From NCBI GenBank assembly GCA_039028615.1, contig JBCCHT010000016.1, positions 32,001-96,000 on the forward strand: DNA of 64,000 bases. The letters are read 5' to 3'. The notes beneath the pieces were generated by a model that saw nothing but the letters and a program-made list of their open reading frames with translations, was not told where the DNA came from and searched no databases. A program made the position numbers and the translations under genes. Every line of letters starts with the position of its first letter. The stretch's first letter is position 1. Below are positions 1 through 64,000 of the stretch, piece by piece. The DNA is from Myxococcota bacterium. Lineage in GTDB: Bacteria; Myxococcota_A; Polyangia; Nannocystales; Nannocystaceae.

Positions 1-1105
1 GAGCGGGGATACCGATGCCGCTTCGAGCAGCGGTGAGCCGTCGGAAGACTCCTCGGGTGCCGCCACGCCCGGCGCCACGACCAGCGTGACTCCGCCCGCT
101 CCGGGGACGACCACCGGCCTCGATTCCGGCACCACCGCGGCGGCCGAAGAGACCTCCATGAGCGAGGTCGAGACCGGTGAGCCCCCGCTGTTCGACCTCG
201 GCGTCATTCCCGACATGCCGGACGAGCCGCCGCCCGTGAAGCCCGAGTTCGACTGCTCGACGGTGCCGGACCAGTTCGTCTCGTTCCAGCACATCCCGGG
301 CGCGCGCGGCTACCACGGCCTCGCCATCGACGAAAATGGCCTCGCCATCGGCAGTGACGGCAACTCGCTGATCCAGTCCACCTACGATGGCATGTGGAAC
401 CTGTTCATCCCGGGCATCGGCGCGGGCCAGCAGATGGACTGGCTCGCCGATGGCGACCTGGCCTACGCCACCCAGGACGGCGCCATCACGCGGATTCGGT
501 CCGACGCCACCACCGAGATCATCCAGCCGGGCATCAACGCCTACGGCGTCGTGCGGGGCCCCGACGACATGATCTACGTGACCGCCAACAACGGCAGCGG
601 GATCTCGCGCATCGACCCCATGACGGGTGCCACCGAGCTCATCATGCCGGGCAACGGCATCAACATGCACTCGATGAACTTCAACGCCGAGGGCGACCGA
701 ATCTACGTCGGCACCATCGGTGACGGCACCGCCTACTACATCGACCTCGATGCCTCCATGGACCCGGTGGGCGGCCCGCAGGTCTTGAGCGAGAACGTCG
801 GCAACGGCAACTGCTGGCACGATGCCGTGGCCGTCGACCTGTGCGGCTACATCTACATCCCCGATTTCTGGAGCCGCAACCTGTATCGCATCGCTCCGAA
901 CGGCGACACCGTCGTGTTCTGGGATCCCGCCGACAACGGCGACTACGCCCACGGCTTGGCCTGGGGTACGGGTGAATACGACTGGAACGAGGAAGCGCTG
1001 TACTTCCCGCAGCCGTACAACAACAACAATGTCGGCGAGGTCGTCGTCGGGGTACCGCCGCACTACTGGCCGGCCATTCCGATCAACCTGCCGCCGAGCA
1101 TGTGA
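1..1105 (+). CDS. 5'-truncated exported protein with S/T/G-rich linker and SMP-30/gluconolactonase-like beta-propeller
   Basis: The frame is open from position 2 (SGDTDAASSSGEPSED...). A low-complexity linker is followed by propeller-like blades (GLAIDENG, GVVRGPDDMIYV, DAVAVDLCGYIYI). Confidence 0.7.
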   Translation, partial: SGDTDAASSSGEPSEDSSGAATPGATTSVTPPAPGTTTGLDSGTTAAAEETSMSEVETGEPPLFDLGVIPDMPDEPPPVKPEFDCSTVPDQFVSFQHIPGARGYHGLAIDENGLAIGSDGNSLIQSTYDGMWNLFIPGIGAGQQMDWLADGDLAYATQDGAITRIRSDATTEIIQPGINAYGVVRGPDDMIYVTANNGSGISRIDPMTGATELIMPGNGINMHSMNFNAEGDRIYVGTIGDGTAYYIDLDASMDPVGGPQVLSENVGNGNCWHDAVAVDLCGYIYIPDFWSRNLYRIAPNGDTVVFWDPADNGDYAHGLAWGTGEYDWNEEALYFPQPYNNNNVGEVVVGVPPHYWPAIPINLPPSM

Positions 1106-1137
1106 GCGGCTCCGGCCCTCCTGACGAGAGCACCTTC

Positions 1138-2184
1138 ATGGATTTCGACTTCAAGCTCACCTGGGCCCTCGCGCTCAGCCTCCCCGTGCTCGCCTGTGGC
1201 ACCACGCCGGCCAGCGGCGACGACGAGTCGAGCTCGGCCGCCGACGCGACGGCGGGCACCCCCATGGCCGAGACCTCGACGCCAACATCGCCTCCGGGCA
1301 CCACGGGCAGCGCCACGCCGCCCGCCGACAGCGGTGGCACCACCAGCCTGCCCGGTGATTCGTCCGAGGGCGAAGAAGACGACCCCACCAACCCACCCGT
1401 GTTCGACCAGGGCGTCATTCCCGACGCCCCGCCCATCGACACCGAGTGCACCAAGGTCGACTTCCTGTTCATCATCGACAACAGCAGCAGCATGGCGACC
1501 TACCAGGCCAACCTGGTCGCCAACTTCCCCGCCTTCATCAATGGCATCCAGGGGTCGCTCGATACGGCCGACTCCTATCACGTCGGCGTCATCACGACCG
1601 ACGAGTACGGCTTCAACGTGGCCGGCTGCACGGATCTGTCGTCCCTCGTCGTCCAGACTGGCGGCTCGAACTCCAGCAGCAGCGTCTGCGGTCCGTTCAC
1701 CGACGGCGGCAACTTCATGACCCACAACGACGACCTCGAGGCGGCCTTCAGCTGTGCCGCCCAGGTCGGTACCTCCGGGGACGGCAACGAGCGCCCCATG
1801 CAGGCCTTGGTCGAGGCCGTCCAGGGTCTCGAGGCGGGGCCGGGCGGGTGCAACCAAGGGTTCCTGCGCGAGGATTCGTTGTTGGTCGTCGTGAACATCG
1901 GCGACGAGTCCGACAACTCGCCCGGGACGCCCATGGACTGGTACGACGCCGTCGTGGCGGCGCGCTCGGGGATTCCCGAGAACGTCGTCATACTGTCGAT
2001 CATCGATGGCCCGGGCAACCCGTGTGGGTTCGGTCAGTCCGCCGCGCGCCAGGCCTTCACCGCGCTGTGGGGCGACAACGGCTTCGAGGTGCCCATCTGC
2101 ATCGCGGACTACGAGCCCTACTTCCTCGATGCGATCGACGTCGTCGACGTCGCGTGCGAGAACTACATCCCGCCCGCGGGATGA
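1138..2184 (+). CDS. vWA-domain lipoprotein (myxobacterial type)
   Basis: Lipobox VLAC, S/T-rich linker, MIDAS-type VDFLFIIDNSSSM and GFLREDSLLVVV motif. ATG 1138 preferred over GTG 1102. Confidence 0.8.
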   Translation: MDFDFKLTWALALSLPVLACGTTPASGDDESSSAADATAGTPMAETSTPTSPPGTTGSATPPADSGGTTSLPGDSSEGEEDDPTNPPVFDQGVIPDAPPIDTECTKVDFLFIIDNSSSMATYQANLVANFPAFINGIQGSLDTADSYHVGVITTDEYGFNVAGCTDLSSLVVQTGGSNSSSSVCGPFTDGGNFMTHNDDLEAAFSCAAQVGTSGDGNERPMQALVEAVQGLEAGPGGCNQGFLREDSLLVVVNIGDESDNSPGTPMDWYDAVVAARSGIPENVVILSIIDGPGNPCGFGQSAARQAFTALWGDNGFEVPICIADYEPYFLDAIDVVDVACENYIPPAG

Positions 2185-2294
2185 TGGCTGGGCTCCAGGC
2201 GGAGCCCCCAGTGTTCGGCGTAGGTCGCCCCCGGTGGTTTCCCCGGGGGCGCTCTTGCGTCGGGTCGTCGCCGTTCCGCCCGCCGTGGCTCGGG

Positions 2295-3053
2295 CTAGCG
2301 CAGCGAGCTCGGGGGCATCCGGGTGCCTTCCCAGTCTTCGTACTCGGGCTGCCGCCATCCGTCGGCGTCGTCCCACTCGGCGCGCAGTCGGTCGACGGGG
2401 TAGTCCTTCTCGGCGCAGCGGTTCCAGTTCTGCTCGTAGAGTTCGAGTGCGTGGTCGGGGCCTTTCACGAGCACACGACGTCGACCGTAGGGGCAGTCAC
2501 CGTTTTCGAACTCCTCGTCGAACTCGATCGCGGCGAGCGAGCGCAGGGCCGGTCCCTCGGTGGTGTAGATGTGGAGATCGCTGCTCGTTTCGGTGATGCC
2601 CTGGCTGCCGTCACGTCGCGTGCCCGCAACCTCGAACGCGGCGATGAGCACGAGGTCCGCGCTGGCCCGCGGCGAGAGATCGTGGAGTCCAAAGTGTTCT
2701 ACGCTCGCGACGCAACGTTCATCGATGTCCTCGTGGCTGATCAGGGCGCCGTCGTCATCGAAGCGGGCGAGACCCAAGGTCGGGCACGGGGCGGTATGCG
2801 GGGTATCGTCGGACCGACCATAGCCGTAGGCGACGACGAATCCGCGGGGCAGCGTCAACGACTCGAGGACCCTCACCTCGGCCTGGTGCAGGGCGACGAG
2901 CTGCTCCGAGGGCGATCGCGAGCCGTCCGAGTTCGCCGCTTCGACCCCATTCGATACCGATGCGGGCACGGGTGGCTCCGGGCTCGACGTGGGGCGGCAG
3001 CCCGCCGCACCGCAGGCGATGCCCGCGACGAGCACCCGGGACACCGAGAACAT
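2295..3053 (-). CDS. hypothetical lipoprotein
   Basis: Hydrophobic N-terminus ending in AAGC; globular-looking composition; no family recognised. Confidence 0.6.
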   Translation of the reverse strand: MFSVSRVLVAGIACGAAGCRPTSSPEPPVPASVSNGVEAANSDGSRSPSEQLVALHQAEVRVLESLTLPRGFVVAYGYGRSDDTPHTAPCPTLGLARFDDDGALISHEDIDERCVASVEHFGLHDLSPRASADLVLIAAFEVAGTRRDGSQGITETSSDLHIYTTEGPALRSLAAIEFDEEFENGDCPYGRRRVLVKGPDHALELYEQNWNRCAEKDYPVDRLRAEWDDADGWRQPEYEDWEGTRMPPSSLR

Positions 3054-3254
3054 GACCCGAGCGTATCACCCGGTGTCGATTGCTTGCCGGGGCCCGAGCC
3101 GTAGTGTCGCTCGCGGGCGAACCGGGCGCGCTCGTTGGGCGGCATCCAAGAACCGCGCCCAGTAGCTCCTGCTCGGTCATGATGGGGTCAGCCTCGCACC
3201 CGCGAGGGCCGGCTGCATGACGCGGAAACCTGCGGCGTATAGCGCCGCAGGAGC

Positions 3255-4205
3255 CTACTCGGTCTTCTTCGGGGCCCAGCACTTGTAGCCGAGCTTGGCG
3301 GTCTTCTTCGTCTTGACCTTCTTGCCGTCGGCGAAGTCGGTCTCGTTGAGCGTGATGCCCGTGACGTTGCCGACCTCGTCGTAGCGATAGTCGAAGCGGC
3401 GGTCGACCTTGCCGTCGGCGCCGTGGTCTTCGTCGATGCGGGTCACTCGACCCTCGTCGTCGTAGCGGAGCGAGACCTTCACGGCCGGACCCTCGATGGG
3501 CTCCTTGATTGTCGCCTTGCGAACGAGGCCGTCCTTGATGTCGAGCTTGATGTCGTCCTTGGCGGCGTAGAGCGGGTATCCGGGCGCGATGCCGGTGAAG
3601 GCGGGCAGGGTGATGAGCGTGATCTCCTGCTTCTTGCTCGGCTCGCTGCGCTGGTCGGTATAGGTCGCGGTGGCGAGGTTGGCCGACTCGTCGTACGTGG
3701 GCGAGATGATCGCGTCGGTGTCCTTGTCGCAGCCTTCGTCGACGCTGACCTTGTGGGTGCGCGAGTCCTTGGTCCAGAAGCGAGCGCAGACGTCGTTGCT
3801 GCCGTCGTTGTCGCCGTCGATGCGGAGCCAGCCGCTGTCGCCGTCTTTGGCGTAGCGGAAGCGCAGCACGGGACCCTTGCTCCACCGCACGTAGCAGGGG
3901 CCGTCGTAGACGGGCGTGGGCTCGGCCTCGCCACCCGTCTCGCCCCCGGTACCGCCGCTGTCGCCGACCTCGCCCACGGTGGCGACCTCGTCGGTGTCTT
4001 CGTCGGCCCAGCCCTCGGTGTCGAAGGGGTCGGCCATGGTCGTGCCCCCCGCGGCTGCGCCGGAGCTGCCCGAAGGCGCGGGCGCCTTGGTCTCGGTCTT
4101 GGTCTCCGCCTTGGGCGGCGGGGTCTTGGCGGGCGGAGGTTGTTCCGAGCCGCCGCACGCGACGGCGGCCAGGCCGAGGAGGAGGACGGGGCGGGAGATC
4201 GTCAT
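3255..4205 (-). CDS. lipoprotein with YD/RHS-like beta-hairpin repeats
   Basis: MTISRPVLLLGLAAVAC lipobox; repeats YDDEGRV and YRYDEVGNV; DxDxDG-like loops. Start overlaps the radical SAM stop (ATGA, 4202-4205). Confidence 0.7.
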   Translation of the reverse strand: MTISRPVLLLGLAAVACGGSEQPPPAKTPPPKAETKTETKAPAPSGSSGAAAGGTTMADPFDTEGWADEDTDEVATVGEVGDSGGTGGETGGEAEPTPVYDGPCYVRWSKGPVLRFRYAKDGDSGWLRIDGDNDGSNDVCARFWTKDSRTHKVSVDEGCDKDTDAIISPTYDESANLATATYTDQRSEPSKKQEITLITLPAFTGIAPGYPLYAAKDDIKLDIKDGLVRKATIKEPIEGPAVKVSLRYDDEGRVTRIDEDHGADGKVDRRFDYRYDEVGNVTGITLNETDFADGKKVKTKKTAKLGYKCWAPKKTE

Positions 4206-6004
4206 GGTTCGGGGGGCGCCTGGGTGACGGGCTGCAGTTCGTCCCAGCCGTACATCGTGGCGTACGCGCGGCGTAGGCCGAAGCAGCGGGGTTGTAGCAC
4301 ACATCGGGTGCAGGGGGCGGGTTTGACGAACTCGCCGCCGTCGTAGCCGGAGGGGAGCTGGGCCAACGAGAAGAACTCGCGGAGATCGCCGGGCACGAGG
4401 CACAGGGGCAGGCCGCACATGGAGTCGAACCCACCGACCGACAGGCCGTGGCGGCGCGCGAGCGCGAGGCCCCGTTGCAGAGCGGGGATGACGTCGCGGT
4501 AGCGGGGGACGAGCCAGGGCTGACGGGGCACGAGGTCGGTGGACATGCCAACGAACGAGACGGTGATCTCGACCTGGGGCCAGCGATCGGCGACGAGCTG
4601 CACGAAGTCGGGAAACTGCTCCCGGTTGAGCTCGCAGAACACGAAGTTGAGGTGGATCCGCACCGGGGTGGCGGCGAGGGCATCGATGCCGGCCACGCTG
4701 CGGTCGAAGGTTCCGGGCGCGTCGGTGACTCGATCGCTGACCTCGGCGGTGGCTCCGTGCAGCGAGATGAACGCGAAGTCGAGGCCGGCGTCGCACAAGG
4801 TCTGGCAATACCCGGGCGCGTCGAGGCGCGTGGCGTTGGTCTGCAGCTCCACCTCGCTGGCCCCGCGGTCCTTGCCGCGACGGATGTACTCGGGCAAGCG
4901 GGGATCGAGGGTGGGCTCGCCTCCGGAGAGCACGAGCACGCCGCCCTGGTCGGCGATCTCGTCGATGGCGGCCTCGACCTGCGCGACGGCGGGGGCCGGC
5001 AGGTGGGTCGAGACGAAGCAGAAGTGACAGGCCTGGTTGCAGCGAAAGCCGATGCGGACGACGTGGGAGGGGACGGTGCTGCCGTCGGGGCGGCGCAGGA
5101 TCTCGCGGGTGACCAGCTCGCGCTCGATCTGAGCGGTCGGCGATTCGATGACGGTCAGCCGACGGCGTAGTCGTTCATTGGTGATGGGGCGGGCGACGGT
5201 CTCGGGAAGATCCTCGGGCAGGCCGGGGCAGCGGTCGCGGACGGCACACTCGGCGCAGGCGTCCGGCCGACGGTAGCCGGAGCGCTCGGCCCCTCCGCTG
5301 GTGAGCGCGTAGATCGACGCGATGTGGCTCGGTCGCTCGAACAGGCAGGGCGGCAGGTACGTGCCCGCGTCGAGCGAGATCGGCAACGCGTGGGCCCGGG
5401 CTTGGTGAACCAGCGCTTGGGTGGTGGCCACCATCGCGTCGAGCGGGGCGAGAGCGGAGGGGTCGGGGGCGCTCCGCGGCAGGCGGATCCACAAGCGCTG
5501 CAGCTCGATGCCCGCGTCGCTGAGCTGGGCGGGGAGCAGGGGCAAGCTCTCGAGGTTGTCGCGCACGACCGGGCTGCAGCCCTCGATGTCGATGCCGGCT
5601 TCTTGCAAGGCGAGCAGACCGCGCTGGGTCGCCGCGGCGCCGCCGGGGTCACGGGTGATCGCGTCGAGTCGTGGGCCCCACGCGGGCAAGTGGACGCGTG
5701 CGGCATCGAGACCGGCATCCGCGAGCGCTCGGGCCAGGCGCGAGTCGATCAGGGCGGCGTTCGTCTCGAGCACGACGCGTGAGCCCTGGGCCGTCGCTCC
5801 GCGCACGATGTTGGGAAGATCGGGGCGCCGCGTCGGCTCGCCTCCGGTCAGCAGGACCTCGGTCCCTTGCTCTCGAGCTTCGGCGAGGCGCGCCCGAATG
5901 GCACTGGAACTCGCGATCGACACGCGCTCGTGAGGGCGCCGTGCATTGCAGAACCGACACGCCTGGTTGCAGGTCTCGTTGGTGACGACCCGGGCGACCC
6001 GCAC
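4202..6004 (-). CDS. tandem double radical SAM protein, each half with a C-terminal CxxC-x5-C auxiliary motif (Hxs-maturase-like)
   Basis: Two CxxxCxxC motifs (CNQACRFC, CNQACHFC), two GGEPT, two (E/Q)TNA, plus CAECAVRDRCPG and CTRCVLQPRCFG. Start uncertain (GTG 6004 or 6019). Confidence 0.9.
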   Translation of the reverse strand: MRVARVVTNETCNQACRFCNARRPHERVSIASSSAIRARLAEAREQGTEVLLTGGEPTRRPDLPNIVRGATAQGSRVVLETNAALIDSRLARALADAGLDAARVHLPAWGPRLDAITRDPGGAAATQRGLLALQEAGIDIEGCSPVVRDNLESLPLLPAQLSDAGIELQRLWIRLPRSAPDPSALAPLDAMVATTQALVHQARAHALPISLDAGTYLPPCLFERPSHIASIYALTSGGAERSGYRRPDACAECAVRDRCPGLPEDLPETVARPITNERLRRRLTVIESPTAQIERELVTREILRRPDGSTVPSHVVRIGFRCNQACHFCFVSTHLPAPAVAQVEAAIDEIADQGGVLVLSGGEPTLDPRLPEYIRRGKDRGASEVELQTNATRLDAPGYCQTLCDAGLDFAFISLHGATAEVSDRVTDAPGTFDRSVAGIDALAATPVRIHLNFVFCELNREQFPDFVQLVADRWPQVEITVSFVGMSTDLVPRQPWLVPRYRDVIPALQRGLALARRHGLSVGGFDSMCGLPLCLVPGDLREFFSLAQLPSGYDGGEFVKPAPCTRCVLQPRCFGLRRAYATMYGWDELQPVTQAPPEP

Positions 6005-6111
6005 CCGGTCAGGATACACGGTGGGACTCGGCACGGGAAAATCTCGCGACGCCGTTTGCAGGCCGTCGCACATTGCGGTTTGGGCCTCGAGCGCCGTGCT
6101 ACGGTCGATTC

Positions 6112-7086
6112 ATGCCGCGTCGATGGTGGGGTCTCGTGGGCGTGGTGGCGCTGGCCATCGGTGGCTGCGGTGATGACTCCAACGCCACGCCCGGCACGGG
6201 GGCGACGGGCACCGTGTCGACGGGCGGGTCCGTCGAAGTGACCACCACGGGGGCGCCGTCGGGGTCCAGCGGCCAGGTGGAGGGGTCGAGCACGACGAGC
6301 GGTTCGTCGTCGCGGGCCGATCCCGACGGCACGAGCAGCAGCAGCAGCAGCGGCGGCGACCCGGAGTTCTGGCAGCCGGAGCCCGGCATCTCCTGGCAGT
6401 GGCAGCTCGTCGGGACCGTCGACACCTCCATCGACGTCGCCGTGTACGACATCGACCTGTTCGACGTTCCTCAGGAAACCATCGACGCGCTGCACGCCGA
6501 TGGTCGGGTCGTCATCTGCTACTTCAGCGCGGGGAGCTACGAGCAGTGGCGCGAGGATGCCGACCAGTTCCCTGCGGCGGCCATCGGTGACCCCCTCGAC
6601 GGGTGGCCCGGTGAGGCGTGGCTCGACCACCGCGATCCGACCATTCGCACGATCATGCAGGCGCGCCTCGACCTCGCGGTGACGAAGGACTGTGATGCGG
6701 TGGAGCCGGACAACGTCGATGGGTACACGAACCCGACCGGCTTCGACCTCGGCGCGGCAGACCAGCTCGACTACAACCGCTTCCTCGCCGCCGAGGCGCA
6801 TGCGCGGGGCCTGTCGATCGGCCTGAAGAACGACGTGGACCAGGTCGCGGAGCTCGTCGACGACTTCGACTGGGCGCTCAACGAAGAGTGCGTGAGCTAC
6901 CGCGAGTGCGGGACGAAGTCTCCGTTCATCCAGCAGGGCAAGGCGGTGTTTCACGTCGAGTATGTCGACGACCCCGCCGAGGGCCCGGGGCTCGCCGAGC
7001 AGGTCTGCCCGCAGACGACGGGCCTCGGCTTTTCCACCCTGATCAAGGAGTGGGACCTGACGCCGTGGCGCCTCGCGTGCGATTGA
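6112..7086 (+). CDS. GH114 endo-alpha-1,4-polygalactosaminidase-family lipoprotein
   Basis: Lipobox IGGC; WQWQL, YDIDLFD, ICYFSAGSYE, VEPDNVDGY, GLKND and NEEC motifs. Confidence 0.9.
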   Translation: MPRRWWGLVGVVALAIGGCGDDSNATPGTGATGTVSTGGSVEVTTTGAPSGSSGQVEGSSTTSGSSSRADPDGTSSSSSSGGDPEFWQPEPGISWQWQLVGTVDTSIDVAVYDIDLFDVPQETIDALHADGRVVICYFSAGSYEQWREDADQFPAAAIGDPLDGWPGEAWLDHRDPTIRTIMQARLDLAVTKDCDAVEPDNVDGYTNPTGFDLGAADQLDYNRFLAAEAHARGLSIGLKNDVDQVAELVDDFDWALNEECVSYRECGTKSPFIQQGKAVFHVEYVDDPAEGPGLAEQVCPQTTGLGFSTLIKEWDLTPWRLACD

Positions 7087-7190
7087 GGCTCACGAGCGCT
7101 GTTCTCGGTCGTTCCCGAGCTTCTTGCGCCTGAATTCGCCCTCGCCACGGCCCACGGCCGAGCCGCGCAGGAAAAAAATGCGAGGGTCGA

Positions 7191-7216
7191 TGACGGGAAT
7201 GCGCGGGGCCGGAGAA
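7191..7216 (+). promoter_or_regulatory. putative ECF promoter, module 1 (TGACnGnAA...GGCCGGAGAA)
   Basis: TGACGGGAATGCGCGGGGCCGGAGAA matches 9688-9663(-) with identical spacing and ends 20 nt before ATG 7237. Confidence 0.7.
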
Positions 7217-7236
7217 GAGGGCGTAGGAGACCATCA

Positions 7237-8328
7237 ATGGCTTATTTTGCTCGACACTCTCTACTCTTGCTTTCCATGGGGGCGGCGGCATGCATCGCCC
7301 CGGTGACGATTGGCGGCAATCCCGTCGACTCGGACTCGGACTCCGACTCGGGCGTGGACACGGACGACCCCGTGCTCACCACCGGAGAGCCGCCCGCCGA
7401 GACGGAAGACGTTCCCGCCAACGCGTGCCCCGACAGCCCGGAAGACTACGCCTGCACCGTGCCTACGACCTGCAACGGCTTTTGCGGGGGCATGGGGTCG
7501 GAATACGACGCCGACGGCTGCCTGCGCTCGCGATGCAGCATCGATGACGACTGCGCCGACGGCCGTACCTGCGTCCGCTTGGGCGACTGGGGCGGTGGTG
7601 CGCCGAGCTCGACCTTCTGCGAGATGTCCGAAGGTGAGTGCGTCTGCGGCGGGACGGCCGACGGCAACGTCGACATCCGGGTCTGCATCCCGGACGAGGA
7701 GATCCCCGAGTTCGACCCCGCCGTGTGCTCGGAGCTCGGCTCGGGCGCGTCGTTTTCGTGGGTCGTGGGCGAAGTGACGGCCGGGGAATCGACGTGCACC
7801 GTGCTCGCGGTCGGCGACATGCTCGACATGGCGTGCACGGGCGCCATCGAAGGCGACGTGACCTTGGCGCTCGCGGCCGGCATCGATCTGTTCGCAGTTG
7901 ATGACGTGATCGCGCTGGACTACCGCGTGGACACCCCGGGCAAGTGGACCGACCAATGGGTCAAGCTCCAGGTCGACGGGAAGATCGGAGCGCAGGTCGT
8001 GGCCGCGCAGACCTCGAACCTCGCGCCCTCGGGCGAAAGCGCGGGCTGGCTCACCGACGGGTCCTACGAGCTGAGCCTCGCGGAGGCCACCTGCCCCTAT
8101 ACGGCTTGCGACGGCGTGATCTCGGACTTCGGGCTGCGACCCATCGCGCTGCGAGCGGGTCAGGGCGAGAACTTCGAGGACTTCTGGCCCGGAGAGGCGG
8201 GGCCGGTGCCGGGCAAGTTCGGCGGTGTGTCCCCCGACATTTCCGTGCTGGAGATGCGCGAGGGGAGCTGCTTTCTCGATCAGCCCCCGCAGTGGTTGTC
8301 CTTCGTGATCGTTCGCGAGGGCTTCTAG
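7237..8328 (+). CDS. Cys-rich lipoprotein, putative target of module-1 ECF
   Basis: Lipobox AAAC, acidic linker, many Cys residues, RBS AGGAG. Confidence 0.75.
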   Translation: MAYFARHSLLLLSMGAAACIAPVTIGGNPVDSDSDSDSGVDTDDPVLTTGEPPAETEDVPANACPDSPEDYACTVPTTCNGFCGGMGSEYDADGCLRSRCSIDDDCADGRTCVRLGDWGGGAPSSTFCEMSEGECVCGGTADGNVDIRVCIPDEEIPEFDPAVCSELGSGASFSWVVGEVTAGESTCTVLAVGDMLDMACTGAIEGDVTLALAAGIDLFAVDDVIALDYRVDTPGKWTDQWVKLQVDGKIGAQVVAAQTSNLAPSGESAGWLTDGSYELSLAEATCPYTACDGVISDFGLRPIALRAGQGENFEDFWPGEAGPVPGKFGGVSPDISVLEMREGSCFLDQPPQWLSFVIVREGF

Positions 8329-8356
8329 CTCCTCGTGCGCGGGGTGGTCCCGGGCC

Positions 8357-9646
8357 TCACGGTGGAGGCTCGGGACAGCCGTGCGCCAAACTGGTGGCGA
8401 TCGCCGAGCGGGGAAAGGCCCGGCGGAGCGCATCGGCTTGCTCGCGCGCGGAGGCTCGGTCGCCCGATTCACACAGTGCTTTGACGGCCGTGGCCTGACC
8501 GGCGTCGGCCAGCGTGCCATGGGGGAAGCGGCGCGCGTACTCGGTGAGGATCGACAGCGCTTCCCGGGGGCGGTCGGCGGCGAGCGAGGTCCGAGCGCGT
8601 TCGATGAGCTGCAGTTCTTCCTCGACGCTCGATGGGGTCGACGCTCCGGCGAGTGTTTGCACGGGTACGGGATCCGGCAGCTCGCCCGTGTTCGGTGGTG
8701 TGGAAGGGGAGGGACGCACCGTGGGAGAAGGCCGAGCAGACGCCGTCTTGCGCACGGGCGGTCGCGGGACGGCGGTCGGTTCGACGACGGTCGGCATTGC
8801 GCTGGGCTCGGGGGCGACGACGGCCGATGGCGCGGTCGGGGCCGATGGGGCGCGGGGCTCGTCAGCGTCGGCCACATTGGCCGGAGGTGACGCAGCGCGG
8901 TCCGAGTCTCGGGACCCCGGGGCCGCGATCAACACGCCCACCAACGCGACGCTGACGGTCGCGGCGACGCCGATCGCTTGGGCCACGCTCGCACTCGGAC
9001 GCGCGGAGGCGGCGACCGGGGTCCACGGGGCTCGAAGCAGCGGCACGAGGGCCACCCAACCTCGCTGCACGCGGGTTTCCGAGGGTCGACTGGCGGCGCG
9101 TTGCTGCGCCAGCGCATGGTCGACCGCCGTCGCCGACTCGGCCAACGCCTCGAGCCGACCTCGCACCGTGCGGATGCGGGAGTACGCCGTGTTGACCGGG
9201 ATCCCGAGCTCGGCCGCGATCTCGGGCCCGCTCATGCCCAGCACCTCCGCCATCACGATCAATCGCCGCTGTGCGGGGCTCAGCTGCTCGAGCAGCTCGC
9301 GCGCCTGTCGGGCGGCATCGTGGCCGGGGTACGGATCGTCGGGCGCCGGGGCATGGTCGGCGAGGGCCGCCGCTCGCCGGGCGGTTCGGGCCGCGCTGCG
9401 TCGGTAGCGAAAGGCCACCCGCCGCGTCACCCCGTAGAGCCAACCCCGCGGCGAGACCTCCCACCGCAGCTCGTCGAGGCGCCGATGGGCGGTGATGAAC
9501 ACGTCTTGCACCACATCGTCGACGGCCGCGGGCGGAGAGCACTGCCGCGCCACGGCCCACACGAAGGGCGCATGGGTCCGGTACAGCCGCTCGAAGCGCT
9601 CGAGCGGGGGTCCAGGCGGGGGTGAAGACGTGGAGGAGCGCGACAC
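8357..9646 (-). CDS. ECF sigma factor fused to anti-sigma-like TM, Pro-rich linker and helical TPR-like domain
   Basis: sigma2 VDDVVQDVF...GWLYGV; sigma4 EIAAELGIPVNTAYSRI; TM VAATVSVALVGVLIAA; C-terminal YARRFPHGTL...ALC resembles 12340-13083. Confidence 0.9.
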   Translation of the reverse strand: MSRSSTSSPPPGPPLERFERLYRTHAPFVWAVARQCSPPAAVDDVVQDVFITAHRRLDELRWEVSPRGWLYGVTRRVAFRYRRSAARTARRAAALADHAPAPDDPYPGHDAARQARELLEQLSPAQRRLIVMAEVLGMSGPEIAAELGIPVNTAYSRIRTVRGRLEALAESATAVDHALAQQRAASRPSETRVQRGWVALVPLLRAPWTPVAASARPSASVAQAIGVAATVSVALVGVLIAAPGSRDSDRAASPPANVADADEPRAPSAPTAPSAVVAPEPSAMPTVVEPTAVPRPPVRKTASARPSPTVRPSPSTPPNTGELPDPVPVQTLAGASTPSSVEEELQLIERARTSLAADRPREALSILTEYARRFPHGTLADAGQATAVKALCESGDRASAREQADALRRAFPRSAIATSLAHGCPEPPP

Positions 9647-10662
9647 TAGTTCCCGCCCTCTGTTCTCCGGCCTTCGCCGTTTCTGTCACTCGGCCCCCAG
9701 ATTTTCAGCTCCAGCCCGATCGTGGCCCGCGCGGAGACCGGACCGGGGACGAAGACCGCGGCGGCTTCGCCCGGGTCCGCGACCTGGAAGCCCGACCGCA
9801 GGATCGGCGCGGCGACCCGACCCCGGGCGAAGATGGCCAGCCGAGACGCCAGCGGCACGCGGAGCGCCGCGCTGGCGGTGGGGGCGATCCACGGCCCCAG
9901 TCCTGTCCGGGCGTCGGGGGCCCGCTGCCCGTCGCCGCGCATGGCACCCGCCTCGATGCCACCGCACAGGGGGACCTCGATCCGCGGCTGCCGAAGGCGA
10001 AGGCAGGCCCGCATCGTCGCCGCTCCCAGCATCACGCGGACGTCGGCCTCGGTCTGTTGTTCGGTCCGCGGGGTGACGAACAGCCCGCCGAGCTCCAGTC
10101 GAACACGCGGCCAGGCGAGGGCCATGTCGAGGGCGACCACACCGGAAAACAGCGGCAGCGCTCCCGTCTCCAGGCCGCCCTCGGCCGATGCGAACAACTC
10201 CGGTCGGCTCGCCTCCGTGGTCTTTTGCGGAGGCGAGGGCGCGTCAGCGCTCGGCCGTCGGTCGAGGGAGACCGCGGGCTCGACGGGTGCAGGAGGGACC
10301 TCGATCTGGGGCGGGGTCACCGGGCGCTCGGGTGCTTCGGTGCGGGTGACCGTCACCGGATCGATCGCCAGCGCGACCACCAGCGCGGTTACTCGAGCCA
10401 ACACTTTGCAGTCTTCAGCTTCGATGCGCCGTCGGTCCACGGTGGTGCCGCGTCGTACGTCGAGGTCGAGCGCATACCCGGTGGCGGTCGGGTGCACCGT
10501 CGCGCGGGCGTCGAGCCCCAGGTCGTCCGCCGGACCATCGAGGTGGCCCTCGATGAGCACGCGCACTCGATCCGAGTTCGGGCACTGCGGTGGGGCGCTC
10601 CACTCGAGCCCACCTCCGGCTGCCAACAGCCCACCGAGCGCGTACGCGACAACTCCCGTCAT
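9646..10662 (-). CDS. exported protein with two-Cys N-domain, Pro linker and probable small outer-membrane beta-barrel
   Basis: WSAPPQCP...DC domain; amphipathic beta-strands ending TIGLELKIW; paralogue of 10741-11727; 1-nt overlap with the ECF gene. Confidence 0.75.
   Translation of the reverse strand: MTGVVAYALGGLLAAGGGLEWSAPPQCPNSDRVRVLIEGHLDGPADDLGLDARATVHPTATGYALDLDVRRGTTVDRRRIEAEDCKVLARVTALVVALAIDPVTVTRTEAPERPVTPPQIEVPPAPVEPAVSLDRRPSADAPSPPQKTTEASRPELFASAEGGLETGALPLFSGVVALDMALAWPRVRLELGGLFVTPRTEQQTEADVRVMLGAATMRACLRLRQPRIEVPLCGGIEAGAMRGDGQRAPDARTGLGPWIAPTASAALRVPLASRLAIFARGRVAAPILRSGFQVADPGEAAAVFVPGPVSARATIGLELKIWGPSDRNGEGRRTEGGN
9663..9688 (-). promoter_or_regulatory. putative autoregulatory ECF promoter, module 1
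   Basis: TGACAGAAACGGCGAAGGCCGGAGAA on the minus strand, ending 16 nt before the ECF GTG at 9646; matches 7191-7216. Confidence 0.7.
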
Positions 10663-10740
10663 CGGACCGAGGGATGTCCTACCATGCCTCGCTCTTCGTC
10701 TCGCCCCAGACCGCGCGCCGACTGATAGAGTCGCTCGACG

Positions 10741-11727
10741 ATGCTCCTTTCGCTTGCGCTGGCCGTATGGGCGGAGGGAGACCCCTCCGCGGTCGGCGTG
10801 TCCTGGCGGAATCCAGACGGTTGCGCCAGCGCGGAAGAGGTGCGCGCCATGACCGAGGATTTCCTCGGTCGACCCCTGTCGGAGGCGGGCAACCGCGTGA
10901 CGCTCGACGCCGAGGTGACCCGCGATGGCGAAGGCTGGGCGCTGGACATGGTGGTGCGCACCGATTCGGGGGAGGATCGCTTCTCCGCGCATGCGTCCTC
11001 GTGCGATCCGTTGGTCGAGGCGGCGGCGCTCAAGCTGGCGCTGACCATCGACACCATGGCCGTCGTCGACGAGGTCGAAGTGCCGGGACGCGGCGAGCCG
11101 GAGCCGGAGCCCGTCGTGCGGTCGGAGCCCGAGCCGGCCGAACAACGCCCGACCGACGTCGTCGAGCCTGCGCCCGTACCTTCCGTCGAACCGCCGTCGC
11201 CTTCCGATCCTCCGGCCGAGTGGGACGTCGTGCTGGGCATTGCCGGGCTCGCCGGCTACGGCATCGTGCAAGGCTGGGGCGGAGGTCCCGAGTGGTCGGT
11301 GGGATTCGGTCGGGGCTGGTGGAGGATCGACCCGTATCTCGGCTACTCGTGGTCGCAGTCCGCCGCGGTGGGCTCCGACGGGGCGGGCGTCGCCCTGCAG
11401 ATGGGCGCGGCCGGGGTTCGTACGTGCGGGCGCCCGGCGGTGGGCCGCGTTGGTTTTCCCATCTGTGTGCTCGCCGAGGCCGGCGTGACCTGGGCTCGCG
11501 GCTATGGGCTGCCCGCCGTCGCGACCGCGGCCCGGCCTCGAGTCGTGGCCGGTGTCGCCCCCGGAGTTCGCGTCGCGCTGAGCCAGCGGATCGCGATGGT
11601 GTTCCGAACCGATGTGCTGCTCAGCGTGCTGCGCCCGCGCTTCGTCGTCGAAGGGCAGGGGGACATCTACACCGCCCCGATCTTCGCGTTTCGCGCGGGC
11701 TTGGGCCTGGAAATCACGCTGAAGTGA
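10741..11727 (+). CDS. exported protein with two-Cys N-domain, Pro/Glu linker and probable small outer-membrane beta-barrel
   Basis: Short signal sequence, WRNPDGC...SC domain, alternating Gly/hydrophobic strands, C-terminal AGLGLEITLK. Confidence 0.75.
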   Translation: MLLSLALAVWAEGDPSAVGVSWRNPDGCASAEEVRAMTEDFLGRPLSEAGNRVTLDAEVTRDGEGWALDMVVRTDSGEDRFSAHASSCDPLVEAAALKLALTIDTMAVVDEVEVPGRGEPEPEPVVRSEPEPAEQRPTDVVEPAPVPSVEPPSPSDPPAEWDVVLGIAGLAGYGIVQGWGGGPEWSVGFGRGWWRIDPYLGYSWSQSAAVGSDGAGVALQMGAAGVRTCGRPAVGRVGFPICVLAEAGVTWARGYGLPAVATAARPRVVAGVAPGVRVALSQRIAMVFRTDVLLSVLRPRFVVEGQGDIYTAPIFAFRAGLGLEITLK

Positions 11728-11753
11728 CGGATTCATCCTCGCCTGCACATGAG
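11725..11753 (+). promoter_or_regulatory. putative autoregulatory ECF promoter, module 2 (TGACGGA-N12-TGCACATGAG)
   Basis: TGACGGATTCATCCTCGCCTGCACATGAG matches 13081-13109 with identical spacing. Confidence 0.75.
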
Positions 11754-11758
11754 CTGGT

Positions 11759-12343
11759 GTGTCGGCATTCACTGCCGTCGGCGACGAGACCGCGATGACG
11801 GTCTCCGAGCCGGATACACAGCGTTTCGAGCGTCTCTTCGCGCAGACGCACCGGTTCGTCTGGCGCTCGCTTCGGTACCTGGGCGTGCCCGCGGCGGAGG
11901 TCGAAGACGCGGCCCAGGAAGTGTTCATGATCGCCTATCGCCGACTGCCGGAGTACGAAGAGCGGGGCCTCGTTCAGGGGTGGCTCTACGGCATCGCGCG
12001 GGGGGTGGCGCGGAACCGAGGCCGCGCGCGGCAGCGTCGACTTCGACGTCATGCGTCGCTGGCCACCGAGTCGCAAGCGCAGCCGCAGGTCGAGACGGGG
12101 GTGTCGGAGGAGAGTGTCGACCGGGCCCGCGCGAGTCGGCTGATCCAGCAGTTTCTCGACGGCCTCAAGCCCAAGCTACGCGACGTGTTCGTGCTGGTGG
12201 AGCTCGAGCAGACCCGTGCCCCCGAGGTCGCCCAGCAGCTCGGGATCCCGCTCAATACGGTCTATTCTCGGCTTCGACTCGCGCGGGGCCACTTCCAGCG
12301 CTTCGTCGATGCCCACGGGGGCAGCGAGGAGTCCTCTTCATGA
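11759..12343 (+). CDS. ECF sigma-70 family factor
   Basis: VEDAAQEVF, GWLYGIA, EVAQQLGIPLNTVYSRLRLAR. Alternative ATG at 11795. Confidence 0.92.
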   Translation: MSAFTAVGDETAMTVSEPDTQRFERLFAQTHRFVWRSLRYLGVPAAEVEDAAQEVFMIAYRRLPEYEERGLVQGWLYGIARGVARNRGRARQRRLRRHASLATESQAQPQVETGVSEESVDRARASRLIQQFLDGLKPKLRDVFVLVELEQTRAPEVAQQLGIPLNTVYSRLRLARGHFQRFVDAHGGSEESSS

Positions 12344-13083
12344 ACGACGACGCTCGGGCCTTGTTGGAGCAGTACCGCCGCGACTGTGAGCCGTCGTCGG
12401 AGGCCACGGCGAGCTTGCACCGACGGGTGTCGGAGGCCGTCGCTGCTCCGAGCACTGCGACGACGGCTGCGGGGACCAGCTCGTCGACGCTGGGCATCCT
12501 GATCGGCGGCGGCGTGCTGTTGTTGGTGTTGGGCGGCCTGTGGTTGGGGACCCGAGCAGAGCCGGACTCGACGCGGTCGGCTACACCGTCCGCGGCGGCG
12601 ATCGTCGATGCCCCGGCGCCCGAGCCCGCCGCCGAGCCGCCCGTGGTCGTGCCCTCCGCTGCCGAGGTCGCGGTGCCGCCCGTCCCGAGTCCTGCGCCCG
12701 AGTCCGAGCCGCCCGAGTCTGAGTCCGAGTCCGAAGCGACGCGTCCGACCGCGACTGCGCGCTCGCCTCGACGCACGCGTCGCCCGGCCCCTGCGCCACC
12801 GCCGTCCGCCGACACCCTGGCGGAGGAGACGCTGTTGCTCCGTCGCGCCCAGCAGGCGCTGAGCAAGGGCGATCCACGGCAGAGCCTGCAGGTGCTGGCG
12901 GAGCACGAACGACGCTTCCCTCGCGGTCTGTTGGTCAAGGAGCGGGGCTCGATGAGGGTCATCGCCTTGTGCCGCGCGGACGATCCGCGGGCAAAGACCG
13001 AGCTGACGAAGTACTTGCGACGCCATCCGGCCACGCCCTACCGCGACCGCCTGGAGCATGCGTGCGGGGAGCAAGAGGAGTGA
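12340..13083 (+). CDS. putative single-pass anti-sigma factor with periplasmic helical TPR-like domain
   Basis: ATGA overlap with the ECF gene; short cytoplasmic N-terminus, TM ILIGGGVLLLVLGGLWLG, Pro-rich linker, HERRFPRGLL...ALC domain. Confidence 0.8.
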   Translation: MNDDARALLEQYRRDCEPSSEATASLHRRVSEAVAAPSTATTAAGTSSSTLGILIGGGVLLLVLGGLWLGTRAEPDSTRSATPSAAAIVDAPAPEPAAEPPVVVPSAAEVAVPPVPSPAPESEPPESESESEATRPTATARSPRRTRRPAPAPPPSADTLAEETLLLRRAQQALSKGDPRQSLQVLAEHERRFPRGLLVKERGSMRVIALCRADDPRAKTELTKYLRRHPATPYRDRLEHACGEQEE

Positions 13084-13109
13084 CGGAATTCCGGGCGCGT
13101 GCACATGAG
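13081..13109 (+). promoter_or_regulatory. putative ECF promoter, module 2 target
   Basis: TGACGGAATTCCGGGCGCGTGCACATGAG, ending 6 nt before ATG 13116. Confidence 0.75.
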
Positions 13110-13115
13110 GCAGCG

Positions 13116-14564
13116 ATGTGTCGCCGGGTCCCCACGATCGCCGTCCTATTGCTCTGCGCTGCGGGGTGCACGACCTCGGGGGGGTCGGTGGGCTCCATCG
13201 AGACGCTGACCAGCACCGCGGCCGAGGATGGCCCGGGCAGCGGGGAGACCGCGGGGGGCGGCAGTGGGCCGGGCGCGACCTCGGTGGCCGAGGAATCGTC
13301 GGCCTCCGCGTCGTCGTCCGCGACTTCGGCGACCGGGCCGAGCCTCGACGACACCAGCGGGACCACGGTCGGCAGCAACGACGACGGTCCCATCTTCGAC
13401 GTGGGCACCATTCCCGACGGGGGCAACACCTGCGGCGACGACTCGAGCGTGTCGTTCTCCACCATCTGGATCGCCTCGCAGTCGACGGGCACGGTGTATC
13501 GGGTCGATACCTTCACGGGGACGATCGAGGGGCGCTACTACACCGAGCCGAGCATGGGGCGGGGGTCGCCCTCGCGGACCTCGGTGAACCTTCAGGGGGA
13601 CGTCGCGGTGAGCAACCGGGCATCGGCGGGGGTCACCAAGATCGCGGGCTCGCTCGATCGCTGCGTCGATCTCGATGGCAACGGGACCATCGAGACCTCC
13701 ACGGGGCCCGAGGACGTGCTGCCCTGGGGTGAAGACGAGTGTGTGCTGTGGCACCGCGACTTCCCGGATGCCATCGCCAACAAGGGCGTTCGGCCCACGC
13801 AATGGGAGGCCGGGGTCGCGCCAGGCTTCCCCTGCGGAGACCCGAACCCTCGGCTGTGGGTGGGGTACCTCGCCACGGGAGAGGTGGCGAGGTTCGTGCG
13901 GCTCGATGGTAGCGACGGCGCCATCCTCGACACGGCCGAGGTCTCCGGGGTGTTCACCGACCACCCTCATCATCGACCCTACGGAGGGGTGGTCGATGCC
14001 GAGGGCGACCTGTGGGCGATCGGTCACGGCTCGGGGGACACGGGGCCGTTGCTGCACATCGACGCCGACACGCTGGAGGTCACGAACTACGGCAACCCCA
14101 TCGGCAGCTTCTATGGCCTGACGATCGATGCCGATGGCAACCCTTGGGCGTGCTCGCGGAACTTGGCGGCGACCCAAGCCGCGGTGTTTCGTTTCGACGC
14201 GGTGACCGAGACCTTCTCCGAGGTGCTGGTCACGGGCGGGGCCTCGCTGCGAGGCTGCGCCGCCGACGAAGCGGGGCGCCTGTGGGCCGCGGCGAACAAC
14301 CCCTGCGGGTTGGTCGAGATCGACATGGCCACGCAAACGCAGGTCGGCCCGCAGATCGAGCTTCCCGGCTGTGTGACTCCGGTCGGGGTGAGCATCGACG
14401 TCGAAGGCTATGTCTGGGTGGTGGATTCGGGGGGGGACCAGGCCTACAAAGTGGACCCGGTGACGCACAACGTGGAGATCCTCGTGGAGAACCTGATCAC
14501 GCCCTATACCTACTCGGACATGACGGGGGCCGGCCTGGGGCTGGTGTCTGGGCCGCAGGGCTGA
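13116..14564 (+). CDS. beta-propeller lipoprotein (Vgb-lyase-like fold)
   Basis: Lipobox AAGC, S/T/G linker, SPSRTSVNLQGD, repeated xDxxGxxW blades, C-terminal PYTYSDMTG. Confidence 0.8.
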   Translation: MCRRVPTIAVLLLCAAGCTTSGGSVGSIETLTSTAAEDGPGSGETAGGGSGPGATSVAEESSASASSSATSATGPSLDDTSGTTVGSNDDGPIFDVGTIPDGGNTCGDDSSVSFSTIWIASQSTGTVYRVDTFTGTIEGRYYTEPSMGRGSPSRTSVNLQGDVAVSNRASAGVTKIAGSLDRCVDLDGNGTIETSTGPEDVLPWGEDECVLWHRDFPDAIANKGVRPTQWEAGVAPGFPCGDPNPRLWVGYLATGEVARFVRLDGSDGAILDTAEVSGVFTDHPHHRPYGGVVDAEGDLWAIGHGSGDTGPLLHIDADTLEVTNYGNPIGSFYGLTIDADGNPWACSRNLAATQAAVFRFDAVTETFSEVLVTGGASLRGCAADEAGRLWAAANNPCGLVEIDMATQTQVGPQIELPGCVTPVGVSIDVEGYVWVVDSGGDQAYKVDPVTHNVEILVENLITPYTYSDMTGAGLGLVSGPQG

Positions 14565-14738
14565 GCTCGGCCGACCGGGGGCGGCGGAACCCATCGTACA
14601 TCTGCACACCCGCGCACGCGCATGCGATGGCCTTTTCGCACGGCGGGCGCGGCGGTCGACTCTCGAACTCCGCCAGCTCGCAGTGATACACCGGAGTCGG
14701 CCGGACGGGGGATCGACGAAGGGATGAGGGGAGTGCAG

Positions 14739-15623
14739 ATGCAATACTCGAAGCTGTTCACTACCGCGATGCTGGCCGCGACGATCTCGTGCGGAGACGA
14801 CGGGGGCGGGGCCGCGGGATCCGACGGAGCTGCGACCGAAGCCGACTCGGGGGAGTCGGGCGACGACGGGGCGACCTCGGCCGCGACCGCCATGGCCGAC
14901 GACGGCAGCACGGGCGAGCCCGAGCCACCCCCGCCGGGCATCGACTGCGCGGAGCCCTTCGACTACGAGGGGCGCCAGGGCTGCGTCGCCACGGTGGAAG
15001 GCATTCAGATCAAGTTCTTCCCCCTGCCCCCGGGTGAGTCGGTGGAGCACTTGGCCGTGTACTTCCACGGCGATACGGCGCCGGGCTGGTTCGACAACTG
15101 GGCGTTCCCCGAGGTCGTGGACTGGGCCGAGCCCAAGAACATCCTGACCCTCGGCGTGCTCTCGCCGGTCGAGGGCGGCAGCGGTCTGCCCGAGTGGGGC
15201 GAGTCGCAGCCCCCCGATGCCGAGGCGGTCGCGGCCGCCATCGAGGCCTTCGCCGACGCCTACGCGGCACCCCGCGAGGAGATCTTCTACTGGTCGACCT
15301 CGGGCGGCTCGTGGTTCTTCACCAGCTCGTACATCCCGGTGGCGGGGGGCCGCTTGCCCGGGTGGTTCGCGATCAGCTGCGGAGGCTCGGGCTTCTCGTA
15401 CCCGTGGCAGTGGGACAACACCGACGCCGCCCTGCGCGGCCGCATCTCGATGTTCCTCAACTACGGCTCCGAGGATTTCCTGGCCGACTTCGCCAACGAC
15501 AGCTTCCTCGAGTACCAGGGGCTAGGCTTCGACATCGAGCAATTCGTGCACGAAGGGGCGACCCACTGCGCCCACCCGATCGACGGCCCGACCCTCGAGT
15601 ACTGGGATCAGTTCGTCGACTGA
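14739..15623 (+). CDS. lipoprotein with probable alpha/beta-hydrolase fold
   Basis: Lipobox TISC; VYFHGD, STSGG (atypical nucleophile elbow), YGSEDF and ATHC. Confidence 0.65.
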   Translation: MQYSKLFTTAMLAATISCGDDGGGAAGSDGAATEADSGESGDDGATSAATAMADDGSTGEPEPPPPGIDCAEPFDYEGRQGCVATVEGIQIKFFPLPPGESVEHLAVYFHGDTAPGWFDNWAFPEVVDWAEPKNILTLGVLSPVEGGSGLPEWGESQPPDAEAVAAAIEAFADAYAAPREEIFYWSTSGGSWFFTSSYIPVAGGRLPGWFAISCGGSGFSYPWQWDNTDAALRGRISMFLNYGSEDFLADFANDSFLEYQGLGFDIEQFVHEGATHCAHPIDGPTLEYWDQFVD

Positions 15624-15629
15624 GGCCTG

Positions 15630-15657
15630 GTGCCCGCGAGGAGTCACTCGCGGGCAC
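15630..15657. terminator. GC-rich hairpin between convergent genes
   Basis: GTGCCCGCGAG-gagtca-CTCGCGGGCAC, a perfect 11-bp stem with no U-tract. Confidence 0.55.
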
Positions 15658-15664
15658 GGCCTGC

Positions 15665-16222
15665 TCACTCTTCCTTGGGAGGTGAGTCCCAGTCGGCAAA
15701 GGACTCGCCTTTGTCTCGGGACAGGATGTCGATGGCGGCTGCGGCCCCATCGCCGGCCGAGATGATCGCCTGGCTGCGACCCGGCCGGGCGAGCCGGCCC
15801 ACGACGTAGACTCCTTCGACGGCGGTGTGGCCGTTGCGGTCGGCGGCGATGCCCGTGGCCTCGTCGTGCTCGAGGCCGAGCGACGTGGCCAAGCGCGGGC
15901 TCTTCCCCTCCGAGAGCACGACGTAGCGGGCAGCGTGAGACTCTCCGCCCTCCGTGGTGACGGTGAACCCGGACTCGGCCTTGGCTACGGCGTCGACCCG
16001 TGCTTCGCGAATCTCACCGCCGAGGTCCGTCACCTGCAGGCGTGCGATCTTCTGGAACTCGCTGCCGTGCATCTTCGGGATGCCCAGGTAGTTGTAGAGC
16101 ATGGCCCAGTGCATGGCCGTCTTGTCTTGGCCGAAGACGATGACCTTCTTGCCGTTCTTTGCGAGGTAAAGGGCTGCGCTCAGGCCCCCGGGGCCGTCCC
16201 CTACTACGACTGCGTCGATCAT
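15665..16222 (-). CDS. short FAD-dependent oxidoreductase (thioredoxin-reductase-like FAD domain only)
   Basis: VVVGDGPGGLSAA, NYLG and TAVEGVYVVG...QAIISAGDG; 185 aa with no CxxC. Confidence 0.8.
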   Translation of the reverse strand: MIDAVVVGDGPGGLSAALYLAKNGKKVIVFGQDKTAMHWAMLYNYLGIPKMHGSEFQKIARLQVTDLGGEIREARVDAVAKAESGFTVTTEGGESHAARYVVLSEGKSPRLATSLGLEHDEATGIAADRNGHTAVEGVYVVGRLARPGRSQAIISAGDGAAAAIDILSRDKGESFADWDSPPKEE

Positions 16223-16277
16223 GCATGGGAGTTTTGCACGGGTCCGGGCCAGGTGAAAGGCGACGGGCCCGCCGTCG

Positions 16278-19200
16278 TCATGTCTCGGAGCCCGGGCCCG
16301 TCTCCAGCTCGGTGGCGAGGGCTTCGATCGTGCGACGGCGATCGGGGCGAGCCCGCCGACCGAGGCGGCGTAGCGTGGGCACGATGTCCGGGCCGTAGGC
16401 CACGATCGCTTCGTGGGCGGTGTTGCGGATGGCGAGCTCGCGGTGCTCGAGATACTCGAGCATCGTAACCAAGGCCGGTTCGTACTTGCCGTGGCCGAGG
16501 CTCTTCATCAGCTGGCCGATGACGTCCTTGCGCGACTCCATCGCGAGCGCACGGGCGGTGGCGGGGAGGGTGACCTCGCGGGGAGCGACCTTGCGGAGGG
16601 CGCGGAGGGCCGCGCTGCGTACGGGAGGGCGTCGATCGGTCACGAGAGGGTCGAGGCGCGCGATGGCTCGTTCGCCATACTCGGTCAGCGCATGCACGGC
16701 CCGCACGGCCAGGCCCTTCGCGACCCCCTTTTCACCGATTAGAGCGACGAGGCCATCGAGGTCTCGCCCGGCCAGAGGATCGTCGGGGTCCCCTTCGTCG
16801 GTGGTGAGCTCCTCCGGCGACGGTTGGGTTCGGAGTCGCGCGACTTCGTCGGGGTATCGCTCCTCGAACTCTTCGATCAGCGCGCGCGTGGGCAGTGCGG
16901 CGGAGGAATGCAGGAGCCCGAGGAGTCGCGGGTCGCCGTGCCGAGCCCGTCGGCGAGCGAGCGGGGGGAGCAGGTCCTGCCCATATCGCCGCAGCAGCGG
17001 CTCGACGTCGGCATCGCCGGCGTCCCACGCTTCGATCCACGCCGACACGAGCGTTCGCAGGCGGTGAGGAGGTACGTGGGCCACGAGGGCCGCGGCGCGC
17101 TCGCGTGCCCCTTTGTCGGCCGGCCACGCGGCGAGGGAGGGGGCCAGCTCGGTGCGATGCGGGCTGCTCAGCGTGATGCGGCCCCGCAGGTAGGCGTCGA
17201 AGATCCGGGGGCGGGCGTCGGTGGCATCGGGCCAGTTCAGCAGCTGCGCCGCGGCTCGGTCGCGCTCGGCGGAGACGTCCGAGTCGAGCATGGCGAGGAG
17301 CTCGCGCTGACGATCGGCCGACGGCAGCGTGGGGCGACGAGGCGGGGTGGGCTCGAGTTCGTCGTTCGGGGGCAGGTGCAGCGGTCGGGACTCGAGCGTT
17401 GCCGCCAGCCAGCTGCGTCGGCGCTCCGAGGTCCAGGTATGAAACTCGAGGCTCTGCTCGCGAAGCTCCGTCAGCGCGGTGGCTTCGCGCTCTCGTTCCG
17501 CGGGAATCTGGAGCGTACGTCGCAGCAACGCCGCGATCTCGTCGCTCGCCGCCGGGCGCACGCGACAGTGCTCCAGGCATTGCCACAGGTCTTCTCCACC
17601 CCGAATCGCACCCAGGCGACCCAGCAGCTCCCAGCGACGTCGTCCGCCGAAGTCGGGCGAGGGCTCGAGCGCGCGTAGCACCCGGGCCGACCGCAGCCTG
17701 CGGTGCGCGGCGACGGAGCCGAGGGCCAGGTGGTGCTCGATGAACTTCGCGGCCGCGCCCGAGCTCGGGGCCATTGCTCGCTCGAGGAGGTCGAGCAGTG
17801 CATCGCCATGCTCGATGCTCACCGGATCGGCGGCATCGAGCACCACCGCGAACGCGTCAGCGGGGACCGGGTCTTCGTGCTTGAGCCATGTGATCCAGTC
17901 GGCGAGCCCCGCACGCACGACCTCGCGAATCTCGGCCTCGTTGTCGTCGTTGCGTTCCTCCACCAGCTGCCGGGCGGCTTCGGCGGAGAACCCCTCGATG
18001 CGGAGGCGCTGGCCGGGCTCGTCTCGCTCCGGCGGCGTGGGGCGGAGCGATGCCCGGTGGAGTCGACGAGCCAGCGTGGTCGGGTCGCCATCGGCGAGCC
18101 GCAGGCGACCGGTCAGGCAGCGCTCGAGCAGGTCGGCGTGGATCGGCTGTGAAGAACGGGCGAGCCGGAGCGCAGCGGCCATGGGCAAGCGCCCCTCGAG
18201 CACCTGGCACAGAAGGCCGATGCGGCGGGCTTCGGTCTGCCGCTCGATCGCTCCCACGATGACGGCGACCAGGCTCGGCCCCGCGGCGCGCACGAGGGCA
18301 CCGACCAAGCCCTGGCGCAGGCCGGGGTTGTCGTGGTGCGCCAGCCAGCCCACCAGCGTCGGCACGGCGCGCGCGCTGGCGATGCGGGACAGCGCCTGCG
18401 CGGCTTCCTTCTTCACGATCATCTGCGGGTGCGAGAGTGCGGCCAGGACCATGGGCTCGGCCCACTGCGCGTTCAGTGATGCGACCGCGGCCAGGGCCTG
18501 CGTCACGATCCGCGGCTCGTCGCTCTGCACGAGCCGGCACAGCGACAGCTCGAGGCCCCGCGCTCGTTCCCCCGCCGCCAAGATCGTCTCGATCGCGGCG
18601 CGCCTCACTTCGCGGTGCCCGTGCCGCCACAGCGGGATGATGGTGCGCAACACCGTACTGCTGGGATCGTGGCGCCCGAGGGTCTCGAGCAACGCCACCA
18701 TGATCGGCGGCGTTGGCTCTTCCGCCAGCCAGCCGCAGACCATCCGCAGGACCAGGTCGCGGCCGGTCTCGGGGGTGTCGTCGATGAAGGGCCGCACGTG
18801 TCGACCGTCGGCGACGAGGTAGCGGCCGTAGCGGAAGATCATCTGCTCCAGCTCGGGCATGGCGAGCCGCTTGATGGAGAAGTCGCCGGCCAGGGCCTTG
18901 CCCACGTACTCGCGGAACTGCTCGCGGAACAACGCCTCGATGCGATCGGCGAAGCGGTCGTCTCCCGACTCGATGAGCAGCTCGAGCCGTTTCAAGCGAT
19001 CCAAGCGGTGCGCGTCGCTGGACTCCCAGGGCGGCTCGGCCACGAGCTGCGCGACGGTGGCATCGCGTCGCTGCAGGAAGGTGCGACCGAGCAGGCCCGA
19101 GTCGTGAGGTCCCAGGGCTGTGCTCAGGCGCTGCGGGAGGGTGGGGCGCTCCCGCGTCAGCGCCCACAGGGCCGGGAGTATCCGCGTGCGGAGCCGGGGA

Positions 19201-20513
19201 GGGGTGAGCGGGTCTTCGACCAGGGCCATCAGCGCCGACTCGGTCGCGGCGCCCCCTTTGACCCTCGCGACGGGCACGACGGCGTCGGGCAGGGTCGGCA
19301 ACCACTTCAGCAGGGTGGGCTCATCGTCGTAGTCGGGGCAGCGGCCCGCGGCATCGAGCAGGGCCAGTGCGACGGCCGGAGCGTTCGTCGTCTGCAGGAT
19401 GCGGGCGATGAGGGCCGGGGCGGCCGGGCTCACGCTCACGGCGAGGATCGTTGCCCGCCGCGTCCATCGCTCGTCGTCGGCCGGCAGCGCTCCGAGGACC
19501 TCGACCAGCTCGTGCCGCACGATGTGGGTCACTCGGCACAGCTCTTCGCCGGTCCAGGCTCGATGCGCGTCGAACTGAGCGAGCAGGGCCTCGAGGTGAT
19601 GCGCGCGCAGGAACACGCCATGACGATGGGCCTCGAGCAAGAACGTCCGCGCTCCGGGCCCGAACGCGAGCGGCTCTTCGTTGGCGATCTCGAGGACGAA
19701 CTCGAGGTCTTCGTCGCGAGCGCGGGGCCCGAGGCGTTCGAGGACCTCGACGCGAACGGCCAAGGGGGCGTCGGGCTCGAGCAGTCGCTCCCACAGCAGC
19801 TCGCGGTGCGACGCCGAGTCCTCGGCGGCGAGCGTGCGGACGGCAGCGAGCGCCACGGGCAGCTCGGCGTCGACCAGCGCCCGCTGCAGGGCAGCCTCGC
19901 GGGCTCGGGCGACGGTGGGGCTGGGCTCCCCGAGCCAGCCTTCGGCCAGCATCCCGACGGCGATGCCGCGTAGCTCGTGGTCTTCGTCTTCGGCCAGCGC
20001 GATGAGGTGCGTCGCGGCCTCGGAGGTACTCGAGGCGAGCGACTCGACGGCGGGGCGGAGCTGCTCCAGGCCCCGCCGACGAAGCGCAGGATCCTCGGCG
20101 TGGCACAGCGCCTCGATGGCTCCTCGCGGATCGAGCACCGTGTCGAGCGACCACGCCACCATCACCTGGTGCCAGGTGGGTTCGTCGAGCAGGGGCTCGG
20201 CGACGGGGCTCCCGGCCGCGATCGCCACGCGCAGCCACTGAATGCGCATCCACGGATCGAGCGCGGCCAGATCGGTGGGCAACGTGGGCTGGTGCTCGAC
20301 GAGGGCGCTCGCGACGGCGTGCACGGCCATCGCGACCTCGGGCGACAGCGCGGCGAGATTCGTCGGCAGCGCCTGCGCGAGCGCTCGCAGCTGCTCGGGA
20401 TCGTCGAGGGACGACAGCCGCTCACGGAGTGCGTCGAGCTGCTCGAGTGCGTCGATCGGATCGGCGGAGGGCAGGCCCTGCAGCAATGCGACATCGGCGG
20501 AAGGGCGGGCCAT
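16278..20513 (-). CDS. large HEAT-repeat protein (about 1410 aa)
   Basis: Repeated L..L.D....VR..A..AL helical units throughout. Confidence 0.8.
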   Translation of the reverse strand: MARPSADVALLQGLPSADPIDALEQLDALRERLSSLDDPEQLRALAQALPTNLAALSPEVAMAVHAVASALVEHQPTLPTDLAALDPWMRIQWLRVAIAAGSPVAEPLLDEPTWHQVMVAWSLDTVLDPRGAIEALCHAEDPALRRRGLEQLRPAVESLASSTSEAATHLIALAEDEDHELRGIAVGMLAEGWLGEPSPTVARAREAALQRALVDAELPVALAAVRTLAAEDSASHRELLWERLLEPDAPLAVRVEVLERLGPRARDEDLEFVLEIANEEPLAFGPGARTFLLEAHRHGVFLRAHHLEALLAQFDAHRAWTGEELCRVTHIVRHELVEVLGALPADDERWTRRATILAVSVSPAAPALIARILQTTNAPAVALALLDAAGRCPDYDDEPTLLKWLPTLPDAVVPVARVKGGAATESALMALVEDPLTPPRLRTRILPALWALTRERPTLPQRLSTALGPHDSGLLGRTFLQRRDATVAQLVAEPPWESSDAHRLDRLKRLELLIESGDDRFADRIEALFREQFREYVGKALAGDFSIKRLAMPELEQMIFRYGRYLVADGRHVRPFIDDTPETGRDLVLRMVCGWLAEEPTPPIMVALLETLGRHDPSSTVLRTIIPLWRHGHREVRRAAIETILAAGERARGLELSLCRLVQSDEPRIVTQALAAVASLNAQWAEPMVLAALSHPQMIVKKEAAQALSRIASARAVPTLVGWLAHHDNPGLRQGLVGALVRAAGPSLVAVIVGAIERQTEARRIGLLCQVLEGRLPMAAALRLARSSQPIHADLLERCLTGRLRLADGDPTTLARRLHRASLRPTPPERDEPGQRLRIEGFSAEAARQLVEERNDDNEAEIREVVRAGLADWITWLKHEDPVPADAFAVVLDAADPVSIEHGDALLDLLERAMAPSSGAAAKFIEHHLALGSVAAHRRLRSARVLRALEPSPDFGGRRRWELLGRLGAIRGGEDLWQCLEHCRVRPAASDEIAALLRRTLQIPAEREREATALTELREQSLEFHTWTSERRRSWLAATLESRPLHLPPNDELEPTPPRRPTLPSADRQRELLAMLDSDVSAERDRAAAQLLNWPDATDARPRIFDAYLRGRITLSSPHRTELAPSLAAWPADKGARERAAALVAHVPPHRLRTLVSAWIEAWDAGDADVEPLLRRYGQDLLPPLARRRARHGDPRLLGLLHSSAALPTRALIEEFEERYPDEVARLRTQPSPEELTTDEGDPDDPLAGRDLDGLVALIGEKGVAKGLAVRAVHALTEYGERAIARLDPLVTDRRPPVRSAALRALRKVAPREVTLPATARALAMESRKDVIGQLMKSLGHGKYEPALVTMLEYLEHRELAIRNTAHEAIVAYGPDIVPTLRRLGRRARPDRRRTIEALATELETGPGSET

Positions 20514-20641
20514 CACGCCGCACGGTAGCAGACGCCGTCTTCGCGCTGGCCATGGCGCCCCAGCAATGGGACCCTCGGCCAACGCGTCGTGCTGCCAATG
20601 AACCTGAAGATCGTCGACTGCATGGAGCCGGGAGAGCATCG

Positions 20642-21091
20642 ATGGGCCGACTGAAGATCGTGGCGCTCGTGTTCGTGGTGCTCTACTGCGTGGCGTGGGC
20701 GGTCTTGTCGACGGTGGAGCCCTGGGCCCCGACGGGGGAGACGAACGTGAAGCCTCCCGCTCGCATCAGCGACGAGGGTCGAGCGTTGCTCGGCGGCCTC
20801 GCCGTGGGCGAGAAAATCACGGGCTGGACGGTGCGCAGACTCGATGGCCCGCGCGACAGCCAGCTGCGGGTCGACGTGGAGCGGGACGGGGTCGCGTTTG
20901 CCTTGATGGTCGCGCTCGAGGGGCGACTGCCGCAGACCCCTTTGGTGCGGACGAAGAACTACGTCGTGTTCTACGGGCACCCCGAGCCGAAGGACACCGT
21001 GCTCCCCGAGGGCACGATCCGCGCGACCACCAACGCGTTGGCGCGACGGATCCGCGAGCACGAGGCGGACGTCGAAGTCCCGGGCCTTTGA
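20642..21091 (+). CDS. hypothetical exported or membrane-anchored protein
   Basis: N-terminal hydrophobic helix; domain resembles 21110-21616. Confidence 0.7.
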   Translation: MGRLKIVALVFVVLYCVAWAVLSTVEPWAPTGETNVKPPARISDEGRALLGGLAVGEKITGWTVRRLDGPRDSQLRVDVERDGVAFALMVALEGRLPQTPLVRTKNYVVFYGHPEPKDTVLPEGTIRATTNALARRIREHEADVEVPGL

Positions 21092-21109
21092 GGCCCTCGG
21101 GGCTCGAGT

Positions 21110-21616
21110 TCAGCTCAGCGAGACGGCGTAAGCCCCGGTCGGGTGCTGCTGCCGTCGCTGCCGATGGGTGAGCAGGCCGCGAGGTACCGGTTGGCGGGCG
21201 AGGGCAGCAGCCAGGACCATGGCGCCCAGCCCTTGCTCTTCATCGGTCGCACGCTCGCCCTGCGGGCCGTGACCCGACTGCGAGTTCATGACGAAGAGGC
21301 TGAAGTCCTCGGTCTGCGCCACCCCTTGGGGGCCGCCCGGGTCGCGTGCGAGCACGTCGACTTGATAGCGCTGACCGGCATCGGTCGACAGGACGACCGG
21401 GACGGCGCCGAGATGGGGGGGATGAACGCGAACGACCGTCCAGCGATCGAGGCGTTGCCCGACCAAGGACGCAAACGCCGACGGAGCGGCCTCGGGGCCT
21501 CGGGCTGCCCACCAGCGGCGAGCCGCCCAACCCATCGCCAGCAGGGCCGCGGGGGCCGCGAGCAACCAGTGGCGTCGTCGCATTCCGGGGCTGTGCTTGG
21601 CGTTCGTTTTCGTCAT
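21110..21616 (-). CDS. hypothetical protein with Tat-like signal
   Basis: MRRRHWLLAAPAALLA twin-arginine-like N-terminus. Confidence 0.7.
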   Translation of the reverse strand: MTKTNAKHSPGMRRRHWLLAAPAALLAMGWAARRWWAARGPEAAPSAFASLVGQRLDRWTVVRVHPPHLGAVPVVLSTDAGQRYQVDVLARDPGGPQGVAQTEDFSLFVMNSQSGHGPQGERATDEEQGLGAMVLAAALARQPVPRGLLTHRQRRQQHPTGAYAVSLS

Positions 21617-21704
21617 CGATCCCTGGGATCACCGTATCTGGCGGCGCCTGGCGAGGTCAAGCAACCGGTGTCGCCAGCAGCGCCGCCGTGAGAGGATTGT
21701 GTCC

Positions 21705-22469
21705 ATGGTCTCGCTTCGCAGCTCCTCTCGTCCGCTCGTCGCATTGTTGGCATTCGTCGGACTGGGGGCATGTGGCGACGATTCCGGGGTGGGTACGTCC
21801 ACCGCCGACACCACGTCCACCGGGACCACCGCGGGTACGACCCTCGCGGACACGACGGAAGGACCCGGCGCCACGGGGGTGCAGACCGGGGCGCAGACCG
21901 ACGGCGGCTCGAGCACCACGGTCGTCGTCGACGGCACCGCGGGCACGACGTCCTCGCCGGGAACGAGCGGCAGCACGGGCATGCCCGGTACGAGCGGAAG
22001 CACGGGTATGCCGGGCACGACCGGAGGTATGGACACCGCGGGGGTGTCCTCCGGCTCGACCGGCGCCGGGCTCTCGACGTCGAGCGGGGGCACGAGCTCC
22101 GGAGGGTTCACGACGGGAGGCTCGAGCAGCAGCACGGGCGGCGGGGGCTCGTGTGGCAACGGCGGCATCGATGCGGGCGAGCAGTGCGACGGCCTCGACC
22201 TGCAGGGCTTCGACTGCGCATCGCTGGGCCTCGGCATGGGGATCCTCGCCTGCGATCCGGCCACCTGCACCTTCGACGTGACCGGCTGCATGGCGGTCGC
22301 CGCGTGTGGCGACGGGGTCGTCGATCCGGGCGAGCAGTGCGACGGCGCCAACCTTCAGGGCTTCAACTGCGGATCGCTGGGCTTCACGGGCGGCGTCTTG
22401 GCCTGCGATCCGATCACGTGCACCTTCGATACGTCGATGTGCACGAACATCGGGGGAACGGGAGGTTGA
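21705..22469 (+). CDS. lipoprotein with two myxobacterial Cys-rich repeats
   Basis: Lipobox LGAC; T/G/S linker; two copies of CG(N/D)GxxDxGEQCDG...C...LACDPxTCTFD. Confidence 0.85.
   Translation: MVSLRSSSRPLVALLAFVGLGACGDDSGVGTSTADTTSTGTTAGTTLADTTEGPGATGVQTGAQTDGGSSTTVVVDGTAGTTSSPGTSGSTGMPGTSGSTGMPGTTGGMDTAGVSSGSTGAGLSTSSGGTSSGGFTTGGSSSSTGGGGSCGNGGIDAGEQCDGLDLQGFDCASLGLGMGILACDPATCTFDVTGCMAVAACGDGVVDPGEQCDGANLQGFNCGSLGFTGGVLACDPITCTFDTSMCTNIGGTGG
21957..22020 (+). repeat. 27-bp coding tandem repeat (PGTSGSTGM, about 2.4 copies)
   Basis: ccgggaacgagcggcagcacgggcatg / cccggtacgagcggaagcacgggtatg / ccgggcacga. Confidence 0.7.
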
Positions 22470-22499
22470 TGCCCCGTACCCGCGAGCGGGTACGAGGCA
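22470..22499 (+). terminator. hairpin immediately after stop codon
   Basis: TGCC-C-CGTACCCG-cgag-CGGGTACG-A-GGCA. Confidence 0.55.
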
Positions 22500-22586
22500 C
22501 AACCGAGAAGGACGAAGAGCGGTCGAACTACGGACGGGTGGGGCACCTCCAGGTTCGGGTGACAGGGGAATGGGACATGATTCGTC

Positions 22587-23192
22587 TCAGGCCTCGTCGC
22601 TGATGACGTAGCGAAGCTCGATGGGCGTGCCCAGTCGATCGACGGTGAGGGTGAAGTCGTCGGCCGTGTGCAGCCGCGCCAAGATGCGGTCAGGGTGCGG
22701 TGGATCGGCGAGCGAAATCCCGTCGACGGCGGTGATCGTGTCGCTCACGCGCAACCCGAGCAGGTCGGCGACACACCCCGGATACATGCCGAAGACCCTG
22801 AACCCGATCGGTTCTCCGTGGCGCCGGCTGGGCACGAGGCGCATGTGTTCGCGGCGGAACTCCGACTCGGTGAGCAGTCGACGGAGAAACACCCGAGAGA
22901 TCGAGCAGCCCGCGTCGGTGCAGACCACCGCGCCTTTGGCCTCGGGCGCGCGCGTCTTGGTGGGCGCGGCCTCGGGGCGAGGGGTGGGGAGACCCCGGAT
23001 CGGGTTCGAGTGCACGTGCACGTGCACGACCGGTGCGGGGGGAGCAGGGACTTGCACGATGTGCACGACGGGTGCGTCTTGGGCCTGCGAAAACCACACG
23101 ATGTGGGCCGTCGCTCCGACCACCAGCCCGGTCAGCCAAGGGAGAGTGCGTAGCCAGCGAGGCACAGGCTTGGACGTGGACGAAGGCACCAT
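22587..23192 (-). CDS. membrane-anchored GspC-like PDZ-domain protein
   Basis: One TM helix; GFRVFGMYPG...LLGLRVSDTITAVDG...LTVDRLG resembles the GspC C-terminal PDZ domain. Confidence 0.7.
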   Translation of the reverse strand: MVPSSTSKPVPRWLRTLPWLTGLVVGATAHIVWFSQAQDAPVVHIVQVPAPPAPVVHVHVHSNPIRGLPTPRPEAAPTKTRAPEAKGAVVCTDAGCSISRVFLRRLLTESEFRREHMRLVPSRRHGEPIGFRVFGMYPGCVADLLGLRVSDTITAVDGISLADPPHPDRILARLHTADDFTLTVDRLGTPIELRYVISDEA

Positions 23193-23204
23193 GCCTCCCT
23201 GAAG

Positions 23205-23220
23205 AGCAACTGCCGTGCCA
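23205..23220 (-). promoter_or_regulatory. sigma-54 (-24/-12) promoter
   Basis: Minus strand TGGCACG-GCAG-TTGCT matches the consensus TGGCACG-N4-TTGC(A/T), just upstream of ATG 23192. Confidence 0.75.
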
Positions 23221-23442
23221 ACCTGCCCGACCACGCAAGGTCGCGGAGTCACGCCTCGCGGCGTGGTGCCTCCGTGCCAAAGTGTCGCCCGGGTGGGGGA
23301 ACCGGTTGTCTCGGCGTCACGATGCTCGGTGGTGCGCGGTCATCCCTTGGTGTGGGACTCGTCGTACATGCTCGAATTCTCCCGAAATCGGCCTCTGTGG
23401 ACTTTTTTTGATCATGCAGGGGTCGCGGCGCACTGAACCGAG

Positions 23443-26436
23443 GTGGATGAGCCGACCCTGTTCGACACGCTCCTGGACAGGGTGCACGCCCTGAACGACG
23501 CTGATCGGGTGGACTCGGACGACCGCGACGCGCTGGCGGACCTGCCGTGGGACCAAGTCCGCGAGTCCGACCGAGAAGGGCTGTCGGACATCGAGGCCCG
23601 CAACCGGATCCGGGCTCGGCTGCTGGGAGACGCCACGCCCGAGCTGCGCGTGGGTCGTTTTCGGATCCTCCGTACGCTGGGGCGGGGGGCGATGGGCTCG
23701 GTGCATGCCGCGTTCGACGACGAGCTGCAGCGGGAGATCGCGATCAAGGTCTTGCACCCGGACATCTGCGCCGACGAGGCGGCGCAGCACCGCCTGATCC
23801 GGGAGGCGCAGGCCCAAGCCGGCTTGTCTCATCCCCACCTCGTGCCCGTGTTCGAGGTCGGCCACCACCAGGGGCGCATCTATCTCGCGATGGAGCGCGT
23901 CGACGGGACGACCATGACCCAGTGGCTCGAGACCACCCGCCCGCCCGCGCGTCGGATCCTGGCCCAGTGGCTCGACGTGGCCCGGGCACTGGTGGTCGTG
24001 CATCGCGAAGGGCTGGTGCACCGCGACATCAAGCCGGACAACGTGCTGGTGGGGAACGACCAGCGCGTGCGCCTGGTCGACTTCGGGTTGGCGCGGGGCC
24101 AGAACGCGAGCACGGACCTCAAGCAGATCACCGATCACGGCCGCGAGCTCGACACCGACTCGGGGCGCACCCGGCTCGAGGAAATGGTGACGCAGTCCCA
24201 TGCGTTGGTCGGTACACCCGTGTACATGGCGCCCGAGGTGCTGCGGGGAGAGCCCGCGAGCCCCCATGGCGATCAGTACAGCCTGTGTGTGTCGATCTAC
24301 GAGTCGCTGGTCGGCCGACGCCCCTTCGATGGGCGGCCTCGATTCCTCGAGGAGGGAGCGGTGGAGCGAGCGTCCTTGTCGCGGGAGGTCTACGCCGTGC
24401 TCAGCCGTGGGCTGGCCTACGAGCCCCAGCGTCGCTTCCCCAGCACGGCCGCCTTGGTCGCCGCGCTCGAGCCGATCGTCCAGCGCCGACGGCAGCGGCG
24501 GACGATGGCCGCGGTCGGGGTCATCGGGGCGTTGGCCGTGGGTGGGTTGACCGTCGACATGCTGCGGGCCGAGTCGCCGACGCCGAGCAAGCCCTGCGTG
24601 GACGTCGACGTGTCGGTGGGGTCGGTGTGGAACGACGAGCGCCGAGACGCTCTGCGCGACGCGTTCGCCGACACGAGCTTGCCTTACGCGGCCCCGGCCG
24701 GCGCCTGGCTCGAACGAAGTCTCGACGAGTCCACCCGACGCTGGAGCGCGGCTCGGCTCGAGGTCTGCGAAGCGCGGGAGATCGATCATTCGCTATCTAC
24801 CGAGGCGTCGACGCGGGCAGTCACGTGTCTCGAGCAGCAACGCGAGACGCTCGACGGCTGGATCGCCACCGTGATCGAGCTTCCACCCGATCGGGTGGCG
24901 GACGCGATGGCCTCGTTGGGGACGCTCCCGGTGCCGGCGGAGTGCTTGCGGCGGGCACGGACCGAGGCGCCCGTCGAGCCCCCTCCCGAGGCGCTCCGGG
25001 CCCGGGTCGAGCAGCTGGCCAGGCAGCTGCGACGGACCCACCTGCAGGCCACGATCGAGGGCCCTCGCGGTCACCTAGAGGTGCTGCGACAGCATCACGC
25101 AGACGCGGTGGCGCTGGGCTACCGCCCGTTGGTCGCGGAAGCCTCGATGAGGCTCGGCCTGAGTCTGCGGAGCGCGGAGGATCCCGAAGCGCGCGACGTC
25201 CTCGAGCGAGCGGCCAACGATGCGGAGCGAGTCGGAGACCTGGGCGTTCGCGAGCTGGCCCTGCACGGATTGCTCGCGAACGCACTGGGCACGGACGCCG
25301 ATGCAGGAGAAGCTCGCCGCGCGCTGGATCGGGTCTGGGCGGTCTTGGGGCGCATGCAAGAGCCTCCCGATCGCATGGTTCGCGCCCTGGAAAAGCGCGC
25401 GCTGCTGTCGACCATGGAAGGCGACTACGCGGGGGCGGAGCAGGACCTTCGCTCGGTGATCGAGCTGGCGGCCGAGCTCGGACCCGCCCACATCGCCAAG
25501 GAGGTCATCGCGCTGCACTACCTCGGTTCGTTGTTGGCGGGGCGCGGCCGGACGACCGAGGCCACCGAGGCCTTTGCTCGCGCCGACGAGCGCGCGACGG
25601 CGATGGGGGTCCCCACCCTGGTCACGCTTCGCGGTGCATTGCTTCCCGGGCGCGGCGCCTTGCTGCAAGGGCTCGCGATGCTGGACGCCGGTAAGCTCGA
25701 CGAGGCGACGCGGATGCTCGAGGTCGCGGGGGAGCAGAGTCGGCAGGCGTTCGGAGCCGACAGCGTCCCCATGGCGCGCGTGCACATGGCTCAGGCCAAG
25801 GCCGCGATGACCCGGGGAAAGATCGACGACGTCCTGGCCCATGCCCAGGCGGCGGACGAGAAGATCCGTCGGTGGCTGGGCGACGACAATGCACTTCGAA
25901 TCGACCCGCTCTCGGCGGTGGGTACGGTGGCGTTTTATCAGGGGGACGTGGCGGCCTCGGTTGCTGCCTTCGAGGAGGCGGTTCGCCTGGCCGAGGCGTC
26001 GCTGCCCCACACCGGGCTATTGGTGGCGAGGCACCGCAGCAACCTCGGGGAGGCGTTGGTCTTGGCCGGGGACGACTCGCGGGCGGAGGCCCTGCTCCGG
26101 GCCGCCCTCGAGTCGATGGAAGGCCAGCTCGATGCTCACGACCCGCAGATCGCTTTGCCGGCGCAGGGCCTGGCCGAGATCGCGTGGCGAGCGAAGAACC
26201 TCGAGCAGGCGGCACGCTACGCTCAGCGGGCGCTCGAGATCCGAGAGCACCACGACAACGATCCGCCCGAGCTGGCTCGTACGCGGTGGTTGCTGGCGCG
26301 AATCGAAGACGCACGGGGCAACGGCGCGCGCGCGAAAGGGCTCGCCGAGCAGGCACGGCAGGCCTTCGAATCCCTGGGACCCGCGTTTGCCGAGCAGGTG
26401 CAGGAGATCGAGCGGCATCCGTGGAACGGGGATTGA
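23443..26436 (+). CDS. Hanks-type Ser/Thr kinase with TM, Cys-containing helical region and TPRs
   Basis: GRGAMGSV, IAIK, HRDIKPDN, DFG, GTPVYMAPE. Confidence 0.95.
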   Translation: MDEPTLFDTLLDRVHALNDADRVDSDDRDALADLPWDQVRESDREGLSDIEARNRIRARLLGDATPELRVGRFRILRTLGRGAMGSVHAAFDDELQREIAIKVLHPDICADEAAQHRLIREAQAQAGLSHPHLVPVFEVGHHQGRIYLAMERVDGTTMTQWLETTRPPARRILAQWLDVARALVVVHREGLVHRDIKPDNVLVGNDQRVRLVDFGLARGQNASTDLKQITDHGRELDTDSGRTRLEEMVTQSHALVGTPVYMAPEVLRGEPASPHGDQYSLCVSIYESLVGRRPFDGRPRFLEEGAVERASLSREVYAVLSRGLAYEPQRRFPSTAALVAALEPIVQRRRQRRTMAAVGVIGALAVGGLTVDMLRAESPTPSKPCVDVDVSVGSVWNDERRDALRDAFADTSLPYAAPAGAWLERSLDESTRRWSAARLEVCEAREIDHSLSTEASTRAVTCLEQQRETLDGWIATVIELPPDRVADAMASLGTLPVPAECLRRARTEAPVEPPPEALRARVEQLARQLRRTHLQATIEGPRGHLEVLRQHHADAVALGYRPLVAEASMRLGLSLRSAEDPEARDVLERAANDAERVGDLGVRELALHGLLANALGTDADAGEARRALDRVWAVLGRMQEPPDRMVRALEKRALLSTMEGDYAGAEQDLRSVIELAAELGPAHIAKEVIALHYLGSLLAGRGRTTEATEAFARADERATAMGVPTLVTLRGALLPGRGALLQGLAMLDAGKLDEATRMLEVAGEQSRQAFGADSVPMARVHMAQAKAAMTRGKIDDVLAHAQAADEKIRRWLGDDNALRIDPLSAVGTVAFYQGDVAASVAAFEEAVRLAEASLPHTGLLVARHRSNLGEALVLAGDDSRAEALLRAALESMEGQLDAHDPQIALPAQGLAEIAWRAKNLEQAARYAQRALEIREHHDNDPPELARTRWLLARIEDARGNGARAKGLAEQARQAFESLGPAFAEQVQEIERHPWNGD

Positions 26437-26456
26437 CCGCGGGTATACTCGTCCGG

Positions 26457-27065
26457 GTGCGGGAGGACACCGAGCTCCTTGCGGCGTGGCGTGGTGGCGA
26501 CCGGGCGGCAGGCGGTGAGCTCTTCGACCGGCACTACCCGTCGATCCGTCGGTTCTTCCGCTCCAAGGTCGGCGACGACTACGAGGAACTCGTCCAGACG
26601 ACCTTCAGCCGCTGCGTCGAGGGGCAGCACCGGTTTCGTGGCGACGGTAAGTTTCGTAGCTACCTGTTTTCGATCGCGGCGAACCTGCTGCGCGAACACT
26701 TGCGTCGGGCGTATAGCGGTCCGAGCTTCGATGCCGAGCAGTCCTCCATCGCGGACCTGAAGCTGCCCGGGCCGTCGACCGCCGTCGGGGCGCGGCGGGA
26801 GTACAAGATCTTGCTCGAGGCGCTGCGGCGCTTGCCGGTCAACGATCAGATCGTGCTCGAGCTGTTTTATTGGGAGCAGATGACGTCCAGCGCGATCGCG
26901 GCGGTCCTCGACGTGCCTCACGGCACGGCCCGCAGCCGCCTACGCATTGCGAAGGAGCGACTGCGGGGCCACGTCGACGAGCTGGCTCGGACCCCTCGCG
27001 AGCTCGAGTCGACAGTGGGAGGGCTCGAGCGGTGGGCGGCCGGGCTGCGCGATCAGTTGCAGTGA
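26457..27065 (+). CDS. ECF sigma factor next to a kinase gene, with no anti-sigma gene
   Basis: DTELLAAWRGGD, YEELVQTTF, FRSYLFSIA, IAAVLDVPHGTARSRL; starts 20 nt after the kinase gene. Confidence 0.9.
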   Translation: MREDTELLAAWRGGDRAAGGELFDRHYPSIRRFFRSKVGDDYEELVQTTFSRCVEGQHRFRGDGKFRSYLFSIAANLLREHLRRAYSGPSFDAEQSSIADLKLPGPSTAVGARREYKILLEALRRLPVNDQIVLELFYWEQMTSSAIAAVLDVPHGTARSRLRIAKERLRGHVDELARTPRELESTVGGLERWAAGLRDQLQ

Positions 27066-27086
27066 CGGCGGCCGAGCGCCAGCGTG

Positions 27087-27611
27087 TCAGTCGTCGTCGG
27101 CTGAACCGCCGCAGACGCCCGTCTGCACGCTGATGGTGGGGTCGGCACAGGTCCAACAGCCGGAGTCGTTCTTGTAGTAGACGTAGAAGGTCGCCCTGCT
27201 TCCGCTCGCGGAGCTGAGGTCGTTCTGGCAGCTGCTGTCCGACTTGAACTTCACGTCGTTGGCGCTGGTGAAGGTGAAATCCGCGGAGCTGGTGCTCGTC
27301 TGGACGCAGCAACCGTCGGTGCAGGTCACCCCTTTGCCGCTGCTCTTCGGGGTGGCGGTGACGGTGGGCGCACTGCTGCATCCGCTACTGCAGGACGTCG
27401 TGGTCAACGTCACCTTGTCGTTGTTGGTCTGTTCTCCATCGGCCAGCTCGACCGCGGCCTTGTTGGCGTCGGCCTTGTTGGCGGCGGCCTTGTTGGCGTC
27501 GGCCTTGTCGTCTTCCGTCTTGGCGGGGGCGGCCTTTTTGGCTTCGGACGAGTCGCATGCGGAGAGCATGAGGGCGAGGGGCAGGGCGGCGATGAGTCTG
27601 AGGGAGTGCAT
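27087..27611 (-). CDS. small Cys-rich lipoprotein
   Basis: Lipobox LSAC; KADANKAAAN repeats; Cys-rich beta domain. Confidence 0.8.
   Translation of the reverse strand: MHSLRLIAALPLALMLSACDSSEAKKAAPAKTEDDKADANKAAANKADANKAAVELADGEQTNNDKVTLTTTSCSSGCSSAPTVTATPKSSGKGVTCTDGCCVQTSTSSADFTFTSANDVKFKSDSSCQNDLSSASGSRATFYVYYKNDSGCWTCADPTISVQTGVCGGSADDD
27455..27508 (-). repeat. 15-bp coding tandem repeat (about 3.6 copies)
   Basis: cggccttgttggcg(t/g) units on the + strand, encoding KA(D/A)AN on the - strand. Confidence 0.8.
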
Positions 27612-27958
27612 CGGTCGTGGCCTTTGGGTCTGAGGAGGGGAGACAGAGCTCGGATTCGGCGCCCGTCTCATGCCCTGTCCGTCGGTTCTCGCCGATCATT
27701 GATCATCGAAAGATGAAGAAATTTCTGTAGGGCGAGACCCGATGGGGTGCCGAAGTCTTCGAGCTGCTTCAGCCTCGTCGAGGACGAACTCGAGCTGCCC
27801 CCTCGCCCATCAGGGCCGGTGACCGGGTCGGGCTGCCGCGCGATCCCGCGAGGGCCCTCGAGCCCCTCGGGTGAACGCGTCCTGGCGGCGGGCGGGCGGC
27901 AACGCAGTTTAGTGGCGGCTCGGGGGCGCCTTTGCGCGGACGGTCTGACTTGAGATGA

Positions 27959-30900
27959 TTGCCGTCGGTGGCACCGCGGGACGAGGACACGGGGTCGTCG
28001 GAGACGAAGCGGGAGGGGGCGAGCGGCGAGACCTTCGACACCGACACCGACGCCGAGCGGATCGGAGCCCGTGTGCGGGCACGGTTGCTGGCCAGCGCGC
28101 CCCAAATGGCGTGGCGCATCGGTCGGTATCAGGTCCTGGAGACCATCGGGCACGGCGGCATGGGGACCGTTCATGCGGCCTACGATGAACAGCTCGATCG
28201 CAAGGTGGCGATCAAGGTCCTGCTCGAGGACGGGGCATTCGGTCCCGAAGAGCACGCCCGGCTGATCCGCGAGGCCCAGGCGCTCGCCCGGCTGTCTCAT
28301 CCCAACGTGGTCGCCGTGCACGAGGTGGGTGAGCACGATGGCGACCTCTTCCTCGCGATGGAGTTCGTGCGCGGCGAGAGCCTGGCCAAGTGGCTGAGCA
28401 CCAACCCCGACTGGCAAAAGGTGCTGAAGACCTATGTGGAGGCGGGCCGCGGTCTGGCGGAGGCGCATCGGGTCGATCTCGTTCACCGCGACTTCAAGCC
28501 CCTGAACGTCATGCGCAGCGACGACGGTGCGGTGAAGGTCCTCGACTTCGGGCTCGCCAGCGTCGTCACCGAGCCCTCCACGAACGACCACGACGCGGGA
28601 CCCATCTCTTCGTCGTTCTCCGAGTCGCTGACGATCCCGGGCACGGTGATGGGCACGCCGCCCTATATGTCGCCCGAGCAGCACCAGGGCGACGGGGCCG
28701 ATGCGCGCAGTGACCAGTACTCGTTTTGCGTGGCGCTCTGGGAGGCGCTGACGGGCGCGCGGCCTTTTGCCGCCAAGAACGTTCAGCTGCTCTACGAGGA
28801 CAAGCTGCGGGGGCCTCCGTCGTGGCCACGGTCGGCCGCTGCGGTACCGCGGAGCATCGTCGAGGCCCTGCGGCGCGGCCTCGCCCCCGATGCCGACCAC
28901 CGCTGGCCATCGATGGAGCCCCTGCTCGATGCGTTGACTTGGGATCCGGGCCGTCGCCGACTTCGCGGAGCGTTGGCCCTCGCAGGGGTATCGGTGGTCG
29001 GGCTGGGCGGGGTGACCCTGTACACGATGACCCAGGGCGAGACCGCGTGCACCGGGGCCGAGGCGAAGCTCGCCGGGGTCTGGGACGACGCGCGCCAGGC
29101 CGAGGTGCAGGCGGCAGTGCAGGGGATCGACGAGCCCTACGCACAGGGCGTCTGGGCGCGGACGCAACGGGCCCTCGACGACTACGCCAGCGCATGGGTG
29201 GCCATGCACACCGAGGCGTGCGAGGCCACGTCGATCCGAGGAGAGCAGTCGGCCCACATGCTCGATCTACGGATGGCGTGTCTGCAGCGGGCGGCCGTCG
29301 ATCTTCAGACCACGGTCGACACGCTGGCCAGCGCCGACGAGGCGGTGGTACGTCGCGCCCATCGCCTCACGGCCCGCTTGCCGCCGCTGGCCGGCTGTGC
29401 CGACACCCAAGCCCTGTCGAGCTCCGAGGACCCGCCGCGCCCCGAAGACGCGTCCGCGGTCGAGGTCGCGCGCCTGGAGCTGTCCCGATCGGAGAGCCTC
29501 GAGCGGGCGGGTCGCTACCCGGCGGCCCGCGACGCGGTCGAGTCGGCCCGCAGCGCGCTGGAGGGCGTGGACTACGGTCCGGTCAATGCCCGGTTGGCGC
29601 TGCGCGACGGCTTGGTGAAGGGCAGGCTCGGTGACTTCGAGGCCGCTGAAGCCTCGCTCAACGAGGCGGTGACGCTGGCGTCACAGTGGAACCAACGAGA
29701 CTCGCTCGCGCAGGCGGCCATCGGGTTGTTGGAGGTCGTCGGCTACCAGCTTCGCGAGGCGGAGGGGCTGCGCTACTGGTCGATCGCCCGCGGGGCGTCC
29801 ACGGGGCAGCCTCGACGCATGGCGGAGGCGCTGACCACCCACGCGTTGGCCCTGAGCACGCTGGGCAAGCTCGACGAGGCGGAGGCCGAGCACCGGGCCG
29901 CCATCGAGCTCCAGGAATCGACCTTGGGCCCGGACCACCCCGACCTGGCGGGCTCCCACAACAACCTGGCGATCGCGTTGGCGCAGGGGGGCAAGCTCGA
30001 TGCGGCCGAGGTGGAGTTCCGAGCGACCGTCGAGCGCCGTCGCGAGTCGCTCGGCCTCGAGCACCCCGAGTCGATCAAGTCGCTCGGCAACCTCGGCAAC
30101 GTGCTCGCGCAGCAGGGCAAGCTGGCCGAGGCCGAGGCCATCACCCGCCAGGCGCTGTCGCTGGCTCAGCGCGCGCTGGGGCCCCGGCATCCCGAGGTCG
30201 CCCTGCGGCGGGGCGCGCTCGGTCATATCTTGTCGGCGCAAGGCAAGGTCGAGGAGGCCGAGACCGAGACGCGTGAAGCCCTGGCGTTGGCCGAGGCAGT
30301 CCTCGGTCCCGAGCACCCCGACGTCACCATGTCGCGCTACAACCTCGGGGCCATCTTGCAGGACCAGCTGCGCTTCGCCGAGGCGGAAGCCGAGTTCCGG
30401 GCGGCCACCGCCCAGTGGCTGAAGCAGCTGGGCCCCGAGCATCCCGACGTCGCGCTCGGTCGTAGCAGCCTCGGGGCGGTGCTCGAGGCCCAGGGCAAGC
30501 ACGAGGAGGCCGAGACGGCGCTCCGCGAGGCGGTGCAGCTGCGCGAGAAAGCGCTGGGGCCCGATCATCCCTCGCTGGCGTTCACCCGCCAGCACCTCGC
30601 TCTCACCCTGGTCGCGCTGGGTAAGCTCGAGGAGGCCGAAGCCGAGCTCCGGGCGTCGTTGTCGATCTCCGAGGAAGCGCTGGGCGCCGAGCACCCGCAG
30701 CTGTCGTTGGTGCGCAGTGACCTGGCCTCGGTATTGATCGAGCGCGGTCGCGTCACCGAGGCCTTGCCGCTCGCCGAGAAGGCCCAGCCGAAGCCCGAAC
30801 GCGACGACGTGCCGGCCGATGTTCGAGCCTACGCGTCGTTCGTGCTCGGGCGGGCGCTATGGGACATCGAGCCCCCGCAGCGCGACCGCCTCGAGGCACG

Positions 30901-31006
30901 CAAGTTGGCCGAGGCCGCACGGCAGCGCCTGAAGGCGGCGGAGGCGACGGACGAGACGCTGCTGCGGGAGGTCGAGCAGTGGCTGACGCAGCATCCCGCG
31001 CCGTGA
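27959..31006 (+). CDS. Ser/Thr kinase with TM and multiple LGPxHP-type TPRs
   Basis: GHGGMGTV, VAIK, HRDFKPLN, DFG, GTPPYMSPE; approximately 42-aa TPR repeats. Start uncertain. Confidence 0.95.
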   Translation: MPSVAPRDEDTGSSETKREGASGETFDTDTDAERIGARVRARLLASAPQMAWRIGRYQVLETIGHGGMGTVHAAYDEQLDRKVAIKVLLEDGAFGPEEHARLIREAQALARLSHPNVVAVHEVGEHDGDLFLAMEFVRGESLAKWLSTNPDWQKVLKTYVEAGRGLAEAHRVDLVHRDFKPLNVMRSDDGAVKVLDFGLASVVTEPSTNDHDAGPISSSFSESLTIPGTVMGTPPYMSPEQHQGDGADARSDQYSFCVALWEALTGARPFAAKNVQLLYEDKLRGPPSWPRSAAAVPRSIVEALRRGLAPDADHRWPSMEPLLDALTWDPGRRRLRGALALAGVSVVGLGGVTLYTMTQGETACTGAEAKLAGVWDDARQAEVQAAVQGIDEPYAQGVWARTQRALDDYASAWVAMHTEACEATSIRGEQSAHMLDLRMACLQRAAVDLQTTVDTLASADEAVVRRAHRLTARLPPLAGCADTQALSSSEDPPRPEDASAVEVARLELSRSESLERAGRYPAARDAVESARSALEGVDYGPVNARLALRDGLVKGRLGDFEAAEASLNEAVTLASQWNQRDSLAQAAIGLLEVVGYQLREAEGLRYWSIARGASTGQPRRMAEALTTHALALSTLGKLDEAEAEHRAAIELQESTLGPDHPDLAGSHNNLAIALAQGGKLDAAEVEFRATVERRRESLGLEHPESIKSLGNLGNVLAQQGKLAEAEAITRQALSLAQRALGPRHPEVALRRGALGHILSAQGKVEEAETETREALALAEAVLGPEHPDVTMSRYNLGAILQDQLRFAEAEAEFRAATAQWLKQLGPEHPDVALGRSSLGAVLEAQGKHEEAETALREAVQLREKALGPDHPSLAFTRQHLALTLVALGKLEEAEAELRASLSISEEALGAEHPQLSLVRSDLASVLIERGRVTEALPLAEKAQPKPERDDVPADVRAYASFVLGRALWDIEPPQRDRLEARKLAEAARQRLKAAEATDETLLREVEQWLTQHPAP

Positions 31007-31016
31007 TCGGGGCGCC

Positions 31017-31994
31017 TCAGTCGAGCGAGCTCGAGAACTCCAGCAGCGCGCGATTGACCGCCTCCGGGCGTTCTTGCTGCACCCAGTGCCCGGCCCCGGG
31101 GATCACCACTGGCTCCCGCAGGTCCTCGAAGAACGCCTCCTGGGCCTTCATCATGTTCATACCGGGGGCATAGCGGAGCACCGAGTCGTGCTCGCCGACG
31201 ATGAATGCCGCCGGCTGCTGGATCTTCATCTGGTCGAGCTGGGGCAGGGCATGCCAGTCCGCGTCCATGTTGCGGTAGCGCTCCAGCCCGCCACGAAAAC
31301 CCGAGTGCTCGTAGGCGGCGGCGTAGCGATCGAGGATCTCGGGCGGGAGCCAGTCCGGCAGCGGGTCGGGGGCGATCAGCCCGTCGAGGTAGCCCGAGTC
31401 GCGGGTCCGTGAGCGCATGCCCTGGCGGACCTGCGGGGTGACCTCGCCGCAGCTCGCGAAGTAGATCTTGGCCAGGGCATCGCGCACGTCGACCTCGAAC
31501 TCGGCCTCGGGAATGCCCCTTCGCTGGAAGTACAGGATGTAGAAGAACCGGTCGCGGTACAGCGAGGCCAACATCTGGGTGGGAGGCATCGGCCCGCCGC
31601 GCCCGAGGTGGGGCACGCTCAGGCCGACGACGGCCCGCACCCGCTCGGGGTGCAGCAGCGCGGTATGCCAGACCAGGGGCGCGCCCCAGTCGTGACCGAC
31701 CAAGATTGCACTGCGCTCGCCCAGCGCCTCCACGAGCCCCGCGATGTCGGCGGTCATCGTGGTCATGGCATAGGCCTCGACCGGCTCGGGCGCGTCGCTA
31801 TGCCCGTAGCCCTTCACGTCGGGTACCGCGACTCGATAGCCCGCGTCGACGAGCGGCTGGATCTGGTGGCGCCACGACAGCCACAGCTCGGGCCAGCCAT
31901 GAACGAGCACCACGAGCGGCCCTTCGCCTTCGAGCGCGACCCGCAGAGTGATGCCGTTGGTACGAATGCGTTCGAAGTGCGGCTCGAGCAACAT
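31017..31994 (-). CDS. epoxide-hydrolase-like alpha/beta hydrolase
   Basis: HGWPE, GHDWGA, GAGHWVQQE. Confidence 0.92.
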   Translation of the reverse strand: MLLEPHFERIRTNGITLRVALEGEGPLVVLVHGWPELWLSWRHQIQPLVDAGYRVAVPDVKGYGHSDAPEPVEAYAMTTMTADIAGLVEALGERSAILVGHDWGAPLVWHTALLHPERVRAVVGLSVPHLGRGGPMPPTQMLASLYRDRFFYILYFQRRGIPEAEFEVDVRDALAKIYFASCGEVTPQVRQGMRSRTRDSGYLDGLIAPDPLPDWLPPEILDRYAAAYEHSGFRGGLERYRNMDADWHALPQLDQMKIQQPAAFIVGEHDSVLRYAPGMNMMKAQEAFFEDLREPVVIPGAGHWVQQERPEAVNRALLEFSSSLD

Positions 31995-32023
31995 GCCACC
32001 GACGACAATACCACGGCGTCCGG

Positions 32024-32635
32024 CTACGGATTGACGTGCACGACCCGAAAGCGGTCGGAGCCCAGGGTGAACGCGCCCGCATTGGTCGCCACGCTCCCGC
32101 CCAGGGCCAGCACGGGCAGGGCGAAGAGCAGGCCTGCGCCGCCCTGATCGGTGTCGAAGGCGGAGTCGAAGGACCACTCGCCGTCATCGGGACGAGCGAT
32201 GAAGGTCTCGGGCGGACCGAGGGTGGTGCCCGCCTGGGCCCGCACCCCGATGTTCTGGCCGCGGGCGCGGATCCACGTGCCGTGGGCCTCGCTCTGGAAC
32301 GACACGCTCTCGTCACCGAAGCAGGAGCACTGCACCGTCCACTGGAACTCCTGGAGCGTGCGACCCAACGCAGCCGCGGTGTTGATGTCGGCGTGCCGGA
32401 CTTCGCCGCCGGGGTTGGTGTAGATGGCCGTGGCCTGGGGACGATCGAGGACGTTGATATAGACCGCCTCGCCGTCGAACTCGCGGCAAAAGGGATTGTT
32501 GGCGCCGAAGTTCGCGGTGCGAACCGTGTCGTCGGCGAGATCTTCGTCGGCCTCCGGATCGCACGCGGTGACGGAGCCCAAGGCCATGGCCAAGGTGAGG
32601 AGGATTCGGGTCGATTGTTGGAGAGCGCCGTACAT
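32024..32635 (-). CDS. lipoprotein with probable fascin-like beta-trefoil domain
   Basis: Lipobox VTAC; VSFQSEAHGTWIRA, GPPETF and DRFRVV trefoil-like motifs. Confidence 0.6.
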   Translation of the reverse strand: MYGALQQSTRILLTLAMALGSVTACDPEADEDLADDTVRTANFGANNPFCREFDGEAVYINVLDRPQATAIYTNPGGEVRHADINTAAALGRTLQEFQWTVQCSCFGDESVSFQSEAHGTWIRARGQNIGVRAQAGTTLGPPETFIARPDDGEWSFDSAFDTDQGGAGLLFALPVLALGGSVATNAGAFTLGSDRFRVVHVNP

Positions 32636-32825
32636 AGGGGTCCATCGAGAGGCCTCGCGGCGCCACCCCTTCGCCACTTCGCACCCGCGTCGTGGGGGGT
32701 CACATCTCGCGAACGACCTGCGAAATGTCTGTTCCCCAGCCCCAGCCCGATTCTTCAACGCGCAGGAAAAATCGTCACGGCGTTGGGCTCGCCGCGACGA
32801 TGAGTCACGGCCGGTAAGGTCCGCG

Positions 32826-35800
32826 TTACGCCGGTTCTCGCTCGCGGAGCCACGCCTCGACCGCAGCCCGATCTTTGCTCGCCTTGGCCTCGGGGACCTT
32901 CTGATAGGTCTCGCGCGCGTCTCGAGCGAGCCGCAGCGCGCGGGGTCGAGCGCCGCCCGCGTCGGCCTCGAGTTCCCACAGCACCTGGGCGGCGACGAAG
33001 TGGCTCTTGGCGACCTCCTCGGGGGAGTCGTCGCCTTTGGCGACCAGCGCGAGTCCCCGCTCGGCATGAGACAGCGCGGCCTCGGTGTCGCCTTCTTCGA
33101 GGTACACGAGCGCCAGGCCCTGCGCGATGCGATTGGCGGCGCTGCCCTCGAGTCGCTCGGTCCCCTGTTGGAGCGACAGCGCGCGCTCGAGTCGCTGCCT
33201 GGCCTGGCGTCGGTCCCCGCGTTCGAGCGCGAGCTGGCCGATGCGGCTGAGGGGGCCGGCGAGCGACTCGTGCGTGGGGCCGTGCCGCTGGGTCATGCTG
33301 TCGAGCACTCGCTCGTAGAACTTCATCGCTTCGTCGTACTCGCCGAGCGAGGCCGCGATGGAGCCGAGGTGAGAGAAGGCCTTGAGCGTGTGCGGGTGCT
33401 CGGCGCCGAGCAGCTTCTCCAGCATGTCGGCGCCCCGCTTGCCCACCGATCGGGCTTCCGTGTAGTTGCCCCGCCCGTCGGCGATGAACGACAGGTTCAT
33501 CAGCGTGATCGCCATTTGGGGATGCTCGGGGCCGAGCGCGGCGCGACGGATCTTCAGGGCCCGCCGATGCTGGGCCTCGGCCGTATCGAGCTCACCCAGG
33601 CCTTGGTAGACGAGCGCGAGGTTGTTGAGCGCGGTGGCGATCTGAGGGTGCTCGGGGTCGACCGAGGCCTCGTAGAGCGCCAGCGAGCGCTCGAGGGCGG
33701 CCTTGGCCTCGTCGGCGTTGCCCATCCGATGATGGAATAGACCCAAGTTGCTCAGCGCCGCGGCCACCAGCGGATGGTTGGCCCCGTAGGCGTACTCCAG
33801 TCGCTCGAGGGCCTCGGTCTGGAGCTCGATGGCCCCCGGGAGGTCACCTTCCGCGTTGGCGCTCGCGGCCAGGTTACCGAGCATGGAGGCGACCTGGGGG
33901 TGGTCTTTGCCGAAGGTCTCCTCGCGAAGTCGACGCGCGCGCTCGAAGTTCTCGCGGGCTTTGTCGTGGTCGCCCTTGTTGAGGTAAATCGCCGCGACCT
34001 GGTTGGCGAGGTTGGCCGTGCGCGGGCCGTCGTCGGGCTCGAGCTTGCGGGCGTAGACCTCGGCGATCTTGGCCCAGGCGAGGCCTTCGCCGTGGCGGGA
34101 GCGTCGATACCCCACGACGTAGGCGAGCGAGGCCGAGGCCGTGGCCGCGGTCTCCAGGGCGTCGGCCACCCCGGCCTCGCTGAAGGCCTGGATGAAGGTG
34201 CGTTCGGCCTCCTCGTAAAGCCCCTGCTCGAGCTGAATCGTGCCGACCTGAGTGCGTGCCGCGGAGATGAGGGCCGGCTCGCCGAGCTGCTCGGCGAGGT
34301 CGAGGGCCTGCCGAGCCGCGCCCTCGGCCGCGCTGAAATCGGAGACCGCGTGCAGGTCCATGGAGCGAGCGATTCGCTCGTGTACCGACAGCACGGCCTC
34401 GCGGGCTTCGGGTGGATGAGAGGGGCGCAGACGCAGATACCGGGGATCGAGGCAGGACTCGAGCTGCGGCAGGCGAGCGGCCGAGGCCACCGCCTCGCTC
34501 ACCGCCTTCTCGTCCGGGTTCTGCAGTCGCGTGGCCAACAGCGGCAGGTGCAAGCGGTGGGTCTCGAGGCACTCGACCGCTCGCTCGGCGAGCTCGGGAT
34601 CGAAGCGCTCCTCGATCTCGGTCGCCATGCACAGATCGGTGCGATGGTCCTGCCACGAAGACGCCCAGCGAGTGATGCGAGGCAGCGCGTTCACGACCGC
34701 GTCGGGGGCGTAGACCAGCCCGGTGTCGAGCATGGCGCGGCGCGCTTGGGCTTCGGTATCCTCGGACCACTGCTCGGTGATCGCCGCGCCCAGGGTCTCG
34801 CATTCGGAGACCTGCTGCTGCTTGTGGTACTGGTGGAAACCTACCGCCCCCACCGCGAGGGCACCCAACGTTGCGCTCGCCAACAGCAAGGGGCGCCGAC
34901 GCCCGTGCCCGATGCCGGCCTCGATCGTGAGCAATAGATCGGCCATCGAGGGATGGCGGTCGGTCGGCTTTGCCGATAGGCCCCGCATCAGCGCGCGCCG
35001 CAGCCATCGCGGGCCCTTCGACGCGGTGGACACCTGGATGTCGCCCTGGACGACTATCATCGCCAGCTGCACGCGGCTCGACGCGCCGTAGGGGTGCTTG
35101 CCGTAGACCGCTTCCCACAGGGCGACACAGAACGCGAACTGATCCGCGGCCGCCCCCGCTTCTTCGCGGAGGTGCTGCTCGGGCGCCATATAGGCTGGCG
35201 TCCCGAGCACGCTGCCGACCTCGGTCAGCGGGTTCTCGAGGGCGTCGTTGCTCGGGACCGCCAGCTCGATGTCCTCGGGGATCGTCTCGTGGTCGATGCC
35301 GGAGCCGGTGGGTCGAGCCAGGCCGAAGTCGAGCACGCGGACCCGCCCGTCTTCGCCGACCATGACGTTGTCTGGCTTGAAGTCGCGGTGGACGATGCCC
35401 TTTTTGTGCGCCTCGGCCAGGCCGCGCCCCGCGTGCAGGTACATCTCGATGAGTTCTCTTTGGGGTCGCTGCTCCTCGCGGGCCCAGGCCCCGAGGGTCA
35501 CGCCCTCGACGAAGTCCATCGCGATGTAGACCCCGCCCTCGTACTCGCCGACGTCGTGCACGCTGACCACGTTGGGGTGGTCGAGCTTGGCGAGGGCTTG
35601 GGCCTCGCGGAGCAGGCGTCGCTGGGCACGTTCGGTCGAGGCCGGCGACGACCGAGTCACCGCGGGGTGCAGCAGCTTCAGCGCCACCCGCCGATCGAGC
35701 TCTGGATCGTAGGCGACGTACACCACCCCCATTCCACCCACCCCGAGCCGGCTGAGCACGACGTAGCGCCCCACCGTCTGACCGCGCATGAACGAAGCGG

Positions 35801-35912
35801 TCCGGCGAGGCGGCGGGCTGACCTCCTCGTCCGCGTCGGTGAGGGGGACCCCGGGAAGGGTGGGAGCGGCCTCGGAAGGTCCGTCGAAGTCTTGCTGATT
35901 AGGGGTACGCAC
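32826..35912 (-). CDS. Ser/Thr kinase with TM and TPR repeats
   Basis: GVGGMGVV, VALK, HRDFKPDN, DFG, GTPAYMAPE; repeated GxxHP TPRs. Confidence 0.95.
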   Translation of the reverse strand: MRTPNQQDFDGPSEAAPTLPGVPLTDADEEVSPPPRRTASFMRGQTVGRYVVLSRLGVGGMGVVYVAYDPELDRRVALKLLHPAVTRSSPASTERAQRRLLREAQALAKLDHPNVVSVHDVGEYEGGVYIAMDFVEGVTLGAWAREEQRPQRELIEMYLHAGRGLAEAHKKGIVHRDFKPDNVMVGEDGRVRVLDFGLARPTGSGIDHETIPEDIELAVPSNDALENPLTEVGSVLGTPAYMAPEQHLREEAGAAADQFAFCVALWEAVYGKHPYGASSRVQLAMIVVQGDIQVSTASKGPRWLRRALMRGLSAKPTDRHPSMADLLLTIEAGIGHGRRRPLLLASATLGALAVGAVGFHQYHKQQQVSECETLGAAITEQWSEDTEAQARRAMLDTGLVYAPDAVVNALPRITRWASSWQDHRTDLCMATEIEERFDPELAERAVECLETHRLHLPLLATRLQNPDEKAVSEAVASAARLPQLESCLDPRYLRLRPSHPPEAREAVLSVHERIARSMDLHAVSDFSAAEGAARQALDLAEQLGEPALISAARTQVGTIQLEQGLYEEAERTFIQAFSEAGVADALETAATASASLAYVVGYRRSRHGEGLAWAKIAEVYARKLEPDDGPRTANLANQVAAIYLNKGDHDKARENFERARRLREETFGKDHPQVASMLGNLAASANAEGDLPGAIELQTEALERLEYAYGANHPLVAAALSNLGLFHHRMGNADEAKAALERSLALYEASVDPEHPQIATALNNLALVYQGLGELDTAEAQHRRALKIRRAALGPEHPQMAITLMNLSFIADGRGNYTEARSVGKRGADMLEKLLGAEHPHTLKAFSHLGSIAASLGEYDEAMKFYERVLDSMTQRHGPTHESLAGPLSRIGQLALERGDRRQARQRLERALSLQQGTERLEGSAANRIAQGLALVYLEEGDTEAALSHAERGLALVAKGDDSPEEVAKSHFVAAQVLWELEADAGGARPRALRLARDARETYQKVPEAKASKDRAAVEAWLREREPA

Positions 35913-36318
35913 GGGAAAACGTCACCGTTGGTCCGAAGCTCGACGTGCGCCGCCCGCCCCAGCGAACGCGCCGGGGCAAGTGTGGCCAGTTTCAACGTTG
36001 ACCCATACTGTCGCCCTCGTGCAACGCCGGGCCCAATGTTTCAGGGATTCCCCGCGAACGGGCCTGCAAATCGAGCAGGACGCCGATCTGCGGAATCTTC
36101 CGACTGTGCAGATTTCGGCCTCCGCTGAAAGGGCCGATCGCGTGCGCTCGGTTCGCCACCGGGAGCCGTAACATCGGAGGTCTTTGTTCCGGTTCGTGCA
36201 CATGTCTGGCCGGGAGCAGTGCCGGGCGCGAGTGGGCGGTTCGCTCGCCACCCGTGCCGCGGGACTGGCCCATGAGTGCGGTCGGCCGCGCGCTTCAACA
36301 ACGCAACGGAGCAGAGCC

Positions 36319-37248
36319 ATGGATGTCCTTCACAGTGTCCTCATCACGGGTGCCAACGCCGGCCTCGGCAAGGAAACCGCGCGTCAGCTGGCGCTCCAAG
36401 ACGGGATCGAGAAGATCTACCTGGGTTGTCGCAACGAATCCCGGGCCCTCGCGGCCAAGCAGTCCCTCGAGGAGTCTACCGGCAAGTCGGTGTTCGAGAT
36501 CGTGCTCATCGACGTGTCGTCGCCGGAGTCGGTGCGGGCGGCCGTCGCTTCGCTGGACGAGCCCGTCGACGCGCTGGTCATGAACGCGGGAGGCATGGGC
36601 GGTAAAGAGCCCGACGCTCGGACCGCCGACGGGGTCATACAGCTCGTCGCCGTCAACGTGCTCGGCCATGTCGTCCTGCTCGACGAGCTCATGGCCGCGG
36701 GCAAGCTGTCCAAGGTCGCCATCTATGCCGGGTCCGAGGCGGCGCGCGGCGTGCCCAAGATGGGCATCAAGCGGCCCACGCTCGCCAGCTCGTCGGTCGA
36801 CGACTTCGCTGCGATCTGCGATGGCTCGTATTTCGGAGACAAGAAGGTCGACCCCATGGTCGCCTACGCGCAGGCCAAGTACTTGGCGGCGATGTGGATG
36901 GCTTCGGTGGCGCGTCGTCACCCCGAGCTTCGCATCGTGACCGTCAGCCCGGGCGGCACCAACGGCACCAACATCATGGACGACCTGCCGCCCTTCATGA
37001 AGTTCATGTTCAGAGCTCTCGGCAAACGAGTGATGCCGCTCTTCGGCCTGATGCACTCGGTCGACGCGGGGGCCAAGCGCTACGTCGACGTGCTCAACGA
37101 CGACAACTTCCGCAGCGGGGTCTTCTACGCGAGCAAGGCACCGACGCTCACGGGTGAGATCATCGATCAGAGCTCGATCTTCCCCGACCTGAGCAACCCG
37201 CGATACCAAGACAACGCCAACGAAGCCGTGCATCGCTTCATCGCTTGA
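36319..37248 (+). CDS. short-chain dehydrogenase/reductase
   Basis: ITGANAGLG, MNAG, YAQAK. Confidence 0.92.
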   Translation: MDVLHSVLITGANAGLGKETARQLALQDGIEKIYLGCRNESRALAAKQSLEESTGKSVFEIVLIDVSSPESVRAAVASLDEPVDALVMNAGGMGGKEPDARTADGVIQLVAVNVLGHVVLLDELMAAGKLSKVAIYAGSEAARGVPKMGIKRPTLASSSVDDFAAICDGSYFGDKKVDPMVAYAQAKYLAAMWMASVARRHPELRIVTVSPGGTNGTNIMDDLPPFMKFMFRALGKRVMPLFGLMHSVDAGAKRYVDVLNDDNFRSGVFYASKAPTLTGEIIDQSSIFPDLSNPRYQDNANEAVHRFIA

Positions 37249-37294
37249 TGCTCGCTTCAGGGGCCCGGCGGGTGGCGAGGTGTCGTGATGCTTC

Positions 37295-38197
37295 GTGGTA
37301 CACCCGTCCGCGGTGACCCTCGTGCCGCCCGAGTTCGTCGAGACCGCGCAAGGTCGCTTTGCCGTGCTCTCGGTCGGAGACGCCGAGGCTCCGCTGGTGC
37401 TTTGCGCCCACGGCTTTCCCGATCACCCGCCGAGCTTCGGCCCGCTGCTGTGTAGGCTCGCCGACGCGGGATATCGGGCCGTCGCGCCGTGGATGCGGGG
37501 CTATCGGCCGTCCGTGCATCACGGCCCCTACCACGCCGACCAGCTCGCGGCCGATCTCCTCGCGATCGCTGATGCGTTGGGCGCCGACGAGCGCACCGCC
37601 ATCGTCGGCCACGACTGGGGGGCGGTGGCTACCTACGCCGCGCTGCAGCGGGCGCCCCAGCGTTTCCGTCGAGCGGTGACCATGGCGGTGCCGCACCCGG
37701 CCGCCTTTCTCGGCGCGGTCCCTCGGCGACCGAAGCAGCTCGTTCGCAGCTGGTACATGATGTTCTTCCAGCTGCCGCGCGTGCCCGAGCGAGCGCTCGC
37801 TCGCCGCGACCACGCGCTGATCCGCCGCTTGTGGCGAGACTGGTCTCCGGGCTACGCGCTTCCCGACGACCGATGGCAGGCCCTACGCGACTGTCTGGCC
37901 GAGAGCATGCCCGCGCCCATCGAGTACTACCGTGCCATCACTCGCCCCGCTGCCGAAGCGCTGGCGCGGACCCGTCGGCAGTTCGATGACGGCACCATTC
38001 ACACGCCGACGCTGTACCTCCACGGGGCCGACGACGGCTGTATCGCACCCGAGCTCGCCCACGAACAAGGGCAGTTCTTCGCCGCCGAGTACCAGCCGAT
38101 CGTACTGCCCGGCGTGGGCCACTTCCTGCAGCTGGAAGCGCCCGACCTCGTCGCCGACCACGTGCTGAAGTGGTTGGGCCCCGCGCGCTCTGGGTGA
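37295..38197 (+). CDS. alpha/beta hydrolase (epoxide hydrolase family)
   Basis: HGFPD, GHDWGA, HGADDGC, GHFLQLE. Start uncertain. Confidence 0.92.
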   Translation: MVHPSAVTLVPPEFVETAQGRFAVLSVGDAEAPLVLCAHGFPDHPPSFGPLLCRLADAGYRAVAPWMRGYRPSVHHGPYHADQLAADLLAIADALGADERTAIVGHDWGAVATYAALQRAPQRFRRAVTMAVPHPAAFLGAVPRRPKQLVRSWYMMFFQLPRVPERALARRDHALIRRLWRDWSPGYALPDDRWQALRDCLAESMPAPIEYYRAITRPAAEALARTRRQFDDGTIHTPTLYLHGADDGCIAPELAHEQGQFFAAEYQPIVLPGVGHFLQLEAPDLVADHVLKWLGPARSG

Positions 38198-38201
38198 TCG
38201 C

Positions 38202-38966
38202 TCAGGCGAGCGAGCCGCCGTCGATGACCAGCACCTGCCCGGTGATGAACGAGGCGAAGTCCGAGGCCAAGAACGCCGCCGAAGGCCCGATGTCCTCGGG
38301 CAACCCCAAGCGCGTCAGCGGCTGGTCGCCGATGAGCTGCTTCATGCGGCTCTCGTCCTGCCAGTAGTACGCGGAAAAATCGGTCTTGATGAGCCCGGGC
38401 GCGATCGCGTTGACGCGAACACCATGGGGCCCGAACTCCCGCGCCCAGTTGCGGGTGAACATGATGAGCCCCGCCTTGGTGAAGCTGTACAAGAGCCCGC
38501 CCGGCTGGGGCTTGAGGCCGGAGATCGACACGATGTTGAGCACGGAGCCGCCGCTCTTTCGCTCGATCATGCGAGGCACGATGCGGTTGACCAGACGAAA
38601 CGCCGACTTGACGTTGACGTCGATCATCTTGTCGAGCATGTCGGTGTTGGTCTTCAGCGAGGGTCCCTGACCGATGTTGGTCGCGGCGTTGTTGACGAGG
38701 ATGTCCACCGGGCCGAGGTCGGACTCGATGCCATCGACCAACGCGTCGATCTGCTCGGGGCGCCCGACGTGGCACGCCCGCGGGACGACGCGCCCCGGCA
38801 GCCCATCGAGCTGTTGCGCCGTCTCGTCGAGGGCCTCCTGCTTGCGGCTGGCGATGACCACGGTGGCCCCGGCCTGCGCCAAGCAGCGGGCGATGTCGCG
38901 GCCGATGCCCCGACTGCCTCCCGTGACCAGAGCGACCTTGTCCTCGAGCAAAATCGAAAGCGCCAT
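38202..38966 (-). CDS. short-chain dehydrogenase/reductase (DHRS4/FabG-like)
   Basis: [34 protein letters not shown]. Confidence 0.93.
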
Positions 38967-39052
38967 GACCCGCACGGTACCGCGGATCGTTCGGCACGCC
39001 GAGCACGTCGCCGGGCCGAAGTCACCGCGTCCGCGCAGGACGTACGCCGATC

Positions 39053-39634
39053 TCAGTCGTCGTGGAACCAACAGACCGGCTTGCAGGAGGTCTTTGCGAT
39101 GGCGTCGTCATGCTTGATGATCTCCTTTGGATCGGCACCCGCTGCGTTGCACGCTCCCTTGAACGCACCGGACGCGGCGGTGCAGATGATCAGCGCGAGG
39201 CCATCGGTCTCGAGATCCAAGGCCGCATTGCACGAGGCCCATAGGGCGCCGGTCGCCTCGCTACAGTTCCAGCCCAGGTCATCCATCACCTTGGCGGTGT
39301 CGTCGACGGAGGTCTTGATCGCGGATTTGCATATGCCGCAAATCCCTCCCAGCTCGGCCTTGTCGTCGAGATCGCAGACGAAATCGTCGCACTCGGGACA
39401 CTCGCAGCACGCCGAGTTCACGCAGCTGGTCGGAGCCTCCGTGGTCTGCGGGCCGTCACAGTAGTTCTCGACCCTGAACCCTCGGGGTTCGATAGGAGTG
39501 TCGTGGAACCGAAAATACGGATGAGAGCGAGGAGCGAGCCTCCTGTTTGGGAGTGCCCCGGCGGCGGAACTATTCAGAGCGCCCGCTCGTCCACCGCGCA
39601 GATTGTGGCGCCGCACCGTGGCCTCGGTTTCCAT
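39053..39634 (-). CDS. Cys-rich protein with saposin/halocin-C8-like C-terminal domain; 5' end uncertain, possibly a fragment
   Basis: 15 Cys in the distal roughly 135 aa, with CxxC followed by amphipathic helices. The first 55 or so codons look poorly coding. Confidence 0.5.
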
Positions 39635-39663
39635 CCGGGAACGGTGGTACCCGCCGCCGAGGC

Positions 39664-40620
39664 CTAGCTGCGGGGGACATTGGAGATGGTCGCGCCGGGC
39701 TGAGCTTCCCGGAGGGCGTTGATCTCCTGCGAAGATGCGCGAGTCCGGGTCAGCACCACATGTTCGAGCTGGGGCAGCGCGTGCAACGGACGTAGATCGG
39801 TCACCGGGGTGTCGTCGAGACGAATCACGCGGAGTTCATGGCCCTCGGCGACAGGAGTGAGATCGGAGATGGTCGTGCAACACAACGATAGTTCTTGGAG
39901 CTTCGGAGCCGCACGCAGCGTGTCGATCTCGGTGATCGCGGAGTGATCGAGGATGAGATGTGTGAGCTGTGGCCACGTCCGCGAGGGCAGCTTCGGCGCC
40001 TGTACTTCATCGAGGTCGAGGTATCGCAGCGGGGCTGCTTGCAGCGGCTCGAGGTCGACGACCGCGCACGATGTCAGCTCGAGATGGGCGAGGTTCGGCA
40101 GTCCGTGAAGTGGGGAGAGATCGACCACTGCAGTTTCGTTGAGCAACAGAAATTCGAGCGATGGACAATGGGACAGCGGCTCGAGCCCGACTACCCGGCT
40201 CTCGTCGGCGTCGAGCGAGTGTAGCTGCGTGAGCCCTGCAAGTGGCGTGAGGTCATCAACCGCCGTGCGCCCGAGCTGAAGCAGGCGTAGCTCCGGCAGC
40301 GAGGCGATGGCCGTGAGGTCGGAGACCGAGGTATCGGCGAGCAACAACGTCCGCAGCGGGAGCCCGGCCAACGCGGAGAGATCGGACACGCCCGTGTGTT
40401 CGACGTCCAGGTGACGCAGGTTCTCGAGCGCGGCGAGTGGTGCAATGTCGGTGCACGAACCACGAACGAGGAGCTCCCGTAGCTCGGTGAGCTGCGATAG
40501 TTCGTGGATTTGTTGGTCGTCCGCCTTCCGCACCGACAGCTTCCGTCGTGCGCGCGGAACGGGCTGGCCACCCACGCGGACGACATCGGCGAGCGGCTGT
40601 CGGCGGGTCTTCGGCGGCAC
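39664..40620 (-). CDS. internalin-like leucine-rich repeat protein
   Basis: About 12 repeats of LxxLxLxxTxVxDLxPL; no signal peptide. Confidence 0.9.
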   Translation of the reverse strand: MPPKTRRQPLADVVRVGGQPVPRARRKLSVRKADDQQIHELSQLTELRELLVRGSCTDIAPLAALENLRHLDVEHTGVSDLSALAGLPLRTLLLADTSVSDLTAIASLPELRLLQLGRTAVDDLTPLAGLTQLHSLDADESRVVGLEPLSHCPSLEFLLLNETAVVDLSPLHGLPNLAHLELTSCAVVDLEPLQAAPLRYLDLDEVQAPKLPSRTWPQLTHLILDHSAITEIDTLRAAPKLQELSLCCTTISDLTPVAEGHELRVIRLDDTPVTDLRPLHALPQLEHVVLTRTRASSQEINALREAQPGATISNVPRS

Positions 40621-40739
40621 CCCCCGAGTCTAGGACATGTCGGCTTCAGCCGACCCGCGGTGGCGCGTCGGCCTCAATTGGCAACGCGGCCCTCGTCGAT
40701 GAGGGCCGCGTCGTCACTTCGTGAGGGGTTGGGATGAAC

Positions 40740-42254
40740 TCAGACTTCGTAGAGCACGTCGAGGTAGCGCTCGAGCACGTCGGAGATGGCTCCGCGCACG
40801 GGGAGCGTCCCGGCGAGGCCGTAGATCGGGGCCATGCCGCCCTCGCTCTTGGGCTGGGTCTTGACGTGCGCGACGGCGTCGCGGAGGTCGGAGAGGAAGC
40901 GCTCGGCCACGCCCTCCTGGGTGTGCCGCAGGGTGACGCACAGGTGCACGCAGGCGGGTCGGTGCAGGCCGTTGAGGTTCCAGCGCCGATGGGTCATGAA
41001 GTCGAGGATGCGGTAGATGTCGAGGTCGTCGGAGGCGAAGGCGATGACCCACAGGGGGTCGCCCAGCACCTTCAGGCCGTCGATCTGCTCGATGCCCGCG
41101 CGCACGGTGGCGGCGGTCTCGAGGATCTTCTTGGTGGCTGCCCGATAACCGTCGGCGCCGATCGAGACCATCGCGGCCCAGCAGGCGGCCGACAGCGCGC
41201 CCGGGCGGCTGCCCGCGAAGGTCGGCGACAGGTAGAGCCCCCCCGGCCAGTCGGTGGTGGTGTACCACTGGAAGCGACGCAGCTCGGGGCTACGGTAGAG
41301 CACGACGGAGGTGCCCTTGGCGGCGTAGCCGTACTTGTGGGTATCGGCGGAGATCGACGTGACGCCGGGCAGGCGGAAGTCGAACTTGGGCACGGGATAG
41401 CCGAGATCCGTGGCCCAGGGCAGCACGAAGCCGCCGAGGCAGGCGTCGACGTGGAAGCCGATGCCGCGGCTGCGGGCGAGCTCGGACAGCGACTCGATGG
41501 GATCGATGACGCCGTGCGGGAAGGCGGGCGTGGAGCCCACGACGACGGCGGTGTTCTTGGTCAGCGCCTTGCGAGTGGCGGCGACGTCGGCTCGGAAGTC
41601 GGGGCCGACGGGGACCTTGACCATCTCGATGCCGAAGTAGCGGCTGGCCTTGTCGAAGGCGGCGTGGGCGGTGGTGGGCACGACCATCTGCGGGTTTCGG
41701 ATGCCCCGCTTGTCCCGCGCGTAGTCGCGGTAGGTCTTCATCGCGAGCATGATGCTCTCGGTGCCGCCCGACGAGACGGCGCCGCAGACCTCGTCGTCTT
41801 CACCCACGTGGGCCGAGCCGAGCATGTGGCCGGTCATGGCGACGATCTCGGCCTCGTACTTGACCACGCTGGGCCACAGGTCGGCGTGCAGCGGGTTGGC
41901 CTGCGAGCAGCGGGCGTAGATCTGGTTGAGGAAATCGATGTGCTCGTTGTCGCCGTGGTAGACGGCGCCCGAGACGTAGCCGTCGCGCCAGCGCGAGGCC
42001 TCTTCGGACTGGAGGGTGTCGATCTCGTCGAGGATGTCCTGGCGGGCGCGGCCCTGCTCGGGCAGCCGAGTGACGCGCTCGAGCCGGTCGCGGTAGGGCT
42101 TGGCCGACTCCCGCATGCCCTCGAGCATGCTGGCGTACTCGGCCTCGAGGCGGGCGCGCACGAAGGGCACGCGCTTGGCGTAGCGGAAGGCGGTCGAGAG
42201 CACGCGCTCGCCTCGTTGGCGGAGGCGCTGGCGGGTCTGGTCGATGAGTTTCAC
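40740..42254 (-). CDS. sphingosine-1-phosphate-lyase-like PLP enzyme
   Basis: [41 protein letters not shown] (PLP lysine), AGSRPG. Confidence 0.88.
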
Positions 42255-43849
42255 GGTTGTCTCCGTTCGTCGGCGTCCTGGTGCAGCCGGCTATAGATGG
42301 GCTTGAGACGCCGATAGAGGGCGCAGTACTCGGAAAATTGGCGGTCGTAGACCTCGCGGACCTGAGCGCGAGGGGTGAAGCGAGCGCTCACTCCGACGTG
42401 GTTGGGGATTTCGTCCACCCCGACCAGGCCGAGGCCCACGCTGGCGAGCAGGGCGGCCCCGCGGGCGTTGCACTGCAAGGCGTCCTCGACCTGCTCGATG
42501 TCGCGGTCGAGCACGTCGGCGTAGATCTGGCACCACAGCTTCGAACTGGCCCCGCCCCCGATGACGCGAATGGGGTCGATGCGCTGACCGACGAACTTCT
42601 CGAGGGCCTGCAGCAGCCAGCGGCTATTGAAGGCCACGCCTTCGAGCACGGCCCGCATCATGTCGGCGCGCGTGCTGGTGAGCGACAGGTTGATGAAGGC
42701 CGCTCGCACCGTGTGATCGGGGATCGGGCAGCGCTCGCCGTAGAGCCACGGCGTGAAGATGACCCCGCCCGCGCCCGGCTCGGACTCGTCGGCGGCGGCG
42801 TCGAGGCGCTGGAAGAAGTCGTCGGGCGCCGGTCCTCCGCCCAGGGCGTCCTCGGGATGCAGGACATTGTCGCGCAGCCAGGTGAGGCACGCTCCGGCCG
42901 TCTCCTGCTCGTTGGCCACGAAGTAGCGGCCGGGCAGCGCGGAGGGTAACGACGCCATGTTGTTGCCGAGGTCGGTCTTCTTGAAGGGCACGTGGCAGGT
43001 CAGCCACGACGAGGTGCCGAGATAGACGTGGGCTTGCTTGTCTCGCACCGCACCCGAGCCGACCGCGGCCGATTGCACGTCGGGGGTGCCGCCCACCACC
43101 TTGACCTCGGTACTCAGGCCGAGGTCCGCGGCCGCCTTGGCGGTCAGCGTGCCGACGACGTCGGTCGCTCCGCACAGCTCGGGCAGCTTTTCGCGGGGCA
43201 GCCCGGCCAGCCGCAGCAGGGTGGGGTCGTAGTCGATGTGGTCGATGTCGCGGTTGTCGGTGACCCAGTGCAGCGCGATCGAGTCGTAGGTCGCCACCGC
43301 CCGGCCCGTGAGCCGCTGGATGAGGTAGTCCTTGGGCTCCAGCAGCTTGGCCGCGTCTCGGTACTGGTCCGGCCGCTCGTGGCGAAGAAAGAGGATATGG
43401 GAGAGGGGCTCCTTGCCCACCAGGCTGGGGGCCCCGCCCGTGCGGCGGATCCAGGTCCACAGCTTGTTGGCGGCGTAGCCCTCCACCTTCACCAGGCCGC
43501 CCACGACCTCGTCGATGTACTTCGCTCCGCGCGAGTCCATCCAGATGATGGAGCGGCCCAGCGCGTTGCCCTCGGCATCGACGGGCACGGTGCCGGCCCA
43601 CTGCGAGGTCACCCCGACCCCGACCACCCGCTCGGGATCGGCCAGCTTCCGTGCATGCAGTTTCGCGGTGGCGCTGACGATGGCCGACCACCACTCCTCG
43701 GGGTCCTGCTCCGCCCCGCCGCCGTCCGACAGGTGCAGCGTCGTGGGGGCGGTCTCTCCTCCCAGCACCTGTCCGGTCGCGGTGACCAGAGCCACCTTGG
43801 GCCCCGAGGTCCCGAGATCGATAGCGAGGATGAGCGGCGATGAGGTCAC
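42251..43849 (-). CDS. FGGY-family kinase (xylulokinase-like)
   Basis: [47 protein letters not shown] overlap with the lyase gene. Confidence 0.92.
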
Positions 43850-43940
43850 GGCGGGTCCGGTGGTGCCGGGGATAGTGCCATGCGCGAGGCGCGAACGTGA
43901 GTTGGGAACTGGATTCGCTCCTCGTGCGTGTAAAGTAGTG

Positions 43941-44282
43941 ATGATGTCCCGTCGTGCCGTCGCCCTGGTGTTCGTCTCCGGCCTCTTTGCGGTGGGGTGT
44001 GCCGCCGCGACCGACACGCCGACCGCCGATCCCGAGGCGATGCGGCTCGATCCGCCGGTCACCATCGTCGAGGAGCCCGCCGAGCCGCCCGAAGAGGTGG
44101 CCGCTCAGGAGTCCGAGCAGCAGGCTGCCCTCACGGAGATCGCACGCGATCCCGATACAGAGGTGGTGACCTTCGAAGGCGAGGACGCCGATCCGGGGAT
44201 GGCCGACGAAATCACGGCGGCGCCCAAGCGGGAAAACCTGCCTTCCATGATGTCTGGCATCATCAAAGGCCCGAATAAGTAG
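43941..44282 (+). CDS. small acidic lipoprotein
   Basis: Lipobox AVGC; 113 aa, Glu/Pro-rich. Confidence 0.65.
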   Translation: MMSRRAVALVFVSGLFAVGCAAATDTPTADPEAMRLDPPVTIVEEPAEPPEEVAAQESEQQAALTEIARDPDTEVVTFEGEDADPGMADEITAAPKRENLPSMMSGIIKGPNK

Positions 44283-44612
44283 TTCCGGGCCCCTGTGCTC
44301 GCCCTCGTGGCTCGGCTCGAGGTCCCGCAGATGCGCAGCGCGCGGCGGCTTTGTTCGCGGTGCGCGCATCGTCGGGGGTGAACGCGCGGTGCTGGCGAAC
44401 GGTCAACTAGGCCATGCGGCCGCTTCAACGGTCGATTGGCCGACCATTCGGTAACCGTCCCATCCTGGTTCTTGATTGTCGGGTTTCCACTTGCAAGTGG
44501 GTGTTTCCCGCAATTCCTGGCAGTGGGGTACGTGGGATCCGGGGGTCCGTGACCTGACGCTATAGTGGCTTGGCGTACGATATTTTGTAATTTTGATTGC
44601 GTAAAACACAAA

Positions 44613-44627
44613 TAATGATGATTATCA
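44613..44627. promoter_or_regulatory. Fur-box-like 7-1-7 inverted repeat in an AT-rich intergenic patch
   Basis: TAATGAT-G-ATTATCA matches TGATAAT-N-ATTATCA at 12 of 14 positions. Confidence 0.5.
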
Positions 44628-44890
44628 CTGCGTTACCAGCGCTAACTTTCGCGGGGCAGATTTCGAAATGTCTTTGGAACGACCGTAATTTCAGTCGTTT
44701 CGCTGCCTCGGTCGAGCAGGACCAAACCGATCCTGCTGGCAACTTTTTCCGGCGCTCACTTGAATCCACGCGTGTTCTGCCGCAGATCTACGACATGTAA
44801 GGGGGCGTCGGAGTTCAAACCCTGGACCAACGCGGGGGCGCGGTGGTCGAATCAGCAGGGCGCGAACAACGGGCGACGCAGTTGGGGGCT

Positions 44891-46705
44891 ATGAGCAAAC
44901 TCTCCGAAGTACTTGCCATCGATCAGAACGTAGTGGGGGATGCGTTCGATCAAGGGCAGCAAGAAAAGCAGCACGACGAGCTACTGGACTTCGTCGTCGA
45001 GCCCGAGTCGACGCGGATGTCGGACGTGCTCGCGAACGTGTTGGCCGACCTGGGGGTCGAGTCCGCATTCGGCGTCGTTGGCGGCGGCATCGCTCCATTG
45101 AGTGATGCCCTCAACGGCTCGTCGATTCGCGTGGTCCATGCCCGTCACGAGTCGGGCGCGGCATTCGCTGCCGTCGAGGCTTCGCTGGCCAGTGGCCGAC
45201 CGACCGTGGTCTTCGCGACCACGGGCCCGGGCATCACCAACGCGCTGACCGGGCTGTTCGTGGCTCGCCGCGAAGGGGCTCAGGTCATCTTCTTGTCGGG
45301 CACCACGCCGCCGTCGCAGCGCGATCGCTGGGTTCTCCAAGAGTCCGGCCCGCATGCGATGCTCAGCGACCTCTATACGGCCGGTCCGCTGTTCCACTAC
45401 GCCACCGCCATCGAGCACGAAGATCAGCTCGACGTCGCGGTCTGTCGCTTGGCTCGAGGTCTACGGCGCCCGCACGGCTTCGTGGCTCACATCGCCATGC
45501 CGACGAGCATCCAGTCCAAGGAGCTGTCCCGGCCGCCGCGCAAGCTGGCCGCCGAGGAGCTTCGCCCGGAGCGCCTGGTCGATACGCACGACGTCAAACG
45601 CTGCGCCGAGCTGCTCACCAACGGGCAGATGATGCTGTGGGTCGGCTACGGCGCCCGCAACTGCTCGAGCCAGGTTCGTCAGCTCGCCGAGCGCCTGCAG
45701 GCGCCGGTCATGTCCACGCCGCGCGCCAAGGGAATCTTCCCCGAGGAGCATCCGCTCTACGTCGGCGTCACTGGCCTGGGCGGCCACATCGGCCCGGCCA
45801 AGGCGGCGATGTCGCTCGAGCCCAAGCACGTGCTGGTGCTCGGCACTCGCCTCGGTGAGCTGAGCTCCGGCTGGGCGTCCGAGCTGCTGCCCACCGACAG
45901 TCTGATCCACGTCGACATCGATCCCGACGTGCCCGGCTTGGCCTTCCCGGACATGCCGACCTTCGGCATCCAGGCCGAGCTCGAGACCTTCCTGAACGCG
46001 TTGCTCGAGGAGCTGCCGGCCGCTCACAAAGCCGAGCCGGTGCAGGTCGAGTCGCATAAGCGACCGTCCTCCCTCACGCCGCGACGGCTGGGCCAGGTGC
46101 GACCGCAGGTCCTGCTCGACGCCATCCAGCGCCTCATCGTCGACGAGACGGAGGCGATCATCGTGGCCGAGGCGGGCAACTCGTTCGCGTGGACCAACCA
46201 CCAGCTGTGCATGCCGCGAGCGGGCCGCTATCGCGCCAACATGGGCTGGGGCTCGATGGGCCACGGAGCGACCGGCGTGCTGGGAGCCGCGCTGCACCAC
46301 GCCGACAAGGCCGTGTCCATCGTGGGCGACGGCGCCATGCTCATGAACTGCGAGGTCAGCACCGCGGTTCAGTACAACATCCCCGTCATCTGGATCGTCG
46401 TGAACGACTCGCAGTACGGGATGGTCGAGCACGGGATGCGGGCCGCGGGCTACCAGCCCGTCGAGACCCCGATTCCCCGGACCGACTTTGCCGAGTTTGC
46501 CCGCTCGATGGGTGCCGATGGGGTGCGCATCGAGTCCGAGGAGGACCTCGAGGGGGCACTGACGGCCGCCCTCGAAGCGGCAGGGCCCTTCGTCGTCGAT
46601 GTGGTGATCGACCCGGACATCCCCGCCCCGGTGGGGAGCCGACTCAACAACCTCGCCGAGCACGGCGTGAACACTGACGGTGAAGGAGACGAGGACGACG
46701 CATGA
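44891..46705 (+). CDS. ThDP-dependent carboligase (acetolactate-synthase-like, ScyA/CybE-type acyloin synthase candidate)
   Basis: RHESGAAFAA, TTGPGITNA, GDGAMLM...VNDSQYGMV. No ilvN/ilvC nearby; coupled to the KAS-III gene. Confidence 0.85.
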   Translation: MSKLSEVLAIDQNVVGDAFDQGQQEKQHDELLDFVVEPESTRMSDVLANVLADLGVESAFGVVGGGIAPLSDALNGSSIRVVHARHESGAAFAAVEASLASGRPTVVFATTGPGITNALTGLFVARREGAQVIFLSGTTPPSQRDRWVLQESGPHAMLSDLYTAGPLFHYATAIEHEDQLDVAVCRLARGLRRPHGFVAHIAMPTSIQSKELSRPPRKLAAEELRPERLVDTHDVKRCAELLTNGQMMLWVGYGARNCSSQVRQLAERLQAPVMSTPRAKGIFPEEHPLYVGVTGLGGHIGPAKAAMSLEPKHVLVLGTRLGELSSGWASELLPTDSLIHVDIDPDVPGLAFPDMPTFGIQAELETFLNALLEELPAAHKAEPVQVESHKRPSSLTPRRLGQVRPQVLLDAIQRLIVDETEAIIVAEAGNSFAWTNHQLCMPRAGRYRANMGWGSMGHGATGVLGAALHHADKAVSIVGDGAMLMNCEVSTAVQYNIPVIWIVVNDSQYGMVEHGMRAAGYQPVETPIPRTDFAEFARSMGADGVRIESEEDLEGALTAALEAAGPFVVDVVIDPDIPAPVGSRLNNLAEHGVNTDGEGDEDDA

Positions 46706-47823
46706 AACCGGTAGGCTTCCGTTCACTCTCCGTTTCTTTTCCCGACACCGTTCGCACCAACGACTACTTCCGAGAGCAGAATCCCGAGCTCGTAGCGACG
46801 GCCGAGGAACGCACGCTCGCCAAGGTGTGGGCCAACCATGGGGGCGAGCCCTCCACCTTCGACCGCACCTTCGAGCCCTTCCGCGACGATCCCTTTCGTG
46901 GGACCCAGGAGCGCCGGGCGCTGCAGCCGGGCGAGAAGATGCTGCCGGTCGAGATCGACGCGGCCCGCAAGGCCGTCGCCGCGGCGGGACTCGAGCCGGG
47001 CGACATCGACACCGTGCTCGCGACCTCGTTCCTGCCCGACACCATCGGCATCGGGGCGGCGGTGTTCATCGCCAAGGCGCTCGGCATCAAGGGCGCGGCG
47101 TGGAACATCGAGACGGCGTGCAGCAGCGCCACCGCGGGCTTCCAGCTGGCCAGCTCCCTGGTGCGGGCCGAGCAGGCCAAGCACGTGCTGGTGGTGATCT
47201 CCTGCAGCTACTCGCGGGTCAGCGATCCCAACGACACCTTCGGATGGTTCCTCGGTGACGGCTGTGCCGCCTTCGTGGTCGGTGCGGTCGACGAGGGCTA
47301 CGGCCACATCGCGGCGCACACCATCAACACGGCCGAGACCTGCGGTGCCTTCTGGTACATGCTGGACCTCGATCCCGAGGGCAAGCCGTGGATTCGTGTC
47401 GAGGCCGGCGGCAAGGCGGGACGCTCGCTCCGCGACACGGCCGAGCCCTACCTTCGCCAGTGCGTCGAGGGGGCGGCCAAGGCCGCGGGCGTGGGCCTGG
47501 GCGACATCGACTTCTTCGCCTTCAACACGCCGACCGCCTGGTACGGGGAATTCTGCGTGCAGACGCTGGGCATCGATCGCGACAAGACGATCAACACCTA
47601 CCCGCTGTACGCCAACATGGGGCCCGTGCTGTGGCCGGTGAACCTGCACCACGCCGCGTCGCTCGGGAAGCCGAAGAAGGACGACCTGGTGCTGCTATAC
47701 TCGGTGGGCAGCGTGTCCTCGGCCGGCTCCATCGTGATGCGCTGGGGCGACGTGGGCCTCGGTCCGCTGCCGCAGCGGGTCCAGGACGACATGGACGCCT
47801 GCACCAAGCTCGTGGCCGTCTGA
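46702..47823 (+). CDS. 3-oxoacyl-ACP synthase III (FabH-like) protein with Cys-Asn-Asn triad
   Basis: ETACSS (catalytic Cys), LGDGCAA, FAFNTPT where FabH has H-Q-A-N, and YANMG; ATGA overlap with the upstream gene. Confidence 0.88.
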   Translation: MKPVGFRSLSVSFPDTVRTNDYFREQNPELVATAEERTLAKVWANHGGEPSTFDRTFEPFRDDPFRGTQERRALQPGEKMLPVEIDAARKAVAAAGLEPGDIDTVLATSFLPDTIGIGAAVFIAKALGIKGAAWNIETACSSATAGFQLASSLVRAEQAKHVLVVISCSYSRVSDPNDTFGWFLGDGCAAFVVGAVDEGYGHIAAHTINTAETCGAFWYMLDLDPEGKPWIRVEAGGKAGRSLRDTAEPYLRQCVEGAAKAAGVGLGDIDFFAFNTPTAWYGEFCVQTLGIDRDKTINTYPLYANMGPVLWPVNLHHAASLGKPKKDDLVLLYSVGSVSSAGSIVMRWGDVGLGPLPQRVQDDMDACTKLVAV

Positions 47824-47855
47824 GCCCGGGCCATGGGGCTACGGCCCCACGATCG

Positions 47856-47889
47856 AAGAAGGCACCCCAACGGGTGCCTTCTTTCGTTT
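47856..47889 (+). terminator. Rho-independent terminator
   Basis: AAGAAGGCACCC-caac-GGGTGCCTTCTT (12-bp perfect stem) followed by TCGTTT. Confidence 0.8.
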
Positions 47890-47907
47890 CGGCGGGCCGC
47901 GAAGGGC

Positions 47908-48396
47908 TCAGGCCGGGTGGCGGTGATTCTCGACGAAGTCGGAGATCACGCTGGGGCTGAGCTCGGGCGCACCGCGCTGAGACAGGATGTACGGCATCCA
48001 CTCCGACGCGCTCTTCACCGTGGCGAAGGTGTTGGTCGGGTAGGGGCTGCGCGTCACGATGCTCATCGTGCGGGCCATGGCCCGCGTCAGGCCGCCGAGG
48101 ACACCCTGGACCTCGATGACCGCCGCCATGCCGAGAGCCGCCTCCCGATGAGCACGCATGGCCTCGTCGAAGGCCTGGCGTACGTCGGGACCGACCGGCG
48201 CACAGTTGGCGGTGATGATTGCAACGAGTGCAAAGCCGCGGCCGGCTTCACCCTCGAACTTTGAAAAGTGGCGCGCCGCCAACTTCGCCGTGTCCACTGT
48301 GGGCGTCGCTCTCCAGATGACGACCGCACAGTTTTCGATAGTTCCGACGAAGAGTTCGGGGCGGTCCTCGAACACGCCATGGCTCGGTTCAGTCAT
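47908..48396 (-). CDS. STAS/SEC14-like small protein
   Basis: Typical myxobacterial pattern: VVIWR...P.PDVRQ...AAVI...G.LGGL.R...F.TV.SA.EW. Confidence 0.65.
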   Translation of the reverse strand: MTEPSHGVFEDRPELFVGTIENCAVVIWRATPTVDTAKLAARHFSKFEGEAGRGFALVAIITANCAPVGPDVRQAFDEAMRAHREAALGMAAVIEVQGVLGGLTRAMARTMSIVTRSPYPTNTFATVKSASEWMPYILSQRGAPELSPSVISDFVENHRHPA

Positions 48397-48557
48397 CGAG
48401 TTTGCCTGCGGCCGGGTCGGGGGGAAGCGGCCGTCCAAGTGCTCATCCATCTTACGCAGGGGTCCTAGGACGCGTCCAGCGAGGGAATTTGGGGCGAACA
48501 CGCCCATCCTCGTGGACCCGTCGGGTCGCGCTCTAGGCGCGTTGGTCCGGGGGTCGA

Positions 48558-49916
48558 TCAGCCCGCCAGGCGCTCGAAGACGCGGGTGAACGCCGTCATT
48601 CCGACCTTGGCTTGCTTCCAGTCGAAACGCTCGTTGGGTGCGTGGTAGCCGTGTTCCGGCAGGCTGAGCGGGAGGAAGTGCACGGGAACGCCCAGCTCGT
48701 TGGCGAGGATCGGTACCGCGCCAATCGATCCCCCCTCGCGAACGGTGACGGGGACGCGTCCGGTGGCGTCGGTGAGGCCTCCGACGATCGCGTCGTGGAT
48801 CTTCCCCTCGGTGGGGCCGCTATAGGGCCCGAGGTAGCCGGAGATCTCCACGTCGACGTCGGGGTTGAGGTCGTGCACGAACTTGGCGAGCCGCTCGCCG
48901 AGCCGCACCGGGTCTTGGTTGGGCACGAGTCGGAAGCTGACCTTCAGCTCCGCCTCGTTGGGCACGATGGTCTTGACGCCGGGACCGGTGTGGCCGCCGG
49001 CGAGCCCGTGCACCTCGAAGGTGGGGCGGGCCCAGATTCGCAGCATCACCTCGAGCGGGATGTTGGTCTCGAGTCGCTCGAGGTCGTGGGCGCGCTTGAA
49101 GTAGTCGATGTCGAAGCCCGAGCGGAGGTAGCCGTCGAGCTCTTCCTTCGACACGGGCTCCACGTCTTCGTGCCAGAAGCGGGCGCCGTCGATCGCGGTG
49201 CTGATGGCGGCGAGCTCTCGGACCGGGTTGCGAGCGGCACCGCCGGCGAGACCGGAGTGCGAGGGCTTGCCCGCCGTGCGCAGCCGGAGGATGGCCTGCA
49301 TCGAGCCACGGAGCGCGGTGGAGATGGCCGGCTGGGCGTCGCTGGGCCAGATGGTGTCGGAGACGATGACCGCGTCGCAGGCGAGCTGCTCGCGCTTGGC
49401 TTGGACCACCTCGCCGAAGTTGGGACTGCCGATTTCTTCCTCGGTCTCCCACAGGATCGAGATGTCGATGGGGAGCTTGCGCTGCGCGATCCAGCTGGCG
49501 GCACGCACGGCGGAGAGCCCGGGTCCCTTGTCGTCGGTGGTGCCGCGCGCTTTGTATAGCCACTCGCGATCGCCGTGCGCCTCGATCTCCATCGTGAACG
49601 GGTCGTCCTGGCGCCAGATGCTGGCGTCGGCCGGCTGCACGTCGAGATGGTTGTAGACGACGATATGGGCGATGGGCGAAGGATGTCGGAACTGAGCGAG
49701 GACGGACGGGGTGCCGCTGCACTCCACGAGCTGGGCGTCGGCACCCGCTTCTTGCATGATGCGGCAGGCCGCTTCGGCGCCTGCTCGGATCTCTGCATTA
49801 CCGGTCTTTCCGGGGCTGACCGTCTTGTGCTCGACGAGCGTTTTGAGTCGCTCGCGGAACCAAGGTTCGGAGCTTTCCACTGCTTCGTGTAGTTCGTCGC
49901 CCTTCGTCTCGCCCAT
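48558..49916 (-). CDS. M20/M25/M40 metallopeptidase (dipeptidase-like)
   Basis: YNHLDVQP, ARGTTDDKG, ETEEEIGS, HSG, GGSIG, HAPNE. Confidence 0.92.
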   Translation of the reverse strand: MGETKGDELHEAVESSEPWFRERLKTLVEHKTVSPGKTGNAEIRAGAEAACRIMQEAGADAQLVECSGTPSVLAQFRHPSPIAHIVVYNHLDVQPADASIWRQDDPFTMEIEAHGDREWLYKARGTTDDKGPGLSAVRAASWIAQRKLPIDISILWETEEEIGSPNFGEVVQAKREQLACDAVIVSDTIWPSDAQPAISTALRGSMQAILRLRTAGKPSHSGLAGGAARNPVRELAAISTAIDGARFWHEDVEPVSKEELDGYLRSGFDIDYFKRAHDLERLETNIPLEVMLRIWARPTFEVHGLAGGHTGPGVKTIVPNEAELKVSFRLVPNQDPVRLGERLAKFVHDLNPDVDVEISGYLGPYSGPTEGKIHDAIVGGLTDATGRVPVTVREGGSIGAVPILANELGVPVHFLPLSLPEHGYHAPNERFDWKQAKVGMTAFTRVFERLAG

Positions 49917-50498
49917 TTTTTCTCCGGTTATGAACCGCGTTCCGCCACGGTTGCGCTTACCACCTGCGCTGCCTGGTCGCCAAGCGGGTTGAACCCTGAG
50001 TGGGTCTCGTGAGCCAGGCGTCGATGTCGGGCGAGGCTTCGAGCAAGAGACGGCTCGGTACTCGCCACGGGCGGCAGGGGTCCTCGACGGTGCGAGGCGT
50101 ACCGTATCGTGCACTAGGGGCGTTGCACATCCATCGCGGGTGATCGTGGCTACACGTTGGCCACATCGGGGGGCGTGTCGTGGTGTGAATGGAGGCGCGC
50201 ACACGAGGCACACTTCCAACGACATCTAGGCGCTCACGAAGTCCGCTGGCTGACGCGTAGATCCGTTGCGAGCAACGGCAACGCCGGAACATGTTGCTGA
50301 AACCGCACTGCTCATGCGACGCGTGCAATGAAGGCAGGAGCTTGGTCACGGTCGGTGTCGGTCGAGATCCATGGATCCACGGCTCAGCGCCGATCGCGTC
50401 GGCACAGGACTCGAATGTTCCGCGCCATGTTTGGTGAACTGGCGTCCGGGGCTGCTATGATGATGTTCTGCCAACTTTGACTAGCTTGACCTTTCGCG

Positions 50499-51626
50499 AT
50501 GTCTGGCCTCGACCACTGTGAGCCGCGTGCTCGCTCGCCCCGTTGGGCGCTTCCCTCCCTGATGCTCTTGCTCGCCGTGGGCTGTAGCTCGGCAGGAGAG
50601 GACGAAGGCGCTCCGTTTACCAGTGGCGGCGAGGCTCAAGATTCCCCGCTCGACGAGCCGGCGGGTGAGGTCGGCGGAGACGAAGAAGGAGGCGGAACCG
50701 GCGCTGCGGATGACGGCGGCTCCAGCGACGGCGCCGAGCCGGGAGACGCCGACGACGGCGGTGATGTTCCTCCCCCGCCGCGGCCCAGCGACGACGATGG
50801 TTCCTTTGCCGGGTGCCCGCAGCCGCTGCCGGGTGCATGGGTCTTTTGCGAAGACTTCGAGACCATCGCCGATCCGGGCGAGGTCATGCTCGACTACCAA
50901 GAGTTCGACGGGGCCTTCGTGCTCGTCGACGAGACGGGGGCATCGGGCGAGCGCTCGATGCAGGTGACCTACCGCGAGGGGGAAGAGGCCGCGGGGTGGA
51001 TGGTCCTGACCTTCGGTGCCTCGCCGCTCGATCACGGCGACCGGCCCACCTACGCCCCCGAGGGTTCGTTTCAAGAAGTGTACTGGCGGCTGCGCCTCAA
51101 GACCGAGCTCGGCTGGCCCGACCTCGGTCCCGGTCAGCTGACCCGCACCATCTCGTTCGCCGATGCCGACTGGTCCGAAGCCGCGGTCGCTCACCTGCGC
51201 TCGGCCGAGGGTGACGTCGTGCTCGAGGGCGAGCCCGCAACCTGCATCGCCGGAGGCCAAGTCGCCTGCAACGGCTTCGACGACGCCGAAGGCCAGGAAC
51301 AGCTGGGCCCCATGCTCGGCGAGACCGAGCTGTTCTCCGCCGAAGAGTCCGGCCGCTGGCACTGCGTCGAAGGCCGCCTGAAGCTCAACTCTCCGGGGGC
51401 GGCCGACGGCCTGTTCGAGTTCTGGGTCGACGACGAGCTCCAGGCCTCGCGCGGCGACCTCGACCTGCGCGGGTCGTGGACCGAGTACGGCATCAATGCG
51501 CTGGTGGTCGAGAACCTGTGGCCGGGTGGCGCTCCGCAGAACCTACGCCGCTGGATCGACGACGTCGTCGTCTCCACCGAGCCCATCGGGTGCCAACCCG
51601 GCCCCGCTGGCGCCACGCCGAACTGA
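50499..51626 (+). CDS. lipoprotein with concanavalin-A/polysaccharide-lyase-like domain
   Basis: Lipobox AVGC; FCEDFE, GRWHCVE..KLNSPG..DG.FEFWVD, WIDDVVVSTEPIGC. Confidence 0.7.
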   Translation: MSGLDHCEPRARSPRWALPSLMLLLAVGCSSAGEDEGAPFTSGGEAQDSPLDEPAGEVGGDEEGGGTGAADDGGSSDGAEPGDADDGGDVPPPPRPSDDDGSFAGCPQPLPGAWVFCEDFETIADPGEVMLDYQEFDGAFVLVDETGASGERSMQVTYREGEEAAGWMVLTFGASPLDHGDRPTYAPEGSFQEVYWRLRLKTELGWPDLGPGQLTRTISFADADWSEAAVAHLRSAEGDVVLEGEPATCIAGGQVACNGFDDAEGQEQLGPMLGETELFSAEESGRWHCVEGRLKLNSPGAADGLFEFWVDDELQASRGDLDLRGSWTEYGINALVVENLWPGGAPQNLRRWIDDVVVSTEPIGCQPGPAGATPN

Positions 51627-51644
51627 GCCGACGCTCGACCGAGG

Positions 51645-52220
51645 GTGTCGGCGCTCGACCGTGCTACGGTCGAAAAGGCCGTGTTCGACAAGCTGTTGGT
51701 GCTCGACTTGGATGAGACGCTCATCCACGCCACGACCCGCGAGCTGGCGGCGACGCCCGACTTCGAGGTGGGGCCCTTTGTGGTGTATCGGCGCCCGGGA
51801 GTCGAGCAGTTCTTGGAGTATTGCTTGGGGGCCTTCGCGGCCGTGGGCGTGTGGACGTCGTCGACGATGTCCTACGCGGCCGAAGTGATCGAGCACCTCG
51901 TCGATCCGAAACGGCTGCACTTCCTATGGGCGCGAGAGCGCTGCACGATTCGGGTGGATCCCGAGACCCGTGAGTACGAGTACCTCAAAGATCTGAAGAA
52001 GCTCCGTCGCCGCGGCTTCGACAAGCGCAAGATCATCGCGGTGGACGACACCCCGGCCAAGTTCCAGCGTAGCTACGGCAACCTGGTCAGGATTCGTGCG
52101 TTCGAAGGAGAGCCCGAAGATCGCGAGCTGCAGGTGTTGACGCGATACCTCCAGCGACTCGGCTCGGTGCCGGACGTGCGGGCCGTCGAAAAGCGGTTCT
52201 GGCGGACGCAGCAACCCTGA
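51645..52220 (+). CDS. NIF/FCP1-type HAD phosphatase
   Basis: LVLDLDETLIH, RPGV, WTSS..YA, KDL, VDD. Confidence 0.9.
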   Translation: MSALDRATVEKAVFDKLLVLDLDETLIHATTRELAATPDFEVGPFVVYRRPGVEQFLEYCLGAFAAVGVWTSSTMSYAAEVIEHLVDPKRLHFLWARERCTIRVDPETREYEYLKDLKKLRRRGFDKRKIIAVDDTPAKFQRSYGNLVRIRAFEGEPEDRELQVLTRYLQRLGSVPDVRAVEKRFWRTQQP

Positions 52221-52324
52221 TCATCCGCGGGAAGAGCGAGTCAAAGCGCCCCAGTGGGGTCCCCTGCCGGTCTCGTTTGTGGGTGAGCCCCCCCGAAGGG
52301 AGGGGTGGAAGGGTGAAGAGGGCA

Positions 52325-52340
52325 TGGCACGGTGCTTGCT
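52325..52340 (+). promoter_or_regulatory. sigma-54 (-24/-12) promoter
   Basis: TGGCACG-GTGC-TTGCT, a perfect consensus match ending 18 nt before ATG 52359. Confidence 0.75.
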
Positions 52341-52358
52341 GACCAAGGCGCCAAGCTC

Positions 52359-52622
52359 ATGACTCTCACCGGCATAGCCATCTACCTCCTCTTCGGTTTC
52401 ATCATCGGTGCCATCGCGCGCTTCGTCATGCCGGGCAAGGACCCCATGGCGTGGTGGCAGACGATCTTGCTCGGGATTACCGGGTCGTTCGTCGGCGGCT
52501 GGCTGGGGTCGTTCCTCCAGCTCGGCATCGGTGGGTCCATCCTCGGTGTGCCCGTGGCGGGCCTGGTGATGGGGACCTTGGGTGCCGTGCTGATCCTCGC
52601 CGTCCTGCGAATGCTGCGTTGA
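52359..52622 (+). CDS. GlsB/YeaQ/YmgE family membrane protein
   Basis: GFIIGAIARFVMPG...TILLGITGSFVGG...LGAVLIL. Confidence 0.9.
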   Translation: MTLTGIAIYLLFGFIIGAIARFVMPGKDPMAWWQTILLGITGSFVGGWLGSFLQLGIGGSILGVPVAGLVMGTLGAVLILAVLRMLR

Positions 52623-52638
52623 CCCCGAACGCAGCGGT

Positions 52639-53217
52639 GTGACGTCGATCGACGTCGGACCCCGGGCCCCCGTGGTACCAGGAGCGGTGCACGCACGAGT
52701 ATGGATGCTCGGCTGGGGGCTCGGGGTCATATTGATCGGCGGATGCCCCGAGGGTGACTCGGGTACCTCGACCGACGGAGCCACCTCGAGTGCATCCAGC
52801 ACGACGGGAGACTCGGGGTCGACGCCCGGGTCATCGGTCTCGATGAGCAGCGGAGTCTCCGGGACGGACGCCGCCACGGCGGCGGACGGCGGAGGCTCGA
52901 GCGGGCAGGGGATGGGCTCCAGCGACGAAACAGGGTGTCTCGGCGTCGACGGATGCCCCTGCGTGGACGAAGACGATTGCCTGCCGGGTCTTTGGTGCCT
53001 TCAGGGATTGTGCGAGGCCGGCGGTTGCCCGGTCGGGGGAGAAACCTGCCCCTGTGGTCCTGCGGGGGCCTGCGACGAAGGCCTCGTCTGCATGTCGGAT
53101 CTTTGCGTCGAAGAGCCCTGCACCCCGGGGACGAAGCTGTGCTCGTGCCTGGGCTCGGGCACCTGCCAGCGCGGCCTGGAATGCAAGCAAGGCTTGTGCA
53201 TTCCAGCCGGCGGTTGA
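52639..53217 (+). CDS. lipoprotein with three short Cys-rich repeats
   Basis: Lipobox IGGC; three copies of C..G...C.C.....C..GL.C....C. True start may be downstream, near 52704. Confidence 0.75.
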   Translation: MTSIDVGPRAPVVPGAVHARVWMLGWGLGVILIGGCPEGDSGTSTDGATSSASSTTGDSGSTPGSSVSMSSGVSGTDAATAADGGGSSGQGMGSSDETGCLGVDGCPCVDEDDCLPGLWCLQGLCEAGGCPVGGETCPCGPAGACDEGLVCMSDLCVEEPCTPGTKLCSCLGSGTCQRGLECKQGLCIPAGG

Positions 53218-53233
53218 GTCGAGTTCGCTCGCG

Positions 53234-54256
53234 TCAGCCCGCGTTGGGAAAGTCGACGCAGGCGGAATCGACCTGGCCTTCGATGGCGACCTCGAAGGCG
53301 GTCTCGAGGTCTCCCATGCACAGGTCCCAGAACATGCCGTTACCGTTGGCTTCGAAGAGCGCCGCGAGCTCCTTGGACTGCACCGCGTCGAGGGCGGTGC
53401 CGTAGGGCCCTTCGCACTCCGAGTCTCCGCCGACCCCGAGGTAGACGACCTTGCTCGCGTCGCCGCCCTTGGCCGCCACGATCCGATCGTAGATTTCCTG
53501 CGCGGACTCGACGTCGGCCAGCTCTTCGTCTTCGTCGGTGATGGCCACGATGAACAGCACCGCGTCCTCGCGCAGGAAGCCCGCATTGGCGCCGAGCAAG
53601 GCATCACCCGTGATCGCGTTGGCAGCGGTGAGGGCGGGCTGCTCGTCGTCGTCGGCGAAGTCGCCATCGTCGACGCAGTTGTCCGATTCGCCTTGGTACC
53701 CGTTGGGCGAGAATTCAGTCACACACGCGAACTCGTCGGCCAGCGTGGGCGAGCTGGAGATCATCATGTTGCTGCCGGTCGAGAAGTTGCACGCCCCGTC
53801 GAGGCCGGTGTCGTGGAAGTGAGCTGGCTTGGGGCAGGCGTCGATCACCGCGAGGTGGAAGTCGTCGATGCCCCCGTTGATCGCCAATAGCGTCTGCGGG
53901 AAGGAGTCGAACACGGGGCCGCGCAGGGCCTCGTGTTCTTCGACCATGCTGTCGGAGTTGTCGACGGCGACGATGACGTCGACCTTCTTGCAGCCCAGGG
54001 GGTTGTTGCCGTCGTCGGCCCCGGCGGTACCGTCGCCCCCCACGTCGAACTTGGGGCCGTCGTCCTCGACCGCTTCGGTCTCCGAGATGACGATGCCCGT
54101 CTGCGAGCCGCTACTGCCGCTATCGCCGGCTTGGCCGCCATCGTCGCCACATGCCAAGGGCAGCGTGCAGAGTCCAACCACGGGCCAGATCCGCACCTTC
54201 GGTGCACGAGCCTTCCACATGCCTTGGAGCATACGCGGGGGATTGCACCGGGGCAC
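53234..54256 (-). CDS. vWA-domain lipoprotein
   Basis: Lipobox PLAC; VDVIVAVDNSDSM; GFLREDAVLFIVAITDEDE. Start uncertain. Confidence 0.8.
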   Translation of the reverse strand: MPRCNPPRMLQGMWKARAPKVRIWPVVGLCTLPLACGDDGGQAGDSGSSGSQTGIVISETEAVEDDGPKFDVGGDGTAGADDGNNPLGCKKVDVIVAVDNSDSMVEEHEALRGPVFDSFPQTLLAINGGIDDFHLAVIDACPKPAHFHDTGLDGACNFSTGSNMMISSSPTLADEFACVTEFSPNGYQGESDNCVDDGDFADDDEQPALTAANAITGDALLGANAGFLREDAVLFIVAITDEDEELADVESAQEIYDRIVAAKGGDASKVVYLGVGGDSECEGPYGTALDAVQSKELAALFEANGNGMFWDLCMGDLETAFEVAIEGQVDSACVDFPNAG

Positions 54257-54389
54257 GGAGCCAATCTCCCTCGATGGCGTTGTCCCGGTGATTCCGTCGT
54301 ACGCGAGACTGATGTTCGTACGTCGACGTTAGGGCGGCCGTGATCTCGGTATTCGCGTTGGCCGTTTGGTCAATGTGGGAATGGGCGAT

Positions 54390-55550
54390 TCAGCGTTTTC
54401 GGCAGCGTGGCTCTTCGGGCCCGCACTTGATCCGCACGTGGATGTGCGTGTCGTGCCCCTTCGAGTGCCGCACGACCGGTCGGCTGTCGCCCGTCCAGCG
54501 CGGCCACTTGATCACTGCCTCGAGGCTCTCGGGGGTCTCGCCCATCGCTCGCGCCGCTTCGTACAAGAAACGATGACGGCTGATGTCGAGGAAGATGGTG
54601 TCGACTTCCCCCGTGTCGATGAATGCCCGCACCAGCCCCCACGATGCGTACCAGTCGATCTCGTCGGCCCGGGTGGAGCCCTTGCTGCGAATGCCGGGCC
54701 ACAGCGGCAGGCGGATGTCGATGTCGCGTCCGCTCTGATGAGACACGTGGGGAGAGAACCGACCGCCGCGCTTGCGGCTGAGGGCTCCGATGATCACTTC
54801 GCCCTCGAAGCCGGTATCGTGGCGGAAGTGGGCGAAGGCCCGGTGGATCTGCTCGATGGTGTGGCTGCTGCCCCAAAGCCCGCTCGTCTTTTCCTTGCGG
54901 GTGTACAGCGGACTGTCGGGGAGCAGCAGGCCGTCTTGCAGGCGACCGCGGTTGGGTCGACCCACGCTCTTGGCCTCGGCGGGGAGGTCGAAGTGTTCGG
55001 GTACGGCCGGCCCCGTGCCGGGCACGATGGTCTGCGGCCACCCGGGATCGATCCACAGGGTGATTGTTTGACCCGGCTCGAGGGTGCGGAGCCGCCAGTT
55101 GTACGCGTGGAGATCGCGATGCGAGATGCGGAACTTGGCGGAGATGTCCATCCAGTCCTCGCCCTCCTGCACCACGTAACGAACCTGCTGCCGCGGCGGC
55201 GGGAGGCGGCGGGCCTTGATCTTGAGCCAACGGCGGCGGGCGGGAGGCTGCGCCGAGTTGGGGTCGAGGCTCGGGTTCCAGCGCACCAGCTCGTCGCGGG
55301 TGACCGCATAGCGCACGGCGAGCTGGGTCAAGGTCTCGCGCGGCCGCACCCGGTGCCGGATGGTCGTGCGACGCTCGGGAACTACCGTCGGCGGGGCGGC
55401 ATCGAGCACGTCTTGCAGGCTCTGGACGATGGGGATCCCATCATCGTCGCTCGCCGTCGCGGCGGCCTCGGTAGGCGCGGACGTGCTCGGTGGCTCTAGC
55501 ACCGAGCCGAGTCCGAGGGTCACGAGGAGGGCAACGCATCCGGTGGGCAT
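54390..55550 (-). CDS. two LysM domains plus MepA-like (LAS) murein endopeptidase
   Basis: HRVRPRETL..LA.RY and YVVQEGE...IS.KF LysM domains; HVSHQSGRDID and HDTHIHVR zinc motifs. Confidence 0.88.
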   Translation of the reverse strand: MPTGCVALLVTLGLGSVLEPPSTSAPTEAAATASDDDGIPIVQSLQDVLDAAPPTVVPERRTTIRHRVRPRETLTQLAVRYAVTRDELVRWNPSLDPNSAQPPARRRWLKIKARRLPPPRQQVRYVVQEGEDWMDISAKFRISHRDLHAYNWRLRTLEPGQTITLWIDPGWPQTIVPGTGPAVPEHFDLPAEAKSVGRPNRGRLQDGLLLPDSPLYTRKEKTSGLWGSSHTIEQIHRAFAHFRHDTGFEGEVIIGALSRKRGGRFSPHVSHQSGRDIDIRLPLWPGIRSKGSTRADEIDWYASWGLVRAFIDTGEVDTIFLDISRHRFLYEAARAMGETPESLEAVIKWPRWTGDSRPVVRHSKGHDTHIHVRIKCGPEEPRCRKR

Positions 55551-55636
55551 GGTCGCACGTGCATGCTTACCACAAGCGCCGGCCCGATATCCGCCCTGTC
55601 CAGGTCGCGGCGGGGGGCTACCATCGGTGCATGTGC

Positions 55637-58186
55637 ATGAGCCTTAGTGGAAGGTCGCGGGATTGGGTGCGCTGGCTGGGGGCGCTGGCGTTGGGGGTGA
55701 CGGGGTGTGGCGACGACGGGACGGTGACCAGCACCAGTACCAGCGACACGGACACGGCCGGCTCGACCGCTGCGCTGACCACGGGCGTCGACGACAGCAC
55801 CGATGGCACGGGAGCCTCGGCGACCGATTCCCCGCAGACCACGACCGGGCTCGATTCGACCGGCGGCATGGACACGACGACGGGCGGGGTCGATACCACC
55901 GAAGGCGAGTCCTCCGAGAGCTCGAGCACGGGCGAGCCCAACCTGCCCCCCGAGGCGATCGACGATCTGTACTTCGTCCGCGAGGACCTGGCGCCCTTGG
56001 TGGTGGACGCGTCCATCGGAGTGCTGAGCAACGACAGCGATCCCGAAGACGATGCGCTGACCGTGATGCCGGGCGCCATCATGAGCACGGCGGGCGGCAC
56101 GGTGAACCTGACCGAAGACGGCGGCTTCGACTACCAGCCGCCGGTCGACTTCGTGGGCACCGACAGCTTCGTCTACGCCGCGCTCGACGGGGGCGGCATG
56201 ACCGAGGCGACCGTTCAGATCTCGGTGGGCCCGGTGCAGGTCGACATGGCCGACGTGGCCGGCGGCGTCGGGGGCTTTGCCATCGACGGCGAGGCGGCCG
56301 GCGACGAGTCGGGCTACACGGTCGCGGGCGGCGGCGACGTGAACGGCGATGGCCTCGACGACCTGATCATCACGTCCAACCTCGCGGCGGGCGGGGTGGG
56401 TCGGGCGTGGGTGGTCTTTGGCCAGGCCGGCGGCACGACCATCTCGTTGGCCGACGTCAGCATGGGCATGGGCGGCTTCGTGATCGATGCCGAGTCCGCG
56501 GTCGACTCGGCCGCGATCGTCGGTGATGTGGACGGCGACATGCTGGCCGACGTGCTCGTGGGCGCGTCCCCGGCCGGCGGCGCGGGCCGAGCCTACGTGG
56601 TGCACGGCAAGGCCGACGGCACGGCGGTCGACCTGGCCGACATCGCGATGGGTATGGGTGGCTTCGTGCTGGACGGAGACACCAACGGAGAAGACGCCGG
56701 GTTTGCCGTCGCGGCCGCGGGTGATGTCAATGGCGATGGCCTGGCCGATCTGGCGATCGGGGCTCCCGACGGCGGACCGATCCCCGCGGGCGGTCGCACC
56801 TACGTGGTGTTCGGCAAGACCGACACCACCGCGGTGTTGCTCGCCGACGTCAACACGGGCGCCGGGGGCTTCGTCATTCGCGGCGCGGGCTTCGACGACA
56901 TGTCGGGCACGACGCTGTCTGGAGCGGGCGACGTCAACGGCGATGGTCTCGACGACGTGCTGGTGGGCGCCCAGGATGCCAATGCGGGCGGCGGCGACTC
57001 GGGTCGCTGCTATGTGGTGTTCGGTAAGACGGACACCGCGCTCGTCAGCCTCGGCTCCCTGGGGGCAGGCGGGTTCGCCATCGACGGCACCGAGGCGTTC
57101 GACCTCGCCTGCTCGGCCGTGGCCGGCCTGGGTGACATGAACGGCGATGGCCTGGCCGAGCTGGCGGTCGGAGCCGAAGGGGCCGAAGGGGCGCTGCCGG
57201 CCCAGGGCCGGATCTACGTGGTCGAAGGCAAGTCGGACGGCGCGACGGTGGAGCTTTCGGATGTCGCGATGGGGCTCGGCGGCTTCGTGATCGATGGTGA
57301 GCTGGCGGGTAACCTGCTGGGGCAGGCCGTGGGTGGCCCGGGCGATATCGACGGCGACGGCTTCACCGACGTCGTGGTGGGAGCACACCTGCTCAGCGAG
57401 CTGCCCGAGACCTTCACCGGGCGCGGCTACGCGGTCTTCGGCAAGCTCGATGGCGCGCCGGTCCTGCTCGCGGACCTCACCGTGCGCCTGGGCGGCTATC
57501 GGCTCGCGACCGAGGGCGGCAACCAGAACCAGCTCGGGTGGTCGGTGGCCGGGGCGGGTGACGTCAACGGCGACGGCTTCGGCGACTTCGTGATCTCCGC
57601 CCTCGGAGCCGATCCTGCCGCGGGCGCCAACGCGGGTCGAAGCTACGTCGTGTTCGGGGGCAACCACACCGGGGCGCTCAGCCACTTGGGCGGGCCGAAC
57701 GACGACGTCCTCGTCGGGGGCTCGAGCACCGACGTCATCGTGGCGGGCGCGGGCAACGACGAACTCCACGGCAACGGAGGCTCCGACATCCTCTACGCCG
57801 GGGCGGGTGACGACCTCATCGCGATCGAGCAGGGGGCGTTCTTCCGCATCCGCGGGGGCAGCGGCTTCGACACGCTCTCGTTCGCGGACGATGGTGTACA
57901 GCTCGATCTCGGGGTCGTCGCCGACGTCGCGTTGCGGGACATCGAGGCGGTCGACCTCACCGGGAGCGGCGACAATCAGCTCACGCTGGGTCTGCGCGAT
58001 CTTCGAGCCCTGGTGGGAGCTTCTCGCACGTTGCGAGTGATGGGCGAAGACACCGATCTTCTCGAGGTCGACCTCAGCGGCGGCGGGTTCATGGACCTGG
58101 GCTCGGATATGGGCGTGCAGAGCTGGTCGGACGGCGTGTTCACCCTCGAGGTCGTCGAACCGCTGACCGCGATGGTGACCTTGTGA
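55637..58186 (+). CDS. lipoprotein with cadherin/Big-like domain, FG-GAP (integrin-alpha-like) repeats and RTX-like nonapeptides
   Basis: Lipobox VTGC; GVLSNDSDPE..DSFVY; seven GD(V/M/I)(N/D)GDxxxD repeats; GAGNDELHG-type repeats. Confidence 0.88.
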   Translation: MSLSGRSRDWVRWLGALALGVTGCGDDGTVTSTSTSDTDTAGSTAALTTGVDDSTDGTGASATDSPQTTTGLDSTGGMDTTTGGVDTTEGESSESSSTGEPNLPPEAIDDLYFVREDLAPLVVDASIGVLSNDSDPEDDALTVMPGAIMSTAGGTVNLTEDGGFDYQPPVDFVGTDSFVYAALDGGGMTEATVQISVGPVQVDMADVAGGVGGFAIDGEAAGDESGYTVAGGGDVNGDGLDDLIITSNLAAGGVGRAWVVFGQAGGTTISLADVSMGMGGFVIDAESAVDSAAIVGDVDGDMLADVLVGASPAGGAGRAYVVHGKADGTAVDLADIAMGMGGFVLDGDTNGEDAGFAVAAAGDVNGDGLADLAIGAPDGGPIPAGGRTYVVFGKTDTTAVLLADVNTGAGGFVIRGAGFDDMSGTTLSGAGDVNGDGLDDVLVGAQDANAGGGDSGRCYVVFGKTDTALVSLGSLGAGGFAIDGTEAFDLACSAVAGLGDMNGDGLAELAVGAEGAEGALPAQGRIYVVEGKSDGATVELSDVAMGLGGFVIDGELAGNLLGQAVGGPGDIDGDGFTDVVVGAHLLSELPETFTGRGYAVFGKLDGAPVLLADLTVRLGGYRLATEGGNQNQLGWSVAGAGDVNGDGFGDFVISALGADPAAGANAGRSYVVFGGNHTGALSHLGGPNDDVLVGGSSTDVIVAGAGNDELHGNGGSDILYAGAGDDLIAIEQGAFFRIRGGSGFDTLSFADDGVQLDLGVVADVALRDIEAVDLTGSGDNQLTLGLRDLRALVGASRTLRVMGEDTDLLEVDLSGGGFMDLGSDMGVQSWSDGVFTLEVVEPLTAMVTL

Positions 58187-58248
58187 CGACCAGATCGCGA
58201 AATCCGTCGTAGCTTTTGCCACCTCGGGTCCGGGATAATCGGCCCGAG

Positions 58249-58668
58249 GTGTTCGAGGCTCCCGATTTTGCGGCGTCGCTCCACCGCTTCGTCCACGAGT
58301 ATCGAGGCTCGCGGCAGCGGGCGGTGGTGCTCGCGCCCGATGTCTTCAGCTTCTTCGCTCGCCTGCTGATCGACGAGCGCTTGCCTCGAGGCGCGCGCAA
58401 TGTGGTGACGTCCGTCTTGGCCTACTTCGTCGTGCCCGACGACGTCATGCCCGAGGCGGAGCTCGGGCCGCTCGGGGTCCTGGACGATCTTTATGCGGCG
58501 GCCTACGCCTACCGGATGCTGCGCCGCGAGCTGCCCATGCCGCTGCTGCAAGACGCGTGGAGCGGCGACGACGAGCTCGATGAAGCGATGAGCGTGGTCT
58601 ACACCGAGACCCGTGCCGAGCTCGGCAAGCGCACCAAGAGCGTCCTGCGCATGGCCGGCTTGTCCTGA
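58249..58668 (+). CDS. YkvA/DUF1232-like protein
   Basis: LAYFVVPDDVMPE...LGVLDD. Confidence 0.75.
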   Translation: MFEAPDFAASLHRFVHEYRGSRQRAVVLAPDVFSFFARLLIDERLPRGARNVVTSVLAYFVVPDDVMPEAELGPLGVLDDLYAAAYAYRMLRRELPMPLLQDAWSGDDELDEAMSVVYTETRAELGKRTKSVLRMAGLS

Positions 58669-58676
58669 GCCCGACC

Positions 58677-60176
58677 TCAGGCGCGGGGGTACAGCAGCAG
58701 CCCGGTGTGGACTGGGCGGACCGAGTCCTTGGCCTTGCCCGCCGCGACGATCTCGGTGCTCGCCAGGTCGAGGGCTCTGCCGTGGACCACCATGCGCTTG
58801 GAAGAGCCGCCGTCGAGGTTGGTGGCCTCCGTGCATCCCAGCGCCTGCAGCAGCCGAGCGACGCCGTGCAGCGTCATGCCCAAGGCGCGGTCGAAGTTGC
58901 GGCCGTCGATCGCGGCGAGGAGCAGATGACCCTCGGGGGTCGAACCGGCGGCCAGCCGCGGCAGCAGGTTTCGATCGCCGGTCTCGTCCTGGGAGAAGGT
59001 GACCGGCGGCGCCGAGCCCCAAAAATCCTCGCGACGCATGTCGAGCGCGAGCTCACCGTTGTGAAGCAGGACCGGGCCCCCGGCGATGCCCGCTCGGATG
59101 GGTCCGTGGGGCCCCGCGACCTCCGGGTAGGTGACGCGGTCTCCCGCCTGGAGCGAGAGTCCCGAGGGCAGGGGAACGACGAAGCCATTGAGGGGCACGG
59201 GCAGCAAGCGCCCGACCGCGACCACTTCGTGTCCGACGATCGCGGCGCTGGGCGTGTCGGGTCCGACGGAGGCCCGCGCCCGGTGCATCGCGCCCGTGGG
59301 CGTGAAGCGAGTCCCGTCGGGGGTCTGCATCCGTACGTGCGACAGACCCACGCGACCGATGCTCGTGGTCCCCGTGGGGCTGATGAGCACGGCGCCGCGC
59401 TCGAACACGGGCGGCGAGCGAACCTCACCGTCCTCCATGAGCAAACCGACCGGATCATGGCGGCGCGAGGGCGCTTCGATGTCCGGCTCGGAGTACAGGA
59501 AGAAGCCCCCCGAGATGCCCGCGGCGGCTCCACGGTCCTGCACGTGCGTGGCGAAGTCGATGCCTCGGGCGACGGCGGGCCGGCAGTCCTCGACGCGCAG
59601 CCGTACCGTCCCTGGGTCGACCCGCAGCAGGTTCACGTGCAGCGGTCCCAGGTCGCTCGCTCCCTCGAGCCGGGCATGGGCGAGTCCATCGGCGACCGGG
59701 GCCCACTCGACTCGACCCGCGAGATCTTCGAGCGACAGCCCCGCGCCACCGCGTCGTCGGTGCCGATGCAGCCCGGTGATGCTGTAGTAGAAATCGGCGA
59801 GCGCTCGGATGCGGATGGCTCGACCGGAGGGCGAACGCAAGATCCCTCGCGCTCGCAACCGCAGCCCGACTCGCAGGACCCGACCGGTGTCGTCGCCCAG
59901 CGCCGCGATGGACTCGTCCACGGCGCCCAGGCGCCGGGCGAACAGCTCGGCCTGGGGGCGGTCGACCTCGTGGAGGTGGTCGGCGACGGCTTCCAGCGGT
60001 TCGTTCAGGCAGTGTTGCTCCAGGGCGTCGAAGCTGTCGTCCCACGGGCCTTCGGGCGGAGCGGGAGGCCCCCCGCGCGGGTGGGGCCCGGCAAAGCAAC
60101 GGAGCACTCCGAGCACGTCGTCGCTCAGTCCGCGACTTCGGCCGAACTCCATCGCGACCTCGAGCCAGCTCGGCAC
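58677..60176 (-). CDS. phosphodiester glycosidase (NAGPA) family protein with N-terminal extension
   Basis: SGGFF, GGPVLL, PRLAAG, IDGR...GMTL, NLDGGSS. Confidence 0.85.
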   Translation of the reverse strand: MPSWLEVAMEFGRSRGLSDDVLGVLRCFAGPHPRGGPPAPPEGPWDDSFDALEQHCLNEPLEAVADHLHEVDRPQAELFARRLGAVDESIAALGDDTGRVLRVGLRLRARGILRSPSGRAIRIRALADFYYSITGLHRHRRRGGAGLSLEDLAGRVEWAPVADGLAHARLEGASDLGPLHVNLLRVDPGTVRLRVEDCRPAVARGIDFATHVQDRGAAAGISGGFFLYSEPDIEAPSRRHDPVGLLMEDGEVRSPPVFERGAVLISPTGTTSIGRVGLSHVRMQTPDGTRFTPTGAMHRARASVGPDTPSAAIVGHEVVAVGRLLPVPLNGFVVPLPSGLSLQAGDRVTYPEVAGPHGPIRAGIAGGPVLLHNGELALDMRREDFWGSAPPVTFSQDETGDRNLLPRLAAGSTPEGHLLLAAIDGRNFDRALGMTLHGVARLLQALGCTEATNLDGGSSKRMVVHGRALDLASTEIVAAGKAKDSVRPVHTGLLLYPRA

Positions 60177-60247
60177 GGGGGCAGCTTGTCACCGAGGCGG
60201 TCGAGGAGTCGATGTCGCGGTGCGCGCGTGATAGGCTCACGCCCCGC

Positions 60248-60466
60248 ATGAAGGAGCTACGGTTCCATCGCGACCTGTACCCGGGGACGGCGCTCGACGC
60301 CGCGATCAACACCTACGCGTCGTGGGCCGAGATCCAGCGCGAAGAATCGAAGACCCATTGGATCGTAAAGATCTCGGCCGGGAGCACGGCCGCCGAGCGG
60401 CAGATCGCAGGAGAGCTGGCCAACTACGCGTTGGGCCTCACCGTTCGCGAGGGCGCGCCGACATGA
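60248..60466 (+). CDS. HxsD-like His-Xaa-Ser system accessory protein
   Basis: 72 aa, ELRFHRDLY...ALDAA..Y......GELANYAL, recalled as the HxsD pattern; directly upstream of the HxS-repeat gene. Confidence 0.75.
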   Translation: MKELRFHRDLYPGTALDAAINTYASWAEIQREESKTHWIVKISAGSTAAERQIAGELANYALGLTVREGAPT

Positions 60467-60562
60467 GGGCAGCCCCTACGTCGCCTCCATGTAGAGAATT
60501 ACGCGGGCGCAGGTCGCGGACGCGCACAAACGAGCGAACTCGCGCCAGCGACGTTTTCGTTT

Positions 60563-60571
60563 TGGTATGAT
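60563..60571 (+). promoter_or_regulatory. possible extended -10 promoter for the HxS precursor gene
   Basis: TGGTATGAT (TGn-TATGAT) in a T-rich patch ending 22 nt before ATG 60594. Confidence 0.35.
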
Positions 60572-60593
60572 TCGGGCTCGCGGAGATTGAGGC

Positions 60594-60893
60594 ATGACGC
60601 AGGACAAACGCGCTCCTGATGAGAAAAAGGGAACCCAGGACCTCTCCGGGTTGCCTTCATTTTCCCGAGATCCCGCGGCCATGTTGAGTGGGTCGCAACG
60701 ATCCATCTCGCAAAAAGCCAAAGATCACGCGGACGAAAGCTCTCATTTTCCCCTGGGAGAGCAGGACGGCCCCTTGGCTGCGCCAACGCATTGTTCGCAC
60801 GGAAGTCATGGCTCTCATGGAAGCCATGGCAGTCACGGAAGTCATGGAAGCCATGGCAGTCACGGAAGTCATGGTTCCCATGGCAGCTGGTAG
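60594..60893 (+). CDS. His-Xaa-Ser repeat protein (HxsA-like RiPP precursor)
   Basis: 65-aa leader then HCS-(HGS)10-W-stop; RBS GAGG; third codon positions vary while H-G-S is conserved. Confidence 0.88.
   Translation: MTQDKRAPDEKKGTQDLSGLPSFSRDPAAMLSGSQRSISQKAKDHADESSHFPLGEQDGPLAAPTHCSHGSHGSHGSHGSHGSHGSHGSHGSHGSHGSW
60789..60887 (+). repeat. 9-bp tandem repeat, 11 units, encoding H-x-S
   Basis: CA(C/T)-GGN-(AG(C/T)/TCN) units, including an exact 27-bp duplication catggaagccatggcagtcacggaagt. Confidence 0.9.
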
Positions 60894-60922
60894 CTCGTCC
60901 GGTTGGGGCTGACCCACGCCAC

Positions 60923-63130
60923 ATGACCGAGTTCAATCCACCCAACCGACGTCGCACCGATGGCGACGATCTGGTCGAGCTCACCTCCACGAGCTCGGGG
61001 TCGGCTTCGCATGCCCGGCGTCATGTTCCGCCCGAGCCCGAGCGACGATCGCTTCGCCTGCTCATGGTGGGGTCCAAGCCGGAGGACCACAAACGCATCG
61101 TCGAGATGATGCGCAAGGTCGGCAGCCCGCTGGTGTCCGTGGACCACGCGGCCGACGATGCATTGGCCGTCGAGGCCTTGCGTTCGGCGCACTACGACGC
61201 GGTCATCTATCTCGATCGCGAAGATCGACAGAGCTGGTCCCGCTTCGTTCGCGACCGCCGAATCCCCCAGCTTCCCATCCTCTACGTCGACCACGACGGC
61301 CGCCCCATGACCCGGGCCCTGCGACGCTCGCAGGCGCTGCACGAGGGCGCGGCGGTCTACCTCGTCGACGAGGAACTCACCGGGCCTTTGCTCGAGACGG
61401 CCATCCACGGCGCGCTCGAGCACGCCCGGCTACAAAAGGCGATCAACGAGGTCCAGGAGCGCTTCGCCCTGGCCGTACGCGGCTCCAACGACGGCGTGTG
61501 GGAGTGGATGCTCGACTCGGGCGAGATGCACTTCTCTCGGCGCTGGCGCGAGCTGCTGGGCTACGGCGTCGATGAGCTCAAGGGCTCGGCCGAGGAGTGG
61601 TTCGACCGCGTGCACCCGGCCGACCTCATGGGGCTGCGGGCCGACCTCGACAACCACCTGGCGGGGCACAAGGCCTTCCACGAGTTCGAGCATCGCCTGC
61701 GGGCCAGCGACGGCACCTACCGCTGGGTCATCAGCCGCGGCGTGGTCCAGCGCGATGCCGACGGCAGCCCCGTGCGCATGGCGGGCTCGCTCACCGACAC
61801 CTCGAACTATCGGCTGCGCGAGCAGAAGCTGCTCGAAGAGAGCCGCCAGGACCCGCTCACCAACCTCCCGCGCCGCGAGCCCTTCCTCGAGCGCCTGCGC
61901 AACGCCATCGACCTGGCCAACGCCTACGACGACTACTCGTTCACGGTGATGATGGTCGACGTCGATCGCTTCCGCTGGCTGGCCGACAGCATCGGCCATA
62001 GGGCGGCGGAGACGATGCTGTCGATCCTGGCCCGGCGCCTGGTCGCCAGCGTGCGCCCCGGAGACACCGTCAGCCGCTTCGGCGGGGACAAGTTCGCGGT
62101 GCTGCTCGAGAACGTCGACGACCTCGAGCAGGGGGCGCTCATCGCCGAGCGGATCCGTCGCTCGGTCAGCGAGCCCTTCGAGGTCGAAGGCCAGACCGTC
62201 TACACCACGGTGAGCATCGGCCTGACCACAAGCCGCCGCGGGTACCAGGACGCCGAGGACGTCATCAACGACGTCGGCGCGGCCGCGCACAGTGCCAAGG
62301 AAGACGGCCACGACCGCCTGCGGATCTTCGAGACCAAGATGCGCGACGACGCCTTGTCGAGCCTGCGCATGGAGGTCGCGCTGCGCCAGGCGGTCGAGCG
62401 CAACGAGTTCGAGCTTCGCTACCAGCCCATCGTGGCGCTCAGCTCGGGCAAGCTCGCCGGGTTCGAGGCGCTGGTCCGCTGGCGTCACCCTCGACGCGAC
62501 CTGGTCAGCCCCGCCGAGTTCATTCCCATCGCCGAGCAGACCGGGCTCATCGTGCCGCTGGGGCGCTGGGTGCTGCGCGAGGCGGTACGACAGCTGGCCG
62601 ACTGGACCGCGATGCTGCCCAAGGGGCGCCGCCTCACCATGGCGGTGAACCTCAGCGGCCGCCAGGTGGCCGACCCGCGGCTGCTCGAAGAAATCTACTC
62701 GCTCGTCGACGAGCACCAGCTCGGCAAGGGGGCGCTCAAGCTCGAGCTCACCGAGAGCGTGCTGGTGAAGAACGCCGACGTCGTGCAGCGCTTCATCACC
62801 GATCTCAAGACCCGGGGCGTGCACCTGTGGGTCGACGACTTCGGCACCGGCTACTCGTCGCTGAGCTACCTGCACCGATTCCCCGTCGACGGGCTGAAGA
62901 TCGACAAGGCCTTCATCGACGCGCTCGACGGCTCCGACAAGAGCGCGGCCATGGTCCGCACCATCCTCAGCCTCGCCCAGAACCTCGAGGTCGAGGCCAT
63001 CGCCGAGGGCATCGAAGAGCACGTGCAGGCCGACCAGCTGCGCTCGTTGGGCTGCGTGTCGGGGCAGGGCTACTTGTTCAGTAAGCCGATCCCCGCCACC
63101 GAGGTCGAGACGCTCCTCGCCGAAGGCTGA
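60923..63130 (+). CDS. REC-like/PAS/degenerate GGDEF/EAL c-di-GMP phosphodiesterase
   Basis: GSNDGVWEW PAS domain, DPLTNLP, SRFGGDKF, FEALVRW, DDFGTGYSSL, AEGIE, GQGYLFSKP. Confidence 0.92.
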   Translation: MTEFNPPNRRRTDGDDLVELTSTSSGSASHARRHVPPEPERRSLRLLMVGSKPEDHKRIVEMMRKVGSPLVSVDHAADDALAVEALRSAHYDAVIYLDREDRQSWSRFVRDRRIPQLPILYVDHDGRPMTRALRRSQALHEGAAVYLVDEELTGPLLETAIHGALEHARLQKAINEVQERFALAVRGSNDGVWEWMLDSGEMHFSRRWRELLGYGVDELKGSAEEWFDRVHPADLMGLRADLDNHLAGHKAFHEFEHRLRASDGTYRWVISRGVVQRDADGSPVRMAGSLTDTSNYRLREQKLLEESRQDPLTNLPRREPFLERLRNAIDLANAYDDYSFTVMMVDVDRFRWLADSIGHRAAETMLSILARRLVASVRPGDTVSRFGGDKFAVLLENVDDLEQGALIAERIRRSVSEPFEVEGQTVYTTVSIGLTTSRRGYQDAEDVINDVGAAAHSAKEDGHDRLRIFETKMRDDALSSLRMEVALRQAVERNEFELRYQPIVALSSGKLAGFEALVRWRHPRRDLVSPAEFIPIAEQTGLIVPLGRWVLREAVRQLADWTAMLPKGRRLTMAVNLSGRQVADPRLLEEIYSLVDEHQLGKGALKLELTESVLVKNADVVQRFITDLKTRGVHLWVDDFGTGYSSLSYLHRFPVDGLKIDKAFIDALDGSDKSAAMVRTILSLAQNLEVEAIAEGIEEHVQADQLRSLGCVSGQGYLFSKPIPATEVETLLAEG

Positions 63131-63229
63131 TCGCTCGCCGGTCGCCACCGAAGGCTCGTGGCTCGGCGGGCCTGCGCTCGTTGTGCCTTGACATCCCGGG
63201 GCGGTGGCAGAAGATCGATCGAGGTGGGG

Positions 63230-64000
63230 GTGAACGCGAAGCGAGGGCGGGCGGTCGATGACGCCGAGACCATCGACTCGCTGACCACACGGCGCGATGG
63301 TACCGAGCCGGCCTCCCCCGCAGTCGACCCGGTGAATCGGCTTCGAATCGGGCGCTACGTCGTCCTCGCCGTCCACGGCCGCGGGGGCGCAGGGACGGTC
63401 TACGCGGCCTACGACGATCGGCTCGATCGCAAGGTGGCGCTCAAGGTGCTCCAGCCCGGGCGACGCGGCGACGAGGACGAGCAGGCCCGGCTGTGGCGCG
63501 AAGCCCAGGCGATGGCCCAGCTGTCCCATCCCAACGTGGTGACGGTGCACGAAGTCGGGCGCGACGCCGACGGGGTGTTCGTGGCTATGGAGTTTCTGTC
63601 CGGCGAGTCCCTCAATACCTGGCGTAGGAGCGCGAAGCCGGAGCCGCAGCAGGTGCTCGACGTCTACGTGCGGGCGGGGCAGGGCCTGGCGGCCGCGCAT
63701 GCGGTGGGGCTCATCCACCGTGACTTCAAGCCGCACAACGTGGTGCGGACCGACGATGGGGCGGTGAAGGTCCTCGACTTCGGGCTGGCCCGTACCGCGA
63801 CCGAGACCTCGCTCGATGGCACCAACCCGAGGGACATGTCGCTGTCGCTGGCCTCGTCGCTCACGCGCTCGGGGTTGGTCGCGGGGACGCCCGCCTATAT
63901 GTCGCCCGAGCAGCACGAAGGCGGGCTGATCGATGAGCGCTCCGACCAGTACTCGTTCTGCCTGTCGCTGTGGGAGGGGCTGTGTGGGACGCGGCCCTTC
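63230..64000 (+). CDS. Ser/Thr kinase, 3'-truncated by the window end
   Basis: Translated by hand: IGRYVVL..HGRGGAGTVY, VALK, HRDFKPHN, DFG, GTPAYMSPE. Not in the ORF track because it has no stop in the window. Confidence 0.9.
   Translation, partial: MNAKRGRAVDDAETIDSLTTRRDGTEPASPAVDPVNRLRIGRYVVLAVHGRGGAGTVYAAYDDRLDRKVALKVLQPGRRGDEDEQARLWREAQAMAQLSHPNVVTVHEVGRDADGVFVAMEFLSGESLNTWRRSAKPEPQQVLDVYVRAGQGLAAAHAVGLIHRDFKPHNVVRTDDGAVKVLDFGLARTATETSLDGTNPRDMSLSLASSLTRSGLVAGTPAYMSPEQHEGGLIDERSDQYSFCLSLWEGLCGTRPF

Follow-up and report, generated by a model that had tools for sequence, protein, structure and literature searches.

The window, which is the whole 64,000-nt stretch of DNA analysed here, carries two small plus-strand genes at positions 60248–60893. 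The HxsD-like gene (60248..60466) starts with the ATG at 60248 and encodes 72 aa plus a stop codon. It is followed by a spacer of 127 nt (60467..60593, plus strand, read from the sequence), in which GGAG/GAGG motifs lie immediately 5′ of the next start codon. The HxsA4 ORF (60594..60893, plus strand) begins with the ATG at 60594 and encodes 99 aa. It consists of a leader of 65 codons (60594..60788) and a core (60789..60893) made up of HCS, (HGS)10, Trp and the stop codon, and radical-SAM modification presumably takes place on the core. All noted features of the pair were found in place by direct reading, and the 72-aa ORF followed by a 99-aa ORF that the first-pass annotation described was confirmed to the base. 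The gene directly downstream (60923..63130, plus strand) encodes a PAS-GGDEF-EAL protein (Pfam EAL 256 bits, GGDEF 117.5 bits, PAS_3 79.4 bits), which is outside the system and serves as a synteny anchor.

Three alternative ORFs (60499-60990 and 60657-60917 on the minus strand, 60688-60912 on the plus strand) were rejected as real genes, because both plus-strand ORFs of the pair match curated families end to end. A consensus scan of 59900-61200 detected no sigma-70-like promoter and no terminator on the plus strand; one terminator-like site was found on the minus strand, at chance level. No signal peptide or export gene was found at the pair locus. The PADLOC 2023 models contained none matching the HxsD-like/HxsA4 pair or HxsD. 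The sequencing-run search listed no RNA run with the locus, and its sole match was a DNA run, possibly the one from which the assembly was made. NCBIfam already has curated models for both families, so the pair belongs to a catalogued type and is no new kind of element. What is new here is the genomic context.

The HxsD-like protein scored 71.9 bits against NCBIfam NF038315 (cut-off 41) in an alignment that spans the whole model (positions 1-62 of 62). Its start was fixed by an alignment of 26 sequences, in which Y11, N59 and L62 are invariant; all three residues are present in the window protein. Comparison with the long HxsD by hhalign gave a probability of 96.8% (E 2.7e-10). These two results bear out the earlier description of the 72-aa protein as HxsD-like, and judged from sequence it is a short paralogue corresponding to the N-terminal half of HxsD. 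The AlphaFold2 model (pLDDT 95.9) predicted a beta-alpha-beta-beta-alpha fold. Foldseek returned no PDB match to this model at E ≤ 0.001; the best matches were designed beta-sheet heterodimers and Pcc1 (E 0.03–0.07, TM 0.5–0.63), which are too weak for a fold family to be named. Searching PDB sequences with the HxsD profile gave nothing below E 0.9. A complex prediction of the HxsD-like protein with the HxsA4 leader, run with two alignments and without controls, scored 0.02 (mark 0.32) and counts neither for nor against a complex.

The HxsA4 precursor scored 68.5 bits (E 7.2e-19) against NCBIfam NF038313 (cut-off 55), with residues 20-99 aligned to model positions 2-93 of 93. The first-pass annotation had read this ORF as a His-Xaa-Ser precursor with a 65-aa leader and an HCS-(HGS)10-W core, and the family assignment agrees. 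The leader contains a conserved L-P-S-F motif, a helix-like Q-R-x-I-S-x-K/R-A motif and A-P-T before the core. M1, P21 and L31 are invariant in the alignment of 15 leaders. All 15 aligned family members end in W after 8–27 repeats. The six-frame scan of the 12.27-Mb genome for at least four consecutive H-x-S triplets found only two ORFs, namely the window HxsA4 with its 11 triplets and a paralogue on another contig, which places the window array beyond chance. The core contains a single Cys, and 3 of 15 relatives have Ala or Gly in its place; this rules out Cys-based thioethers as the main modification.

The eleven triplets use mixed codons: CAT eight times and CAC three times for His, GGA/GGC/GGT for Gly, and AGT/AGC/TCT/TCC/TCG for Ser. 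Tandem Repeats Finder reported two periods in the core, one of 9 (8.2 copies, 72% matches) and, as a sub-repeat, one of 27 (2.7 copies, 93%). Compared with the orthologue of G210, a genome of the same family, 19 of 34 repeat codons differ and all 19 differences are synonymous. The corresponding number for G270, another member of the family, is 24 of 34, again all synonymous. The expected synonymous share for these codons is about 20% of single-base changes. Many lineage-specific changes to A/T-ending codons are included among these differences. This indicates that the peptide is under selection, as had been proposed from the synonymous variation within the window repeat itself.

The cassettes of relatives show a common gene order. 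HxsD, HxsD-like, HxsB and HxsA4 follow each other, often with HxsC4 after them and an rSAM-methyltransferase before them. The long HxsD adjoins HxsD-like in 26 of 29 sampled loci, HxsB follows HxsD-like in 21 of the 29, and an HxS-repeat ORF ending in Trp is present in 14 of the 18 larger loci. HxsC4 (600–612 bits) directly follows HxsA4 in G210, G380 and G240. The full cassette of rSAM-methyltransferase, HxsD, HxsD-like, HxsB, HxsA4 and HxsC4 occupies the syntenic locus of G210 and G270. Orthologues of the PAS-GGDEF-EAL gene (65–66% identity, about 690 aa) stand directly after the cassette in both genomes, and the second downstream gene is also conserved there (51–54% over 121 aa).

The window locus keeps only HxsD-like and HxsA4 of this cassette. 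No remnant of HxsD or HxsB was found there. No HxsD match was detected within C16:82001-102000 of the same contig, so the usual context of HxsD-like is absent, and so is the usual context of HxsA4, an HxsB in the same gene cluster. The window peptide shares with the HxsA4-type cassette (HxsD, TIGR03976; HxsD-like, NF038315; HxsB, TIGR03978; HxsA4, NF038313; HxsC4, NF038332) the leader motifs and a core that opens with H-C-S, continues as an (HGS)n array and closes with Trp. The cassettes of relatives have HxsD upstream and HxsB in between, whereas the window pair stands alone without either, and the codon usage of its HxsA4 is atypical compared with those cassettes. In our summary reading, the rSAM enzyme genes that normally surround the pair have moved elsewhere in the genome. 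The literature search found no paper on the HxsA4 subtype, only NCBIfam models.

The genome contains 63 Radical_SAM domain matches. Two of them are on the contig of the window (C16), both in the gene at 4202-6073, which is the radical-SAM gene nearest to the pair at a distance of 54 kb. This genome-wide scan agrees with the earlier observation that no radical-SAM gene is adjacent. Two true HxsB genes were found, on contigs C5 and C17 only (568 and 570 bits, cut-off 370). An HxsD lies upstream of each of them (49.7 bits on C5, 31.8 bits on C17; supported by tblastn). An HxsC-like rSAM gene is located near HxsD-HxsB on C5. On C17, a second set of HxsD, HxsD-like and HxsA4 lies beside HxsB within an island of 18 radical-SAM domains, and the HxsA4 paralogue of this set has 27 repeats. 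The genome total is two HxsB, two HxsA4 precursors (11 and 27 repeats) and three HxsD genes. The description of the system as dispersed thus held up, with HxsB on other contigs, and any radical-SAM maturation of the window peptide must act in trans. The assembly consists of 94 contigs (96.7% complete), so pairing across contigs rests on correct binning; C5, C16 and C17 have much the same composition (GC 0.682–0.684, tetranucleotide correlation 0.999).

None of the 29 HxsC profile matches in the genome was over the cut-off (best 80 bits, cut-off 267.9). HxsC4 was not found in the assembly either, the best HMM match being 106 bits (cut-off 500) and the best tblastn match with the G210 protein as query at most 31% identical. 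The next-best NCBIfam matches of HxsB were the SCIFF, nif11 and PapB maturases (98–126 bits, cut-offs 340–519). The nearest solved chain was 5wgg_A ('Radical SAM domain protein'; E 2.1e-18, residues 200-537), which we take to be CteB. Thioether-forming SPASM maturases of the SCIFF type are among the closest known systems, with scores of their models far below the cut-offs. PADLOC gave only weak viperin-type radical-SAM matches for HxsB and for the 4202-6073 protein.

Co-occurrence was analysed in a sample of 401 genomes of the phylum, in which HxsA4 holders were defined at E ≤ 1e-9. HxsB is also present in 126 of the 131 HxsA4 holders, and 124 hold all three families (HxsA4, HxsD-like and HxsB). 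Likewise, 135 of 137 HxsD-like holders have HxsB. The HxsA4 subtype is widespread in the phylum, with 125/401 genomes over the curated cut-off. HxsC4 is rare (22/401 over the cut-off); within the same class it is found together with the triad in 15 of 19 genomes. The definition of Hxs systems by paired rSAM enzymes, on which the first-pass annotation relied, does not apply to this subfamily. Split arrangements recur (G360, G165, G220 and the family f23), and HxsB is unlinked in other genomes too. We consider it likely that a split HxsA4-type His-Xaa-Ser system has its substrate half at the window locus, with HxsB maturing the peptide in trans.

Another enzyme had been suggested before, namely the gene at 4202-6004, acting in trans. 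This gene (4202..6073, minus strand) encodes a 623-aa double radical-SAM protein, with Radical_SAM matched in two stretches (135.9 bits). It might mature the peptide instead of HxsB, alone or with its relatives in the C17 island: it is the sole radical-SAM gene on the contig, its best NCBIfam matches are HxsC4 and HxsC, and its closest paralogue (C17:80163-81998, 44% identical) lies in the island that also carries the second HxsA4. However, these matches are far under the cut-offs (132.7 bits vs 500 for HxsC4, 110.4 vs 267.9 for HxsC), and the gene sits far from the pair among unrelated genes. Among 57 stretches around Hxs cassettes, own regions included, no close orthologue was found (at most 35% identity, partial), and throughout the phylum it is HxsB whose presence goes with that of HxsA4. 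The suggestion is without comparative support and very unlikely to be correct; the HxsB genes on C5 and C17 are the better-supported partners. The conservation of the peptide, the eleven His among the 34 residues of its core and the lack of a maturase at the locus could also be explained if it worked without modification, binding or buffering metal through its many His residues and with no need of the rSAM association here. The leader is long and conserved, with invariant positions typical of enzyme-recognised precursors, and the HxsD-like partner has been kept. The near-perfect co-occurrence with HxsB and the lack of a signal peptide or export gene also speak against this explanation, which we regard as the least probable of those considered.

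The loss of HxsD, HxsB and HxsC4 from a locus where two genomes of the same family keep them counts against maturation in trans. It would fit a decaying remnant, that is, a pair no longer matured or used and drifting to loss while the working system is on C17, where the second set looks complete. The GC3 of HxsA4 (0.62 in the leader, 0.36 in the repeats) is the lowest of 15 compared; repeats in the 14 relatives have 0.64–1.00, and neighbouring window genes about 0.85–0.9. Such a low GC3 would be compatible with a remnant under relaxed selection, and the GC of the pair region is likewise reduced (0.608 vs 0.688 for the window). Both ORFs, however, are intact and full-length against their models. 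The HxsD-like gene retains the invariant residues and a GC3 of 0.85, which is typical for genes of this genome, and the synonymous repeat differences extend to the lineage-specific A/T-ending changes. Split arrangements in other genomes also argue against decay. A remnant is thus an unlikely explanation, though a less remote one than the two above.

In the split-system reading, the 99-aa HxsA4 peptide would be produced and its leader would be recognised by HxsB, a SPASM-type radical-SAM peptide maturase acting in trans from C5 (HxsD-HxsB) or C17. An adaptor role, linking the peptide to the enzyme, may fall to the HxsD-like protein together with HxsD; the model for this is the E. coli HxsC-HxsD complex. 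HxsB would then modify the H-G-S units. The most plausible chemistry, purely by analogy, would be a radical His-Ser crosslink inside each triplet. The result would be a rigid peptide, rich in His, with multiple rings and a terminal Trp. The cyclophane-like or metal-binding peptide that the first-pass annotation proposed is likewise a hypothesis. We speculate that the product may sit in the envelope as a barrier to phage, as canonical HxsA does, or may bind metal. Should this class require HxsC4, the peptide would be only partly matured here.

The canonical HXS system (hxsD-hxsB-hxsC-hxsA; TIGR03976-03979) of Pseudomonadota is an anti-phage defence system, characterised by a block on the entry of phage DNA, and the available text of that report also gives a precedent for an HxsC-HxsD complex and for rSAM-dependent modification inside an HxS repeat (Li et al., Nat Commun 2026, PMC13128918). 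The first-pass annotation had treated the product and role of Hxs systems as unresolved; this no longer holds for the canonical role, but it still stands for the chemistry. As far as that text describes it, the canonical system shares with this genome an HxsB-family radical-SAM enzyme, an HxsD-type small protein and a tandem H-x-S substrate, which in the canonical case is modified within the repeat. The window peptide does not belong to the canonical HxsA model TIGR03979 (16.7 bits vs 121.65). Pfam detected no family at cut-off on it, hence no peptidoglycan-binding domain. It carries 11 uniform HGS-type repeats, whereas the same text gives five basic repeats for canonical HxsA. The canonical system pairs HxsB with HxsC, whereas this genome has HxsB twice and no HxsC over the cut-off. 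Gene order and phylum differ as well, with 99.7% of HXS systems assigned to Pseudomonadota in the available text (PMC13128918).

Triceptides offer the second comparison. Radical-SAM enzymes are described as making cyclophanes between His-C2 and the C-beta of residue 3 on HAA (HaaB), HNR (YhhB) and HTK (HtkB) in the available part of PMC11499958. According to that part, triceptides share with the HxsA4 system a leader with repeated aromatic-x-x triplets, His at position 1 and a SPASM-type radical-SAM partner. Position 3, however, is Ser in HxsA4, and HxsB is outside the triceptide enzyme families: its scores against the cyclophane-synthase models YhhB, GrrM/OscB and AmcB are 45–49 bits, below the cut-offs of 310–445. 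In the available text of PMC13128918, the only change mapped on E. coli HxsA is +8 Da, which differs from a simple −2 Da crosslink and counts against the crosslink chemistry.

We know of no crosslink shown so far for any HxsB. A tentative extension of the split-system reading, which we hold to be possible but doubtful, is that HxsB turns each H-G-S into a His-to-Ser macrocycle. The products would be 'poly-triceptides', that is, ladders of 8 to 27 three-residue rings with a Trp cap, made by an HxsD-HxsB enzyme module that serves free-standing HxsD-like-HxsA4 substrate modules in trans. This modularity would explain the repeated separation of the parts in different lineages and the presence of two substrates with 11 and 27 repeats. 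If true, the poly-triceptide would be a RiPP architecture so far undescribed. For these predatory-type bacteria it might then act as an HxsA-like envelope barrier against phage DNA or as a metal-binding polymer. Compared with the 214-residue E. coli effector, the short peptide with its uniform (HGS)10 offers mass spectrometry and NMR a much cleaner substrate. A genome with two HxsB, two precursors, three HxsD and no HxsC4 is also a natural setting in which to test trans-action and enzyme/substrate specificity.

The window carries two adjacent Hxs genes on the forward strand. The first, from the ATG at 60248 to the stop at 60466, encodes 72 aa, and the second, after a 127-nt spacer, encodes 99 aa from the ATG at 60594 to the stop at 60893. 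The 72-aa protein matched the NCBIfam model NF038315 (HxsD-like protein) end to end with 71.9 bits (cut-off 41), and matched HxsD proper (TIGR03976) weakly (16.4 bits, cut-off 50). The 99-aa protein matched NF038313 (His-Xaa-Ser repeat protein HxsA4) with 68.5 bits (cut-off 55) and failed the NCBIfam models of HxsA, HxsA2 and HxsA3. With these matches over cut-off, the pair belongs to curated families. It is an additional member of catalogued families and not a new kind of system. No Pfam family exceeded its cut-off for either protein, and a search of the available literature found no paper on HxsA4, HxsD-like or the His-Gly-Ser repeat.

The 34-residue C-terminal core of HxsA4 consists of HCS, (HGS)10 and a final Trp, preceded by a hydrophilic 65-residue leader, which agrees exactly with the first-pass annotation of a leader, 11 H-x-S triplets and a Trp in an ORF behind the 72-aa ORF. 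Synonymous codons are mixed in the triplets. Tandem Repeats Finder resolved the repeat DNA into a period-9 array (72% matches) and a period-27 sub-repeat, of which the latter is younger. A six-frame scan of the 12.27-Mb assembly for at least four consecutive H-x-S triplets returned two ORFs, the window ORF and one on contig C17.

The HxsD-like assignment of the 72-aa protein, proposed earlier, was borne out by NF038315 and by a profile-profile alignment of its residues 2–72 with residues 22–101 of long HxsD (probability 96.8%, E = 2.7e-10). The protein is thus a short paralogue without the conserved acidic C-terminal tail of HxsD. AlphaFold2 confidently predicted a beta-alpha-beta-beta-alpha fold (pLDDT 95.9, 26-sequence alignment), and the model had no clear match in the PDB. 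HxsC is bound by HxsD in E. coli, according to the available text of PMC13128918. By analogy, we infer that HxsD-like may be an adaptor for the maturase.

The distribution of the system was surveyed in 401 genomes of the phylum. HxsD-like, HxsA4, HxsB and HxsC4 exceeded their family cut-offs in 132, 125, 141 and 22 genomes, respectively. In a table compiled by hand from the genome lists, HxsB (E ≤ 1e-80) was present in 126 of the 131 genomes with HxsA4 (E ≤ 1e-9) and in 135 of the 137 with HxsD-like, and all three families occurred together in 124; the sampled relatives are phylogenetically non-independent, so these counts are a strong association and not a statistic. The usual gene order in relatives is HxsD, HxsD-like, HxsB, HxsA4, often with an rSAM-methyltransferase fusion upstream. 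Among 29 HxsD-like loci examined with 1.5-kb flanks, long HxsD lay directly upstream in 26 and HxsB directly downstream in 21, and an HxS-repeat gene took the place of HxsB in only one (G360). An HxsA4-type ORF with 8–17 repeats and a final Trp was found in 14 of 18 larger loci. True HxsC4 (600–612 bits, cut-off 500) came next after the cassette in G210, G380 and G240.

Both system-bearing genomes of the window's own family, G210 and G270, carry the full cassette. It is followed directly by an orthologue of the window's PAS-GGDEF-EAL gene (65–66% identity over about 690 residues), and also by one of the window gene 67387–67974 (51–54% over 121 residues). HxsA4 of all three genomes has the junction A-A-P-T-H-C-S and 11 repeats. 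These common downstream genes and the likeness of HxsA4 therefore identify the window locus as the orthologous site of the cassette. Of the cassette, this locus retains HxsD-like and HxsA4; the upstream rSAM-methyltransferase, HxsD, HxsB and HxsC4 have been lost, and no trace of them could be detected there. The gene at 58677–60176 on the reverse strand encodes 499 aa and carries a NAGPA phosphodiester-glycosidase domain (80.4 bits) at its C-terminal end. It is divergent from the HxsD-like gene, with 71 nt between the longest ORFs, and in the stretches retrieved for G210 and G270 no orthologue was seen beside either cassette.

The retained pair might no longer be matured or used and be drifting to loss, with the working system on C17. 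The main point for this is the codon usage of HxsA4. Its GC3 is 0.36 in the repeats and 0.62 in the leader, the lowest of 15 compared (0.64–1.00 in the repeats of 14 relatives; about 0.85–0.9 in the genome's genes), because the codons have shifted to CAT, GGA and AGT. CAT is used for 8 of the 11 His, and many of the core codon changes are the window lineage's own move to these codons. GC3 of HxsD-like is 0.85, and the GC content of the pair region is 0.608 (window, 0.688). The earlier proposal of protein-level selection on the repeats was supported: of the 34 core codons, 19 differ from G210 and 24 from G270, and all these differences are synonymous, against an expected synonymous share of only about 20% of single-base changes. 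Our reading of the codon shift is weak codon selection, perhaps with low expression, on a strictly preserved protein.

Two HxsB genes over cut-off were found in the draft, metagenome-derived assembly, at C17:51179–52783 (570 bits) and C5:246131–247933 (568 bits). They are each other's nearest relatives (65% identity), grouped with SH-aLRT 100 when 37 HxsB sequences were placed in a quick LG+G4 tree, and each is preceded by HxsD (C17:52747–53175, 31.8 bits; C5:247627–248121, 49.7 bits against a cut-off of 50). The C5 locus (243238–248121) contains enzymes only, namely an HxsC-like 313-aa rSAM protein, a LuxR-type response regulator, HxsB and HxsD, with neither an HxsD-like nor an HxS-repeat gene in the vicinity. 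In content it is complementary to the set retained in the window. The HxsC-like protein, encoded 2 kb from HxsB, has orthologues (54–59% identity) near the cassettes of four relatives. Within 7 kb of the C17 HxsB are genes for an rSAM-methyltransferase and an aKG-HExxH peptide hydroxylase, together with the genome's third HxsD, its second HxsD-like and its second HxsA4, whose core is HAS, 26 HGS and Trp (27 repeats). HxsD-HxsB and this HxsD/HxsD-like/HxsA4 set belong to a 67-kb radical-SAM island (C17:42000–111000) with 18 of the genome's 63 Radical_SAM matches, a B12-rSAM, two PhyH dioxygenases, a cupin/JmjC-like protein and a CAAX-type protease. No HxsC exceeded its cut-off in the genome, and HxsC4 (NF038332) was not found in the whole assembly by HMM or tblastn. 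Of the 19 same-class genomes that hold the HxsA4/HxsB set, 15 have HxsC4; G105, G285 and G360 also go without it. The composition of C5, C17 and the window's contig is indistinguishable. The 12-Mb, 68% GC genome also has a match to the myxobacterial-type Cys-rich repeat TIGR02232, a combination that suggests Myxococcota.

The dispersed His-Xaa-Ser system had been read correctly and is real, with the pair in the window and HxsB on C5 and C17. As had been noted, no radical SAM gene is adjacent to the pair, and the nearest lies 54 kb off at 4202–6073 on the reverse strand. Its 623-aa product has two tandem radical-SAM domains, the only such matches on the contig. Maturation in trans by this protein (given as 4202–6004) had been suggested; it is an unlikely candidate, and no link to the pair was found. 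The protein fell well short of the HxsC and HxsC4 cut-offs, had no close orthologue near cassettes in 57 fetched stretches (own regions included), and its gene has unrelated neighbours (a GH114 glycosidase and lipoprotein-like genes). The C17 island contains its nearest paralogue (44% identity), at 80163–81998.

The best-supported mechanism for the pair is maturation in trans, in which HxsB would act on the window HxsA4 and HxsD and HxsD-like would serve as adaptors. In the available text of PMC9062424, which refers to Haft and Basu, HxsB and HxsC appear only as predicted maturases. In the accessible part of PMC11499958, rSAM enzymes act on HAA, HNR and HTK motifs and bond His-C2 to the C-beta of the third residue, which makes a His-x-Ser ring chemically plausible; HxsB lies outside those enzyme families. 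Among solved structures, the closest to HxsB is 5wgg_A. In Pseudomonadota, the canonical hxsD-hxsB-hxsC-hxsA system prevents phage DNA from entering, as reported in the text available of Li et al. 2026 (PMC13128918), where HxsA is N-terminally processed, works in the periplasm and shows a +8 Da change in the last of its HxS repeats.

Splitting of the Hxs system is not unique to this genome. G360 has HxsD/HxsD-like/HxsA4 on one contig and HxsB on another, and G165 and G220 have unlinked copies. The family f23 splits the same system in a different way: in at least four genomes (G009, G052, G094 and G174), HxsD-like sits next to HxsB while HxsA4 is found on a separate contig, and all 29 of its genomes hold each of HxsD-like, HxsA4 and HxsB.
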